A stretch of DNA of 35,011 bases from Bacilli bacterium (GTDB lineage: Bacteria; Bacillota_I; Bacilli_A; ML615J-28; CAG-313), in the NCBI GenBank assembly GCA_045653225.1, contig JAZOLP010000183.1, positions 1 to 35,011 of the forward strand, read 5' to 3'. The position numbers and the translations under genes are program-made. The notes beneath the pieces were generated by a model. It was not told where the DNA came from. It saw nothing but the letters and a program-made list of their open reading frames with translations, and did not search any database. Numbering within the stretch: the first letter of the stretch is position 1; the number at the start of each line of letters is the position of its first letter. Of this stretch, positions 1-35,011 are shown piece after piece.

Positions 1-20
1 GTTTAAAAACAAGAAGTAGA

Positions 21-49
21 TTGACTTTTATAATTTTAAATATTATACT
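21..49 (+). promoter_or_regulatory. sigmaA-type promoter of degV
   Basis: TTGACT (21-26), 17-bp spacer, TATACT (44-49); AAGGAG RBS before ATG at 80. Confidence 0.7.
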
Positions 50-79
50 TTAACTATAGTTTTAAAAAGGAGAAATAAT

Positions 80-967
80 ATGAAAATTGAAGATTTAAAG
101 TTTATAATTAGCACAGATTCTGGATGTGATTTATCGATGGAACAATGCCGAAAAGTAGGTGTTATCCCTCTTTGTATGAATTATACTGATGAAGAAAATT
201 CATACGTAGATACAATGGAACAAAAAGACATTGTAAATTTATATAAAAAAATGGAATTAGAAGAAAAGGTTTATAAAACATCAGCGGTTAATATAAAAGA
301 AGCATATGATTTTTTAGAATATTTAATTTCATTTGATAAACCTATAATTCATATTAGTTTAGGTAGTGGCATCTCAGGTACTTTTAACAATTTTGTAACT
401 GCTAAAACTATGATTGAAGAAAAATATCCTAATGCTTTAATATATTTAATTGATTCAACAAGCGCATCTTTAGGTTATGGAATGCTTATTCTAGAAGCTT
501 GCAAATTAAGAGATTTAGATAAATCAATCACAGAAGTTGTTGAATACATAGAAAGTGTAAAAAGAGGGGTAAATCCTTATTTTACAACAAATACTTTAAC
601 TTATCTTGCAAGAGGTGGAAGAGTAACTAAAATAGCATCTATATTTGGAAATGTTTTAAGTATTAAACCAATTTTAAGATTAGATTATGATGGTCATTTA
701 TTAGTTCATACTAAAGGACATGGAAAAATAAAAACATATAAAAAAATGATTGAATGTATTAAAGAACAAGTTATTGATCCTAAAAATCAAACACTTTATG
801 TTTCTCATTCTAACGCTATAGAATCAGCGGTTGAATTTGCTGAAATGTTAAAAGAAGAATTAGGTTTTAAAGATATTTATTATTCTTACATAGGTTCAAT
901 AATTGGATCTCATACTGGACCTGGTTTAATTGCAGTATTTTTCCATGGTAAAAATCGATTTGAATAA
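80..967 (+). CDS. DegV/FakB-family fatty-acid-binding protein
   Basis: N-terminal STDSGCDL, TS motif, SGISGTF, IDS-S-SLG-G, YLARGGR, IKPIL and C-terminal IGSHTGPG motifs typical of DegV. Confidence 0.93.
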   Translation: MKIEDLKFIISTDSGCDLSMEQCRKVGVIPLCMNYTDEENSYVDTMEQKDIVNLYKKMELEEKVYKTSAVNIKEAYDFLEYLISFDKPIIHISLGSGISGTFNNFVTAKTMIEEKYPNALIYLIDSTSASLGYGMLILEACKLRDLDKSITEVVEYIESVKRGVNPYFTTNTLTYLARGGRVTKIASIFGNVLSIKPILRLDYDGHLLVHTKGHGKIKTYKKMIECIKEQVIDPKNQTLYVSHSNAIESAVEFAEMLKEELGFKDIYYSYIGSIIGSHTGPGLIAVFFHGKNRFE

Positions 968-973
968 AAAAAT

Positions 974-999
974 GAGTTTCACTTTTTTTAGTGAAACTC
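974..999. terminator. bidirectional intrinsic terminator between convergent degV and XRE genes
   Basis: GAGTTTCACT/AGTGAAACTC 10-bp inverted repeat, A-run upstream and T-rich run downstream. Confidence 0.8.
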
Positions 1000-1617
1000 T
1001 TATTTTATTTTTGACTTTTTTTGATAAGCCATCATAATAAACCATAATATTACTAATATTTGGAATACAGCTGCCATAACATAAATTAATGCGTTATTTT
1101 TTAAATTGTTTAAATGAAGAATAATTTGTACACTTAAAACTAGACCCCAAACTATTCCTGAAACACAAATGCATCTAAATGTATTTTTATACCATAATGC
1201 AGCAAAAACCGTCAAAACAATAAAAAACACTGGTATTGCGATTATAAATGTTAACCAATTCGCATATGATGAAGTTGATGGAATAAGCATTAATGTAACA
1301 AATACTACAGTTGCGATAAACCATACTAGAATACTAGATAGTAATGTAACAAATAAATGATTTGCTGATTTGTTAGATTTTGGGTTAATCTGTATTTCTT
1401 TTTCATAAACCAATTCATTAATTGTTATTCCATATAATTCAGCAATTTTCTCTAAAGTGTATAAATCAGGTAAACTTTCTCCCCTTTCCCATTTTGAAAT
1501 TGCTTTATCAGAATAGCATAGTTTTTCAGCTAAATCAAGTTGTGTTAAATTGTTGATTTTTCTGTAGTTAATTAAATTTTTAGCTACAGTTTCTTTAAAT
1601 TGTTGTTCATTATTCAT
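1000..1617 (-). CDS. XRE/Cro-family HTH regulator with C-terminal transmembrane helices (probable start ATG at 1617, 205 aa)
   Basis: LTQLDLAEKLCYSDKAISKWERGESLPD HTH followed by about four hydrophobic segments; the ORF-track extension to 1698 runs through promoter DNA. Confidence 0.88.
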   Translation of the reverse strand: MNNEQQFKETVAKNLINYRKINNLTQLDLAEKLCYSDKAISKWERGESLPDLYTLEKIAELYGITINELVYEKEIQINPKSNKSANHLFVTLLSSILVWFIATVVFVTLMLIPSTSSYANWLTFIIAIPVFFIVLTVFAALWYKNTFRCICVSGIVWGLVLSVQIILHLNNLKNNALIYVMAAVFQILVILWFIMMAYQKKSKIK

Positions 1618-1623
1618 GCAACT

Positions 1624-1652
1624 ATTATACAAAAATATTGTAAAAAAAACAA
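1624..1652 (-). promoter_or_regulatory. promoter of the XRE gene, probably leaderless
   Basis: minus strand reads TTGTTT-17 bp-TATAAT-6 nt-ATG; no Shine-Dalgarno sequence. Confidence 0.55.
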
Positions 1653-1704
1653 ATTTAATGATATAAAAAATAATTGCTAATATAACTTTATATGCCATAA
1701 AATA

Positions 1705-1737
1705 TGGTATAATATAATAAATTAGTTTTAAAACTAA
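1705..1737 (+). promoter_or_regulatory. extended -10 promoter and palindromic operator of the marR-ABC operon
   Basis: TGGTATAAT (1705-1713), then perfect 16-bp palindrome TTAGTTTTAAAACTAA (1722-1737) just downstream of the inferred start site. Confidence 0.7.
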
Positions 1738-1757
1738 CTATTTTAAAGGAGAAGTAT

Positions 1758-2204
1758 ATGACAAAAGAACATATGCCTTATGGTGCGATAATTAACCATA
1801 TGAATAAGACTTTTAAATGTGCTTTTAAATCTGAGGCAGCTAAACATAACATTAATGCTACTTATGCAAATATTGTTATGACTCTAGCAAGAAACCCATT
1901 AGGTTTACCTCAAAATGATATAGCTGAAATAAATCATTTATCTGCTCCAACTGTAAGCTTAACTTTAAAACAAATGGAAGCATTAGGCTATATTACTAGA
2001 AAGGCAAGTGAAGAAGATAATAGAAAAACAATAGTATTATTAACTGATCTTGGATTTGAACTTGATGAAAAGATTAAAAAGTGTTTTCAAAATGTTGAAT
2101 CTAAATTAATTAAAAATATAAAAGCTGAAGATTTAATTCATTTTGAAAAAGTTTTAGAAATGATGAAAGAAAATTTACTAGAAGAAAAGGAGACAATTAA
2201 ATAA
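1758..2204 (+). CDS. MarR-family transcriptional regulator
   Basis: 148 aa; QNDIA..LSAPTVS..LKQMEALGYITR...DNRK winged-helix signature; stop overlaps next start (TAATG). Confidence 0.92.
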   Translation: MTKEHMPYGAIINHMNKTFKCAFKSEAAKHNINATYANIVMTLARNPLGLPQNDIAEINHLSAPTVSLTLKQMEALGYITRKASEEDNRKTIVLLTDLGFELDEKIKKCFQNVESKLIKNIKAEDLIHFEKVLEMMKENLLEEKETIK

Positions 2205-3952
2205 TGTTTAAACTTTTACGTTATTTGAAAAAATATTGGTGGGCTGCATTACTTGCTCCAATATTTATGATAGTTGAAGTTTGCATGGATATGATGCTTA
2301 CGGGTCAAATGCAACAAATGGTTGATTTTGGTATTCCATCAAAAGATTTAGATAAGATTATCTCTATAGGTCTTGTAATGATTGCTATTGTATTCATTGG
2401 TGTTGTTGGTGGTATTTTAAGTGGTGTATTCGCAAATATTGCTAGCTGTAAATTTGCCAATGATTTAAGACAAGATGTATTTAATAAAATTATGCATTTA
2501 TCTTATGATCAAACAGATGATTTTTCTACAGGATCATTAGTAACTAGAGTTACTAATGATATAACTCAAATGCAAAACTTTGTTGCACAAATGATTAGAA
2601 TGTTTGTTAGATCTTTTGGGATGTTTGTATTAGGAATTATTTTTACATTAACAATTAATGTTAAGTTTGCTATTGTTTTAGCAATTGCTCTTCCACTTGA
2701 AATTATTGTTATGTTATTCTTTATGAAAAAAGCATTCCCAACATTCTCTATTATTCAAACTAAATTAGATAAAGTTAACACTGTTGTTCATGAAAATGTA
2801 TCAGGAGCAAGAGTTGTTAAAGCTTTCTCAAAAGAAGATTATGAAGATGAAAGATTTAAACGTGTTAATGGTGATTTATCAGATACTTTATTATATGTAA
2901 ATAAATTGTTATCATTATTAATGCCTTTATTTATGATTATCGTTTATTTAGCTCAAGTTGCTATTTATTCAATAGGTGGTAAATCTATTTTAGGTGGATT
3001 TGAAAATGGTAATGAACCAGAAATTTTATTAGGTCAAACTTCTCAAGCAATTACATATATTGTTATGATTTGTTTTGCTTTGATGCAATTTGGTATGATC
3101 TTTGCTAACGTTGCTCGTGCCCAAGCTTCAGCAAAACGAATTAATGAAGTTTTAGATTGTGAATTAGAAATTGTTGATGGCAATCTTGATTTAAATACTT
3201 TAACTGAAGTAGGTACTGTAGAATTTAAAAATGTTTCTTTCAGATATCCTAATGCAAATGGTAATGTTATTGAAAATATTAATTTTAAAGTTAATAAAGG
3301 TGAAACTATTGCTATTGTAGGTGCAACAGGTAGTGGTAAAACAACACTAGTTAATTTAATTACTAGATTCTATGATGTAACTATTGGTGAAGTTCTTGTT
3401 GACGGTGTAAATGTTAAAGAGTATCGCCAAGTTGATTTAAGAAATAAAATTGCTATTGCTCTTCAAAAATCAGAATTATTTGCTGGTACTATTGCTGAAA
3501 ATATTTCATGGGGTAATCCAGATGCAACAATTGATGAAATAAAGCTTGCTGCTGATATTGCTCAAGCAAGTGAATTTATTTTAAGCAAAGAATTAGGGTT
3601 TGATGAATATGTTGAAGAAAAAGGTACATCATTATCAGGTGGTCAAAAACAAAGATTATCAATTGCTCGTGCAATAGTAAAACAACCAGAAATATTAATT
3701 TTTGATGATGCTTCAAGTGCACTAGATTTAGTAACAGAAGCTAATTTATATAAAGCTATGAGAAAACATATTAATGATACAACTAGAATTGTTGTAGCAC
3801 AACGTGTTGCAACAGCTAAAAATGCTGATAAGATTATCGTTTTAGATGGTGGTTATATTGTTGATTTTGATACACATGAAAACTTACTTAAGAATTGTGC
3901 AATTTATCAAGATATTTATAATTCACAATTAAAGAGAGAAGGTGACGAATAA
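2204..3952 (+). CDS. heterodimeric type IV ABC exporter, subunit with degenerate Walker B and switch (TM287/EfrC-like)
   Basis: TMD+NBD; GATGSGKT, LSGGQKQR, Walker B IFDD (D replaces the catalytic E), switch VAQR (Q replaces H). Confidence 0.92.
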   Translation: MFKLLRYLKKYWWAALLAPIFMIVEVCMDMMLTGQMQQMVDFGIPSKDLDKIISIGLVMIAIVFIGVVGGILSGVFANIASCKFANDLRQDVFNKIMHLSYDQTDDFSTGSLVTRVTNDITQMQNFVAQMIRMFVRSFGMFVLGIIFTLTINVKFAIVLAIALPLEIIVMLFFMKKAFPTFSIIQTKLDKVNTVVHENVSGARVVKAFSKEDYEDERFKRVNGDLSDTLLYVNKLLSLLMPLFMIIVYLAQVAIYSIGGKSILGGFENGNEPEILLGQTSQAITYIVMICFALMQFGMIFANVARAQASAKRINEVLDCELEIVDGNLDLNTLTEVGTVEFKNVSFRYPNANGNVIENINFKVNKGETIAIVGATGSGKTTLVNLITRFYDVTIGEVLVDGVNVKEYRQVDLRNKIAIALQKSELFAGTIAENISWGNPDATIDEIKLAADIAQASEFILSKELGFDEYVEEKGTSLSGGQKQRLSIARAIVKQPEILIFDDASSALDLVTEANLYKAMRKHINDTTRIVVAQRVATAKNADKIIVLDGGYIVDFDTHENLLKNCAIYQDIYNSQLKREGDE

Positions 3953-5847
3953 TGGCTAGAAAACTTGATGAAAAACGCCTTCGTGAATTACAAATTAAAC
4001 AAGGTAATGGTAGAGGACCTGGTAGTAGATTTGGCGGTTTAAAAGAAAAACCAAAAAATTTAAAAGGTATTGTTAAGAAACTTCTAAAGTACATTTCATT
4101 CTCTAAAAAATTACTAATTTCGTTAATTTTAATTGTTTTTTGTAGTACTGCTTGTACACTTTCTACGAATTTATTTATTCAAAAAATTATTGAATCTTTA
4201 GGTGAATACAATTCAGAATTAAATGTATGGACTAAATTCCCTAATAAAGAACAATTCCTTTTCTGTTTGGGTGGTCTTGCTATAATTTATTTCTTAAGTT
4301 GTTTATTCCAATTCTTATCTAATTTATGTGGTGCATATTTATCAATTGGTATGACAAGAAAGTTAAGAAATGATTTGTTTGCACGTATTGTAAAATTACC
4401 TATTAAATATACAGATACTCACCCTCATGGCGATATAATGTCAAGAATGACTAATGACATTGATAATATTTCTACTTCTGTTTCTCAATCAATTACATCA
4501 TTAGTGTCTGGTATTTTAACAATTGCTGGATGTCTATGTATTATGATTTATTTCTCTCCACTTCTTACATTAGTTGCATTGACAACATTAGTGCTTTCAA
4601 TTACCTTTACTGCATTAATGTCTAAATTTATGGGACCATTATTTAAGAAACAATCTAAAATCTTAGGTTTATTAAATGCACAAACAGAAGAAATGGTAAC
4701 TGGTTGTAAAACCGTTATTGCTTATAATCATCAAGAAATCGCAAAAGAAGAATTTAATGATTATTCTAATGAACTATGCCATACAGCTATTAATGCGCAA
4801 ATTTGGGGTGGTTCAATGGGGCCAATTATGAATTTCGTAGGTAACTTTGGTTATTTCTTAATATGTATTTTTGGTGCATTATTTGTAAGTATTGGAATAG
4901 GTAATGGATTATTTGGACAAGCCTTAAGCATTTCTGTTGTTATTTCATTCCTTACATTAAATAAACAATTCACAAGACCTATTAATGAAATATCTCATGT
5001 ATACTCTTCAATTCTTACTGCGATGGCAGGTGCTGAAAGAGTATTTGATATGATGGAAGAAGAAGTTGAAGACTTTAATGGTACTGTTGAATTTGATCCA
5101 TATAAAACAACAGGATATATTGATTTCCAACATGTAGGATTCGCTTATGTTCCTGGTAAACCTGTTTTAAAAGATTTTAATGTTGATGTTTATAGTGGTC
5201 ATAAGATTGCATTAGTAGGTGCAACAGGTAGTGGTAAAACTACTATTGTTAATTTATTATTAAGATTCTATGATATCGATTCTGGTAAAATCTTAATTGA
5301 CGGTAAAGATATTAATCAAATGTCTAAAAAAGATTTAAGAGATTGTATTTCTATCGTATTACAAGATGCAGTATTATTTGGAGATACGGTTGAAAACAAT
5401 GTAAAATATGGAAAAGAAGATGCGACAGAAGAAGAATTTGTTGAAGCATTAAAGATGGCTAATTGTTATAATTTTGTTCAAAGATTACCTCAGAAAGAAA
5501 AAACAATTCTATCAGAAGGAGCGACAAATATTTCTCAAGGTCAAAGACAATTATTAACTATTGCTCGTGCAATTTTAGCTAATCCTAAAATTTTAATTCT
5601 GGATGAAGCAACTTCATCTGTTGATACAAGAACTGAAAAGAAAATTCAAGATGCTTTAGTTAAATTAATGAAAAATAGAACATCAATCATTATTGCTCAT
5701 AGACTTTCAACTATTCAAGATGCTGATTTAATCGTGGTACTTGATCAAGGTGTTGTTGTTGAAATGGGTAGTCATGAGGATCTTCTTAAACATCAAGGCG
5801 TTTATAATAAATTATATCAAACTCAATTTGCAGGTCTTGATACATAA
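3952..5847 (+). CDS. heterodimeric type IV ABC exporter, partner subunit (TM288/EfrD-like)
   Basis: TMD+NBD; GATGSGKT, degenerate signature ISQGQRQ, canonical LILDEAT and IAHR. Confidence 0.92.
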   Translation: MARKLDEKRLRELQIKQGNGRGPGSRFGGLKEKPKNLKGIVKKLLKYISFSKKLLISLILIVFCSTACTLSTNLFIQKIIESLGEYNSELNVWTKFPNKEQFLFCLGGLAIIYFLSCLFQFLSNLCGAYLSIGMTRKLRNDLFARIVKLPIKYTDTHPHGDIMSRMTNDIDNISTSVSQSITSLVSGILTIAGCLCIMIYFSPLLTLVALTTLVLSITFTALMSKFMGPLFKKQSKILGLLNAQTEEMVTGCKTVIAYNHQEIAKEEFNDYSNELCHTAINAQIWGGSMGPIMNFVGNFGYFLICIFGALFVSIGIGNGLFGQALSISVVISFLTLNKQFTRPINEISHVYSSILTAMAGAERVFDMMEEEVEDFNGTVEFDPYKTTGYIDFQHVGFAYVPGKPVLKDFNVDVYSGHKIALVGATGSGKTTIVNLLLRFYDIDSGKILIDGKDINQMSKKDLRDCISIVLQDAVLFGDTVENNVKYGKEDATEEEFVEALKMANCYNFVQRLPQKEKTILSEGATNISQGQRQLLTIARAILANPKILILDEATSSVDTRTEKKIQDALVKLMKNRTSIIIAHRLSTIQDADLIVVLDQGVVVEMGSHEDLLKHQGVYNKLYQTQFAGLDT

Positions 5848-5854
5848 AAATAAG

Positions 5855-5890
5855 AGTAGACACTTTAAAATAAAGTGTCTACTTATTTTT
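5855..5890 (+). terminator. intrinsic terminator
   Basis: AGTAGACACTTTA/TAAAGTGTCTACT 13-bp stem followed by a T-rich tract. Confidence 0.85.
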
Positions 5891-5965
5891 ATTTTATTAT
5901 TAAATAAATGTTAACTTTTCATTAAATTTGGTATAATACAAATGATTATATTGGAGAAAATATAT

Positions 5966-6541
5966 ATGAGTGACATTACTAAGATGAAAGTGAAATTAAA
6001 TAATAAATTAATAGATTTAATTAAATTAAAATTTTATTCATTTGATGTAGAAACCACTGGGCTAAATCCAACAAATGATCGTATAATTGAAATTGGATGT
6101 TGTGAATTTATTAATTTAAAACCAGTAAGACAATTTTCAACTTTAATTAATGCTCATAAATATATACCACCATATGTTTCTAAAGTAAATAATATAACTA
6201 ATGAAATGATAGAGTGTGCTCCAGAAGAAGATATAGTATATTACTATTTCAAAGAATTCATAAAAGATGTTTTGGAAGGTAATGCTGTTATTTGTGCTCA
6301 TAACGCAAATTTTGATATGAATTTTTTATCAAATACATTTAACAGATTACAAATTTCAGGTAAATTATATTACATTGACACTTTAGATATTTCTAAACGT
6401 GTGCTTAGTCTTACTAATTATAAGCAAATTACAGTTGCTGATCATTTGAATATTCCAGTAACAAATGCTCATAGAGCAGGAGATGATGCTTTAGTATGTG
6501 GTAAAATCTTATCAAAGTTAGTCGAAAAAATGACAAAATAA
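5966..6541 (+). CDS. stand-alone DEDDh 3'-5' exonuclease (DnaQ/PolC-exo-like)
   Basis: ExoI FDVETTG, ExoII AHNANFD, ExoIII HRAGDDA; GGAG RBS favours ATG 5966 over 5942; TGGTATAAT upstream. Confidence 0.9.
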   Translation: MSDITKMKVKLNNKLIDLIKLKFYSFDVETTGLNPTNDRIIEIGCCEFINLKPVRQFSTLINAHKYIPPYVSKVNNITNEMIECAPEEDIVYYYFKEFIKDVLEGNAVICAHNANFDMNFLSNTFNRLQISGKLYYIDTLDISKRVLSLTNYKQITVADHLNIPVTNAHRAGDDALVCGKILSKLVEKMTK

Positions 6542-6630
6542 TGATATAAAGTCTTAAAATAGATAAAATTACTTTATTTTTTATTTAAAATCGTGTATAA
6601 TATATATATAGAAAGATTTAAGGTATAAAT

Positions 6631-7902
6631 ATGAAAAAACAAAAAGAATTTGAAGTACACAAAAAGATAAATGGTCCAAAATGGTTTTTAAGACCAGTTG
6701 AAATTGTTGGAGCATGGATTTTCGCAGGGCCTTTTGGAACTCGCACTAAGATCAAAAAAGTTAATTGTGAAGGGTTAGAAGGACCGTATATTCTTTTATC
6801 AAATCATGCTAGTTTTGTTGACTTCGCAAACGTAATTAAATCAGGATATACTCAAAAATATTGTTGGGTTACTTCTATTGAAGAATTTAACGGTAGAGAA
6901 TGGTTATTAAGAAGTGTTGGGTGTATTCCTAAAAGAAAGTTTACAAAAGATACAATCTTAATTAGAAACTGTTATAATGCTTTACACAAATTAAAATGTA
7001 ATGTTGTAATTTATCCTGAAGCAAGATTTGCACTTGCTGGCGTTAATGAAGATATTGGTAAAGCTTTAGGAAAATTTGCAAAATTATGTAAAGTTCCTGT
7101 TGTTGTAATGAATCAAAAAGGTACATTCCTACGTTCACCACAATGGAACAAACATCCTTATCGTAAAATCCAATGTGAACTTGATTATATTCAAGTTGTT
7201 AACAAAGAAGAAGTATTAACTTTATCAGCCGATGAAATTCAAGAAAGAATTGAAGATGCTTTCATTTGGGATGATTATAAATGGCAATACGATAATCAAA
7301 TTAAAATTACTGATAAAGATCGTGCAACAAACATTCATAAGATTCTATATAAATGTCCTTGTTGTAATGCTGAACAAGAAACAATAAGCTATGATCATTT
7401 TGTAGAATGTACAGCTTGTGGTGCTAAATGGGATATGGATGAGTATTCAAGAATGAATCTTACGAATACAGATAAGTCATGGGATAATTCATTAGCACAC
7501 GTTCCAAGTTGGTATCGTTGGCAAAGATCATTAGTTGATGAAGATGTAAAAAATGGAACTTATGTATTTGAAGATAAAATAAGAATTGAAAGATTAGTGA
7601 ATTCACGTAAAGGGTTTGTTCGTATTGGGGAAGGAACAATGCGTCAAGATGAAACTGGTATTTTAATTAAAGGTATCTTAGATGATGGAAGTGACTTTGA
7701 AGTATTTAAACCTGCTAATACAACTGCTTCATTACATATTGAATATGATTATAAAAAACGTGGTGATGCAATTGATATTGCTACAAGCGATAATACTTAC
7801 TTCGTTTATCCATTAACTAATAAAAATGTATTAACTAAGTTACATTTTGCAACAGAAGCTATTTATAAAAAGGCTACTGAAAAACCTGAAGAAGAAAATT
7901 AG
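6631..7902 (+). CDS. lysophospholipid/glycerolipid acyltransferase-family protein with C-terminal Cys4 zinc-ribbon extension
   Basis: NHASFVD (HX4D), YPEAR block, VPVV; later CPCC...CTAC. Confidence 0.8.
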   Translation: MKKQKEFEVHKKINGPKWFLRPVEIVGAWIFAGPFGTRTKIKKVNCEGLEGPYILLSNHASFVDFANVIKSGYTQKYCWVTSIEEFNGREWLLRSVGCIPKRKFTKDTILIRNCYNALHKLKCNVVIYPEARFALAGVNEDIGKALGKFAKLCKVPVVVMNQKGTFLRSPQWNKHPYRKIQCELDYIQVVNKEEVLTLSADEIQERIEDAFIWDDYKWQYDNQIKITDKDRATNIHKILYKCPCCNAEQETISYDHFVECTACGAKWDMDEYSRMNLTNTDKSWDNSLAHVPSWYRWQRSLVDEDVKNGTYVFEDKIRIERLVNSRKGFVRIGEGTMRQDETGILIKGILDDGSDFEVFKPANTTASLHIEYDYKKRGDAIDIATSDNTYFVYPLTNKNVLTKLHFATEAIYKKATEKPEEEN

Positions 7903-7931
7903 CTTTAGTAGAAATACTAAAGCTTTTATTT
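7901..7931 (+). terminator. intrinsic terminator
   Basis: AGCTTTAGTA-GAAA-TACTAAAGCT perfect stem with GNRA loop, then TTTATTT. Confidence 0.8.
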
Positions 7932-7957
7932 AATTATATATAATAAGGAAAGAGATT

Positions 7958-8683
7958 ATGAAAGACTTTAGTATTAAAATAAATCAAATAATAAATGATA
8001 TTACTGAAAAAGAAGTTAATAATATAAAAGAAGCTGCAAAGATAATTTTTAATGTAATGAATGAAAATAAAGTTGTTCATGTTTTTGCGACTGGACATTC
8101 ACATATGTTTGCTGAAGAATTATTTTATCGTGCTGGTGGTTTAGTTCAAGTAAATCCAATCTTAGAACCATTTTTGATGCAACATGAGGGTTCGATTAGA
8201 AGTACAAAATTTGAACGATTAACAGGAATAGCAGAAATTATATTTGAAAGTTTAGATTTACAAGATGGTGAACCATTTATTATTGTTTCAAATTCTGGTA
8301 TTAATAGTGTTCCAGTAGAAATGGCAACTATTGCAAAAGAAAAAGGTCATCCAGTTATTTGTATAACAAGCATGACTCAAAGTACTGCATCTAAACCAAG
8401 AAATAAATATGAAAAACATTTATATGAAGTATCAGATATAGTAATAGACAATCATACTCCATATGGAGATGGTGTTATCGCAAAAGAATATGGAAAAATT
8501 GGAGCATCTTCATCTATTGCTTGTTCATTTATTGCTCAAAGTATAGTAATTGAAATTGTTAATTTATATGAGGAAAAAGGAATTGTTCCTCCAATTTATA
8601 TTAGTGCAAATACTCCGGGTGGGGATGAACATAATAAAGATTTATATGAAAAATATAAATCAAGAATTAAAAGTTTAAATTAG
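7958..8683 (+). CDS. SIS-domain (sugar isomerase-like, UPF0309-type) protein
   Basis: FATGHSH..AEE.FYRAGGL, VSNSGIN, IDNH.PYGD, SANTPGG motifs. Confidence 0.88.
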   Translation: MKDFSIKINQIINDITEKEVNNIKEAAKIIFNVMNENKVVHVFATGHSHMFAEELFYRAGGLVQVNPILEPFLMQHEGSIRSTKFERLTGIAEIIFESLDLQDGEPFIIVSNSGINSVPVEMATIAKEKGHPVICITSMTQSTASKPRNKYEKHLYEVSDIVIDNHTPYGDGVIAKEYGKIGASSSIACSFIAQSIVIEIVNLYEEKGIVPPIYISANTPGGDEHNKDLYEKYKSRIKSLN

Positions 8684-8694
8684 GAGATGATTAT

Positions 8695-9921
8695 ATGACT
8701 AAAAAAATATTAAAAAAATACGCTGAATTAGTTGCACGCGTAGGTGCAAACGTTCAACAAAATCAAGATGTTATTATTAATGCTAGTGTTGATCAAGTAG
8801 AGTTTGTTTCACTAGTGGTAGAAGAATGTTATAAATTAGGAGCAAAAAGTGTTACAGTTGATTGGAATACACCTGCACCAATTTTAAAGACTATTGTTAA
8901 ATATGAATCAGTTGATACTTTAGCAGAAGTTCCTACATGGAAAATTGAAAAAATTAAACACTATGTAAATACAATTCCTGCACGTATACATATTATGAGT
9001 AGTGCTCCAGATGAAATGAAAGGTCTTGATCAAACTAAACTTGCTCAATCAAGAATGAAATCATACCCTATTTTAAAACCATATCAAGATGAATTAAATA
9101 ATAAATATCAATGGACTATTGTAGCTGTTCCAAGTGAAAAATGGGCTAAACTAATTTTCCCTAACCTTCCAAAAAAAGCAGCCATTGATTCGTTATGGGA
9201 AGCTATTCTTACAACAGCAAGAGTAACAGAAAATCCTATTGAATCATGGAATAAACATAATGAAAACTTACTAAAAAAATGTGATTATTTAAATAGTTTA
9301 AATATTGATTATCTACATTATCAATCTGCTAATGGTACTGATTTTAAAGTATCATTAATGAAAGAATCTAAATGGTGTGGTGGTGGTGAAACTACTTTGA
9401 GTGGAATTTATTTTAATCCAAATATGCCAACTGAAGAATGTTTTACATCTCCTAAAAAAGGATTTGCTGAAGGGAAGGTTGTTTCAACTAAACCACTTTC
9501 TTATAATGGTGAATTAATAGAAGATTTCTATTTCATTTTTAAAGATGGTAAAGTTGTTGATTGTCATGCTGAAAAAGGTGAAGAATTATTAAAGCAAATG
9601 ATTTCGATGGATGAAGGTGCTGCTTATTTAGGAGAATGTGCGTTAGTTCCATTTGAATCTCCAGTTAATCAAACAGGCATTTTATTCTATAATACTTTAT
9701 TTGATGAAAATGCTGTATGTCATTTTGCAATCGGAAGAGGATTCACAGATTGTATAAAAGACTTTGAAAAATATTCCTTTGATCAAATGAAAGAGATGGG
9801 ATTAAACGAATCTATGATTCATGTTGATTTCATGATTGGTTCAAGAGATTTATCTATTGATGCGTATACTATAGATGGTAAAAAAGTATCTATCTTTAAA
9901 GATGGGACTTGGAATATTTAA
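8695..9921 (+). CDS. M29 aminopeptidase (AmpS/PepS/AmpT family)
   Basis: NMPTEECFTSP, LGECALVP, LFDENA.CH.A.G, SMIHVDFMIG metal-ligand motifs. Confidence 0.93.
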   Translation: MTKKILKKYAELVARVGANVQQNQDVIINASVDQVEFVSLVVEECYKLGAKSVTVDWNTPAPILKTIVKYESVDTLAEVPTWKIEKIKHYVNTIPARIHIMSSAPDEMKGLDQTKLAQSRMKSYPILKPYQDELNNKYQWTIVAVPSEKWAKLIFPNLPKKAAIDSLWEAILTTARVTENPIESWNKHNENLLKKCDYLNSLNIDYLHYQSANGTDFKVSLMKESKWCGGGETTLSGIYFNPNMPTEECFTSPKKGFAEGKVVSTKPLSYNGELIEDFYFIFKDGKVVDCHAEKGEELLKQMISMDEGAAYLGECALVPFESPVNQTGILFYNTLFDENAVCHFAIGRGFTDCIKDFEKYSFDQMKEMGLNESMIHVDFMIGSRDLSIDAYTIDGKKVSIFKDGTWNI

Positions 9922-9997
9922 TTTTTTATAAATATTTTATAATTTTTGTCACAAAATTCTTAATTCTTTGTTTTATAGGTGAAAGGATGGTAACCCT

Positions 9998-11755
9998 ATG
10001 AAACAAAGAATTTTTAGTTTATTTACAATTTTATTTATATGTATAGTTACATGTTTTGCATTAACATCATGTTCTAGTAAAAATTTTTATCCTAATGGAT
10101 TTATGGAAGATGCAAATTTTGATGATAGTCTAGGACAAGAAATTATGTTTGGAGAATCATATAATCAAATTAATGAAAATCCATTTTATAATACAGAATA
10201 TGCAGAAAGCAGTTATTTTAGTATGGATTCATTTACAGCATCTTATTCTAATTTAAGAAGATTTATAGAGAATAATCAAAAAATAAGTGGTAATATTATT
10301 AAAACAGATGAACTTTTAAATTATTTCACTTATGATTTAGAAACTCCAAAAGGTGATGAAACATTCAAAGTTACAGCTGAAATGAGTGTTGCACCTTGGA
10401 ATGAAGAACATCATGTTATTACAATTGGTGTTGCTACAGAAGAGGCTGAATATATTGAATCAGATGGTAATAATATTGTTTTCTTAATTGATGTTTCAGG
10501 TTCTATGTCATCAAGTAATAAATTACCTTTATTAAAAGATGCATTTTTATTATTACTTGAAAAACTTAATCCATCTGATAGAATCTCTATTGTAACTTAC
10601 GCATCAGGCGTAGATGTTAAAGCAGATGGTATATTTGCTGATAATGTATCAAAATTAAATAGAGTCATTAATAGATTAACTGCAAGTGGCAGTACAAATG
10701 GTTCAGGCGGTATTCAAAAAGCATATGAACTCGCTGAAAAATATTATGTTGAAAATGGTATTAATAGAGTTATTCTTGCAACAGATGGTGACTTTAATGT
10801 TGGTATTAGAGATAATGATGAGTTAAAAGAATTTATTCAAGATAAAGCAAAATCAGGTGTTTATTTAACAGTTCTTGGTTTTGGTATGGGAAATTATCAA
10901 GATTCTAAAGTTGAAACTCTTGCAAAATACGGTAATGGTCTATATGCTTATGTAGATAGTCTAGAAGAAGCTAAAAAAGTATTGGTTGATGATTTTAATA
11001 AAACTATGATTACTGTTGCAAAAGATGTAAAAAATAAAGTAACATTTAATAAAGATTTAGTAGAAAGTTATCGTTTAATTGGTTATGAAAATAAAACAAT
11101 TAGTGCTGATGATTTTGAAAATGAAGAAGCTGACGCAGGTGAACTAGGTAGTGGACATCAAACTTTAGTTACTTACGAAGTTGTTTTAAAAGATAATGTT
11201 TATGATTCATACCAAGAAATATTTAACCTTCAAATTAATTATAAAGATCCTGATACATTAGAATCTAAAACATTTAAATATCAAGCATTAGATGTAGATC
11301 TATATAATAAGGAAGCATCAGAAGATCATAATTTTGCTTTATGTTTAGTAGAATTCTCATTAATCTTAAGAAATTCTACATATCGTGGTACTGCATCTTA
11401 TGAACATCTTTTAAATAATTTATCTAAATTACAATGTGTTAAAAACGATGAATTGAAAAATGAATTCTATGAACTTGTAAAAACTGCATATAGTCATGAT
11501 TTAATAGAATATCCAGAATATGAAGATTCTAAAGAAGGTGAAGTAATTGTTACTATTTATACTTCGTTTGGTACTTTAAACGCAAGATATAGTTATAATT
11601 CTATTATTAATTATAATTCAGTTATGCTTAGTATTTTTGGCAAAATTCCAACAAATAAAACATTTAAAGTATGTTTAGATCCTAATATGGAAAATGAATT
11701 AACTACGATAACTGCTAAAAGTAATATTGAATTATATGTTATAGAATTAAAATAA
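9998..11755 (+). CDS. YfbK-like von Willebrand A domain lipoprotein
   Basis: signal peptide with LTSC lipobox; MIDAS DVSGS, ASGST, LATDGDFNVG; TVAKDVK, YRLIGYEN, DAGELG motifs. Confidence 0.88.
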   Translation: MKQRIFSLFTILFICIVTCFALTSCSSKNFYPNGFMEDANFDDSLGQEIMFGESYNQINENPFYNTEYAESSYFSMDSFTASYSNLRRFIENNQKISGNIIKTDELLNYFTYDLETPKGDETFKVTAEMSVAPWNEEHHVITIGVATEEAEYIESDGNNIVFLIDVSGSMSSSNKLPLLKDAFLLLLEKLNPSDRISIVTYASGVDVKADGIFADNVSKLNRVINRLTASGSTNGSGGIQKAYELAEKYYVENGINRVILATDGDFNVGIRDNDELKEFIQDKAKSGVYLTVLGFGMGNYQDSKVETLAKYGNGLYAYVDSLEEAKKVLVDDFNKTMITVAKDVKNKVTFNKDLVESYRLIGYENKTISADDFENEEADAGELGSGHQTLVTYEVVLKDNVYDSYQEIFNLQINYKDPDTLESKTFKYQALDVDLYNKEASEDHNFALCLVEFSLILRNSTYRGTASYEHLLNNLSKLQCVKNDELKNEFYELVKTAYSHDLIEYPEYEDSKEGEVIVTIYTSFGTLNARYSYNSIINYNSVMLSIFGKIPTNKTFKVCLDPNMENELTTITAKSNIELYVIELK

Positions 11756-11769
11756 TTTAACTTTTATTT

Positions 11770-11800
11770 AAACTACTTAACTTAAGTTAAGTAGTTTTTT
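11770..11800 (+). terminator. intrinsic terminator
   Basis: 28-bp perfect palindrome AAACTACTTAACTTAAGTTAAGTAGTTT ending in a T-run. Confidence 0.8.
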
Positions 11801-11857
11801 AATTAATTAATTATTTTTTTAAATAAAATATGATATAATTGTTATAGAGGTGATAAA

Positions 11858-12367
11858 ATGAATGAAATTTATCAAAACATGTTACAAAGAAGAAGTATTA
11901 GAAAATATAAAACTGATCCTGTTAAAGATGAGGATATTGATATGTTGTTAAAAGCAGCAATGTCTGCTCCATCAGCATGTAATAAACAACCATGGGAGTT
12001 TTATGTAGTTAAAGAACAAGAAAAATTAGAACTAGTTAAATCATCAGGACGCTATACTAATATGAATGCACCTGTTGCGATAGTTGTATGTGGAAATCAA
12101 AATCGTTGTCTATCAAAAAAAGAAAATGATTTCTTCATTCAAGATTGTTCATCTGCAATTACACATATTTTGCTATGCGCAACATCAATTGGGTTAGGTA
12201 GCTTATGGTGTGGTGCATATCCAATGAATTCAGTAGTAAAAAAAATAAGAACTGCGCTAAATTTAGATGATTGCATTATTCCTTTAGGTATAATTTATAT
12301 AGGCTATCCTGATGAGGAAAAAGAATCAAGAACACAATATCATGAAGAATACATTCATATAATATAA
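11858..12367 (+). CDS. nitroreductase-family flavoprotein
   Basis: RRSIRKY, APSACNKQPW, LGSLWCG, IGYP; GAGGTG RBS and TGATATAAT upstream. Confidence 0.92.
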   Translation: MNEIYQNMLQRRSIRKYKTDPVKDEDIDMLLKAAMSAPSACNKQPWEFYVVKEQEKLELVKSSGRYTNMNAPVAIVVCGNQNRCLSKKENDFFIQDCSSAITHILLCATSIGLGSLWCGAYPMNSVVKKIRTALNLDDCIIPLGIIYIGYPDEEKESRTQYHEEYIHII

Positions 12368-12380
12368 GGAGGACTAAACA

Positions 12381-14156
12381 ATGAATATGACATGGGATTT
12401 AAGTATAATGTATAAAGGATATGATGATCCAAAATACATTTCTGATAACAAAAGAGTAGTAGAATTAATTAAAGAATTAAATGAGTTAACTTCAAATTTA
12501 GATGTTAATGACGCTATAGCTTGTATTGAAAAAGAATTAAAGATTGAAGAAGAATTTAATAGTCTATTATCTGAACTTTTTACTTATTCATCTTTACGTT
12601 CATCTACAAATGTAAATGATTATGAAGCACTAGGAGAAATTGGTAAACTTTATATGGTTATCCAAGATACTGTTGCTGCAAATGTTGCTTTTAGTAAATT
12701 TTTAGTAAATTTTGATTTAGATAGTCTTGCAGAACAAAGCCAGCTAATTAAAACTTATTTATTTAACTTAAAAAATAACAAAGAAGAAGCAACGCATATG
12801 CTATCAGATAAAGAAGAAGTGTTAGCAAGTAAATTAAGTTTAGTAGGATCATCTTCTTGGGGAGATCTACAAGGTCAACTTACAGCGAATTTAAGTATTA
12901 AAGTTGAAGGCTTTGATGAAAATATGCCTTTATCTGCTGTTAGAAATCTTGCTTATGATCATAGCGTAAATGTTAGAAAAAATGCATATGAAGCTGAGCT
13001 TAAAGCTTGTAAACAAATTGAAGATAGTATTGCTATGGCTCTTAATAATATTAAACGTGAAGTTAATATTATGATGCCACTTCGTGGTTATAAGGATGCT
13101 CTTGAAAAAACTTTAAAACAATCTCATATGTCTAAAGCTACACTTGATGCAATGATTGAAGCAATTAAGGAAGAAGCTCCAAAATTTAGAGAATATTTTA
13201 AACTTAAGGCAAAAGCTTTAGGACATAAAAATGGATTACCATTCTATGATTTATTCGCACCAATGGGAAGTTTACATAAGACTTATACTATCTTAGAAGC
13301 AAAAGATTTAGTTTTAGATGTATATGGATCTTTCTCTAATAGTTTATATGAACTTGGTAAAGAAGCATTTGAGAATAGATGGATTGATGTATTACCTCAT
13401 GAAGGTAAAAGCGGTGGTGCATTCTGTGCAGGACTTGATAATCATAACCAAAGTCGTGTATTAACTAACTTTACAGGAAGTTTAAGCGATGTACAAACAC
13501 TTGCACATGAATTAGGTCACGCATATCATGGTAGAGTTGTGCTTGAAAATGCTCCACTTAATAGAGATTATCCAATGCCACTTGCAGAAACAGCATCTAT
13601 TATGTGTCAAACATTAATGGCTAAGAAGATGATTAATGAGATTACAGATCCATATGAAAAGTTAACAGTAGTAGAAGAATCACTTCAAGAAGATTCACAA
13701 TGTGTTATTGATATTTTATCTAGATTCTTATTTGAATCTAAAGTATTTAATGAACCAATTTCTAAACCATTATCTGCTGCTGATATGTGTAATTTTATGT
13801 TAGAAGCTCAAAATGAAAGTTATGGAGATGGTTTAGATCCTGATTTTAAACACCAATATATGTGGTTAGTGAAGAGTCATTACTATAGTGCAGGGCTTAA
13901 TTTCTATAATTGGCCTTACGCATTCGGTCTATTATTTGGAAAAGGTTTATATAAACAATATTTAAAAGATAAAGAAGCATTTGTTAGAAATTATGATCAA
14001 ATGTTAAGAAATACTGGATTTATGAGTGTTGAAGATGTTGCGATGAGTATGAACATTGATGTAACTAAAAAAGACTTCTGGATTGAAAGTTTAAAATTCA
14101 TTGAAGAAGATATTGATTTATTTGAACAATTATTAAAAGAAACAAAGGCTATTTAA
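12381..14156 (+). CDS. M3B oligoendopeptidase (PepF family)
   Basis: N-terminal WDL, GKSGGAFC, TLAHELGHAYH zinc motif, LAETAS, HYY..FYNWPYAFG. Confidence 0.92.
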   Translation: MNMTWDLSIMYKGYDDPKYISDNKRVVELIKELNELTSNLDVNDAIACIEKELKIEEEFNSLLSELFTYSSLRSSTNVNDYEALGEIGKLYMVIQDTVAANVAFSKFLVNFDLDSLAEQSQLIKTYLFNLKNNKEEATHMLSDKEEVLASKLSLVGSSSWGDLQGQLTANLSIKVEGFDENMPLSAVRNLAYDHSVNVRKNAYEAELKACKQIEDSIAMALNNIKREVNIMMPLRGYKDALEKTLKQSHMSKATLDAMIEAIKEEAPKFREYFKLKAKALGHKNGLPFYDLFAPMGSLHKTYTILEAKDLVLDVYGSFSNSLYELGKEAFENRWIDVLPHEGKSGGAFCAGLDNHNQSRVLTNFTGSLSDVQTLAHELGHAYHGRVVLENAPLNRDYPMPLAETASIMCQTLMAKKMINEITDPYEKLTVVEESLQEDSQCVIDILSRFLFESKVFNEPISKPLSAADMCNFMLEAQNESYGDGLDPDFKHQYMWLVKSHYYSAGLNFYNWPYAFGLLFGKGLYKQYLKDKEAFVRNYDQMLRNTGFMSVEDVAMSMNIDVTKKDFWIESLKFIEEDIDLFEQLLKETKAI

Positions 14157-14157
14157 A

Positions 14158-14469
14158 ATGGGGTATCACTTAAGTGTTTTAGTAGTATATATTTGTTATT
14201 TGTTTTTCTTTTCGCTTATTGCTTTAACTTTATTTTTAATTGATAAATCTCTTTCTAAAAAAGAAGGAAAAAGAAGAATTAAAGAAAAAACATTACTATT
14301 TTTCTGTGTTATTGGTGGTGGAATAGGCGCATATTTTGGAAGAAAAATAGCACATCATAAAACACACAAAATATATTTTTCATTAGTAATTGATTTAACA
14401 CTAATTCTTCAATTAATGATTTTAGGTGCTATGATAACATTTGTTGTGTTCGGCAAGTTTAGTGGGTGA
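14158..14469 (+). CDS. DUF1294 membrane protein
   Basis: IDK...RIKEKTLL...GGGIGA..G...HHKT.K..F pattern; starts 1 nt after the peptidase stop. Confidence 0.85.
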   Translation: MGYHLSVLVVYICYLFFFSLIALTLFLIDKSLSKKEGKRRIKEKTLLFFCVIGGGIGAYFGRKIAHHKTHKIYFSLVIDLTLILQLMILGAMITFVVFGKFSG

Positions 14470-14473
14470 TATT

Positions 14474-14689
14474 ATGGAACAAAAAACATCTTTAGAAAAA
14501 TCACATTCAAAATGGTCTAATTTTAAGTTAACATTATTATGTATTATTATTGCGTTAGCTGATGCGACCATATGGGTATTGATTTGTTTTAAAAACTTTT
14601 TTAGTATAGGTAGATTTATATTATATATTTTAGCTGCGTTTTTTATTTTAGTAGTTTCTTTATTATTATTATTGAAATTTAAACGCTAA
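14474..14689 (+). CDS. small hypothetical membrane protein (71 aa, two hydrophobic helices)
   Basis: GGGTGA RBS then ATG 14474, 4 nt after the DUF1294 stop; two TM-like segments and a basic C-terminus. Confidence 0.6.
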   Translation: MEQKTSLEKSHSKWSNFKLTLLCIIIALADATIWVLICFKNFFSIGRFILYILAAFFILVVSLLLLLKFKR

Positions 14690-14777
14690 AAAAATTATAT
14701 TTTTATAACATTAGACAAATAAATTATGATATAATTTATATATAATTAAAATTAAATTAAGAAATGAGGTTAATAAA

Positions 14778-15329
14778 ATGGCAAAAAGAAAATTAAATAT
14801 GATAGACTTAATGAATTACGCTTGGGAACAAAGAAAAGAAGTTTCAGCTGAAACTTACCAAGATCAATGTAGAAATCTTTTATCTCACGCTTATGCGGAT
14901 TTATCTAGTATGTATTCAAAATATTGTGATAATGAAAATATTAATAATGACGATTTAATCTTCTATACTTTCCAAGAAATCTTTGTATTTATTATGTTAA
15001 GTGATGAAGACTTCTTACAAGGTGAATATGATGCTTATTGTAAATATTGCAGCTTTGCTGGGTTCCAACCTTTATCTGTTGCTGATTGTAAAGCATTATA
15101 TGCACGTAAAACTGTTGAAGATTTAGCAAATGATATTAATTTCTTAAATGATTTAAGAGATGGTATTAATCCAGATAAATATGAAGCTATGGTTCTTGCG
15201 TTCTGTTATCTTTGTCTTCAAGGTGATAAAGCAATGGACGAAAATGAGTATTATATTTTAAGATGCTTCTTTAGTGCTGGGTTCGATTACGCTCCATCTA
15301 CTTGGGAACAATTTAAAAAAGAATGGTAA
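14778..15329 (+). CDS. hypothetical protein, possibly TerB-like
   Basis: own extended -10 (TGATATAAT 14727-14735), GAGGT RBS and terminator; two [S/G]D-x6-E motifs after hydrophobic helices. Confidence 0.6.
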   Translation: MAKRKLNMIDLMNYAWEQRKEVSAETYQDQCRNLLSHAYADLSSMYSKYCDNENINNDDLIFYTFQEIFVFIMLSDEDFLQGEYDAYCKYCSFAGFQPLSVADCKALYARKTVEDLANDINFLNDLRDGINPDKYEAMVLAFCYLCLQGDKAMDENEYYILRCFFSAGFDYAPSTWEQFKKEW

Positions 15330-15335
15330 AAACAT

Positions 15336-15367
15336 AAACTGTTATGATTTTCATAACAGTTTTTTTT
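15336..15367 (+). terminator. intrinsic terminator
   Basis: AAACTGTTATGA/TCATAACAGTTT stem with long T-run. Confidence 0.85.
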
Positions 15368-15375
15368 CACTTTAT

Positions 15376-15430
15376 TTTACAAAATAAGATAAATAGTGTA
15401 TAATAAAACTATAAAACTATTTGTAGTTTT
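15376..15430 (+). promoter_or_regulatory. sigmaA promoter with overlapping inverted-repeat operator
   Basis: TTTACA (15376-15381)-17 bp-TATAAT (15399-15404); AAAACTATAAA-acta-TTTGTAGTTTT (15405-15430, 10/11 symmetric). Confidence 0.65.
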
Positions 15431-15442
15431 TTAGGAGTATAT

Positions 15443-18400
15443 ATGTCATATAAAGAAAATATTATTTTAACTGCCATTGATGTTATCTCAAAAAGAGGTA
15501 ATAATTTTTCAATGGATGAACTTTCATCAATGTTAAAGATGAGTAAACGTACAGTTTATGAAAAAGTAGGAAGCAAAGAAAATCTAATAATTTTATGTCA
15601 AGAATATTTAAAAGAACAATTTGATTTATATTATGATCAAGTAACAAAAAATAAAGAAGTCTGTTTCTTAGATCGTTTTGAAATCTTAATTAATTTCTTT
15701 GGCCAAAATTGGTTTATGACACGTGAAGACCGTGCTATGCTTAATAGAAGTAGCAGTTTGATCAGTAATAAAATTGATGAAGTTAGAAATTATTGTTTAA
15801 ATAAATCATTTGATTATCTTGAACAAAATTATAACAAAGGTCTTACTTTCGCTTATAATCGAGAATTATTTAATTATTTATATTTGAGTGCTTTAATTTC
15901 GTTAAATGAAGATTGTAGAAAAGATCCTACACTAGATTTTAAAAAACAACAATCATTACTTGTAAATAGTTTAATATGTGGTATTGTATCTACTAATTCT
16001 ACTCATATGGGTGGTTCATTACTTCAAAGATTGTTAAGTAGATGTAAAATTGGTTTAATATTATTTAATATTCAAGAAAAAATAAATCCTATCTTTGTTA
16101 GTCCAGGTTATGATGAATTATTTGAAGATATGATTGAAAATGATATATTAACAGAATTTATAGAAAGTTCTAAACAACAAGAAAAATTAAAATCTAATTT
16201 TGCTTCGAGAAAAGAAGTGTCGTTTGACTATGAAATTGATAAAGATGGCAAAACTTCATATTACTCCTTAAAAGCTTTACCTATCAATTGGCAAATGTAT
16301 GATGACGTATATCTTGCTGTTGTTACTGACGTTACTGAAACTAAAAATCGTGAATTACAATTAGAAATTAGCGAAAATAAATTTAATTTAGCTTTAAAAC
16401 AAACATCCCTATATATGTGGGAATATAGTGTTGAAAATCGTTGGTTAATTTTATCAGAATCACTAAAGGATATCTATTCATTTTATGATGATTATATTAT
16501 AGATGTTGCTGGATTCTTTATTGGTAATAAAATTATTCATCCTGATTATACAAAGAAATTTGAAAAATTCTATCGTGGTATTTTAGCTGGTCAAAGAAGT
16601 GGTGAATGCAAAATTAAAATGGTTGATAAATTCGGTAATTTTAAACTATTTAAATTATCCTACAAAACTATTTTTGACTGTAATGATAATCCAATTACTG
16701 CTGTTGGTGTAGTTGTACCAGCAAATATCGGTGTTGAAAATAAGTTTGATCAAGAAGAACAAATGATTTCTTTTTTGAAAAACGAAATAGAATTTGGTTT
16801 TCAATATAATATTGAATCAGAAAAAATTGAAAAGGTATTTGGTACTAGTCCATTAGTGAATAAGTATCAAAATAATTTCTCATTTGAAGGAATTACAAAT
16901 TATTTACTTCAACATATACCAAATGAAAGTGACAAAAATGAAATTTTAAATGTTATGAATAAAAAAGTCATTTATGATTTTGTTCAAGAAAACAGATCTT
17001 ATAATTCAATTTATTTTAGAATTGCTGATGAAAGTGGAAATATTAGTTGGAAAAATTTAATATTTAGAATTATCACAAGACCTGCAGGTGGTGATGACTA
17101 TTTATTTGCATATATTCTAGAAGCTGATAAAAAGCATAAATTAGAATTAAAACTTCCAGAAAAAGTAGAATATGATATTACTACCAAACTATTCGTTAAG
17201 TCTACATTTAAACGTATGGTTAATTTTGCAATAAATGAAGAGTCAATGTCTAATGATTGTGCTTTAATTATTATTGAATGTGTTAACTTATCTACAATCA
17301 AAATGCAGTATGGGTTAAATGTTGCCGAAAAACTTTTAGTTCACTTTAGTAGAGTATTAAAATTATGTTTCTCTAATCAGTCAATTATAGGTTTACTTGA
17401 TGGTAGTAAAATTGGTATTTTCTTCCCTAAAGTTGATAATTTATATGAACTTAGAGACCGTATAAGTGAAGTAATCACATTAATTCATAACTCTTATGTA
17501 TTATCAGATAATGAAGAAAAAATTGCTAAAGTATATTATAGTATTATTGCATCTACATTGGAAAACGCAAATTATCATATTTTGTATGATAAATGTACAA
17601 AACTTCTAGATGAATTAAAACGTCAAGAAGATGAAATTATTACTTATAATGATAATATTGATTATCATATTAACTATTCAAGTCAAGAATATAATTCAAA
17701 TGATACAGTTGTTTATGAAGGTGATGGTACAGTATTAAATGAAATCATAACTTCTTTATATCAAAATATTATTTCTTTAAAAGATCCTTTTGATATAATT
17801 AATGAAACATTAAAACAACTTAACTATTATTATAGTGCTTATAAAACTAGTGTATTTGTTTTAAGTTCAGATAAACAAACTATTAAATTACATAGTGAGT
17901 TTACTATTGGTGATATTTTAAGCTTTGATAAAGTAGAGTATAAGGTTGATGAAATTCCAGGATTATCGTATTGTTCATCAAGACAACAACCAGTAATTAT
18001 TAAAACAAATTATTCTCAAGATGAATTATTATCTAATTATTATTACCATTTAAGATTAAACAATATTAATTTATTCTATGCGATGCCTTTAATTGAAAAA
18101 AATGAAACAGTTGGATTTTTAACAATTTCTAACGCAACAGACCATTTAGGTGAACTTTCATTATTTAAGATATTATCTCAAATCGTTAATAACGAAATAG
18201 TAAAAAAATCTTTAGTTGAAGATAAAAAATTAAATAATCAAGTTGATTTTGTATCAAAATTATATAACTATAATTTCTATAGAACAACTATTTCTAGACT
18301 TAAAAATAGTGCATTATCTAGTCTTGGTGTTGCGTTTATTAAGTTAAATGACTTAAGACAAATGAATATTGATCATGGTAATGAGTACAGTGATAGAATA

Positions 18401-19456
18401 ATTGATAATATCGCAGATATTTTAAGAGAAAAGTTTAGAATGGATTCTATTTTTAGAATTGACAGTGAAATATTTGTTATTTTAATACCTGATATTAATT
18501 ATGAAGCATTTATTGAACGTTTTAATGATGTTGTCAATAACATTAATAACATCGAAATTGGGCTTATAAGTAATGGTCAAACTTGGACTGATACAGATAT
18601 TGATGTTGAGAAATTAATTAATCATGCGGAAGAATTAATGATCATAAATAAAAATCAAAAGAATACTGCTGAGAAATTTGATGTTAAGAATGACAACTTA
18701 AATAATTTAAATGATGCTATAAATAGAAATTGGTTTACTTTCTTCTTACAACCAAAAGTAGATTTATCAACAGGTAAAGTTTCTTCTGCAGAATCATTAG
18801 TAAGAATGGTCCATCCAACATTAGGTGTAATTAGTCCAGCAAAGATTATTCCAATTTTAGAAAAAAATAAAATGGTTAGTTATGTCGATTTCTATATTTT
18901 AGAGCTTGTTTGTCAAACACTTAAAAAATGGAAAGAAGAAGGAAAGAAACTTATTCCAATTTCTGTTAACTATTCTCGTGTAACATTACTTGAAAATGAT
19001 ATAGTTGAAAGAACAAAGAACGTGATTACTAAGTATGACGTTGATGAATCATTGATTGAAATTGAAATAACTGAAACAATCGGAAATATGGAACAAAAAA
19101 CTATTTCTGAACTTGCTGAAAAATTTATCGCAGCAGGAATTAAACTTGCTATTGATGACTTTGGATCCAAATATTCTAGTTTGTCTACTTTATCACTTGT
19201 TCCGTTTAATGTAGTAAAAGTAGATAAATCAATTATTAATGATTTAGTTGTTAATCCTAGATCAAAAATTATTGTTGAACAAATAATTAATATTTGTAAA
19301 GGGTTAAATATGAAGTCTGTTGCAGAAGGTATTGAAACTGAACGCCAATGGGCAGAAGTTAAACGCTTAGGATTTGATTTAGGACAAGGCTATTATTTTG
19401 AAAAACCTATTCCAATCAAAGAATTTGAAGAAAAATTTTTAAAGGATGTAGAGTGA
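15443..19456 (+). CDS. TetR-family domain fused to PAS-like domains, degenerate GGDEF, GAF, degenerate GGDEF and EAL c-di-GMP phosphodiesterase
   Basis: N-terminal FSMDELSSMLKMSKRTVYEKVGSKENL TetR HTH; MWEY...IIHPDY PAS; GGDEF-fold segments with LDGSK and IDSEI; EAL residues QP, AESLVR, SVN, EITE, DDFG..YSS, KVD, EGIET, QGY. Confidence 0.85.
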   Translation: MSYKENIILTAIDVISKRGNNFSMDELSSMLKMSKRTVYEKVGSKENLIILCQEYLKEQFDLYYDQVTKNKEVCFLDRFEILINFFGQNWFMTREDRAMLNRSSSLISNKIDEVRNYCLNKSFDYLEQNYNKGLTFAYNRELFNYLYLSALISLNEDCRKDPTLDFKKQQSLLVNSLICGIVSTNSTHMGGSLLQRLLSRCKIGLILFNIQEKINPIFVSPGYDELFEDMIENDILTEFIESSKQQEKLKSNFASRKEVSFDYEIDKDGKTSYYSLKALPINWQMYDDVYLAVVTDVTETKNRELQLEISENKFNLALKQTSLYMWEYSVENRWLILSESLKDIYSFYDDYIIDVAGFFIGNKIIHPDYTKKFEKFYRGILAGQRSGECKIKMVDKFGNFKLFKLSYKTIFDCNDNPITAVGVVVPANIGVENKFDQEEQMISFLKNEIEFGFQYNIESEKIEKVFGTSPLVNKYQNNFSFEGITNYLLQHIPNESDKNEILNVMNKKVIYDFVQENRSYNSIYFRIADESGNISWKNLIFRIITRPAGGDDYLFAYILEADKKHKLELKLPEKVEYDITTKLFVKSTFKRMVNFAINEESMSNDCALIIIECVNLSTIKMQYGLNVAEKLLVHFSRVLKLCFSNQSIIGLLDGSKIGIFFPKVDNLYELRDRISEVITLIHNSYVLSDNEEKIAKVYYSIIASTLENANYHILYDKCTKLLDELKRQEDEIITYNDNIDYHINYSSQEYNSNDTVVYEGDGTVLNEIITSLYQNIISLKDPFDIINETLKQLNYYYSAYKTSVFVLSSDKQTIKLHSEFTIGDILSFDKVEYKVDEIPGLSYCSSRQQPVIIKTNYSQDELLSNYYYHLRLNNINLFYAMPLIEKNETVGFLTISNATDHLGELSLFKILSQIVNNEIVKKSLVEDKKLNNQVDFVSKLYNYNFYRTTISRLKNSALSSLGVAFIKLNDLRQMNIDHGNEYSDRIIDNIADILREKFRMDSIFRIDSEIFVILIPDINYEAFIERFNDVVNNINNIEIGLISNGQTWTDTDIDVEKLINHAEELMIINKNQKNTAEKFDVKNDNLNNLNDAINRNWFTFFLQPKVDLSTGKVSSAESLVRMVHPTLGVISPAKIIPILEKNKMVSYVDFYILELVCQTLKKWKEEGKKLIPISVNYSRVTLLENDIVERTKNVITKYDVDESLIEIEITETIGNMEQKTISELAEKFIAAGIKLAIDDFGSKYSSLSTLSLVPFNVVKVDKSIINDLVVNPRSKIIVEQIINICKGLNMKSVAEGIETERQWAEVKRLGFDLGQGYYFEKPIPIKEFEEKFLKDVE

Positions 19457-19460
19457 TATT

Positions 19461-21161
19461 ATGGTAAATAAACAAAAAAACTTTTATAGTATTGCTGTTA
19501 TATTCTGTGTTATTGTTTTTGCTGCAATCATTTCTATAATTAGTCTAATAACTAATCCTAATAGTGGTCATGCGACACAGATTGCAACTCCTTTTGAGTT
19601 AAACGAGTCATGGTATGTTGTTGGTGACGATTCAGAAGTTGAATGGGATATGTTGCCTTATTATAATGAATATCGTTTTGAAGAATTCAAACTATATAAC
19701 TATTTACCAAATGATTTAAAAGATAGAAGTTGTATTTATTTAAAAACAAATTATCAATCTATTAAAATTGAAATAGAAGGATATGGAGTTATTTATGATG
19801 AAAAATCTTTTGATAATTTAGTGTTTGGATCTAATGTTAATGTTGTAACTCATTTCATCGAATTAGAACAAGAATATGCTGGTAAGAAAATCATTATTTC
19901 TTCTGATGAAGTTCAAGAATATTTATATCCAACGCTAGAACAGGTTCTTATTGCTGAAAAAGGCGATTTATTGCTAAACTTATTAATGGGAGCTTCAATT
20001 GATTTATTCTTTATTGGTGTAATCATTATTATTGGTTGTTTATTAATTATTTTAGCAATCTTATTAATTAAATATAAATCAGTTAAATATGTTGCGGATT
20101 GTTTCTGTTTAACAATATTTACGTTTATTTTCGCGATATGGATTTTCTCTAATGTTAGTGAATTATATATATTAGTTAATGATAACGCATTCTTCTTCCT
20201 GATATATATTCTCGCACTTTATATGTTGTTGCTACCTATCTATATTTTATTAAGAAATAAATGTACACATTTTATTAAATTATTCGATAGTTTATTTACA
20301 ACAATGGTATGTTTATTATTAAATAATTTAATACTTGCTGGAACTGGTGTGTGGTCACTAACAGAATCAATGATATTACTTCATATTGTAATTGCGATTT
20401 CTTATTCTTTGTGTGTGTTTGCTGTATTTGTTGAATATTTTAAACATAAAAATAGAGATATTTTAGCATATTTAATTTCATCGGTTGTTTTCTTTGTGTG
20501 TATAACATTTACTATTATTGCCTATTACTATCCAAATTTAAAATTAAATATCATTGATTATGATTTCTTCTTAAAATTTGCATTTGTAATATTTGTAATA
20601 TTAAATGGTATTGCATACATTAGACAAGTAATTATTTCTAGTTTAAAAACTAGTGAGTCTGCAATTTATCGTAAACTAGCATTTACTGATTTAATGACTG
20701 GCTTAGATAATAGAAGCTCATTTGATCATGATTTAAACACATTAGCACAAGAAATGTTTGATTATATAAGTATAATTGAATTTGATATTGATGGATTAAA
20801 ATCTGTAAATGATAATTATGGACACTCTGTTGGTGATGAGTTAATCAAAGAAGTTGCTTCTTCAATTAAAGAGATTTTTGGTAAATATAGTAAATGTTAT
20901 AGAATTGGTGGAGATGAATTTATAGTAATCACATTAAATGAAAATTCTACGTTTATTCAAACTTTGATTGATAAATTTAAAGAAGAGATTTCTAATAAGA
21001 TATTATCAAGTGGTTCAAAAATAAATGTATCGATTGGTTCAGCATTTGATGATGGTATTTTAAGTAAATATACTAATCTAACTAATCTGATTAATGTTAC
21101 AGATAGATTGATGTATGAAAATAAAAACATTAATAAAATGAATAATAATTTTGTAGAGTAA
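19461..21161 (+). CDS. membrane-bound diguanylate cyclase (extracellular domain, multi-TM region, GGDEF)
   Basis: TDLMTGLDNR, DIDGLKSVNDNYGHSVGD, RIGGDEF, SIG, ending MYENK; no RxxD I-site. Confidence 0.9.
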   Translation: MVNKQKNFYSIAVIFCVIVFAAIISIISLITNPNSGHATQIATPFELNESWYVVGDDSEVEWDMLPYYNEYRFEEFKLYNYLPNDLKDRSCIYLKTNYQSIKIEIEGYGVIYDEKSFDNLVFGSNVNVVTHFIELEQEYAGKKIIISSDEVQEYLYPTLEQVLIAEKGDLLLNLLMGASIDLFFIGVIIIIGCLLIILAILLIKYKSVKYVADCFCLTIFTFIFAIWIFSNVSELYILVNDNAFFFLIYILALYMLLLPIYILLRNKCTHFIKLFDSLFTTMVCLLLNNLILAGTGVWSLTESMILLHIVIAISYSLCVFAVFVEYFKHKNRDILAYLISSVVFFVCITFTIIAYYYPNLKLNIIDYDFFLKFAFVIFVILNGIAYIRQVIISSLKTSESAIYRKLAFTDLMTGLDNRSSFDHDLNTLAQEMFDYISIIEFDIDGLKSVNDNYGHSVGDELIKEVASSIKEIFGKYSKCYRIGGDEFIVITLNENSTFIQTLIDKFKEEISNKILSSGSKINVSIGSAFDDGILSKYTNLTNLINVTDRLMYENKNINKMNNNFVE

Positions 21162-21184
21162 AGGCTTTTTTACTCTACTTTTTT
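21153..21184 (+). terminator. intrinsic terminator
   Basis: GTAGAGTAAA/TTTACTCTAC stem followed by a T-run. Confidence 0.8.
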
Positions 21185-21264
21185 ATTAAAATTTTGTTAA
21201 TTTTATTGCATATTAAGTGCTAAAAACTTTTTTTTATTATATAATATTAGTACAAAAATATTTA

Positions 21265-21561
21265 AAAACATTGAAAAGAAGAGTAAATAATTAATTTTTT
21301 TATAGAGAGTCTTTGTTGGTGGAAATAAGATATTAAATGATTATTGAACATGGTCTTGGAGTTGGATTGTCGATATTTAGGCTTTCTCGGGTGCTCCCGT
21401 TATAGAGATAGAGTTTACAACTTAAAGTAGAATATTACCACTATTCTTATAACTTTAGGGATTGAACTTGATAAGGGTTAAATCGTGAGGTTTAACTGAA
21501 GAAAGGTGGTAACACGAAGTATATTCGTCCTTTTATTTTAAATAATAAAAGGACTTTTTTT
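21265..21561 (+). promoter_or_regulatory. T-box riboswitch, methionine specifier
   Basis: AGTA, AGAGAG and GGTGGAA stem I motifs; GAAC-ATG specifier (21350-21352); CCCGTTA; T-box AAAGGTGGTAACACG (21502-21516); terminator GTCCTTTTATT/AATAAAAGGAC plus T-run; lies upstream of metNIQ. Confidence 0.92.
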
Positions 21562-21584
21562 ATTAGAAAGGATGGTGTTATTCT

Positions 21585-22562
21585 TTGAGTGATTATCTAT
21601 TAGAAATAAAAAATTTATCAAAGAGTTTCGGAGAACATCGAGTTTTATCTAATATCAACTTAAAAATCAATAAAAAAGATGTTTATGGAATTTTAGGCTT
21701 ATCAGGTGCAGGTAAATCTACTTTAATAAGATGTATAAATGGTCTAGAAAAATTTGATGATGGAGAAATTTTATTTAAAGATAAAATAGTAACATTTGAT
21801 CGTGAATATCGTAAAAATGTTGCGATGATTTTCCAACAATTTAATTTATTAGATCAACGAACAGTTTTAAAAAATGTAGAACTTGCTGGAGAATTATTTA
21901 AAGACTGTAATAGACATGAAAAAGCTATAAAATATTTAAATCTTGTAGGATTGAGTGATAAACTTAATAGTTATCCGTCACAATTATCAGGTGGTCAAAA
22001 ACAAAGAGTTGCAATTGCAAGAGCATTAATGTCAGAACCTGAAATTTTATTATGCGATGAAGCTACTTCAGCACTTGACCCTGATACAACAAATCAAGTA
22101 CTTGCGTTATTAAAAGAACTAAATGAAAAATTAGGACTTACAATTATTATGATTTCACATCAAATGAATGTAATTGAAAAAATTTGTAATAAGGTAGCAA
22201 TTATTGATAATGCGAAAATTGTTGAAAGTGGTGAAACACAAGAGATTTTCTTATATCCAAAAACTGAGATTAGTAAAAAAATTATTTATTCTGGTCATAT
22301 TAATACAAAGAGTGATGATTCTAAATTACTTAAAGTAATATTTAATGGTGAACTTGATATGCCTTTAATTGCAAATATAGTTCAAGATTGTAATATTGTT
22401 TTATCTGTAATTTATGCGGATTCAAAAGTTGTAAATGGGCATGTTTTTGGTCAATTAATATTCAAAATGCCTGCTGATATTAATGATGTTTTAAAACTTC
22501 GTAAATATCTAGAATTAAAGAATATTAACTATAAGGAGGTGGATGCAAGTGAGTTTTTCTGA
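21585..22562 (+). CDS. metN: methionine ABC transporter ATP-binding subunit (TTG start)
   Basis: GLSGAGKS, LSGGQKQR, LCDEATSALDP, C-terminal NIL-like domain; Met T-box upstream. Confidence 0.92.
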   Translation: MSDYLLEIKNLSKSFGEHRVLSNINLKINKKDVYGILGLSGAGKSTLIRCINGLEKFDDGEILFKDKIVTFDREYRKNVAMIFQQFNLLDQRTVLKNVELAGELFKDCNRHEKAIKYLNLVGLSDKLNSYPSQLSGGQKQRVAIARALMSEPEILLCDEATSALDPDTTNQVLALLKELNEKLGLTIIMISHQMNVIEKICNKVAIIDNAKIVESGETQEIFLYPKTEISKKIIYSGHINTKSDDSKLLKVIFNGELDMPLIANIVQDCNIVLSVIYADSKVVNGHVFGQLIFKMPADINDVLKLRKYLELKNINYKEVDASEFF

Positions 22563-23217
22563 GATTTTTAAAATGGTTTTAGAAACTCTAGGAATGACAT
22601 TTATTTCATGTACACTTGCATATATATTTGGCCTTCCAATGGGTATTTTATTAAATGTAACTTCGAAAAAAGGAATTATGCCATGCAAATGGCTCAACAC
22701 AATCTTAAGTTTAATTATTAATATTTTAAGATCAATTCCATGTTTAATTATTGTTGTATTATTAATGCAAACAGTTCGTGATATTTTTGGTAGAGCCGTT
22801 GGAGAATGGTATACAATTATTATTCCATTATTTGCAACTTCATTTGGATTTGTTTCTAGAATGGTAGAACAATCTTTATCAGAAGTTGATAATGGTAAAA
22901 TTGAAGCTATCGTTTCACTTGGTGCTACAAAATTCCAAATTATTACAAAAGTGCTTTTACCAGAAACTAAGGCTTCATTAATTTCTGGTCTTGCTGTAAC
23001 TTTAGTTTCTATACTAGGTTACACATCATTCGCATATAATATTGGTGCGGGTGGATTAATTGCTGGTATATGGTCATTCTATTCAAAGAATACCGGTAAT
23101 TATTTAAGTGAACCATTCTTCTGGATTATGATTATTATTGTTATTTTAATTGTTCAAGGTATCCAAGAATTAGGTTTGTTAATTTCGAAAAAATTAGATA
23201 AAAGGAGAATATTATAA
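22549..23217 (+). CDS. metI: methionine ABC transporter permease (probable GTG start)
   Basis: ETL.M, NILRSIP, EA..SLGA, LLPE, GAGGL motifs; AAGGAGGT is 8 nt before GTG 22549. Confidence 0.9.
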   Translation: MSFSEIFKMVLETLGMTFISCTLAYIFGLPMGILLNVTSKKGIMPCKWLNTILSLIINILRSIPCLIIVVLLMQTVRDIFGRAVGEWYTIIIPLFATSFGFVSRMVEQSLSEVDNGKIEAIVSLGATKFQIITKVLLPETKASLISGLAVTLVSILGYTSFAYNIGAGGLIAGIWSFYSKNTGNYLSEPFFWIMIIIVILIVQGIQELGLLISKKLDKRRIL

Positions 23218-24050
23218 TGAAAAAAAGAATATTAAGTTTAATTGCAATATTAATTTTATGTTTAACTGTAGGTCTTACAGGTTGTAAAAAGGATGAAAAA
23301 ACAATTTATGTTTGTGCAAGTGAATTACCACATGCTGATATTTTGGAAAATGCTGTTGCTCCAATTTTAAAAGAACAAGGATATACTTTAAAAGTTACAG
23401 TTATTGACTGGACAATTCAAAATAATGCTGTTGCAAATAAAGATTATGATGCAAACTATTTCCAACATGTTCCTTACCTAGAATTATATGAAGGTGATAT
23501 TAAATTATTTGCTACATGTAAAGTTCACTATGAACCTCTTGGAATTTATAGAGGAAAAGCTACTGGCGAATTAACTGAAGGTAAAACATTTGCTATTTGT
23601 AACGATGAATCAAACGCTATTAGAGCTTTAGAATTATTAAAAGATAAAGGTGTTATTGAAACTCTTCCTGTTGATGCTGAAGGTAAATTAACAATCACTG
23701 GTTCTAATTGGACTGCTGAAAATGGTGTAACTGTTACTTTAGTTGCTGAAGAATTATTAGCTGCTTCAATGCCTGATTTCGATTTCGTATGTCTTCCTTG
23801 TAATACAGCTTTAACTGGTAATGTTGATGCTTCATTAAAAGTTGCTAAAGAAGATAATGCTGAATTAGTTGCTGCTAAAGCAAATATAATTGCAGCAAGA
23901 GTAGAAGATTATAAAAATGATGCTGAATATAAGGCAAAAATTGATGCTTTAACTGAAGCTGTTCTTTCAAAAGCTGTATCAGATTACGTAAATCAAAAAT
24001 ATAGTGGTGCTATTACTTGTGATAGTAGCTCACAAATTGATTTAAGATAA
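23217..24050 (+). CDS. metQ: methionine ABC transporter substrate-binding lipoprotein (NlpA family)
   Basis: LTGC lipobox, PHADIL, DANYFQHVPYL, VHYEPLGIY, ND.SN..RAL. Confidence 0.92.
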   Translation: MKKRILSLIAILILCLTVGLTGCKKDEKTIYVCASELPHADILENAVAPILKEQGYTLKVTVIDWTIQNNAVANKDYDANYFQHVPYLELYEGDIKLFATCKVHYEPLGIYRGKATGELTEGKTFAICNDESNAIRALELLKDKGVIETLPVDAEGKLTITGSNWTAENGVTVTLVAEELLAASMPDFDFVCLPCNTALTGNVDASLKVAKEDNAELVAAKANIIAARVEDYKNDAEYKAKIDALTEAVLSKAVSDYVNQKYSGAITCDSSSQIDLR

Positions 24051-24071
24051 TTAAGAAAGAAATCGTTTTCA

Positions 24072-24123
24072 TTTGCATATTAATTTACACATATTGCAAA
24101 TTAATATATACTATTGGTATAAA
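24072..24123 (+). promoter_or_regulatory. promoter overlapped by tandem ARG-box-like operators
   Basis: TGCATATTAATTTA (24074-24087) and TGCAAATTAATATA (24095-24108) are 21 bp apart; TTTACA-17 bp-TATACT (24084-24112); alternative TGGTATAAA (24115-24123). Confidence 0.6.
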
Positions 24124-24124
24124 T

Positions 24125-24286
24125 AAACATTTGGAAAAGATAGGATTTATTCCTTGATTATAATTATGCGATTAGCTTTTAATTTTCACATAATTATAAG
24201 CTAGTTGCAAAGTAAGGCTTATAGTTTAAGCTTGAAAGTATGTATGCTGCACCTAGAAAAAGGAATATCTTTTTCTAGGTGTTTTT
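24125..24286 (+). ncRNA. unassigned structured 5' leader / candidate attenuator
   Basis: several hairpins, an AGTA/GAA internal loop, and a 13-bp terminator stem plus T5 ending 3 nt before the RBS. Confidence 0.5.
24250..24286 (+). terminator. terminator-like hairpin directly upstream of the RBS of the amino-acid ABC operon
   Basis: CACCTAGAAAAAG/CTTTTTCTAGGTG followed by TTTTT; AGGAGG at 24290. Confidence 0.75.
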
Positions 24287-24304
24287 AATAGGAGGTTTAA
24301 AATT

Positions 24305-25153
24305 ATGAAAAAATTATTTGTTTGTCTTGTTTGTGTGATCGCTGCTTTATGTGTTGCTTCATGTAATACAACTAGCAAAGATGTAGTTAAAGTTATCGAT
24401 ATTAAATTAACAGATGAAGAGTACGCATTTGCTGTTAAAAAAGGAAACACTGAATTATTAAATGATTTTAATGCATTCTTAGCTGAAATTCAAGCTAATG
24501 GAAAATTCGATGAAGTTGTTGCAAAATACTTCGAAAACAAAGGAACTAAAGTAGGCGTTGAAATTTCTATCGATAGCGTTGCTAATACTGAAGAAAAATT
24601 TGTAGTTGCTACTAACTGTCCTTTTGAACCATTCGAATACATTGGTGATGATGGTAAAGCTTATGGTATTGACCTTGAAATTGCTGCATTATATGCTGAA
24701 GCTAAAGGTTTAGAATTAGTAGTTAAAAATATTGCTTTTGATGCAATTTTAAATGATGTTAATGCAGGTTACTCTGATATGGGTATGGCAGGTATGACAG
24801 TTAATGAAGATCGTTTAGTATCAAATGATTTCACAACTGCTTACTATCAAGCTTCTCAAAAAATCATTGTAGCAGCTGATAATACAGATTTCGATAACTG
24901 TAAAACTGCTGAAGATGTTGAAAATGTAATTAAAGCTTTATCAGGTAAAAAGATTGGTTACCAAACTGGTACAACTGGAAACTGGTATGTAGCTGGTGAT
25001 GCTGACTGGGGATTTGATGGATTTGCTAATGTTGAAGCTAAAGGTTATAGTACAGCTCAACTTGCTATTCAAGATTTAATTAATGGTCAAATCTATGCAG
25101 TAGTAGTAGATGAAGCACCTGGTGCTGCAATGGTTAAAGCATTCAATAAATAA
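24305..25153 (+). CDS. polar amino-acid ABC transporter substrate-binding lipoprotein (family 3), circularly permuted; substrate possibly arginine
   Basis: VASC lipobox; TNCPFEPFEY, GIDLEIA, FDAIL, AGMTVNEDR, QTGTTG, VVVDE; the normally C-terminal EEYAFAVKKGN...KYF block comes first. Confidence 0.88.
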   Translation: MKKLFVCLVCVIAALCVASCNTTSKDVVKVIDIKLTDEEYAFAVKKGNTELLNDFNAFLAEIQANGKFDEVVAKYFENKGTKVGVEISIDSVANTEEKFVVATNCPFEPFEYIGDDGKAYGIDLEIAALYAEAKGLELVVKNIAFDAILNDVNAGYSDMGMAGMTVNEDRLVSNDFTTAYYQASQKIIVAADNTDFDNCKTAEDVENVIKALSGKKIGYQTGTTGNWYVAGDADWGFDGFANVEAKGYSTAQLAIQDLINGQIYAVVVDEAPGAAMVKAFNK

Positions 25154-25857
25154 TGGGTAAAAAGTTTCAAGTTTTTCTTGACGCTTTACAAAAAGAATAT
25201 TTCCAAAAATTACTTTTAACAGGTTTTAGAAACACAATTCTAATTGCTGTTTTAGGTTTATTAATTGGTATAATTTTAGGTACGATAATAGCGATGGTAA
25301 AAGTTGCTCCTAAATATAAATGGTACATGAAAGTTTTAAATGCTATCTGTAACGTTTATGTTGAGTTCTTTAGAGGAACTCCAATGACTGTGCAACTATT
25401 ACTAGCGTACTATGTTATCGTACCTTTAATTGGGCTTAAAGGTGTTGAAGCGTTAAATGTCGGTATAATTGTATTTGGATTAAATAGTGCTGCTTATGTA
25501 TCTGAGATTATGAGAGGCGGAATTAACTCAGTAGATTCTGGTCAGTTTACAGCTGGAAGAGCACTTGGTTTAAGTTATCCAATAACAATGATTAAAATAG
25601 TAATTCCGCAAGCAATTAAAAATATTTTACCTACACTTGGTAATGAATTTATTACTTTAATTAAAGAAACATCAGTTGTAAGTTTTATCACTGTAGCTGA
25701 TTTATATAATGCATTCTATAGTATTAGTTTAAGTACTCATGATACAATTATTGCGTATCTTGCAATGGCATTAATTTATCTTGGTCTAGTATTACTAATT
25801 ACTTTATTAATTAAAGTATTAGAAAGGAGTTTAGGCAAGAGTGATCGACGTAATTAA
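25153..25857 (+). CDS. polar amino-acid ABC transporter permease
   Basis: [37 protein letters not shown]. Confidence 0.92.
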
Positions 25858-26608
25858 TTTAAAGAAAAGTTTCGGTGATTTACATGTTTTGCGTGGTGTT
25901 AATTTATCAGTAAAAGATGGAGAAAAAGTTTGTGTGATTGGTCCTTCAGGAAGTGGTAAATCAACTTTACTGTATTGTTTAAACTGCTTAACAGATCCAA
26001 CAAGTGGTGAAATCATTTATGAAGGTAAAGATATTACTAATTTCAAAGTAAATATCAATGAAGTAAGAGAATCTATTGGAATGGTTTTCCAACAATTTAA
26101 TTTATTTAAACACAAAACTGTTTTAGAAAATATTATATTAGCTCCTGTTCATATTCAAACAAGATACTTAAGAAAAGGTATTAAAGACTTTGGTAATTCT
26201 AAAAAAGATATAATTGAAAATAATAAAAAATATGCGATGGAGTTATTAGAGAAAATTGGTCTTGCTGATAAAGCAAATGCATATCCTTCTACTTTATCTG
26301 GTGGACAACAACAAAGAATTGCAATTGTAAGAACATTAGCTATGAAACCTAAACTAATTTTATTTGATGAACCAACAAGTGCATTAGACCCAGAAATGGT
26401 AAAAGAAGTTTTAGATTTAATAAAAGAAATTGCAAAAGGTAATATTACAATGATTATTGTAACTCATGAAATGGGCTTTGCAAGAGAAGTTGCAGATAGA
26501 GTTATTTTCATGGATGAAGGTGTTGTACTTGAAGAAGGTACTCCAGAACAAATTTTTGATAACCCACAAAAACCAAGAACAAAAGAATTTTTAAGTAAAG
26601 TTTTATAA
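25841..26608 (+). CDS. polar amino-acid ABC transporter ATP-binding protein (GlnQ/ArtR-like, GTG start)
   Basis: [44 protein letters not shown]. Confidence 0.93.
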
Positions 26609-26681
26609 AATAAAATAGTATTTATGAACAAAATATTCTAAAATATGATAAAATATTAAGTAGAGTATTGGAGGATTTTAT

Positions 26682-27161
26682 ATGATTCATATGATGATAG
26701 GAATTCAAGGAGCAGGTAAAACTACTTTTGCAAAACAATTAGCTAAAGAAATTAAAGCTAAGATTATTTCAACTGATAGTGTAAGAGTTAACATGCCTGG
26801 AATAAAAGAAGAACTAGTTTGGCCTTATGTGTATAAGCAAGTTGCACTTGCGGTTCAAGAAGACAAAGAAGTAATCTTTGATGCAACTAGCATTACACCA
26901 AGAGTTAGAAAACGTTTTATTGATGAAGTTGAAAAATATGGTGTTAAGTGTGTAATTAGTGCTTATTATTTTGATGTTGATCGTGATGTTTGTATTCAAA
27001 GAGTAGCACAACGTAATAAGGATCGTACACAAATTAATATTCCAATTGAAGTTGTATATTCATTTAGTGATAAAATAGTACCTCCAACATTAGAAGAAGG
27101 ATTTAAGTACATTAAAATTGTTAAAGACGGCAAAATTGTTGAAGTAATTGGCGATGAATAA
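26682..27161 (+). CDS. small P-loop kinase (AAA_33 / polynucleotide-kinase-like)
   Basis: GIQGAGKT, ISTDSVR, FDAT...R, RxxxR lid (QRVAQR), PPT..EGF. Confidence 0.8.
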   Translation: MIHMMIGIQGAGKTTFAKQLAKEIKAKIISTDSVRVNMPGIKEELVWPYVYKQVALAVQEDKEVIFDATSITPRVRKRFIDEVEKYGVKCVISAYYFDVDRDVCIQRVAQRNKDRTQINIPIEVVYSFSDKIVPPTLEEGFKYIKIVKDGKIVEVIGDE

Positions 27162-27771
27162 AATAATAGATTTTGTAAAACAAGAATTAGCACATGACCA
27201 TTCTGGACACAATTTTCAACATATTGAAAGAGTTGTTAACACCGCAAAATATTTAATAAAGTATGAAGGCGGGAACGAAAAGATTATTTTAACTGCTTGT
27301 TACTTACATGATATTGTTGATACAAAGTTATTTAAAAATATCGAAAAACAAAAAGAAAAAATAACTAATTTATTAATATCTGAACATTATTTACCTACTG
27401 AAATAGAAGAAATTTTAGAAATTATTGATAATATTTCTTTCAGTAAAGGTAATATTAATGAATGTAATAATTTAAATCTTGAAATTGCAAGAGATGCAGA
27501 CCGAATAGATGCTATTGGAGCAATTGGGATTATTAGAACAATTGAATATGGTTCGTCAAAACAAAGAGACTTTTATGAAGAACTTAATTTAAAAAGAACT
27601 ACTAATGAAGTTTCATTTAATGAATCAACTAATACATCTTTATCTCACTTCTATGATAAACTATTAAAGTTAAAAGATTATATGCATACTTATACTGGAA
27701 AACAACTTGCAGAGAAAAGGCATAATTTTTTAATTACATTTTTAGAAGAATTTTATTCAGAAATTAAATAA
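27154..27771 (+). CDS. HD-domain phosphohydrolase (YpgQ/YedJ-like)
   Basis: SGH...HIERV, LHD, DADRIDAIGAIG..R, HFYDKLL.LKD; ATG overlaps the end of the kinase gene. Confidence 0.88.
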   Translation: MNKIIDFVKQELAHDHSGHNFQHIERVVNTAKYLIKYEGGNEKIILTACYLHDIVDTKLFKNIEKQKEKITNLLISEHYLPTEIEEILEIIDNISFSKGNINECNNLNLEIARDADRIDAIGAIGIIRTIEYGSSKQRDFYEELNLKRTTNEVSFNESTNTSLSHFYDKLLKLKDYMHTYTGKQLAEKRHNFLITFLEEFYSEIK

Positions 27772-27795
27772 ACCAACATTAATGTGTTGGTTTTT
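27770..27795 (+). terminator. probable intrinsic terminator
   Basis: AACCAACA/TGTTGGTT stem with T-run. Confidence 0.65.
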
Positions 27796-27811
27796 ATTAT
27801 AAGGAGAAAAA

Positions 27812-28834
27812 ATGATTAACTTAAGAAACGATTATTGTGGCGTTTGCCATCCAAAAATTTTAGAAGCATTGTATAAAAAAAGTAAGAATGTTTATGTCGG
27901 CTATGGATTAGATGAAGAAAGTAAATCAGCTGAAAGTAAAATAAAAAGTTTAATAAATAATGAAAATGCAAAAGTCTATTTTACTTTAGGTGGTACATCT
28001 ACAAATAAGATAGTAATAGCACACGCTTTAAAAACATATGGTGCAGCAATTGCTTGTGATACTGGTCATATTAATGTTCATGAAACTGGAGCTATTGAAG
28101 CAACAGGGCATAAAGTTATAACATATCATAATGTAAGTGGAAAACTAACAGCAGAGGGTGTAGAAAATCTTGTTCTAAACCATCCTGATTTTCATATGGT
28201 AAAACCTGGATTAGTTTATATTTCTAATTCAACAGAGTATGGTAGTGTATACACAAAAGATGAATTAGTTAAATTATCAGAGATGTGTAAAAAATATAAT
28301 CTATATTTTTATATTGATGGAGCAAGACTAGGATGTGCGCTAACATCTAAACAATGTGATTACACTCTTGAAGAAATGGCAAGTTTATGTGATGCATTTT
28401 ATATTGGTGGAACTAAAAATGGTTTAATGTTAGGTGAAGCATTAGTAGTATTAAATGATAAATTAAATGAAGATATAAGATATTCTATTAAATGTCATGG
28501 TGGAATGTATGCTAAAGGATTTGTAAATGGCATTATGTTTAATGAGTTATTTACTGATAATTTATTCTTTGATATTGCAAAACAAGAAAACGCACTTGCT
28601 GAAAAATTATACAATGAATTAAAACAATTAGGAATTAATTTCTTGTTAGAACAAGAAACTAATCAAATATTCCCTATATTTAAAAATGATGTAGTTGAGA
28701 AATTAAAAAATCAAATTAGTTTTGAAATTTGGAGTGTTGAAAAAGAGTTTACTTCAATTAGATTTGTGACTAGTTTCCTAACTACTGAAGAAGACATAAA
28801 ACAAACAATTAATATCATAAAACAATATTTATAA
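27812..28834 (+). CDS. ltaE: low-specificity L-threonine aldolase (PLP-dependent)
   Basis: NDY, GYG.D, GGT.TN, GHINVHETGAIE, TEYGSVY, DGARL, GGTKNG (PLP lysine). Confidence 0.88.
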   Translation: MINLRNDYCGVCHPKILEALYKKSKNVYVGYGLDEESKSAESKIKSLINNENAKVYFTLGGTSTNKIVIAHALKTYGAAIACDTGHINVHETGAIEATGHKVITYHNVSGKLTAEGVENLVLNHPDFHMVKPGLVYISNSTEYGSVYTKDELVKLSEMCKKYNLYFYIDGARLGCALTSKQCDYTLEEMASLCDAFYIGGTKNGLMLGEALVVLNDKLNEDIRYSIKCHGGMYAKGFVNGIMFNELFTDNLFFDIAKQENALAEKLYNELKQLGINFLLEQETNQIFPIFKNDVVEKLKNQISFEIWSVEKEFTSIRFVTSFLTTEEDIKQTINIIKQYL

Positions 28835-28859
28835 GGTACAAGTTTTTGTACCTTTTTTT
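28833..28859 (+). terminator. intrinsic terminator
   Basis: AAGGTACAA/TTGTACCTT stem with T-run. Confidence 0.75.
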
Positions 28860-28912
28860 GTATTATTTTTAGAAAAAATGATATAATATTATATAAGGAA
28901 AGGAGATGCTTT

Positions 28913-30172
28913 TTGATGAATAAAGTTTTTTTATGTATTGATTTAAAATCATTTTACGCATCAGTTGAATGTGTTGAACGCGGACTTGATCCATTTACTA
29001 CAAACCTAGTAGTAGCAGATCCTTCACGCGGTAATGGAGCAATTTGTCTTGCTGTATCTCCTTTTATGAAAGCAAATGGTGTAAAAAATAGATGTAGAAT
29101 TTTTGAAATACCTAAAAATATTAATTATATTACAGCTATACCTAGAATGAAAAAATATATTGAATATTCTGCTGATATTTATAGTGTTTACTTAAAATAT
29201 ATTAGTCCAGAAGATATTTTAGTTTATTCTATTGATGAATGTTTTATTGATGCAACAAGTTATTTAAAACTTTATAATGTTACTCCAAAAGAACTTGCTA
29301 AAATGATTATTGATGATGTTATTAAAACAACAGGTATTTGTGCAACTGCAGGTATTGGTTCTAATCTTTTTTTAGCAAAAGTTGCATTAGATATAAGAGC
29401 TAAACATGCTGAAGACTTTATAGGTTATTTAGATATTGATGAATTTAAGAAACATATTTGGCACCACGAGCCTATTACTGACATTTGGAATATAGGATCT
29501 GGCATCGCAAGAAGGCTTGAAAAATATGGAGCATTTAATTTGTATGATGTTACATTAATCCCTGAAGAAAAATTATATAAAGAATTTGGTGTCAATGCGG
29601 AATTTTTAATTGATCATGCACACGGTATTGAACCTTGTACAATAGAAGAAATTCATAATTATAAATCAAAAAATCATGGTATTTTTAATAATCAAATATT
29701 GTTTGAAGACTATAGTTATTCAGATGCTTATCTTGTTATGAAAGAAATGATTGAATTAAATGTCTTAGAATTAGTAGATAAAAATTTAGTTACTAATCAT
29801 ATTTCAATAGGAATTGGGTATTCAAAAGATGTTATTAGACCTACAGGTGGAAGTAGAAAACTAAGCATTTATACTAATTCTCATAAAATTTTAAATGAAT
29901 ATGTACTTGCTTTATTTAGAGAAACTACAGTAAGAGACGTTCCAATTCGAAGAATGAGTATTGCATTTGGTAATGTTAAACCATTAGAATTTGCTAGTCT
30001 TACTTTGTTTACTGATGTTGAAGCTGAACAAAAAGAACAACAAATGCAAAAAGCAATACTTTCTATTAAGAAAAAATATGGGAAAAATTCGATTGTTAAA
30101 GGTATGGATTTACAAGAAAAAGCTACAACAAGAAAACGCAATAAATTAATAGGAGGACACAATGGGGAGTGA
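28913..30172 (+). CDS. Y-family translesion DNA polymerase (UvrX/YqjW/ImpB-like)
   Basis: CIDLKSFYASVEC, PRM..Y, YSIDE, GIG.N..LAKVALD, C-terminal IK.KYGKN....G. Confidence 0.9.
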   Translation: MMNKVFLCIDLKSFYASVECVERGLDPFTTNLVVADPSRGNGAICLAVSPFMKANGVKNRCRIFEIPKNINYITAIPRMKKYIEYSADIYSVYLKYISPEDILVYSIDECFIDATSYLKLYNVTPKELAKMIIDDVIKTTGICATAGIGSNLFLAKVALDIRAKHAEDFIGYLDIDEFKKHIWHHEPITDIWNIGSGIARRLEKYGAFNLYDVTLIPEEKLYKEFGVNAEFLIDHAHGIEPCTIEEIHNYKSKNHGIFNNQILFEDYSYSDAYLVMKEMIELNVLELVDKNLVTNHISIGIGYSKDVIRPTGGSRKLSIYTNSHKILNEYVLALFRETTVRDVPIRRMSIAFGNVKPLEFASLTLFTDVEAEQKEQQMQKAILSIKKKYGKNSIVKGMDLQEKATTRKRNKLIGGHNGE

Positions 30173-30488
30173 TCGAGCAAGACAATTTCTTCCTTTTGAT
30201 GCCTTAAAAGGTTTCAAAGAAGAAATCAGAAAACGAGAAAAAATTAAAGTAGATAAAATTGAATTATCAGAAGACTTAGCATTTGAGCTTGAATACAAGT
30301 TAAAATGTGTAAAAAAGGGAATGATAATAAAAGTTGTTCATTATTGTAATGATGAATATTTAGAAACATATGGTATGGTATCTGACTTTAATGAAACATT
30401 TAAATATTTAACAATTGTAAAAACTAAAATATATTTTAATGATATCTTGGATATTAAAGGTGAAAATATAAAATCAATTGATTTTTAA
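30162..30488 (+). CDS. YolD-like accessory protein
   Basis: DRARQF.PF.AL.G N-terminal motif, IELSED, C-terminal I.FNDILDI; AGGAGG RBS inside the polymerase 3' end. Confidence 0.82.
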   Translation: MGSDRARQFLPFDALKGFKEEIRKREKIKVDKIELSEDLAFELEYKLKCVKKGMIIKVVHYCNDEYLETYGMVSDFNETFKYLTIVKTKIYFNDILDIKGENIKSIDF

Positions 30489-30535
30489 AGATATTTTTGG
30501 TATATTATTATTAATAGAAAATAAAGGAGTTTTTT

Positions 30536-33148
30536 ATGACAGATTATAAAATAGTTGACTCATTAGAAAGTTTTAAAATTGCTTTAGAAGAATGTAAAAA
30601 TGCACAAAAAGTGTTTGCTACATACACTCAAGAACAAGTAGATGAAATTTTTAAAGCTGCTGCACTTGCTGCAAATAACGCAAGAATTCCTCTTGCAAAA
30701 CTTGCAGTATCAGAAACTGGTATGGGTGTAGTTGAAGATAAAGTAATAAAAAATCATTATGCTGCTGAGTATATTTATAATGCTTATAAGAATACACAAA
30801 CATGTGGTGTCATTGAAAGAGATGTTGCAAATGGTATTATAAAAATTGTAGAACCTATTGGTGTTATCGGAGCAGTTATTCCAACAACAAATCCTACATC
30901 AACTGCAATTTTTAAAACTTTACTTGCACTTAAAACAAGAAATGGAATTATTATTAGTCCACATCCTCGTGCAAAGAAATCAACGATTGAAGCTTCTCGT
31001 ATTGTTTTAGAAGCTGCAGTTAAAGCAGGAGCACCAGAAGGAATTATTAAGTGGATTGATGTTCCAAGTCTTGAACTTACTTCAGCAGTAATGAAAGAAT
31101 CAGACATTATTCTTGCAACAGGTGGTCCTGGTATGGTACGTGCTGCTTATTCAAGTGGTACACCAGCTCTAGGTGTTGGTGCAGGTAATACTCCTGTTAT
31201 TCTTGACTCATCATGTGATGTAGTACTTGCTGTAAATTCAATAATTCATTCTAAAACATTTGATAATGGGATGATTTGTGCTTCCGAACAATCAGTTTTA
31301 GTAATGGAAGATATCTATAAAGAAGTTAAGAAAGAATTTGTTAAACGTGGTTGTCATGTTTTATCTAAAGAAGAATTAAGAAAAGTTAGAAAAACTATTA
31401 TAATTAATGGTTCATTAAATGCAAAAATTGTTGGTCAAAGTGCTTATACTATTGCATCTTTATCTGGTATTGAAGTACCTAAGGATACTAAAGTATTAAT
31501 AGGTGAAGTTGAAAGTGTTGATTTAAAAGAAGAATTTGCACATGAAAAATTATCTCCAGTTCTTGCAATGTATAAAGTTAAATCATTTGATGAAGCGTTA
31601 GATAAAGCAGACAAATTAGTAGAAGATGGTGGCTATGGTCATACATCTAGTATCTATATTAATCAAATCACTGAACAAGAACGTTATATGAAATTTGCTA
31701 ATAGAATGAAAACATGTCGTATATTAGTAAATACTCCTTCGTCATTTGGTGGAATTGGAGATTTATATAACTTTAAACTTGCACCATCATTGACACTTGG
31801 TTGTGGTTCTTGGGGTGGCAATAGTGTTTCTGATAATGTTGGTGTAAAACATTTATTAAACGTAAAAACAGTTGCAGAAAGAAGGGAAAATATGCTTTGG
31901 TTTAGAACTCCTAGTAAAGTATATATTAAGCGTGGTTCTTTAGGTGTTGCACTTAATGAATTAAAATATGTATTAAACAAGAAAAAAGTATTTATTGTTA
32001 CTGATGAATTCTTATTTAATAATGGCTTTTTAAAACCTGTTACAAATAAATTAAATGAATTAAATATTCAATATTCTGTATTTTCTAATGTAGAACCAGA
32101 TCCTACTTTATCTTGTGCTAAAGCTGGAGCTAAAGAAATGGAAAGCTTTAAACCTGATGCAATTATTGCATTCGGTGGTGGGTCTGCAATGGATGCTGCT
32201 AAAATTATGTGGGTATTATATGAACATCCAGAAGTTGATTTCTTTGATATGGCAATGAGATTTGTAGATATTCGTAAACGTATTTATGATTTCCCTAAGA
32301 TGGGAGAAAAAGCTTTCTTTATTGCTGTACCTACATCTTCAGGTACTGGTTCAGAAGTTACACCATTTGCAGTAATTACTGATGATGAATCTCATATTAA
32401 ATATCCTCTTGCTGATTATGAATTACTTCCTAATATGGCAATTGTTGATACTGATCTTATGATGAGTGCTCCAAAAGGATTAACTGCGGCATCTGGTATT
32501 GATGCATTAACACATGCTCTTGAAGCCATTGCTTCAATGCTTGCAACAGAATATACTGATAGTCTTGCAAAAGAATCTATTAAGAATATCTTTGCTTATT
32601 TACCAAGATGTTATACTGATGGTCTAACAGACTTTGAAGCAAGAGAAAAAATGGCTAATGCTGCTACAATGGCTGGTATGGCTTTTGCAAATGCATTCTT
32701 AGGTGTATGTCACTCTATGGCTCATAAACTTGGCGCTTTCTTTAATCTTCCTCATGGTGTTGCTAATGCATTAATGATTGAAGAAGTAATCAGATTCAAT
32801 TCAAGCAATACTCCTGTAAAAATGGGAACATTCCCTCAGTATACACATCCTCATACAATTGAAAAATATGCTGATATCGCAAAATACTTAGGTCTACCTG
32901 GTAAAACTAATGAAGAATTATTAGAATCATTAATTAAGAAGATTAATGAACTAAAAGCATTTATTGGTATTAAATCTTCAATTAGTGAATATGGAATTAG
33001 TGAAGAAGCATTCTTAAATTCCATTGATGAAATGGTTGAACAAGCATTTGATGATCAATGTACAGGTGCTAACCCTAGATATCCATTGATGAGCGAAATC
33101 AAACAAATGTACTTAAATGCATATTACAATAAACAGGAGGTTAAATAA
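30536..33148 (+). CDS. adhE: bifunctional acetaldehyde-CoA/alcohol dehydrogenase
   Basis: PTTNPTST, ATGGPGMV, GVGAGN, ICASEQ, LGCGSWGGN, RRENMLWF linker, GGGSAMDAAK, GTGSE, HSMAH, PHG. Confidence 0.97.
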   Translation: MTDYKIVDSLESFKIALEECKNAQKVFATYTQEQVDEIFKAAALAANNARIPLAKLAVSETGMGVVEDKVIKNHYAAEYIYNAYKNTQTCGVIERDVANGIIKIVEPIGVIGAVIPTTNPTSTAIFKTLLALKTRNGIIISPHPRAKKSTIEASRIVLEAAVKAGAPEGIIKWIDVPSLELTSAVMKESDIILATGGPGMVRAAYSSGTPALGVGAGNTPVILDSSCDVVLAVNSIIHSKTFDNGMICASEQSVLVMEDIYKEVKKEFVKRGCHVLSKEELRKVRKTIIINGSLNAKIVGQSAYTIASLSGIEVPKDTKVLIGEVESVDLKEEFAHEKLSPVLAMYKVKSFDEALDKADKLVEDGGYGHTSSIYINQITEQERYMKFANRMKTCRILVNTPSSFGGIGDLYNFKLAPSLTLGCGSWGGNSVSDNVGVKHLLNVKTVAERRENMLWFRTPSKVYIKRGSLGVALNELKYVLNKKKVFIVTDEFLFNNGFLKPVTNKLNELNIQYSVFSNVEPDPTLSCAKAGAKEMESFKPDAIIAFGGGSAMDAAKIMWVLYEHPEVDFFDMAMRFVDIRKRIYDFPKMGEKAFFIAVPTSSGTGSEVTPFAVITDDESHIKYPLADYELLPNMAIVDTDLMMSAPKGLTAASGIDALTHALEAIASMLATEYTDSLAKESIKNIFAYLPRCYTDGLTDFEAREKMANAATMAGMAFANAFLGVCHSMAHKLGAFFNLPHGVANALMIEEVIRFNSSNTPVKMGTFPQYTHPHTIEKYADIAKYLGLPGKTNEELLESLIKKINELKAFIGIKSSISEYGISEEAFLNSIDEMVEQAFDDQCTGANPRYPLMSEIKQMYLNAYYNKQEVK

Positions 33149-33909
33149 TGGGAAAATTTAATTATGATACTGTTATTGCAGTAAGAAAAAATAAAAAGAT
33201 TTATCGTGATAAAGATTTAGCTATTAAAGTATTTAGTACTGATTATTCTAAAAGCGATGTTTTAAATGAAGCATTAAACCAAGCTCGTGTTGAAACTACT
33301 GGATTAAATATCCCTAAAATTAAAGAAGTTACTCAAACAAGTGAAGGTGAATGGGTAATTGTTACTGAATTTATTGAAGGTAAAACACTACAACAATTAA
33401 TTGATGAAAATCCAGAAGAAAAAGAAAAATACATGGAAATGTTTGTCAGACTTCAAATTGATGTATGTAATCACAAATGTACATTACTTACTAAATTAAA
33501 AGATAAAATGGCTAATAAAATTGAACTTGCAAATATTGATTCAACTATTAAATATGAATTAAGAACAAGATTAGAAGGAATCACTAGACAAAATCAATTG
33601 TGTCATGGAGATTTTAATCCATCTAATATTATTTTAAAAGAAGATGGTTCAATGTATATTTTAGACTGGGCTCATGCCACTCAAGGTGCTCCATGTGCTG
33701 ATTGTGCGAGAACATATCTTACATATTGTCTTGATAATGACTTTGAAACAGCTAAATTATATTTAGAAATGTATTGTAATATTTCTGGTATTCCTACTAA
33801 AAATATTCAAAGATGGCTTCCTATTGTTGCCGCAAGTCAAAGTGTTAAAAATATTAAAGAAGAAAGAGAACTATTACTTTCTTGGATTAATGTATCAGAA
33901 TATGAATAA
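33148..33909 (+). CDS. APH/choline-kinase-like phosphotransferase
   Basis: IKVF, NEA, EFIEGKTL, Brenner motif CHGDFNPSNI, ILDW, D.ARTY; CAGGAGG RBS and TAATG overlap with adhE. Confidence 0.85.
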   Translation: MGKFNYDTVIAVRKNKKIYRDKDLAIKVFSTDYSKSDVLNEALNQARVETTGLNIPKIKEVTQTSEGEWVIVTEFIEGKTLQQLIDENPEEKEKYMEMFVRLQIDVCNHKCTLLTKLKDKMANKIELANIDSTIKYELRTRLEGITRQNQLCHGDFNPSNIILKEDGSMYILDWAHATQGAPCADCARTYLTYCLDNDFETAKLYLEMYCNISGIPTKNIQRWLPIVAASQSVKNIKEERELLLSWINVSEYE

Positions 33910-33913
33910 AATA

Positions 33914-33951
33914 AAATACCTCTAGTTTAATCCTAGAGGTATTTATTTTTT
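33914..33951 (+). terminator. intrinsic terminator closing the adhE-kinase unit
   Basis: AAATACCTCTAG/CTAGAGGTATTT stem followed by a T-rich tract. Confidence 0.85.
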
Positions 33952-33999
33952 GCAAATACATTAAAAAAATGATATAATTTATTAAAAGAGGTGATGAAA

Positions 34000-34851
34000 A
34001 TGATTTGGACAATTATATTAATATTAGACTTAATATTAACTGTATTTTTTAGCCCAATGTTTTGTAATGACAAATGTAACACTGGTTTAAATATTTTTGT
34101 TCATTTATTAGTATTTATAGTATGTTTAATTATTTTAATATTACTAACTGTCATTTTTTATGCATTAATGTCTCTTACGTTCAATAAAAATAAAGAGTAT
34201 GAAAATGTAAGATTTAGAAGATTTATTTTTAATATTGGGGTTACTTTTATTGTAGAGTTGTTAAATGTTCAAATAAAATATAACGGAACAAATAAATTAC
34301 CAAAAGATAAGAAATATTTACTTGTTTTAAATCATAAAGGATTGTTTGATGCAGTAACTCTTGCACATTATTTTAAAAAAGAAAAGTTATCGATGATATC
34401 TAAACCTGAAAATTTTAATATTCCAGTTATTGGTCCTTTTATGCATGGCATGGGACATTTATCGTTAGATAGAGAAAATAATAGAAACGCATTAAAAACA
34501 ATTCTTAAAGCAATAAATTTAATAAAAGAAGATAAATATATTGTAGGAGTTTGTCCTGAAGGAACAAGAAATAAGGAAGTTGGTTTACTTCCATTTAAAT
34601 CAGGTTGTTTTAAAATCGCAACAAAAGCTGAATGTCCAATAGCTGTTTGTACGATTAAAAATTCTGAAAAGGTATTTAAGAATTTCCCATTTAAAAAAAC
34701 TGTTATTGAATTTAATGTTGTAGATATTATTTCATATGAAGAAATAAAAGATTTATCTACTCATGAAATAGGATTTAAAGTAAGAAGAAAAATGATTGAA
34801 GATTTAAATATTAATGAAACAATCGAACAAAGCAAATCAATGATAGAGTAA
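34000..34851 (+). CDS. plsC: 1-acyl-sn-glycerol-3-phosphate acyltransferase
   Basis: two N-terminal TM segments, NHKGLFD, ISK.E, LDR, CPEGTR, PFKSG.F; GAGGTG RBS favours ATG 34000. Confidence 0.82.
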   Translation: MIWTIILILDLILTVFFSPMFCNDKCNTGLNIFVHLLVFIVCLIILILLTVIFYALMSLTFNKNKEYENVRFRRFIFNIGVTFIVELLNVQIKYNGTNKLPKDKKYLLVLNHKGLFDAVTLAHYFKKEKLSMISKPENFNIPVIGPFMHGMGHLSLDRENNRNALKTILKAINLIKEDKYIVGVCPEGTRNKEVGLLPFKSGCFKIATKAECPIAVCTIKNSEKVFKNFPFKKTVIEFNVVDIISYEEIKDLSTHEIGFKVRRKMIEDLNINETIEQSKSMIE

Positions 34852-34855
34852 AGAT

Positions 34856-35011
34856 ATGATTAATGATTTGCCTAATTTAATTAAAGAAAAAGTATTAAAT
34901 TTGTCTTATAAGATTGATGATATTGGAAGAAGTAGTGACAAAGTAGTTATTTTTGAAGATAAATATATTTTAAAAATATCAAGTGATATTTCTAGATTAG
35001 AAAAAGAATAT
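34856..35011 (+). CDS. N-terminal fragment (runs off the window) of a probable APH(3')-like phosphotransferase
   Basis: hand translation MINDLPNLIKEKVLNLSYKIDDIGRSSDKVVIFEDKYILKISSDISRLEKEY shows the D.IG.S...V....LK......L..E pattern of the APH N-lobe; not in the ORF track. Confidence 0.6.
   Translation, partial: MINDLPNLIKEKVLNLSYKIDDIGRSSDKVVIFEDKYILKISSDISRLEKEY

Follow-up and report, generated by a model that had tools for sequence, protein, structure and literature searches.

The LuxR-HTH/EAL trigger phosphodiesterase PdeL (YahA) of E. coli is the described protein that best serves as an analogy for the gene analysed here. It binds its own promoter at a palindromic region, and its transcription activity is under the control of c-di-GMP (PMC5052742; bioRxiv 10.1101/2021.10.01.462762). 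For TetR-type proteins, PMC12564702 lists LtmA as having a 'TetR-type HTH domain'. An earlier note on this DNA had proposed PdeL as an analogy, rightly so in view of PMC5052742, and knew of no characterised TetR-GGDEF-GAF-GGDEF-EAL equivalent; our literature searches likewise found no described or characterised TetR-EAL or TetR-GGDEF/EAL protein. The gene lies in a window (the whole stretch of DNA that was analysed) of 35,011 nucleotides from a Bacilli bacterium. Taken as a whole, it is best explained as encoding a TetR-headed multi-sensor phosphodiesterase that would also be a transcription factor, most likely with its own promoter as target, a reading that we favour with modest confidence.

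Gene, fusion and distribution

15443-19456, + strand: whole gene of the predicted phosphodiesterase, 1337 aa plus stop, one open frame

The frame starts with ATG and has zero internal stops, as expected from the single uninterrupted 1337-aa frame described in the earlier note, and the proposal made there of a real fusion is borne out by conserved full-length relatives, by the replacement of Met189 and by contigs of other runs that cross the junction. When residues 1-420 were searched against proteins 735-2340 aa long, eight matches were returned: the query itself, six full-length relatives (1337-1345 aa, 100% query coverage, 42-59% identity over these residues) and one other, a 1710-aa PAS protein that is unrelated. 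Three more distant relatives, P0012, P0025 and P0108, share 33-38% overall identity and can be aligned from one terminus to the other with order and length kept, and P0012 and P0025 both pass the TetR_N cut-off and have PAS, GGDEF and EAL domains too. The clusters contain many full-length copies from separate assemblies. All six of the aligned close relatives have Phe in place of Met189, and no purine-rich Shine-Dalgarno sequence lies ahead of the Met189 codon (16007), which confirms what had been reported. A check of raw reads across 15950-16050 had also been suggested, and contigs from two sequencing runs of different studies, X1 (15842-16260) and X2 (15977-16336), span the junction with 0 gaps and no indels. 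That the fusion is real is thus virtually certain, and the gene is best explained as encoding a single polypeptide. The alternative, in which errors of assembly or annotation have joined separate TetR and phosphodiesterase genes into one long frame, could appeal to the fragmentation of the source MAG (207 contigs). However, the same fused frame is present in many independent assemblies at 33-67% identity, the junction is crossed by the contigs just described, and neither relatives without the TetR part nor a close stand-alone TetR were found, the nearest full-size stand-alone TetRs having E values of at least 1e-7. An artefact, already contradicted by these observations, is extremely improbable.

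The fusion is rare, being found in 2/106 genomes of the order, both from one genus, and in one of the 401 sampled genomes of the class, and it defines a small conserved family of uncultured low-GC gut Bacilli. The c-di-GMP signalling set of the genome consists of three GGDEF-EAL proteins, two GGDEF-only proteins and two c-di-GMP-I riboswitches, and no PilZ was found in this genome, which is 91% complete.

Domain organization of the protein

The predicted architecture is a TetR unit, a flexible linker, three PAS units in a row, a dead GGDEF, a GAF-like region, a second dead GGDEF and an EAL domain:

15443-15592, + strand: TetR HTH DNA-binding domain, residues 1-50, recognition helix S34-K35-R36-T37-x-Y39
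15593-15985, + strand: TetR C-terminal all-helical ligand/dimerisation domain, residues 51-181, AF2 helices H45-68 to H166-181
15986-16048, + strand: linker and N-cap helix from the TetR unit to the first PAS, residues 182-202, including Met189
16049-16330, + strand: PAS-like unit A, residues ~203-296, from AF2 and NCBIfam sensory_box (228-306, E 7e-7)
16412-16720, + strand: PAS-like unit B, residues ~324-426, from AF2 and Pfam PAS_3 (363-424, E 0.003)
16793-17122, + strand: PAS-like unit C, residues ~451-560, fold prediction only
17168-17629, + strand: degenerate GGDEF domain 1, residues 576-729, DGSKI (653-657) at the motif position
17735-18217, + strand: GAF-like region, residues ~765-925, weakly supported
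18239-18664, + strand: degenerate GGDEF domain 2, residues 933-1074, motif DSEIF (1007-1011)
18701-19408, + strand: EAL phosphodiesterase domain with ESL motif (1117-1119), residues 1087-1322, Pfam E 3.9e-61

In the query protein, Pfam TetR_N matches residues 7-49 at E 0.019 and with 15.2 bits, below its threshold of 24 (the genome scan gave 21.3 bits), while it is found at E <= 0.01 in 10/11 aligned family members and four relatives reach the cut-off. A family profile of residues 1-204 retrieved 87 PDB sequences at E <= 1, with AefR (3cdl, 6.4e-7) at the top, and the best 60 of these 87 are all TetR-family or unnamed regulators. The AF2 model shows nine helices through residue 181 (pLDDT 83) and can be superposed on TetR structures across its full extent (Z 15.0, rmsd 3.0 Å, 172 residues); Foldseek also matches TetR structures, in alignments that span model residues 1-179/186. 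The view that residues ~1-185 form a full TetR unit is therefore upheld by profile, model and structural alignment, and we regard a TetR fold at the N-terminus as nearly certain. The linker that follows is modelled with low confidence (pLDDT < 50 for 182-195 and 197-204).

Conservation is unevenly distributed. Among 11 sequences, invariant columns amount to 72/241 (30%) in the EAL domain, 12/50 (24%) in the HTH, which is the second most conserved part and includes S34, K35, R36, T37, Y39 and K45, and only 2/135 (1%) in the TetR C-domain, the lowest value in the protein. The S-K-R-T-x-Y signature and K45 stay invariant down to ~25% domain identity. The poor conservation of the ligand domain argues against one conserved ligand, and sensing of a small molecule by the TetR pocket is the least-supported part of the earlier reading.

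About three PAS segments had been predicted, correctly so, since the AF2 model of residues 186-575 (pLDDT 70) contains three beta-alpha-beta units and the top Foldseek matches of this block are tandem-PAS proteins. Relatives match PAS_9/PAS_3 in unit A, and PAS_3 is found in unit B in 11/11 members, with a PDB profile match to 3mr0; for unit C a sequence-family match was looked for and none was found, the AF2 blocks there having a pLDDT of 70-88. The GAF-like region fares less well. It matches Pfam GAF in 6/11 family members (best 1.5e-5) and GAF_2 in 3/11, but support is weak in the query (GAF_2 E 0.042, GAF E 0.14) and in PDB profiles, where the GAF matches 3p01 and 3ci6 are non-significant (E 0.2-0.3). 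That both GGDEFs are degenerate holds true, the motifs lying one residue off the strings initially given (LDGSK and IDSEI). GG[DE]EF occurs in 0/11 members in domain 1, in an alignment read by eye with the register inferred, and in 0/11 in domain 2. Aligned to 5m3c and 6zxm, domain 2 has K967/N969 at the DxD position, a RxxD position one residue shorter and DSEIF in place of GGEEF, and retains N975 and D984.

The EAL domain, for which conserved catalytic residues and an ESL variant had been claimed, matches 38 PDB EAL chains at E <= 1e-10, and the positions checked (E1117, R1121, N1176, E1208, E1211, D1238, D1239, K1259, E1295, E1298 and Q1315) are invariant in all 11 members, in line with that claim. 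Its loop 6 reads DDFGSKYSS or DDFGSEYSS. The form associated with active EAL enzymes is DFG(T/A)GYSS, and the departure from it counts against the predicted catalysis.

Operon, promoter and inverted repeat

15336-15362, + strand: intrinsic terminator of the upstream gene, 12-pair stem then T run
15376-15404, + strand: sigma-70-type promoter TTTACA-17-TATAAT, 11/12
15413-15430, no strand: 18-bp inverted repeat AAAACTA-TTTG-TAGTTTT between -10 box and Shine-Dalgarno sequence, candidate operator or 5'-UTR stem-loop
15433-15437, + strand: Shine-Dalgarno AGGAG, 5 nt before the ATG
19461-21161, + strand: operon gene 2, 566-aa membrane diguanylate cyclase, starting 4 nt after the phosphodiesterase stop
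21153-21178, + strand: intrinsic terminator ending the two-gene unit

The terminator of the upstream gene, which has a conserved stem in L004 and L024, would isolate the phosphodiesterase gene from the preceding one. The promoter is the best match within 14400-21700, a region in which the total of promoter-like sites equals the shuffle expectation, so the argument for it rests on position and conservation: both hexamers, like the Shine-Dalgarno sequence, are invariant in 4/4 aligned upstream regions. Together with terminators on both flanks and the 4-nt gap, this promoter indicates that the phosphodiesterase gene is the first of two in a predicted operon, the second encoding a membrane GGDEF cyclase. 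The cyclase has an N-terminal TM, an extracytoplasmic region, a multi-TM block and a GGDEF domain with intact RIGGDEF. An orthologue, 59% identical, occupies the same position in L004, whereas a TrkA-like gene comes next in L025, the cyclase partner not being universal.

The -35 and -10 boxes, the arms of the repeat and the Shine-Dalgarno sequence are kept in the four upstream regions, which represent only three independent lineages. The repeat reads AATACTA-AAAA-TAGTATT in L025, so that 2/14 arm positions differ from the window, mirrored and complementary, while the spacer is changed at 4/4 (hypergeometric P 0.0049). In L004 and L024 it reads AAAACTG-TTTA-GAGTTTT, with G/G as the innermost arm pair and symmetry at 6/7 positions. 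A palindrome alone means little in DNA of 18% GC, since a perfect 7-4-7 repeat arises in 6.3% (1261/20000) of shuffles of the intergenic region and a perfect 7-bp-arm repeat with any spacer of 0-8 in 35% (1738/5000). The relaxed motif AAAACT-N6-AGTTTT shows no enrichment, with 4 sites in the genome versus 3 for the control, and 15413-15430 is its only site outside an ORF.

Proposed working and comparison with known systems

According to our proposal, the protein would be a parallel dimer in which the EAL domain hydrolyses c-di-GMP, with an activity set by PAS and GAF units that respond to signals. The dead GGDEFs would make no c-di-GMP and act as regulatory or scaffold modules, and the second, which keeps two guanine-contact positions, may bind GTP. 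If the TetR head binds DNA, the enzyme would double as a transcription factor, most likely with its own promoter as target, and binding at the 18-bp palindrome would result in negative autoregulation of the phosphodiesterase-cyclase pair. DNA binding, autoregulation and catalysis are all steps that we only infer, and the 'trigger enzyme' reading is a reasonable hypothesis rather than a finding. If true, gene switching and c-di-GMP breakdown would be combined in one protein.

The EAL domain could be a silent c-di-GMP receptor of the LapD/FimX kind, making the protein a purely c-di-GMP-responsive TetR-type transcription factor, which would fit with two dead GGDEFs, as in many receptor-type GGDEF-EAL proteins, and with the departure in loop 6. 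However, the checked metal- and substrate-binding positions are invariant in every member and the best PDB matches are the active phosphodiesterases 5m3c, 8arv and MucR 5m1t (E 1e-38 to 1e-46), while LapD-type receptors match far worse (2.5e-12). A receptor role is thus improbable, and the EAL domain is likely to be catalytically active. Conversely, the TetR unit might not bind DNA and serve only in dimerisation or small-molecule sensing, the protein being an ordinary multi-sensor phosphodiesterase with an unusual input domain. In TetR-family structures solved so far, dimers are formed through the C-domain, which would suit EAL enzymes, as these act as dimers; structural matches include TetR-fold proteins with non-repressor roles, such as SlmA, and the palindrome is statistically not compelling. 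Nevertheless, conservation is far stronger in the HTH, with its invariant recognition-helix residues and K45, than in the ligand/dimerisation domain, whereas selection for sensing or dimerisation alone would be expected to produce the opposite. A head that does not bind DNA is therefore unlikely, and the HTH probably does so.

A further alternative concerns the site at which the head would bind. The repeat may instead be a 5' mRNA stem-loop affecting stability or translation, with the operator elsewhere, or the head might tether the phosphodiesterase to the nucleoid (in which case c-di-GMP would be degraded locally). In Firmicutes, 5' stem-loops can stabilise mRNAs. RNA hairpins are predicted in the three lineages (-6.8, -8.8 and -8.4 kcal/mol; z -1.35, -2.7 and -3.0), outer pairs reach the Shine-Dalgarno region in L004 and L025, and RNA pairing accounts for the compensatory changes equally well as a palindromic operator. 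Yet the window stem is A/U-rich and weak (21/200 shuffles fold as well, at the z of -1.35), and a search of genome and window for this motif only brought up no second intergenic copy and hence no alternative operator. We consider this set of alternatives rather doubtful, and the assignment of the palindrome as operator of the phosphodiesterase protein is itself less likely than not.

By analogy, the protein would be a TetR-type counterpart of PdeL. Both have an N-terminal HTH fused to an EAL domain, active in PdeL and intact here, and on paper both have a palindrome at their own promoter. However, the HTH of PdeL, a protein of 362 aa, is LuxR-type and PdeL lacks PAS, GAF and GGDEF, whereas here a full TetR head with its own ligand/dimerisation domain is followed by ~900 sensor residues before the EAL domain. 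PdeL 7pk5 matches only 163-402 of the C-terminal 408-residue query, with no homology outside the EAL domain. Furthermore, PdeL activates from far upstream, while here the site covers the start of the transcript, an arrangement that would point to repression. DosP, RbdA (5xgb), MucR and Caulobacter PdeA are PAS-GGDEF(degenerate)-EAL phosphodiesterases and have the PAS sensor, degenerate GGDEF and active EAL domain in the order predicted here. DosP aligns over 15-399 of the C-terminal 408 residues and is one of the closest matches in fold to the PAS block, but all four lack a DNA-binding domain and the duplicated GGDEF with GAF-like insert. LtmA (c-di-GMP) and DarR (c-di-AMP), structures of the latter being among the fold matches of the TetR unit, also tie a TetR-type HTH to cyclic-dinucleotide signalling, but they are stand-alone proteins of ~200 aa, which lack an enzyme domain and bind the nucleotide themselves, whereas here the fused EAL domain would be the nucleotide-handling part. 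Finally, the stand-alone repressors FadR (Bacillus), IcaR and QacR share with the TetR unit its nine-helix fold, its length and a canonical recognition helix, but identity is 10-20% and the C-terminal helix here runs into a 1150-residue signalling enzyme.

One chain from a TetR head to an EAL domain

The phosphodiesterase (PDE) gene is a single frame that starts with ATG, runs for 1337 codons with no internal stop and is followed, four nucleotides past its stop codon, by the gene of a membrane diguanylate cyclase (DGC), in the following setting.

14778-15329 (+): upstream gene, encoding a Cys/Tyr-rich protein of 183 aa
15336-15362: terminator of the preceding gene
15376-15404: promoter, TTTACA-17-TATAAT
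15413-15430: perfect 18-bp inverted repeat, AAAACTA-TTTG-TAGTTTT
15443-19456 (+): PDE gene
19461-21161 (+): DGC gene, encoding a 566-aa membrane protein
21153-21178: terminator after the DGC gene

The coordinates of the PDE gene and the order of its domains in the earlier note, which had described a TetR-like unit fused to PAS-like segments, two degenerate GGDEF domains, a GAF-like region and an EAL domain, were found to be correct by a frame check, Pfam and NCBIfam. The question of whether such a fusion is genuine was addressed from several sides. With residues 1-420 as a query against proteins of 735-2340 aa, eight matches were obtained including the query itself, six of which are relatives of 1337-1345 aa with 100% query coverage and 42-59% identity, the remaining one being an unrelated 1710-aa PAS protein (E 3.8e-4). 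An exhaustive HMMER search with residues 1-200 over 1.84 billion representatives returned 47 matches, and the long ones besides the query (P0009, P0011, P0012 and P0025) all belong to the fusion family. In P0012 (1340 aa) and P0025 (1333 aa), TetR_N exceeds the Pfam cut-off and PAS, GGDEF and EAL are present as well, while P0009 and P0011 are truncated members whose clusters also contain copies of 1340-1345 aa. The short, high-identity matches (53-93 aa) are putatively fragments from contig ends. No close stand-alone TetR emerged from this search, in which full-size stand-alone TetR proteins begin at E 1e-7 with 21-27% identity. All ten matches of a TetR-profile search for longer proteins are members of the fusion family, and the searches for split or unfused relatives found none without the TetR unit; a split of TetR and PDE among relatives was thus rejected for both the residues 1-200 and the longer-protein searches. 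The clusters of the family hold 1 to 81 member sequences each, with many full-length copies from separate assemblies. One member is named simply 'EAL domain-containing protein [Bacilli bacterium]' at NCBI, and one JGI name within the clusters includes 'AcrR'. In an alignment of 11 members, the entire architecture is collinear from end to end, down to an overall identity of 33-38%.

The only candidate for an internal start, Met189, is Phe in all six close relatives and, as the earlier note had observed, is not preceded by a Shine-Dalgarno (SD) sequence. The junction between the TetR and PAS parts is crossed by Logan contigs from two sequencing runs, X1 (15842-16260) and X2 (15977-16336), with 2-3 substitutions and no gaps; these runs come from different studies, and one of the runs may be the source sample of the window itself. 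No indels were listed in any of the four runs compared, which span parts of 15200-17200 only, so that absence outside these spans carries no information. Together, the full-length relatives, the replacement of Met189 by Phe, the separate assemblies and the junction-crossing contigs rule out an artefactual fusion. No RNA runs containing the gene were listed.

Domain identities and constraint

TetR proteins consist of 9-10 helices in about 180-200 aa, act as homodimers on palindromic operators and release DNA upon binding of a ligand. In the window protein, TetR_N is matched at residues 7-49 with an E of 0.019 (15.2 bits, below the Pfam cut-off of 24), which makes it the exception in a family where the other 10 of 11 members match at E <= 0.01 and four relatives exceed the cut-off. 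A profile of residues 1-204 built from seven members matched 87 distinct PDB sequences at E <= 1, headed by AefR (3cdl, E 6.4e-7), and several of these matches cover profile positions 3-182. The best 60 of the 87 are, by name or presumably, TetR/AcrR-family proteins, a few being named merely 'transcriptional regulator'. In an AF2 model of the head (pLDDT 83, pTM 0.79), the last of nine helices ends at residue 181, and a linker of low confidence (182-195) comes after it. Foldseek placed TetR regulators on top, including FadR, IcaR, SlmA, FasR and DarR, and VIA-align superposed the model on 3on4 with a Z of 15.0 and an rmsd of 3.0 Å over 172 of 187 residues, the best 50 matches listed being all of the TetR family. 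Since unrelated helical bundles may score as high as Z 13-14, the assignment rests on sequence and fold jointly. An N-terminal three-helix HTH (recognized by TetR_N at the family level) and an all-helical C-domain are both present, and on the PDB profile and the modelled fold the N-terminus is a complete TetR unit, which supports the full-length unit proposed in the earlier note. No NCBIfam family matched this unit, and a search of the ESM Atlas with residues 1-430 returned only PAS clusters, every score being below 0.9, and gave no lead.

Sequence constraint across the 11 members is distributed very unevenly along the chain.

Invariant columns in the 11-sequence alignment
Region; invariant columns; share
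EAL; 72 of 241; 30%
HTH, residues 1-50; 12 of 50; 24%
Other domains (not broken down singly); range only; 6-12%
TetR ligand/dimer domain; 2 of 135; 1%

Among the HTH residues that never vary are S34, K35, R36, T37, Y39 and K45, i.e. the recognition helix and its flank. A conserved HTH next to a variable ligand domain is the usual pattern in DNA-binding TetR proteins, and the constraint on the HTH is the strongest argument we can offer that the head may still bind DNA. The variability of the ligand domain, as judged from the same alignment, argues against one conserved ligand of the TetR pocket.

Between the head and the first GGDEF domain, Pfam finds a weak PAS_3 (363-424) and NCBIfam a PAS 'sensory box' (228-306); the named phosphodiesterases of NCBIfam match the GGDEF-EAL part only, far under their equivalog cut-offs. 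An AF2 model of residues 186-575 (from a 4-sequence alignment, pLDDT 70) contains three strand-helix-strand units at approximately 203-296, 324-426 and 451-560, separated by long helices, and its top PDB matches are the tandem-PAS LOV-PAS-HK, DosP, PpsR and FixL, with E down to 2e-11. These are PAS units by fold, the first two (A and B) being backed by sequence matches as well and the third (C) being a predicted PAS on the strength of the model. For the GAF-like region, Pfam GAF matches six of the 11 members, at best with an E of 1.5e-5, and GAF_2 matches three; on the window protein itself, GAF_2 and GAF give weak E values of 0.042 and 0.14, and a PDB profile of the region gives non-significant ones (0.2-0.3).

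The first GGDEF domain (residues 576-729) has DGSKI at the position of the motif, in a register that is a reading of the alignment. The second (933-1074) aligns with the active cyclase 6zxm and with 5m3c, has K967 and N969 at the DxD position, is one residue shorter at the RxxD position and reads DSEIF instead of GGEEF, and it retains N975 and D984, which we take from PleD to be guanine-base contact positions. None of the 11 members has GG[DE]EF in either domain, which bears out the earlier description of both as degenerate. Synthesis of c-di-GMP is not expected from either of them because the catalytic motif is missing from both and the Asp of DxD from the second, although to judge from the alignments the fold is kept. 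The GGDEF domain of Caulobacter PdeA reportedly binds GTP and, by analogy, the second domain could possibly do so too.

The EAL domain (Pfam, 1087-1322, E 3.9e-61) is matched by 38 PDB EAL chains at E <= 1e-10, the best being the active enzymes 5m3c (3e-46), 8arv and MucR; receptors of the LapD type match at E near 1e-12. The name-giving motif reads ESL in the clade of the window and EAL in distant members. E1117, R1121, N1176, E1208, E1211, D1238, D1239, K1259, E1295, E1298 and Q1315 are invariant in all 11 members, as the earlier claim of conserved catalytic residues would lead one to expect, and align with their counterparts in 5m3c, 8arv and 5m1t. They correspond to the set (E, R, N, ExxE, DD, K, ExxE, Q) that we take from RocR, TBD1265 and BlrP1 to be catalytic or metal-binding, and which by alignment appears complete; loop 6 (DDFGSKYSS) is presumably a mild departure from the consensus.

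The bicistron, its promoter and its locus

The promoter matches the consensus at 11 of 12 positions and is the best match in 14400-21700; since the count of promoter-like sites in this stretch equals the shuffle mean, such a count alone proves nothing. In the four upstream regions aligned, neither hexamer varies. From the promoter to the ATG, 17 of 66 positions differ between the window (15376-15442) and L025 (988-1025), a locus whose orthologous PDE is only 45% identical. From the promoter, the flanking terminators and the 4-nt gap, we conclude that the PDE and DGC genes form a bicistron. In the cyclase, a signal-anchor, an extracytoplasmic region of ~150 residues for which no family match was found and a multi-TM block, weakly matched by 7TMR-DISM_7TM (E 0.0013), accompany a GGDEF domain whose RIGGDEF is intact. 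A cyclase of 59% identity occupies the same place in L004, a locus of a water-deer rectum MAG that bears the name 'Bacilli bacterium'; the gene that follows the PDE in L025 is TrkA-like.

The inverted repeat lies 9 nt past the -10 box and 2 nt ahead of the SD. Its counterpart in L025 (AATACTA-AAAA-TAGTATT) is fully symmetric, and that in L004 and L024 (AAAACTG-TTTA-GAGTTTT) is symmetric at 6 of 7 positions; L013 was not counted as independent because it does not differ from L004 where the two were compared. Two of the 14 arm positions, which are mirror partners and complementary, differ between the window and L025, as do all four spacer positions (P = 0.0049 for all four among six changes in 18). 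This pattern is what one might expect of a candidate operator of the TetR head, and we tentatively entertain that reading of the palindrome, without favouring it. An mRNA stem-loop at the 5' end of the transcript would account for the covariation just as well: a compensatory change is equally compatible with pairing in RNA, and the repeat folds as an RNA hairpin in three lineages (-6.8, -8.8 and -8.4 kcal/mol). When this intergenic region (18% GC) is shuffled, a perfect 7-4-7 repeat turns up in 6.3% of shuffles and one with any spacer of 0 to 8 in 35%, and there are 618 perfect 7-4-7 repeats genome-wide. The relaxed motif AAAACT-N6-AGTTTT occurs at four sites in the genome vs three in the control and is therefore not enriched; of the four, all but the promoter site lie within ORFs. 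A search of the window with up to two mismatches gave 3 matches vs 1.7 expected, and no regulon emerged. Rfam had no matches over the window at the gathering score.

The gene upstream of the operon has homologues in 6 of 11 genomes of the genus (75-76% identity in four other genomes, 61% in one), and its product, which belongs to no Pfam or NCBIfam family, is 80% identical between the window and L025 over its last 111 residues vs 45% for the PDE. A tie between this protein and the PDE, prompted by synteny, was ruled out by G031, a 97% complete genome of the same genus that has the gene without the PDE: in this locus (L040, G031:C10:75816-79364), what comes after the upstream gene is a surface protein with Flg_new (Listeria-Bacteroides) repeats. 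Since G031 has the upstream gene but not the operon, the latter is a variable accessory insert at a conserved locus. Horizontal transfer was considered on the basis of GC content and set aside, the difference between the PDE (25.2%) or DGC gene (24.7%) and the window (27.3%) being too small. Further upstream, the DUF1294 gene (14158-14469) is overlapped at its end by a hydrophobic-rich, TTG-started ORF of 82 aa (14441-14689, +), which could either have arisen by chance or encode a small membrane protein.

At E <= 1e-5, the TetR profile matches 11 of 106 genomes of the GTDB order. The matching frame exceeds 1300 aa only in the genome of the window and in G033, of the same genus; the other nine are of 178-218 aa. 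Of 401 genomes sampled evenly across the class, only the genome of the window gave a full-length match. One full-length fusion locus was found in genome contigs and two full-length or near full-length ones in metagenome contigs.

The genome itself (1.71 Mb, 28% GC, 91% complete) encodes three GGDEF-EAL and two GGDEF-only proteins, and its only two TetR_N matches are a 214-aa frame on C17 and the fusion. Its regulatory repertoire is small, and a fused regulator-enzyme may weigh more here than in larger genomes. Two c-di-GMP-I riboswitches are present, at C29:1726-1805 (68.8 bits) and C29:11655-11735 (60.3 bits), and are likely outputs of c-di-GMP in this organism. The former is immediately preceded by a GGDEF-EAL gene and followed by a 245-aa ORF without family, and the latter lies before a 218-aa ORF without family and a 195-aa Peptidase_M73 (camelysin-type) ORF. 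At 91% completeness, neither a c-di-GMP-II riboswitch nor a PilZ match was found.

Proposed mechanism and known systems

What the analysis supports is one conserved chain in which a TetR fold with a constrained HTH is followed by three PAS-like units, two GGDEF domains without catalytic motif and an EAL domain with the full residue set, together with co-transcription signals common to the PDE and the cyclase. The function of this chain, be it DNA binding, regulation or PDE activity, is predicted from sequence and models. The protein would be a parallel dimer, held together through its PAS and EAL interfaces as well as the TetR C-domain, and its EAL domain would degrade c-di-GMP at a rate governed by the PAS and GAF inputs. 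Its TetR head would bind DNA, most plausibly at its own promoter, and a relay through the linker and TetR helix 9 would couple the conformational state of the enzyme body to the HTH pair, in one direction or the other. Together, this would make the protein a TetR-type analogue of PdeL. In its most ambitious form, which we regard as improbable but worth stating, the protein would be the first TetR-family trigger enzyme: a DNA-bound repressor whose release would depend on the sensor state of its own body and on the occupancy of that body by c-di-GMP/GTP, instead of on a ligand in the TetR pocket. It would act on the promoter of a bicistron for both the degrading enzyme and a cyclase, and this one locus would amount to a homeostat or switch for c-di-GMP that is complete in itself, in an organism for which the PilZ search gave no match.

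If functional, a conserved natural fusion between an intact EAL domain and an HTH of another class (TetR) in a distant Gram-positive lineage would mean that c-di-GMP turnover became coupled directly to promoter binding more than once. TetR allostery is among the best understood, and a TetR unit driven through its C-terminal helix by a fused sensor-enzyme, in place of a ligand in the pocket, would, if true, be relevant to allostery and to synthetic biology. If the head does not bind DNA, what is left is an ordinary PDE whose input domain is unusual. The gene is already public under a generic name; it is valuable as a clean candidate that experiments can address, and it offers a compact test object with one protein, one candidate 18-bp site and one two-gene operon.

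The literature searched contained no account of a TetR domain joined to GGDEF or EAL, the InterPro/CDART tables and supplements, which may catalogue the architecture, lying outside that search. Apparent 'TetR' text matches proved to be 'tetrapyrrole' in a sensory-domain census review and elsewhere included 'tetratricopeptide'. Trigger phosphodiesterases are active PDEs that directly bind DNA or a transcription factor and whose control of this target depends on their binding and degrading c-di-GMP; the only two described in the excerpts of PMC12564702 and PMC5052742 are PdeR and PdeL, both from E. coli, and the same excerpts raise the question of whether the trigger-enzyme principle is general. 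PdeL is controlled by c-di-GMP, and the region that it binds in its own promoter is palindromic (PMC5052742; bioRxiv 10.1101/2021.10.01.462762; PMC12564702). In PdeL, a LuxR-type HTH is joined straight to the EAL domain, whereas the fusion protein has a TetR-type head, and PdeL (7pk5) is homologous to it over the EAL domain only. By sequence, the fusion protein is thus PdeL-like on paper and yet not a member of the PdeL group. It has a PAS-GGDEF*-EAL core in common with enzymes of the DosP type, and the TetR fold in common with stand-alone TetR regulators, including the cyclic-dinucleotide-responsive DarR and LtmA, the latter as it appears in an excerpt of PMC12564702.

Follow-up and report, generated by a model that had tools for sequence, protein, structure and literature searches.

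The window, that is, the whole stretch of 35,011 nucleotides analysed here, is contig C183 of a 1.71-Mb, 91%-complete assembly in 207 contigs from an uncultured gut bacterium (genome G000 below). Its forward (+) strand, on which all features described here lie, carries a transcriptional Met T-box riboswitch predicted to control a methionine ABC importer. The regulated operon (21585-24050), placed downstream of the T-box by the open reading frame list and NCBIfam, consists of metN (21585-22562; TIGR02314 MetN, 5.7e-82), metI (22543-23217; NF008049 MetI, 4.9e-39) and a metQ-like lipoprotein gene (23217-24050; NF008285 MetQ, 1.2e-13), all three matches lying below the equivalog cut-off. According to the open reading frame list, metN begins with a TTG codon at 21585, and this codon together with the ribosome-binding region AGAAAGGAUGGUG spans 21564-21587. 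The Rfam T-box model RF00230 matches at 21262-21535 (+) with all model positions 1-219 aligned, 92.6 bits and an E-value of 5.6e-21, which is 0.4 bits below the gathering score of 93. A scan of the window at the gathering threshold returns no match, and the T-box surfaces only with an E-value threshold. The shortfall is due to an insertion of approximately 58 nt in the alignment, which pushes the score just under the cut-off, so that default Rfam annotation overlooks this T-box. Six other weak Rfam matches in the window (PyrR, snoRNAs, miRNAs) were dismissed as noise; the PyrR-family match, for example, scores 24.8 bits where the cut-off is 54, with an E-value of 0.36. The assembly holds ten T-box matches in total.

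The core of the leader is laid out as expected for its class. The RF00230 alignment places the K-turn, specifier loop, AG bulge and distal loop in Stem I (21262-21364). The specifier loop GAA-C-AUG-G (21346-21353) comprises an S-turn GAA (21346-21348), the specifier AUG (21350-21352, within GAACAUGG) and a following G, and the AUG agrees with the downstream MetN, MetI and MetQ-like proteins. In the seven related leaders introduced below, the Stem I sequence GAACAUGGUCUUGGAG is invariant, and AGAGA plus the distal loop UUGGUGGAAA is identical to the window at 29-30 of 30 positions in six relatives. Stem II (about 21365-21388) and stem IIA with the F-box CCGUUA (21388-21402, the F-box ending at 21402) were taken from the covariance model alignment, and a probable IIB partner, GAGA (21405-21408), was recognized by eye, as the leaders vary between UCUC/GAGA and UCGC/GCGA. 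Further downstream, predicted folds give the purine string GAUAAG (21470-21475), which belongs to the discriminator domain according to the accessible part of PMC7583486, and a 9-bp Stem III with a GUGA loop (21476-21497). The antiterminator (21502-21533; covariance model alignment, and -5.1 kcal/mol for a fold of 21502-21534) is predicted to consist of a 5-bp helix A1 (21502-21506/21529-21533), an adjoining 7-nt bulge UGGUAAC (21507-21513, with UGGU at 21507-21510) and a 5-bp helix A2 (21514-21518/21524-21528). A terminator scan finds an intrinsic terminator (21527-21561, -12.7 kcal/mol) with an 11-bp stem (21527-21554) and a U tract, overlapping the antiterminator 3′ strand including that of A1 (21529-21533). 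On this sequence evidence, the T-box is genuine and complete. The first-pass annotation had named a Met T-box from the letters alone; the specifier, the downstream genes and the full-length model match all bear this out, and every position and sequence it gave for the elements of the leader is correct.

The UGGU of the bulge predicts A73 in the cognate tRNA, the N of UGGN facing the discriminator base. The only tRNA gene with a CAU anticodon found in the 91%-complete assembly does not encode CCA, and its discriminator base is A or G according to the framing chosen for the acceptor stem; the same assembly yielded no gene for an elongator tRNA-Met.

The insertion in the model alignment corresponds to a 59-nt hairpin, hereafter hairpin X (21411-21469), in the linker between the F-box and Stem III. 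It is delimited by predicted folds and by RF00230, in whose alignment it is inserted sequence separating CCGUUA from Stem III. It has a basal stem GAGTTTA/TGAACTT (21411-21417/21463-21469), a middle stem CTTAAAGT/ACTTTAGG (21420-21428/21452-21459), an apical stem AGAATA/TATTCT (21429-21434/21442-21447) and a 7-nt apical loop TTACCAC, in RNA UUACCAC (21435-21441). Folded alone, it reaches -14.7 kcal/mol with a z-score of -2.7 (2 of 200 shuffles are equally good), and it is also present in the minimum free energy structure of the entire leader, so the extra three-part stem noticed at first pass is upheld. A BLAST search with the 59 nt against the entire assembly gave no second copy and otherwise chance matches of at most 20 nt; with a single copy in the assembly, an origin from a repeat or mobile element was rejected. 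Such a hairpin is missing from all nine further T-boxes in the genome. Their bulges read UGGUACC or UGGUAUC in the eight clear cases, and the weakest-fitting one (L009) is without a clear bulge.

Hairpin X was compared with other Met leaders, which came from three sources: BLAST searches of 60 relatives, a 19-nt specifier-region pattern and a 22-nt pattern agnostic to the loop. The 19-nt pattern was applied to the genome_contigs collection, from which 80 of at least 119 matching stretches were used, making this a convenience sample. The resulting sample contains, among the matches listed, 70 distinct F-box-to-T-box segments, of which seven are related leaders and 63 lie outside the genus of the window (11 genomes, in a family of 49 genomes). 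Only seven related leaders occur in the collections searched, all of them kin (G000, G003, G006, G005, G009 and G010, and the metagenome contig L168). The loop-agnostic pattern returned five stretches in the metagenome scan (L168 as one new T-box variant and four unrelated) and only five leaders already known in genome_contigs. A pattern for the loop arrangement, run across the 106 genomes of the order, matched in 15 genomes, where only the matches in G000, G003, G006 and G010 are the hairpin loop; a backward-read control pattern matched about as often in the same 106 genomes.

Between F-box and T-box strand, the Rfam consensus contains a single hairpin, Stem III. Of the 70 Met leaders among the matches listed, 66 are predicted to form at least two hairpins there, the extra one typically having GAGUAU...GUACUY at its base and a GAURAGG purine string directly 3′ of it. 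The first-pass description of an inserted hairpin thus holds in that the extra hairpin is real, but it is not a de novo insert: as predicted by these folds, hairpin X is a longer form of a hairpin common to most sampled Met T-boxes. The distance from F-box to T-box ranges from 20 to 144 nt in these 70 leaders (again among the matches listed). Within the genus the linker hairpin is 56-62 nt long in six leaders and 45 nt in the seventh, and six leaders are predicted to fold in the same three tiers. MAFFT alignments of hairpin X misplace the loop, so changes in stem pairs were taken by eye from the individual folds: a middle-stem A-U pair is U-A in G003 and G006, and the apical stem of G010 shows a G-C to A-U change and one pair gained.

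What sets hairpin X apart is its complementarity to the T-box strand. The loop TTACCAC is, as noticed at first pass, the exact reverse complement of GTGGTAA (21506-21512). The match extends beyond these seven nucleotides, since the decoy segment 21435-21448, made up of the apical loop, the 3′ arm of the apical stem and one further base (21442-21448), can pair with a target at 21499-21512 that comprises the linker AAG (21499-21501), the A1 5′ strand AAAGG (21502-21506) and UGGUAA of the bulge. In this predicted long-range helix, 21435-21442 (UUACCACU) pairs with 21505-21512 (GGUGGUAA), a 1x1 A/A mismatch follows at 21443/21504, and 21444-21448 (UUCUU) pairs with 21499-21503 (AAGAA), giving 13 bp with one mismatch at -14.8 kcal/mol (RNAduplex) compared with -7.9 kcal/mol for the loop alone. 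A weaker third pairing segment, seen in the base-pair probabilities, continues into the 3′ arm of Stem III. The helix takes 21502, 21503, 21505 and 21506, that is, four of the five bases of the A1 5′ strand, as well as six of the seven bulge bases, and because it occupies the A1 strand, this helix and the antiterminator exclude each other.

RNAduplex ranks the T-box strand first among the targets of the loop and 3′ arm in the entire leader. The second best is the Shine-Dalgarno region, where 21439-21448 pairs with 21567-21576 over 10 bp at -11.7 kcal/mol because AGAAAGGAUGGUG resembles the T-box strand AGAAAGGUGGUAA. Coincidence, which the first-pass annotation had allowed for, can be gauged in several ways. 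The 1.71-Mb assembly contains 161 copies of the 7-mer TTACCAC, a frequency of about 1e-4 per position, and a complement of at least 7 nt that includes UGG arises between the F-box and the T-box strand in approximately 0.4% of shuffled leaders. For the extended pairing, dinucleotide shuffling of the linker region reaches -14.8 kcal/mol in 5 of 3000 cases, and randomization that preserves the hairpin (random loop, permuted or flipped apical pairs) does so in 0 of 5000; when the real loop is retained and the apical stem permuted, 49 of 3000 give as strong an extension. The complementarity in the window is the strongest of the 70 distinct Met leaders among the matches listed, with z-scores of -4.1 to -4.4 in G000, G003, G006 and L168, and of -1.9, -1.75 and -1.2 in G005, G009 and G010 respectively. 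Outside the genus, among the matches listed, the z-scores average +0.23 (median +0.42) and fall below -2 in one of 62 leaders, one of the 63 having been dropped as too short for a z-score. These values suggest that ordinary Met T-boxes among the matches listed tend to avoid the complementarity seen in this clade.

Conservation of the loop in orthologues was the check proposed for this element. The apical loop reads UUACCAC in G000, G003 and G006, UACCAC in L168, UGCCAC in G005 (an A to G change that preserves pairing with UGGU as a G.U pair) and AAUACCAC in G010, so the core UACCAC, once UGCCAC, is retained in six of the seven related leaders. G009 is without the apical stem-loop while its T-box is retained with a bulge reading UGGUACC, and none of the 63 distinct Met leaders outside the genus (among the matches listed) has a complement of at least 6 nt to its own bulge, the longest there being 5 nt inside a stem. 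Judged from these leaders, the loop element is confined to one genus and lost in one member, among the matches listed. At four-fold degenerate sites of metN, G000 is only 45-53% identical to G003, G006, G005 and G009, whereas G009 and G006 are 81% identical; as G009 adjoins G006 by this measure, its missing loop is most simply a recent loss. The absence outside the genus and the loss in G009 indicate that the element is dispensable.

Within the genus, the 19-nt apical hairpin is identical to that of G000 at 17-19 of 19 positions in G003, G006, G005 and L168, and the middle stem is changed at 7 of 17 positions in G003 and 6 of 17 in G006. G010 retains UACCAC despite a rebuilt apical stem and a different Shine-Dalgarno sequence, its leader lying upstream of a 250-aa ABC ATPase rather than the 325-aa MetN. 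The rest of the leader is conserved as well (against G000, 15-21 of 23 positions in the spacer to the start codon and 21-26 of 32 in the 5′ flank are identical), and with conservation throughout, that of the loop is only moderately informative. Only four of the seven related leaders have the extension beyond the loop; it is absent in G010, and in G005 it is weakened to -9.9 kcal/mol by a G-to-A change opposite C together with the loop A-to-G change. Covariation is unobtainable because GGUGGUA is invariant in all T-boxes, and the evidence for loop-bulge pairing consists of complementarity and conservation. G009 was considered as a natural experiment and set aside: its two T-box-strand and two Shine-Dalgarno changes relative to G003 and G006 fit the background rate, the G006 and G009 leaders differing at 56 aligned positions plus gaps.

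Energies were calculated with nearest-neighbour programs that treat nested folds, pseudoknots and a loop-strand kiss lying outside their models. In the nested ensemble of G000, 21435-21448 pairs with 21499-21512 at probabilities of 0.54-0.87, and across G000, G003 and G006 pair probabilities of the alternative helix reach up to 0.76-0.99. For G003 and G006 the minimum free energy structure is the alternative helix, with Stem III intact. Hairpin X with Stem III and terminator (-40.1) and the alternative helix with terminator (-40.5) are predicted to be isoenergetic, and the antiterminator state has an energy of -28.9. In G005, L168 and G010 the hairpin stays closed in the nested ensemble, with a probability of at most 0.07 for the alternative pairing, and in these three only a loop-strand kiss could form. 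The base of hairpin X abuts the discriminator, and the closed 22-bp hairpin must consequently fold back for its loop to kiss the bulge. By eye, the 5′ arm (GAAUAU) also looked able to pair with the A2 loop region; G010 does not retain this pairing, and it was dropped.

Partial support is what these results give to the earlier interpretation, which had proposed that the loop displays ACCA as a mimic of the tRNA 3′ end, either competing with tRNA or stabilizing the antiterminator; function, resting on sequence and fold models, can be put forward as a proposal held at somewhat less than even confidence. Competition now appears the more likely of the two effects. The accessible part of PMC7583486 describes the tRNA 3′ end as sitting in a snug pocket of the discriminator, a steric sieve that rejects any bulk at that end, even a phosphate, with stacking of A76 on helix A1 stabilizing the ON state and driving the switch. 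The ACCA of hairpin X (21437-21440) is internal, followed by C21441 and the stem, and thus has a 3′-phosphodiester and no free 3′ end. Given a sieve that rejects a 3′-phosphate (PMC7583486, as far as its accessible part goes), such an ACCA could not act as an uncharged end, and we infer that, if paired, it behaves as a blocker. Stabilization of the antiterminator is made less likely by this sieve and by the invasion of A1. The use of the A1 strand by the long-range helix and the lack of a free 3′ end together favour a decoy over a mimic.

One possible hypothesis, which the fold models lead us to advance tentatively and which we consider quite possible but short of probable, is that hairpin X is a cis decoy or anti-antiterminator and not an activating tRNA mimic. 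In the specific form that we envisage, and hold slightly more tentatively still, the leader would have a third, tRNA-free conformer in which a toehold loop captures the bulge and strand invasion yields a 13-bp anti-antiterminator, the tRNA either racing or displacing the decoy. The exposed loop would serve as the toehold and pair with G-UGGUAA once the T-box strand has been transcribed; pairing would then spread to the 3′ arm as the 6-bp apical stem opens. The resulting helix, covering most of the A1 5′ strand and of the bulge, would block the 3′ end of the tRNA as well as the antiterminator, and the terminator would form. The effect would be less tRNA-independent read-through, and more uncharged tRNA-Met, or faster binding, would be needed to switch metNIQ on. 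In an alternative version, tRNA docked on Stem I and Stem II would keep the hairpin off the bulge, and the decoy would act on tRNA-free leaders only. Retention of the loop core in six of seven leaders despite the low four-fold identity of metN speaks for a decoy; against it stand the extension in only four of the seven, the closed hairpin in G005, L168 and G010, and the fold-back needed for a kiss.

Other explanations have to be weighed against the decoy. Activation by a mimic would mean that the loop ACCA pairs with UGGU in the folded antiterminator and stabilizes it, giving tRNA-independent or tRNA-assisted read-through. ACCA does match UGGU exactly, UUACCA with UGGUAA would make six pairs that spare helix A1, and six of the seven leaders conserve the loop core. 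Yet the seventh pair and the 5-bp extension invade A1, the pairs on offer are more numerous in the OFF state (7 to 13 bp) than in the ON state (at most 6 bp), and the strict conservation of Stem I, specifier and terminator argues that tRNA dependence has been retained. With A21440 followed by C21441 and a stem, facing a sieve that rejects a 3′-phosphate or glycine and a switch driven by A76 stacking on A1 (PMC7583486, accessible part), we regard such activation as improbable. A relic of neutral expansion is another account, and one that we rate as rather unlikely: the linker would be a tolerated insertion site, and the apical part, arising for example as an inverted copy of the T-box strand, would be harmless and mostly stem-locked. 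The variable hairpin length and F-box-to-T-box spacing fit this account, as do the long-spacing leaders L083, L088 and L159 (133-144 nt), which are without complementarity (z-scores of -0.99, +1.21 and +0.48), the loss of the apical part in G009 and the eroded extension in G005 and G010. The loop and arm also depart from a perfect reverse complement of 21499-21512 at only 2 of 14 positions, as an inverted duplication would, and so many windows were scanned that rare coincidences get caught. However, at the divergence between G000 and its four relatives seen in metN a relic should have decayed, whereas four relatives kept the apical hairpin nearly unchanged while the middle stem diverged in G003 and G006, and G010 rebuilt its stem and still kept UACCAC. 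The tendency of other Met leaders among the matches listed to avoid such complementarity (median z-score +0.42) further makes it unlikely that an exposed decoy is without effect.

The loop may also have been conserved for another partner, such as bound tRNA-Met, a protein or the metN ribosome-binding site that it would mask, with the T-box match incidental; we find this unlikely. The Shine-Dalgarno region is one candidate, given its 10-bp pairing with the loop and 3′ arm, but the T-box strand is the better target by 3 kcal/mol and G010 keeps the loop despite its different Shine-Dalgarno sequence. For tRNA-Met, the CAU-anticodon tRNA gene alone, one of 22 tRNA genes, has GUGGUA at approximately the D-loop position; against this, G18 and G19 of the D-loop are buried in the tRNA elbow. 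Authors working on the S. aureus met leader suggest that stem-loops at the same site may contact or discriminate methionyl-tRNAs (PMC7913692, accessible part). Conservation of the entire hairpin, including its internal loops, in most relatives speaks for another partner; no protein candidate was seen.

As the textbook example of an RNA sensing tRNA identity as well as charging, T-boxes are known to have two states, terminator and antiterminator, decided by the tRNA 3′ end. With canonical transcriptional T-boxes (RF00230; B. subtilis tyrS type) the leader has all core elements in common in a full-length alignment, its specifier fits the genes, its UGGU would pair with the ACCA end and its terminator overlaps the antiterminator; it differs in that a 59-nt hairpin, with a 13-bp complement to the T-box strand, replaces approximately 15 unpaired consensus bases. 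Anti-antiterminators as such are standard in S-box/SAM-I and PyrR-controlled pyr leaders, where the 5′ strand of the antiterminator is sequestered by pairing with a segment upstream of it. The common logic is three mutually exclusive structures of which the outcome is a terminator, but there a ligand or protein stabilizes the anti-antiterminator, and no effector is known here. In CopA/CopT and RNA I/RNA II, an exposed hairpin loop of 6-8 nt nucleates pairing that can spread into the stem. This is a mechanistic analogy only, as the partners there are two separate RNAs acting in trans, whereas here they are 64 nt apart in one leader. A search of papers open without subscription found no T-box anti-antiterminator or intramolecular acceptor-end decoy described. 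If the decoy is real, it would be the first report of an anti-antiterminator in the T-box class and a built-in kinetic gate on tRNA sensing, adding a third T-box state through which a leader could adjust in cis the threshold or timing of sensing. At least one lineage-specific linker insertion would thereby acquire a function, and engineered RNA switches would have a compact natural design to draw on, a toehold loop with a stem-locked extension.

Among described cases, the S. aureus metICFE-mdh met leader comes closest; in the accessible part of PMC7913692, it has 150 extra nt with stem-loops L I-III, called staphylococci-specific, L I bearing a 7-nt apical loop. The likeness lies in the insertion site, the S. 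aureus insertion being 150 nt with three stem-loops as opposed to a single 59-nt hairpin, and the word stem 'complementar' is absent from the main text of that paper (PMC7913692). Stem Sa of staphylococcal glyS T-boxes is a lineage-specific insertion that tunes read-through and tRNA choice (PMC9177973, accessible part), which demonstrates that lineage-specific T-box add-ons can be functional. As described in the same part of that source, Stem Sa lies in the antiterminator/terminator domain (helix A2), whereas hairpin X lies in the linker, and no competition of Stem Sa for the bulge is reported there (PMC9177973). Seen against all of these systems, the core of the leader is an ordinary T-box, and the add-on is what differs.

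The ribosome-binding region of metN carries a string (AGAAAGGAUGGUG, 21564-21578) nearly identical to the T-box strand at 21498-21512 (AGAAAGGUGGUAA), which includes the UGGU bulge. Because of this resemblance, the decoy segment (21435-21448), made up of the apical loop and 3′ arm of the linker hairpin, pairs with the Shine-Dalgarno (SD) sequence too, forming 10 bp at -11.7 kcal/mol. The unusual SD GGAUGGUG is common to the five leaders carrying CACUAUUCUU; the SDs of the related genomes G009 (GGGAGGUG), where the apical hairpin is absent, and G010 (GGAGGG) both differ from it. A side effect of the decoy segment on translation is possible. The long-hairpin leader of G010 (L016, minus strand, locus positions ~1500-1830) has a different stem III and terminator, and is followed by a gene for a 250-aa ABC ATPase instead of the 325-aa MetN. 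The 5′ two-thirds of the leader seem to have been re-employed ahead of another transporter.

On the tRNA side, a single CAU-anticodon tRNA gene was found in the assembly (contig C136:9671-9745, minus strand). CCA is not encoded in this gene, while it closes 20 of the 21 other tRNA genes. None of the 22 but this one contains GUGGUA, which lies at approximately the D-loop position. The assembly, 91% complete, yielded no elongator tRNA-Met gene.

The Met T-box (21262-21535) scores 92.6 bits against an Rfam gathering score of 93, a shortfall due to the 58-nt insertion, and default Rfam annotation of the genome consequently misses it. Three further T-box matches in the same assembly fall below the cut-off. 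Upstream of the T-box lies a gene for a 566-aa GGDEF-domain protein (19461-21178; TIGR00254, 1.5e-25), which has its own terminator at the end of the gene (21153-21178) and is unrelated to the T-box. A promoter scan of the plus strand returned no good -35/-10 pair ahead of the T-box. By eye, a candidate TATAAT can be seen at 21240-21245, kept in three related genomes (G003, G006 and G009), and the TTGCAT closest to it lies 28 nt upstream (21206-21211).

In a T-box leader from a genus other than that of the window (L182, G020:C12:20602-20688), UACCACCUU on the 3′ side of Stem I is a perfect 9-nt complement of the leader's own AAGGUGGUA. UACCACCUU resembles a putative ACC (Thr) specifier with A-CC after it; in that case such self-complementarity may be inherent to Thr T-boxes. 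Among the matches listed from the scanned genome collection, four Met leaders related to one another (L107, L070, L092 and L130) have a linker-hairpin 3′ arm (CUGCCGCUG) that pairs with GGUGGUA, several G.U pairs included, with energies between -10.2 and -11.8 kcal/mol and z-scores of -1.5 to -2.6. These represent a weaker, possibly independent case of the same kind as the proposed decoy in the window.

What the first reader, a model, noticed from the sequence alone, without database searches (positions are those of the whole stretch)
24119..24295. Unassigned structured leader with mutually exclusive terminator and long-range pairing: candidate new attenuator or riboswitch
Seen: (a) a 13-bp terminator plus T5 ending 3 nt before the RBS, with no strong promoter downstream of it; (b) the 5' segment AAACATTTGGAAAAGATA (24125-24142) can form 18 bp with the terminator's 3' strand (24266-24284) with one bulge, and all three deviations from perfect complementarity are G-U pairs, which favours RNA structure over a DNA inverted repeat; (c) an 11-bp hairpin TTATAATTATG/CATAATTATAA (24158-24199); (d) a second arm AGGCTTA/TAAGCTT flanked by AGTA and GAA, the loop-E/S-turn signature found in T-box stem II and lysine riboswitch P2. 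There is no GGTGGNACC T-box, and I could not match it by eye to lysine, glycine, SAM, TPP or c-di-GMP aptamers. Inference: a novel cis-regulator of amino-acid uptake, a decayed known element, or a discrete sRNA.
Basis: partly seen in the sequence, partly recalled or inferred. Interest (0 to 1): 0.75.

Follow-up and report, generated by a model that had tools for sequence, protein, structure and literature searches.

The report
Conserved attenuator leader of amino-acid transporter
A structured RNA leader in front of an amino-acid uptake operon of an uncultured gut bacterium can fold either into a transcription stop signal or into a competing long-range pairing, and it matches no catalogued RNA family, so it is a candidate genetic switch whose trigger is unknown.

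Summary
The region 24119-24295 is the 5' leader of an SBP-permease-ATPase amino-acid ABC operon. It ends in a strong intrinsic terminator 3 nt before the RBS. It matches no Rfam 15 family, whereas the metNIQ leader in the same window scores as a T-box. The leader recurs upstream of orthologous transporters in 4 of 80 fetched loci (L001, L006, L017, L038). A diverged tandem form occurs in L002. Upstream genes differ among these loci. That pairing beats chance only in the window and its closest relative, L001. In 5 of 5 sequences the loop and 3' arm of a small hairpin, P1 (24142-24154), pair over 8-10 bp with the terminator apex (24260-24267), and the loop letters covary. P1 sits on an invariant asymmetric internal loop (AAGAU/UGA), and its stem covaries in L002. 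A second pair of mutually exclusive helices (A and B) is sequence-invariant. I read the element as a terminator/antiterminator attenuator whose effector is unknown. It may belong to the published orphan 'trpB motif'; I could not compare it because the supplements were closed.

The parts
24058..24071 (.). Near-palindrome AGAAATCGTTTTCA, 12 nt upstream of the -35; a possible operator (it resembles a cre site; that consensus is recalled)
   Evidence: Aligned and conserved in 5 of 5 sequences. A similar box lies upstream of the promoter in L002. A strict cre regex hits only the window and L038 among 81 upstream regions.
24084..24112 (+). Promoter-like TTTACA-17-TATACT; the inferred transcription start is about 24119-24121
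   Evidence: 10 of 12 matches. The -10 aligns with TATAAT in L001, L006, L017 and L038. The start site is inferred, not mapped.
24125..24142 (+).
   Evidence: -16.1 kcal/mol, 0 of 300 shuffles; also in L001; not in L006, L017 or L038. It stacks on AT1 in the AT1-forced fold.
24136..24158 (+). P1 module: closing pair A24136:U24158, invariant internal loop AAGAU (24137-24141) / UGA (24155-24157), stem AGGA/UCCU (24142-24145 with 24151-24154), loop UUUAU
   Evidence: 7 instances (6 distinct rows), 100% of stem cells paired, 3 of 4 stem pairs with changes on both sides. The closing pair is C-G in 4 rows, A-U in 1 and unpaired in 1.
24148..24155 (+). AT1 5' strand (UAUUCCUU: P1 loop plus 3' arm), which pairs with 24260-24267
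24160..24197 (+). Helix A: ATAATTATG (24160-24168) with CATAATTAT (24189-24197); mutually exclusive with helix B
   Evidence: Invariant in 5 of 5 sequences. It appears together with AT2 in the AT1-forced fold of L001.
24167..24209 (+). Helix B: TGCGATTAGCT (24167-24177) with AGCTAGTTGCA (24199-24209), including 2 G-U pairs
   Evidence: In the minimum-energy fold of 5 of 5 sequences. In one search, 11 pairs have 0 broken cells and 4 one-sided changes, all keeping a pair on the + strand.
24215..24233 (+). P3 variable hairpin AGGCTTA/TAAGCTT
   Evidence: a hairpin of different sequence at this place in L001, L017 and L038; weak in L006.
24200..24256 (+). AT2 (tentative): CUAG-U-UGCA (24200-24209) with UGCA-C-CUAG (24248-24256), enclosing P3
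   Evidence: window -8.7, L001 -8.2, L006 -4.7, L017 -6.9, L038 -11.2 kcal/mol. No shuffle control was run.
24249..24286 (+). Intrinsic terminator (stem 24249-24282, apex AAGGAAUA 24260-24267, U-run to 24286)
   Evidence: -19.8 kcal/mol. Present in 5 of 5 sequences; the stem sequence differs in L038.
24290..24307 (+). RBS AGGAGG (24290-24295) and the start codon of the SBP gene (24305)
24305..26608 (+). Regulated operon: SBP_bac_3 binding protein, permease and ATPase of a polar amino-acid ABC importer
   Evidence: Pfam, NCBIfam, PDB sequence search.

Best explanation
The region is a cis-acting transcription attenuator in the 5' leader of a polar amino-acid ABC importer operon. The leader is transcribed from its own promoter (about 24084-24112) or by read-through from metQ. 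It can adopt two exclusive folds. In the stop fold, P1 (24142-24154), helix B, P3 and the terminator (24249-24282) all form, and RNA polymerase terminates 3 nt before the RBS. In the read-through fold, the loop and 3' arm of P1 (24148-24155) pair with the terminator apex (24260-24267; AT1). In the window and L001 the 5' segment 24125-24142 adds a stacked helix with the terminator 3' arm. Helix A together with a pairing of the helix B 3' arm with the lower 5' arm of the terminator (AT2) may complete a three-way junction. Inferred, not shown: an effector that reports sufficiency of the transported amino acid binds the P1 module, whose 8-nt internal loop AAGAU/UGA is invariant. Binding holds P1 closed, which blocks AT1 and lets the terminator form, so the element is an OFF switch. 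Whether the effector is a metabolite (a riboswitch) or an RNA-binding protein is open; I lean slightly towards a metabolite.
For: Terminator directly before the RBS, with equivalents in 5 of 5 leader-bearing sequences.

Distribution. By eye, most other orthologous loci of the 80 carry a -10-like box close to the RBS and no such terminator. CM R1 found the leader in the window plus 4 of 80 loci at E <= 1.2e-13, and a weak match in L002 at E = 0.1. In every case it lies 150-270 nt upstream of the SBP start. The upstream genes differ: metQ, an unknown protein, a 1229-aa ORF, or MazG.

Conservation. The core has 87% mean column identity, although the SBPs are only 54-63% identical in L006, L017 and L038.

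P1 covaries: 100% of stem cells pair, 3 of 4 pairs change on both sides, and 1 of 500 shuffles reaches the observed score. With the closing pair included, 0 of 500 do.

AT1 forms 8-10 bp at -8.5 to -10.1 kcal/mol in 5 of 5 sequences. The fraction of 500 shuffles that do as well is 0.006-0.038. The cognate partner is the best, or ties for best, in every row of the 5x5 cross-matrix. The P1 region is the top-ranked partner of the terminator apex anywhere in the leader in 5 of 5 sequences.

Nascent transcripts. Transcripts ending before the terminator 3' arm fold with AT1 in 4 of 5 sequences, and in the window when it is cut at 24267 or 24270.

Strand. All 4 substitutions in helix B keep a pair only as + strand RNA.

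No Rfam family matches.
Against: Only 6 loci carry the element, about 4-5 independent lineages, and no transcription start site or termination data exist. Helices A and B and the UCCUU:AAGGA part of AT1 never vary, so they give no covariation evidence. The covarying AT1 positions are P1-loop against terminator-loop letters, so they also fit a 3-4 bp loop-loop kiss with both hairpins intact. P1 and the terminator apex resemble each other, which could reflect duplication or a shared binder rather than pairing. In L002 the best partner of each terminator 5' half is a segment upstream of P1, not the P1 3' half, so the switch logic there may differ. In the full-length RNA the terminator fold is favoured by 4.4-11.5 kcal/mol. 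The effector and the direction of the switch are inference only.
Confidence: 0.6

Rival explanations
1. ON-type riboswitch. The aptamer is the three-way junction closed by AT1, with helix A or B and P3 as its arms. The invariant helix A/B region forms the pocket. Ligand binding stabilises AT1 and gives read-through, and P1 is only the default competitor.
For: AT1 encloses helix B and P3 as a three-way junction in the nascent-transcript folds. The helix A/B region is the most conserved stretch. The junction linkers are short when helix A and AT2 are used (coordinates).
Against: L002 unit a has the P1 module and a terminator but no helix A/B. The invariant unpaired letters lie at the base of P1. 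An uptake system induced by its own substrate is the less usual logic (general knowledge).
Confidence: 0.15
2. One reading: the 5' segment 24125-24142 pairs with the terminator 3' strand and acts as the antiterminator.
For:: -16.1 and -14.9 kcal/mol in the window and L001, with 0 of 300 shuffles each. The helix appears in window transcripts cut at 24274-24278.
Against: It is not distinguishable from shuffles in L006, L017 and L038. Its partner strand is transcribed last, so it cannot form before the local hairpin unless the 5' arm is already held, which is what AT1 would do.
Confidence: 0.1
3. The conserved core acts as DNA, not RNA. It would be an operator or promoter: two ATAATTAT palindromes 31 bp apart, a TATAAT-like box at 24159-24164, and a CodY-box-like AATTTTCACATAATT (by eye; the consensus is recalled).
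For: Helices A and B are invariant without covariation. The palindromes and the -10-like hexamer are seen directly in the sequence.
Against: Substitutions in helix B keep G-U-type pairs on the + strand only. P1 and AT1 covary. The promoter scan lists no site there. The CodY-like stretch is not conserved in L006, L017 or L038.
Confidence: 0.05
4. The region is a separate small RNA gene (promoter to terminator, about 165 nt), or simply the terminator of metNIQ, with no role in transporter control.
For: A promoter-like site and a strong terminator bracket the region. No terminator separates metQ from it.
Against: The element follows the transporter, not metQ, across loci. The terminator abuts the RBS with no promoter after it. 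The conserved competitor of the terminator has no purpose in a plain terminator.
Confidence: 0.05
5. Leader-peptide (ribosome-mediated) attenuation through a short upstream ORF, for example the one starting at ATG 24166.
For: The ATG in ATAATTATGCGA is conserved.
Against: By eye, no Shine-Dalgarno sequence precedes it. Indels of 1-5 columns, not all multiples of three, shift the frame between homologues, and the peptides would be 4 to 17 residues long without a run of regulatory codons (read).
Confidence: 0.03

Closest known systems
trpB motif (orphan riboswitch candidate SRC-39-1; Narunsky et al. 2024, PMC11109978; passages read)
   Same: It lies in the 5' UTR. It occurs in Firmicutes. It is most often upstream of an uncharacterised ABC transporter resembling amino-acid transporters. 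[quoted passage not shown]
   Different: I could not see its consensus sequence: the figures are not held and the supplementary alignments were closed. The window form has about 95 nt (helix A/B and P3) between P1 and the terminator, which the text does not mention. No Rfam model matched, and I do not know whether Rfam 15 holds this motif.
T-box leaders (RF00230)
   Same: They are terminator/antiterminator leaders of amino-acid genes in Firmicutes, and one controls metNIQ 2.7 kb upstream in this window.
   Different: RF00230 gives no match in 24000-24350 even at E <= 10. There is no T-box sequence, no long Stem I and no specifier loop.
Guanidine-IV (mepA) riboswitch (mechanism recalled; only named)
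   Same: A small hairpin whose loop is complementary to the apex of the downstream terminator-region hairpin, so that a long-range loop pairing decides termination.
   Different: The sequence, gene context and ligand are unrelated. Here the complementarity runs on into the P1 3' arm (8-10 bp) and so needs P1 to open.
Protein-mediated attenuators (TRAP, PyrR, HutP, BglG/LicT RAT, ANTAR; signatures recalled)
   Same: A factor bound to a leader hairpin chooses between the terminator and the antiterminator.
   Different: By eye there are no regularly spaced GAG/UAG triplets, no dual hexaloop hairpins and no RAT-like sequence. The best PyrR model score was only 24.8 bits, elsewhere in the window. 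No RNA-binding regulator is encoded in the window.
Kink-turn (definition quoted in PMC9723947)
   Same: GA on the 5' strand and GA on the 3' strand could form tandem sheared G-A pairs next to the P1 stem, followed by U-U, with unpaired A's on the 5' strand.
   Different: Only 2 unpaired letters lie between the covarying closing pair and the G-A pairs, where a kink-turn has a 3-nt bulge. No canonical C helix extends beyond one pair.

Membership tests
Intrinsic (Rho-independent) terminator | G+C-rich hairpin followed directly by a U-run | tested here: met
   15 pairs, 5 of them G-C, then TTTTT.: -19.8 kcal/mol. Present in 5 of 5 homologues.
T-box leader (RF00230) | Match to the covariance model (Stem I, specifier, T-box sequence in the antiterminator bulge) | tested here: not met
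   No RF00230 match in 24000-24350 at E <= 10. The same model scores 92.6 bits on 21262-21535.
Any Rfam 15 family (lysine, glycine, SAM, TPP, c-di-GMP, ykkC, PyrR and others) | Score at or near the family's gathering threshold | tested here: not met
   Zero hits at gathering over the whole window. The best match in the leader is 20.2 bits against a threshold of 76.1. No family recurs across L002, L017 and L038.
trpB motif (PMC11109978) | 5' UTR position, Firmicutes, amino-acid-type ABC transporter downstream | tested here: met
   compared with the description read.
trpB motif (PMC11109978) | P1 hairpin plus terminator hairpin, with the antiterminator in the right shoulder of P1 | tested here: met
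   The P1 3' half pairs with the terminator apex in 5 of 5 sequences.
trpB motif (PMC11109978) | Match to the motif's consensus sequence or alignment | not testable with these tools
Kink-turn | Tandem sheared G-A pairs in the NC helix | tested here: inconclusive
   The invariant GA/GA letters are in the right places. Geometry cannot be tested here.
Kink-turn | 3-nt bulge and a canonical C helix with a C-G pair next to it | tested here: not met
   There is a 2-nt bulge. One covarying closing pair is present (C-G in 4 rows, A-U in 1, unpaired in 1 of 6 distinct rows), and no further pairs extend it.
Riboswitch (metabolite-binding) | Direct, selective ligand binding by the RNA | not testable with these tools
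   This needs in-line probing, ITC or transcription assays.

The most novel reading that the evidence does not exclude
This is a previously uncatalogued riboswitch class of uncultured low-GC gut Bacilli. It senses an amino acid or a close derivative directly through an 8-nt invariant asymmetric internal loop under a variable hairpin. It controls an amino-acid importer through an antiterminator that spans about 110 nt and pairs with the terminator apex. The invariant helix A/B switch would provide a second input or a kinetic timer.
Probability: 0.25. Interest if true: 0.8.

Novelty: new variant of a known kind. Interest (0 to 1): 0.55.

Why it matters
Amino-acid uptake genes in Firmicutes are mostly assigned to T-boxes, the lysine and SAM riboswitches, or protein repressors. 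A conserved leader that fits none of the catalogued families is a concrete orphan. It has a defined sensor candidate (the P1 module) and a defined, testable switch (AT1 against P1 and the terminator). If it binds a metabolite, it would add a sensor for an amino acid that may have no known riboswitch. If it binds a protein, it would reveal a new attenuation regulator in an uncultured gut lineage. If it proves to be the trpB motif, the covarying P1-loop/terminator-apex pairing and the expanded variant would sharpen the model of that orphan.

Tried and rejected
- Rfam. The gathering scan of the whole window found nothing. Permissive scans of the leader and of L002, L017 and L038 found only inconsistent low scores.
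- blastn of the leader against plasmids and phages found no match.
- CM R1, searched over the window plus 80 loci (646,120 bases), found no further copies upstream of other genes. The P1 pattern gave 37 matches, of which only the 7 leader instances have a stem of 4 or more pairs. In the window alone the bare pattern is at chance level: 11 matches against 7.3 expected.
- AT1-type pairing in L002: the P1 3' half is not among the 6 best partners of either terminator.
- Leader peptide, TRAP/HutP triplet repeats, ANTAR hairpins and a CodY box were examined by eye only, against recalled consensus sequences, and rejected as conserved features.
- A full kink-turn: no C helix was found.
- A strict cre regex matched 2 of 81 upstream regions, so calling the palindrome a cre site is only a resemblance.
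- Literature. Four full-text searches found no description of this element other than the possibly related trpB motif. Full-text search cannot find a sequence motif.

Full report
Context. The window is about 27% G+C and comes from an uncultured member of the Bacilli. The closest relatives of its binding protein are named only as Bacilli or Erysipelotrichaceae MAG proteins. Upstream of the finding lie metN (21585-22562), metI (22543-23217) and metQ/NlpA (23217-24050). Downstream lie an SBP_bac_3 binding protein (24305-25153), a permease (25153-25857) and an ABC ATPase (25841-26608). The nearest solved relatives of the binding protein are glutamine/asparagine, arginine and lysine binders, so the substrate is not defined.

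Checking the observation. All four features are present at the stated coordinates. The terminator was found independently by the scan: 24249-24282 with 15 pairs and a T-run. It ends 3 nt before AGGAGG. The pairing of the 5' segment with the terminator 3' arm is real and beats all 300 shuffles in the window (-16.1 kcal/mol) and in L001 (-14.9). It is not distinguishable from shuffles in L006, L017 and L038. The 11-bp hairpin exists, and its inner 9 bp are invariant in all five sequences. It competes with an 11-12 bp helix B that the minimum-energy fold prefers in 5 of 5 sequences. The AGGCTTA/TAAGCTT arm is a variable hairpin (P3), but its AGTA and GAA flanks are not conserved. The intergenic region folds at z = -4.83 against shuffles.

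Known families. Rfam 15 gives nothing at gathering over the whole window. The permissive scan of the leader gives only unrelated low scores. The same is true for L002, L017 and L038, and no family recurs among them. As a positive control, the metNIQ leader (21262-21535) scores 92.6 bits for the T-box model, 0.4 bits under its threshold, at E = 4.3e-21. T-boxes are therefore detectable in this genome, and the finding is not one.

Relatives. I scanned the species-representative genomes with a 20-protein alignment of the binding protein, and 80 loci were kept. blastn of the leader hits 4 of the 80: L001 at 82% over 248 nt, and L006, L017 and L038 at 73-79% over the 5' 150 nt. A covariance model of the core (R1) finds the same four plus the window at E <= 1.2e-13, a weak match in L002 (E = 0.1), and nothing upstream of other genes in 646,120 bases. 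The other orthologous loci mostly show a -10-like box close to the RBS and no terminator (by eye). The gene upstream of the leader differs: metQ in the window and L001, an unassigned protein in L006 and L017, a 1229-aa ORF in L038, and MazG in L002. The transporter downstream is constant and is fused as SBP-permease in L006, L017 and L038. The element therefore belongs to the transporter and is not merely the metNIQ terminator. The core has 87% mean column identity, while the binding proteins of L006, L017 and L038 are 54-63% identical to the window's.

Anatomy. A near-palindrome (24058-24071) and a promoter-like TTTACA-17-TATACT (24084-24112) precede the leader. The -10 aligns with TATAAT in the four relatives. 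The leader then contains five elements.

1. The P1 module (24136-24158). A 4-bp hairpin, AGGA/UCCU, sits on an invariant asymmetric internal loop (AAGAU on the 5' side, UGA on the 3' side) that is closed by one pair.
2. Two mutually exclusive helices with invariant sequence. Helix A is 24160-24168 with 24189-24197. Helix B is 24167-24177 with 24199-24209.
3. The variable hairpin P3 (24215-24233).
4. The terminator (24249-24286).
5. The RBS.

L002 carries two tandem units, at about 616-690 and 701-840. Each has the same invariant flanks, ACAAGAUA and UUGAG(U/C)AU, around a hairpin of different sequence (AAGC/GCUU, and AAAUAGAU/AUCUGUUU), and each is followed by its own terminator. Across the 7 instances (6 distinct rows) all stem cells pair and 3 of 4 stem pairs change on both sides. 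The closing pair is C-G in 4 rows, A-U in 1 and unpaired in 1. With the closing pair included, no shuffle of 500 reaches the observed covariation score. In 646 kb the pattern AAGATA-N8-24-TTGA[G/T] occurs 37 times, and only these 7 have a stem of 4 or more pairs.

The conserved competitor of the terminator. In all five full-length leaders the P1 loop plus 3' arm is complementary to the upper 5' side and loop of the terminator.

| Sequence | P1 loop + 3' arm | Terminator apex |
|---|---|---|
| window | UAUUCCUU | AAGGAAUA |
| L001 | UAUUCCUU | GAGGAAUA |
| L006 | UUAAUCCUU | GAGGGUUAA |
| L017 | GAUAUCCUU | AAGGAUGUU |
| L038 | AUAUUCCUUG | UAAGGAAUGU |

These are 8-10 bp at -8.5 to -10.1 kcal/mol, and the fraction of 500 shuffles that do as well is 0.006-0.038. 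The P1 loop letters differ between lineages and the terminator apex letters follow them. In the 5x5 cross-matrix the cognate partner is the best, or ties for best, in every row. The P1 region is the best partner of the apex anywhere in the leader in 5 of 5 sequences. In L038 the AAGGAAU stretch lies in the terminator loop, where the terminator stem does not need it. This argues that it is kept for pairing with P1.

Transcripts cut before the terminator 3' arm fold with this helix (AT1) in L001, L006, L017 and L038, and in the window when cut at 24267 or 24270. In the full-length RNA the terminator fold wins by 4.4-11.5 kcal/mol. In those two sequences the energy gap to the terminator fold is smallest, 4.8 and 4.4 kcal/mol. 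The 3' arm of helix B can also pair with the lower 5' arm of the terminator (AT2). This gives 7-10 bp at -4.7 to -11.2 kcal/mol and is longest in L038, where both partners have changed. I ran no control for AT2, so it is tentative.

Strand and RNA nature. Helix B has two G-U pairs. The four substitutions seen in its arms (G-U to A-U, G-U to G-C, G-C to G-U, U-A to U-G) all keep a pair on the + strand and would give A-C mismatches on the other strand. Indels in the helix A loop are not multiples of three, and the conserved ATG at 24166 has no Shine-Dalgarno sequence (by eye). I therefore reject a leader peptide.

Mechanism. Shown by computation: two exclusive sets of pairings, with the terminator, P1, P3 and the AT1 loop positions supported by compensatory or lineage-matched changes. 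Inferred: the choice between P1 and AT1 is set by an effector. I place the sensor at the P1 module for two reasons. It is the only part shared with L002, and its unpaired letters are invariant while its stem and loop vary freely. Holding P1 closed would block AT1 and allow termination, giving an OFF switch suited to an importer. The GA/GA letters could form tandem sheared pairs as in a kink-turn (definition read in PMC9723947). However, the bulge has 2 letters rather than 3, and no C helix extends beyond one pair, so I do not file it as a kink-turn. The reverse logic remains possible, with a ligand-stabilised three-way junction closed by AT1. So does a loop-loop kiss that leaves both hairpins intact. 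The L002 units appear to use a strand upstream of P1 against their terminators, so the expression platforms differ between lineages, as is common for riboswitches (general knowledge).

What is known. Narunsky et al. 2024 (PMC11109978; passages read) describe an orphan 'trpB motif'. It has more than 900 representatives in Firmicutes and Fusobacteria and lies mostly upstream of an uncharacterised amino-acid-type ABC transporter. It has a P1 hairpin, a terminator hairpin and an antiterminator in the right shoulder of P1. The authors leave open whether it is a riboswitch, a protein-binding element or a classic attenuator. That description fits this element. The consensus is only in a figure and in supplementary files that I could not open, and no other held paper mentions the motif. 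Identity therefore stays untested. Searches found nothing else relevant.

Verdict. This is a real, conserved, structured attenuator leader of an amino-acid ABC importer that is absent from Rfam 15. The element is narrowly sampled (6 loci), its effector is unknown, and it may coincide with a published orphan. Interest is moderate.

Noticed in passing
window 21262-21535 (+): The metNIQ leader is a T-box. It scores 92.6 bits against a gathering score of 93 (E = 4.3e-21), so the default Rfam scan of the window missed it. Its terminator is at 21527-21554, just before metN.
   Followed up: partly
window 24058-24071; L002 517-530; L003 about 3432-3445; L021 about 3822-3835: A near-palindrome (AGAAATCGTTTTCA, TGAATACGTTTACA) lies upstream of the promoter of the transporter operon, including in loci that lack the structured leader. 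It resembles a CcpA cre site (consensus recalled). A strict cre regex matched only the window and L038 among 81 upstream regions.
   Followed up: partly
window 24305-25153; L006 4001-5545; L017 4001-5548; L038 4001-5557: Residues 30-77 of the binding protein match the C-terminal part of solved SBPs, ahead of the main SBP_bac_3 domain. In three relatives the binding protein is fused to the permease.
   Followed up: partly
window 16072-16095 (-): AAGATAGGATTTATT, 15 nt identical to the 5' half of the P1 module, lies on the minus strand inside the GGDEF/EAL ORF 15443-19456. It is probably chance; the terminal TTGA also matches but no hairpin forms.
   Followed up: no
window 15443-21161: Two large c-di-GMP turnover proteins lie in tandem directly upstream of the T-box: a 1337-aa PAS/GGDEF/EAL protein and a 566-aa GGDEF protein.
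   Followed up: no
L002 586-846: Two P1 modules lie in tandem, each with its own terminator, ahead of one transporter operon. In each unit a strand upstream of P1, not the P1 3' arm, is the best partner of the terminator 5' half.
   Followed up: partly

What the first reader, a model, noticed from the sequence alone, without database searches (positions are those of the whole stretch)
24305..25153. Naturally circularly permuted family-3 substrate-binding protein
Seen: directly after the lipobox comes VKVIDIKLTDEEYAFAVKKGNTELLNDFNAFLAEIQANGKFDEVVAKYF. In GlnH/ArtJ/HisJ proteins this segment (second hinge strand and terminal helices) is the C-terminus. A ~20-aa linker then leads to the usual N-terminus (FVVATNCPFEPFEY), and the chain ends right after VVVDEAPGAAMVKAF, exactly where the moved block would normally follow. 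Inference: a complete circular permutation, possibly from trimming a tandem two-SBP ancestor. It moves the lipid anchor to the other lobe and may change docking to the permease. It could also interest biosensor designers.
Basis: partly seen in the sequence, partly recalled or inferred. Interest (0 to 1): 0.7.

Follow-up and report, generated by a model that had tools for sequence, protein, structure and literature searches.

The report
Circularly permuted amino-acid-binding lipoprotein
This gene encodes the amino-acid-catching receptor of a bacterial ABC importer whose chain starts and ends at a different place from all studied relatives, and its relatives appear to have changed their start and end points repeatedly during evolution.

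Summary
ORF 24305-25153 (+) encodes a 282-aa lipoprotein of family PF00497. Its residues 27-77 match the C-terminal hinge strand and helices of canonical amino-acid-binding proteins. Residues 98-282 match canonical residues ~1-175. A 20-aa linker joins the two parts.

AlphaFold2 gives a confident single fold (pLDDT 94, pTM 0.84). dN/dS is 0.08-0.09, and the gene heads an intact SBP-permease-ATPase operon.

This order ("type A") is not a one-off. It made up 396 of 441 relatives sampled, 13 of 106 genomes of the host's order, and 39/80 plus 78/80 named genome loci, mostly Clostridia.

The wider finding is that the clade holds further chain orders, each with its own lipobox: canonical, B (7 clusters), C (2) and D (1, unverified). 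Trees need 17 order changes, at least 7 of them forced by strong branches. Holding the canonical rows as one clade is rejected (p-AU 6e-30). Canonical forms nested among type A keep half-linker tails, and a 1.5-domain form exists.

The best reading is a working receptor made by duplication and trimming. I found no earlier description for this family. A permuted sugar-binding protein, TpMglB-2, is the nearest precedent. Ligand and functional effect are untested.

The parts
24084..24112 (+). Promoter-like site (TTTACA, 17 nt spacer, TATACT) in the 254-nt gap after the upstream metQ-like gene
   Evidence: Consensus scan, 10 of 12 matches. The number of such sites in the region equals the shuffle expectation, so this is weak evidence.
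24249..24282 (+). Terminator-like hairpin (15 pairs, then a T run) ending 7 nt before the ribosome-binding site. It is either the terminator of the upstream met operon or an attenuator of this operon.
   Evidence: No Rfam family matches at gathering score, or convincingly at E<=5.
24290..24295 (+). Ribosome-binding site AGGAGG, 9 nt before the ATG
   Evidence: Read directly from the sequence
24305..24364 (+). Lipoprotein signal peptide, residues 1-20, with lipobox V-A-S-C and Cys20 as the presumed lipidated residue
   Evidence: Cys20 is invariant in 42 of 42 type A sequences. No dedicated signal-peptide predictor was available.
24365..24382 (+). Short tether, residues 21-26 (NTTSKD)
   Evidence: pLDDT is 72-82 for the residue blocks 11-30.
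24383..24535 (+). Moved block, residues 27-77: last strand of the small lobe, second hinge strand and the two terminal helices of the large lobe. This segment is the C-terminus in canonical proteins.
   Evidence: It matches chain 182-231 of 4zv1 and 414-458 of 6h30. In the model: strands 28-31 and 38-45, helices 49-64 and 67-76, pLDDT 97-99. E38 and Y40 are invariant. dN/dS is 0.07-0.13.
24536..24595 (+). Linker, residues 78-97, bridging the old C-terminus to the old N-terminus
   Evidence: pLDDT is 91-96. Its first half is homologous to the C-terminal tails of the nested canonical relatives.
24596..25150 (+). Residues 98-282: the canonical N-terminal part, covering large-lobe beta-alpha units, first hinge strand and most of the small lobe. 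It ends after the last small-lobe helix.
   Evidence: VIA alignment of model 95/98-282 to chain ~1-175 of ArgBP, GlnBP, HisJ and LAO, Z 16-18.5, rmsd 1.4-2.2. PF00497 match.
25151..25153 (+). Stop codon TAA, overlapping the permease start codon (TAATG)
   Evidence: In relatives the same junction is read through, giving a fused SBD-permease protein.
25153..25857 (+). Permease, 234 aa, the only membrane subunit gene of the operon
   Evidence: PF00528 at E 3e-21
25841..26608 (+). ATP-binding subunit, 255 aa. Its GTG start overlaps the end of the permease gene.
   Evidence: PF00005 at E 4.8e-37

Best explanation
The gene encodes the lipid-anchored substrate receptor of a polar-amino-acid ABC importer. 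The importer comprises this receptor, one permease gene and one ATPase gene.

The protein folds into the usual two-lobed 'Venus flytrap' of family-3 (class II / cluster F) binding proteins, but its chain is circularly permuted. The chain begins, right after the lipidated cysteine, with the last small-lobe strand, the second hinge strand and the two terminal helices. A 20-residue linker then bridges the old termini. The chain ends after the last helix of the small lobe. Both new termini, and therefore the lipid tether, sit on the small lobe rather than the large lobe.

Shown here:
- the permuted order;
- a confident predicted fold;
- purifying selection on the gene;
- an intact operon;
- wide conservation of this order;
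- at least three other chain orders in the same clade, mixed on the tree.

Inferred:
- It binds an alpha-amino acid between the lobes, using the conserved Arg170 and Asp269, and delivers it to the permease like canonical relatives.
- The order arose by partial internal duplication followed by trimming of both ends ('permutation by duplication').
- The same route has run repeatedly in this clade, including back to the canonical order.
- The permutation itself is close to neutral for function.
For: **Permutation.** Swapped matches to canonical proteins, and a colinear match across the tandem junction of 6h30. PF00497 is hit in 2 stretches.

**Fold.** The AF2 model has pLDDT 94.1 and pTM 0.84, with the moved block at pLDDT 97-99. 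VIA gives Z 16-18.5 over ~170 residues, always model 95-282 against chain ~1-175, and best to ligand-bound forms.

**Selection.** dN/dS is 0.08-0.09 against three orthologues that are 92-93% identical, and 0.07-0.13 within the moved block.

**Operon.** SBP, permease and ATPase genes have overlapping stop and start codons.

**Binding residues.** D269 is invariant and R170 is conserved in at least 90% of 42 type A sequences. They align to the Arg of the 'GMT...R' motif and to the Asp of canonical proteins. Their roles are recalled from GlnBP and LAO structures.

**Conservation of the order.**
- More than 100 full-length colinear homologues at 64-93% identity.
- 396 of 441 sampled relatives of 255-345 aa.
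- 13 of 106 genomes of the host's order, 4 of them fused to the permease.
- 39 of 80 and 78 of 80 named genome loci, including the isolate Acetivibrio straminisolvens JCM 21531. All have the same operon.

**Recurrence.**
- Orders canonical, B, C and D all carry lipoboxes.
- 17 changes of order are needed on both a FastTree tree (159 leaves) and an IQ-TREE tree (72 rows). Branches with SH-aLRT >=95 force at least 7.
- The AU test rejects a single clade of the canonical rows (delta lnL 407.7, p 6e-30).
- Pairs of different order reach ~70% identity in both swapped segments.

**Route.**
- P0267 (387 aa, with signal peptide) is a 1.5-domain form. Its extra N-terminal piece is 51% identical to its own C-terminal part.
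- Tandem SBD-SBD and SBD-SBD-permease relatives exist.
- Canonical forms at least 59% identical to a type A protein carry 10-17-residue tails homologous to the first half of the type A linker. Most distant canonical forms have tails of 4-7 residues.
- The type B model is also confident (pLDDT 90.3, pTM 0.81).
Against: - No ligand, transport or structural experiment exists.
- No non-sequential structural aligner was available and the model's coordinates could not be inspected. The position of residues 27-77 in the canonical C-terminal place therefore rests on sequence homology, secondary-structure order and AF2 confidence.
- The trees are unrooted (midpoint only). The own-genome canonical paralogue dropped out of the merged alignment, so the direction of change rests on the tail argument alone.
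- Many inner branches are weak: 30 of 69 are below 80.
- The AU group was named after I had seen a first tree.
- Sampling is biased toward the seeds (types A, C and D).
- Type D is a single protein from one 2.65-kb contig.
- Type C has 2 clusters and was not found among the 80 best genome loci.
- Most sequences come from metagenome assemblies.
- Neutrality of the permutation is an assumption.
Confidence: 0.82

Rival explanations
1. The permutation is adaptive. Moving both termini to the small lobe changes the geometry of the lipid tether, or of the covalent link to the permease in fused forms. This would alter how the receptor reaches or docks on the transporter, or how it is exported and lipidated. 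The repeated switches would then reflect selection.
For: The new termini map to the small lobe. All chain orders keep a lipobox. Type A occurs both free and fused to the permease, even within one genus. For the permuted sugar-binding lipoprotein TpMglB-2, the authors raised the same idea, noting that its relatives are mostly tethered proteins of treponemes and Gram-positive gut bacteria (PMC4990184, passages read).
Against: Four or five different break points, in both lobes, coexist in the same SBP-permease-ATPase operon type. Orders also flip back to canonical. This looks more like tolerance than a directed optimum. No functional data exist.
Confidence: 0.2
2. Type A arose as a chimera of two different domains of a GlnP-like tandem receptor: the C-terminal part of SBD1 joined to the N-terminal part of SBD2, with both outer parts trimmed.
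For: The best PDB match is colinear across the SBD1/SBD2 junction of 6h30. Tandem SBD-SBD(-permease) relatives exist at 35-38% identity. Type A is found fused directly to the permease.
Against: In close pairs of different order, both segments show the same identity (71%/70% and 61%/58%). In P0267 the extra piece is a copy of the same protein's own C-terminal part. The recent events therefore look like self-duplication. The deep origin of type A is not resolved by my data.
Confidence: 0.25
3. Fission and fusion: the gene was split into two pieces that later re-fused in the opposite order.
For: This is one of the two general models for natural permutations (PMC3320104, passages read).
Against: No free-standing ~60-aa block gene was seen beside any of the 160 loci examined (ORFs under 120 aa were not scanned). 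Partially duplicated and tandem forms, which the duplication model predicts, do exist.
Confidence: 0.05
4. The ORF is a non-functional remnant of a decayed tandem gene, or an assembly or gene-calling artefact.
For: The window comes from a fragmented assembly of 207 contigs. The protein lacks the canonical C-terminus at its end.
Against: dN/dS is 0.08-0.09. The same order is found in 13 of 106 related genomes and in 117 named loci. The RBS, lipobox and operon are intact. The fold prediction is confident. A contig from an independent DNA run spans 24262-24414, from the RBS into the moved block, with 2 differences.
Confidence: 0.02

Closest known systems
Canonical family-3 / cluster F amino-acid-binding proteins (E. 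coli GlnBP 1wdn, G. stearothermophilus ArtJ 2q2a, HisJ/LAO, T. maritima ArgBP 6q3u, reconstructed AncQR 4zv1)
   Same: Same Pfam family. Same two-lobed fold, with Z 16-18.5. 26-34% identity. The Arg/Asp pair that holds the alpha-carboxylate and alpha-amino groups is conserved (roles recalled). Same operon partners.
   Different: Chain order. The last ~50 canonical residues come first and a 20-aa linker joins the old termini. The new termini lie in the small lobe. No listed PDB chain aligns colinearly over the whole protein.
Tandem SBD1-SBD2 of the GlnPQ importer (6h30)
   Same: It is the best sequence match (E 4e-37), and the query is colinear with the stretch from the end of SBD1, through the inter-domain linker, into SBD2. 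Relatives of the query are likewise fused to the permease.
   Different: The query has one set of fold elements in 282 aa, not two complete domains. In this window it is a separate lipoprotein rather than part of the permease.
TpMglB-2 (Tp0684) of Treponema pallidum, proposed 'Type Ic / Cluster Bc' (PMC4990184, passages read)
   Same: It is a natural circularly permuted ABC-transporter binding lipoprotein that still binds ligand and closes. Its topology is shared by homologues in Gram-positive gut bacteria.
   Different: It belongs to a different family and fold class (Type I / cluster B, sugar-binding). Only one permuted order was described, and there the permuted part has poor sequence similarity to the canonical part. 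Here the family is Type II / cluster F, both parts are clearly homologous, and several orders interconvert.
Engineered circular permutants of amino-acid-binding proteins for FRET sensors (Whitfield 2015; Clifton 2017). I saw these only as entries in the reference list of PMC7683729.
   Same: They show that this fold tolerates relocated termini, in the AncQR-type scaffold that is also the query's closest single-domain PDB match.
   Different: They are man-made. I did not read these papers, so the break points used are not compared.
DNA methyltransferases as the textbook case of permutation by duplication with documented intermediates (PMC3320104, passages read)
   Same: Several chain orders occur within one family, together with partially duplicated intermediates.
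   Different: It is an unrelated fold and function. The changes here occur between proteins that are still 60-70% identical.

Membership tests
PF00497 SBP_bac_3 (family-3 solute-binding proteins) | Profile match above Pfam's gathering score | tested here: met
   97.6 bits against a cut-off of 26.4, in 2 stretches. The same result came from the six-frame genome search.
PF00497 SBP_bac_3 (family-3 solute-binding proteins) | Canonical chain order: N-terminal large-lobe units, then small lobe, then C-terminal hinge strand and helices | tested here: not met
   Matches to canonical proteins are swapped. Sequential structural alignments cover only model residues 95-282.
Class II / cluster F two-lobed fold | Two alpha/beta lobes joined by two hinge strands | tested here: met
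   AF2 pLDDT 94.1 and pTM 0.84. Z is 16-18.5 to GlnBP, HisJ, LAO and ArgBP over ~170 residues. The placement of residues 27-77 is inferred, because no non-sequential aligner was available.
Polar amino-acid ABC importer receptors | Conserved Arg and Asp that bind the alpha-carboxylate and alpha-amino groups | tested here: met
   R170 is conserved in at least 90% and D269 in 42 of 42 type A sequences. Both align with the corresponding motif residues of 4zv1 and 6svf. The residue roles are recalled from published GlnBP and LAO structures.
Polar amino-acid ABC importer receptors | Encoded with a BPD_transp_1 permease and an ABC ATPase | tested here: met
   PF00528 (3e-21) and PF00005 (4.8e-37) lie directly downstream. 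The same operon is present in the 160 related loci, apart from those cut at contig ends.
Polar amino-acid ABC importer receptors | Binds an amino acid and supports its transport | not testable with these tools
   No assay was possible. The NCBIfam named equivalogs (GlnH, ArtJ, ArtI, HisJ, cystine) all score far below their cut-offs, so the ligand is not assigned.
Bacterial lipoproteins | Signal peptide with a lipobox and an invariant Cys | tested here: met
   The signal peptide ends in the lipobox V-A-S-C, with Cys at position 20. A lipobox pattern is found in 386 of 396 type A proteins. Cys20 is invariant. This was a pattern test only.
GlnP-type tandem SBD receptors | Two complete binding domains in one chain, fused to the permease | tested here: not met
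   The protein has 282 aa and each profile position is covered once. It is a separate ORF with a TAATG overlap. Fused single-domain type A forms exist in relatives.
'Type Ic / Cluster Bc' permuted binding proteins (TpMglB-2) | Homology to MglB-type (Type I / cluster B) sugar-binding proteins | tested here: not met
   All family and structure matches are to Type II / cluster F amino-acid binders. The two share only the principle of permutation.

The most novel reading that the evidence does not exclude
This clade of Gram-positive amino-acid receptors is a natural hot-spot of circular permutation. At least four chain orders are seen (canonical, A, B, C), with a fifth seen once (D) and a possible sixth in L170-L172. 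All serve the same SBP-permease-ATPase operon type and have interconverted many times: at least 7 strongly supported switches, between proteins still 60-70% identical. The route runs through partial internal duplications. It includes returns to the canonical order that are still marked by vestigial half-linker tails. If true, this is a rare natural series of permutants of one fold with live intermediates.
Probability: 0.65. Interest if true: 0.78.

Novelty: new variant of a known kind. Interest (0 to 1): 0.66.

Why it matters
Binding proteins of this fold are standard models for ligand-induced domain closure. They are also the scaffolds of many biosensors, where termini are relocated by hand.

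A large natural family with relocated termini offers ready-made, evolution-tested break points and linkers. Close relatives with other break points and an identifiable duplication intermediate add to this.

It also gives a natural experiment on three questions:
- how chain connectivity affects folding, hinge dynamics and docking to the transporter;
- how tethering to the membrane constrains a receptor;
- how often, and by what route, circular permutation happens in evolution.

There is a practical consequence too. Profile annotation splits these proteins into two partial hits, so domain-order-aware annotation would be needed to recognise them.

Tried and rejected
- **Rfam on the region and on the 5' leader.** Nothing at gathering score. 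Only chance-level hits at E 1.5-3.7.
- **Outgroup rooting.** The own-genome canonical paralogue (L001, 274 aa) filled fewer than 200 of the merged columns and dropped out. A script failed for that reason. The trees are therefore midpoint-drawn only.
- **Type C in species-representative genomes.** Not found among the 80 best loci: 78 type A, 1 canonical, 1 cut at a contig end.
- **Type D.** No second protein with this order among the 120 best homologues. I ran no further search on it.
- **Sequencing runs.** 20 of the 24 runs listed hold some part of the stretch, and only one holds half of its sampled words.
  - The four runs laid gave short contigs with holes. No piece spans the whole gene.
  - Near-identical contigs from an RNA library cover 24516-25081. 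A ~95%-identical 979-bp contig from another RNA library bridges the SBP/permease junction.
  - The tool warns that DNA can be present in such libraries, so I do not claim that transcription is shown.
- **First reading.** I took the tblastn ranges as type B. Re-classification with the profile showed that only 5 of 80 loci are type B.
- **Literature.** Eight full-text searches found no natural permutation described for family-3 or amino-acid-binding proteins.
  - Two recent permutation surveys (PMC13552848, PMC9763678) have no mention of periplasmic, solute-binding or ABC-transporter proteins in their main text.
  - Their supplements were not read and may list such cases. Subscription journals are not covered.
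- **Not used.** Complex prediction and the ESM Atlas search.
Full report
**1. The observation**

The ORF at 24305-25153 (+) is open and encodes 282 aa (P0001).
- It has an AGGAGG site 9 nt upstream of the ATG.
- The signal peptide ends in the lipobox V-A-S-C, with Cys at position 20.
A stretch of about 20 residues follows, then a typical N-terminal motif of the family.
- The stop codon overlaps the start of the next gene as TAATG.

Pfam PF00497 is hit at 97.6 bits (cut-off 26.4), in two stretches. NCBIfam gives only sub-threshold matches to Lys/Arg/Orn, Gln, cystine, Arg and His binding proteins.

phmmer against all PDB sequences shows the predicted swapped pair of matches:
- For AncQR 4zv1, query 101-278 matches chain 14-176 and query 27-76 matches chain 182-231. 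T. maritima ArgBP 6svf shows the same pattern.
- The best hit of all is the tandem SBD1-SBD2 of GlnPQ (6h30, E 4e-37). The query runs colinearly from the end of SBD1, through the inter-domain linker, into SBD2 (query 39-271 against chain 186-395).

**2. Fold**

AlphaFold2, with a 42-sequence alignment of colinear homologues, gives pLDDT 94.1 and pTM 0.84. The moved block scores 97-99 and the linker 91-96. The order of secondary-structure elements is the canonical order rotated.

Foldseek and VIA-align against the PDB return amino-acid-binding proteins as best hits: ArgBP, AncQR, AncCDT-1, ArtJ, GlnBP, HisJ and LAO.
- Z is 16-18.5 and rmsd 1.4-2.2 Å over ~170 residues.
- The best matches are to ligand-bound forms.
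- The aligned range is nearly always model 95-282 against chain ~1-175. In a few rows the range starts near residue 50.

These aligners are sequential, which is the behaviour expected for a permutant. I could not run a circular aligner or inspect the coordinates.

The model's last residue aligns to GlnBP residue 171. The small domain of GlnBP is residues 90-180 and the large domain is 5-84 plus 186-224 (PMC13229503, passage read). Both new termini, and so the lipid tether, therefore lie on the small lobe. In canonical proteins both termini lie on the large lobe.

**3. Is it a working gene?**

- The two downstream genes are a BPD_transp_1 permease and an ABC ATPase, with overlapping stop and start codons.
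- Upstream lies a separate metNIQ-like operon.
- Against three orthologues from the same genus (92-93% identical), dN/dS is 0.08-0.09 overall and 0.07-0.13 in the moved block.
- D269 and, in the moved block, E38 and Y40 are invariant. R170 is conserved in at least 90% of 42 type A sequences.
- R170 and D269 align with the Arg and Asp that hold the alpha-carboxylate and alpha-amino groups in canonical proteins (alignment; roles recalled).
- A contig from an independent DNA run spans 24262-24414, across the signal peptide into the moved block, with 2 differences.
- Evidence for transcription is weak (see Tried and rejected).

**4. How common is this order?**

I call this chain order type A.
- The word-indexed protein search found more than 100 full-length colinear homologues at 64-93% identity. 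Sources name them only as 'transporter substrate-binding domain-containing protein', from Erysipelotrichaceae, Bacilli and Clostridia MAGs.
- The exhaustive search of 1.84 billion representatives found many single-stretch colinear hits down to 33% identity.
- I built a profile from the type A alignment and classified every fetched protein of 255-345 aa. Of 441, there were 396 type A (386 complete with a lipobox), 35 canonical, 7 type B, 2 type C and 1 type D. The sampling is biased, because the seeds were types A, C and D.
- In the host's own order, 13 of 106 species genomes have a colinear type A match, and in 4 of these it is fused in frame to the permease. One fused case is in the same genus.
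- In a sample of 399 genomes of the host's phylum, type A was found only in 4 genomes, all of that order.
- Among named genome records it is frequent in Clostridia: 39 of 80 loci in one scan and 78 of 80 in another. At least one contig is in both lists. The loci include the isolate Acetivibrio straminisolvens JCM 21531.
- The SBP-permease-ATPase arrangement is always present where the contig allows.

**5. Other chain orders in the same clade**

Break points below are given in P0001 numbering.

| Order | Chain starts at | Seen in |
|---|---|---|
| Type B | ~215, mid small lobe, before the 'KIGYQTGTTG' strand | 7 representative clusters and 5 named genomes (Christensenellaceae, Eubacteriales) |
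| Type C | ~116, before the first large-lobe helix | 2 clusters, 68% identical to each other |
| Type D | ~156 | one protein from one 2.65-kb contig; unverified |

- The type B AF2 model is confident (pLDDT 90.3, pTM 0.81).
- All of these orders carry their own lipoprotein signal peptides.
- Canonical-order proteins also occur very close to type A. P0123 is 63% and 58% identical to P0001 in the two swapped segments. P0185 is 71% and 70% identical to type A protein P0166.

**6. Phylogeny**

I placed the separately matched segments of each protein into profile-column order, so the alignment is blind to chain order. Rows were dropped for three reasons: length outside 255-345 aa; fewer than 220 profile positions covered; fewer than 200 filled columns.
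- A FastTree tree of 159 rows (type A thinned at 80% identity) needs 17 changes of order.
- An IQ-TREE tree (LG+C20+F+G4) of 72 rows (type A thinned at 55%, canonical at 50%) also needs 17.
- Branches with SH-aLRT >=95 alone force at least 7 changes for type A, 6 for canonical and 3 for type B.
- Pairs of different order are joined at 97-100 support.
- Forcing the 23 canonical rows into one clade costs 407.7 log-likelihood units (p-AU 6e-30).

Caveats: the group was named after I had seen the first tree. There is no outgroup. 30 of 69 inner branches have support below 80.

**7. Route and direction**

- P0267 (387 aa, with a signal peptide) consists of a partial unit (mid small lobe to C-terminal helices), a linker and then a complete canonical unit. 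The partial piece is 51% identical to the protein's own C-terminal part. Trimming its end would give type B.
- Tandem SBD-SBD (473-503 aa) and SBD-SBD-permease (738 aa) relatives exist.
- These forms are what the permutation-by-duplication model predicts (PMC3320104, passages read).
- The six canonical-order proteins most similar to a type A protein (59-69% identity) carry 10-17-residue C-terminal tails. These tails are homologous to the first half of the type A linker. For example, the tail of P0185 matches the linker of P0166 residue for residue, and its post-lipobox N-terminus matches the second half of that linker.
- Most canonical proteins below 48% identity end 4-7 residues after the last helix. 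The exceptions are P0264 (32), P0211 (10) and P0176 (9).
- I read the nested canonical forms as secondary returns from a type A or duplicated ancestor. This is an inference.

**8. Comparison with what is known**

- The protein works like, and belongs by homology to, the family-3 / cluster F amino-acid receptors. It fails the one feature they all share, chain order.
- It is not a GlnP-type tandem receptor.
- The nearest precedent for a natural permuted ABC receptor is TpMglB-2 of Treponema pallidum. This is a Type I / cluster B sugar binder for which a sub-class 'Type Ic / Cluster Bc' was proposed. It is found mostly in tethered proteins of treponemes and Gram-positive gut bacteria (PMC4990184, passages read). 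It belongs to a different family, with one order only.
- Engineered permutants of AncQR-type proteins exist for sensors. I saw these only as reference-list entries.
- Eight literature searches and two permutation-survey papers (main text only) gave no description of natural permutation in this family.

**9. Verdict**

The finding is real and is larger than reported. The window gene is an ordinary-looking, conserved and probably functional member of a very large, so far unremarked, permuted branch of a well-known family. That branch shows recurrent changes of chain order.

Three things remain open: the ligand, the effect of the permutation on function, and the rooted history.

Noticed in passing
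window 24051-24304: The 254-nt gap before the gene holds a promoter-like site (24084-24112) and a strong terminator-like hairpin (24249-24282) that ends only 7 nt before the ribosome-binding site. This could be the terminator of the upstream met operon or an attenuator or riboswitch-like leader. No Rfam family matches.
   Followed up: partly
window 21585-24050: A complete methionine-type ABC operon lies directly upstream on the same strand: an ATPase with a NIL domain, a permease and an NlpA/MetQ-like lipoprotein.
   Followed up: partly
L170 970-1806 (-), L171 910-1749 (-), L172 702-1598 (+): Three genomes of the host's order encode ~278-aa lipoproteins, more divergent at 66-78 bits. In these the 'C-terminal' block and linker sit in the middle of the chain (profile positions 30-205 at protein positions ~71-259). 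The chain ends at what looks like the 'KIGYQTGTTG'-type strand. This may be a further break point in the small lobe. It was not mapped with confidence.
   Followed up: partly
P0220 (716 aa) and P0233 (553 aa): Permuted binding domains also occur inside larger proteins. In P0220 a type B domain is followed by ~380 further residues. In P0233 a type A domain follows ~300 residues of repeats. The extra parts were not examined.
   Followed up: no
G026, G027, G039 (L173 940-2484, -), G013; P0145, P0148, P0154, P0177: The type A receptor is fused in frame to the permease (509-546 aa) while keeping its lipobox. The receptor would then be tethered at both ends. In the window, the split and fused states differ only by the TAATG stop/start overlap.
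   Followed up: partly
The genome search tallies: The distribution is patchy. Type A occurs in 13 of 106 genomes of the host's order. In a 399-genome sample of its phylum it occurs only in 4 genomes, all of that order. Yet it is common in Clostridia MAGs. This hints at horizontal transfer between gut bacteria. It was not tested.
   Followed up: no
L023 4849-5558 (Acetivibrio straminisolvens JCM 21531): In this isolate's draft genome, the permease downstream of the type A gene appears as two ORFs of 120 and 131 aa. This may be a frameshift or a sequencing error.
   Followed up: no
L001 1456-2280 (-), own genome contig C3: The genome's only other PF00497 protein (274 aa) has canonical order. It sits before an unusually long permease (365 aa) and an ATPase.
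   Followed up: no
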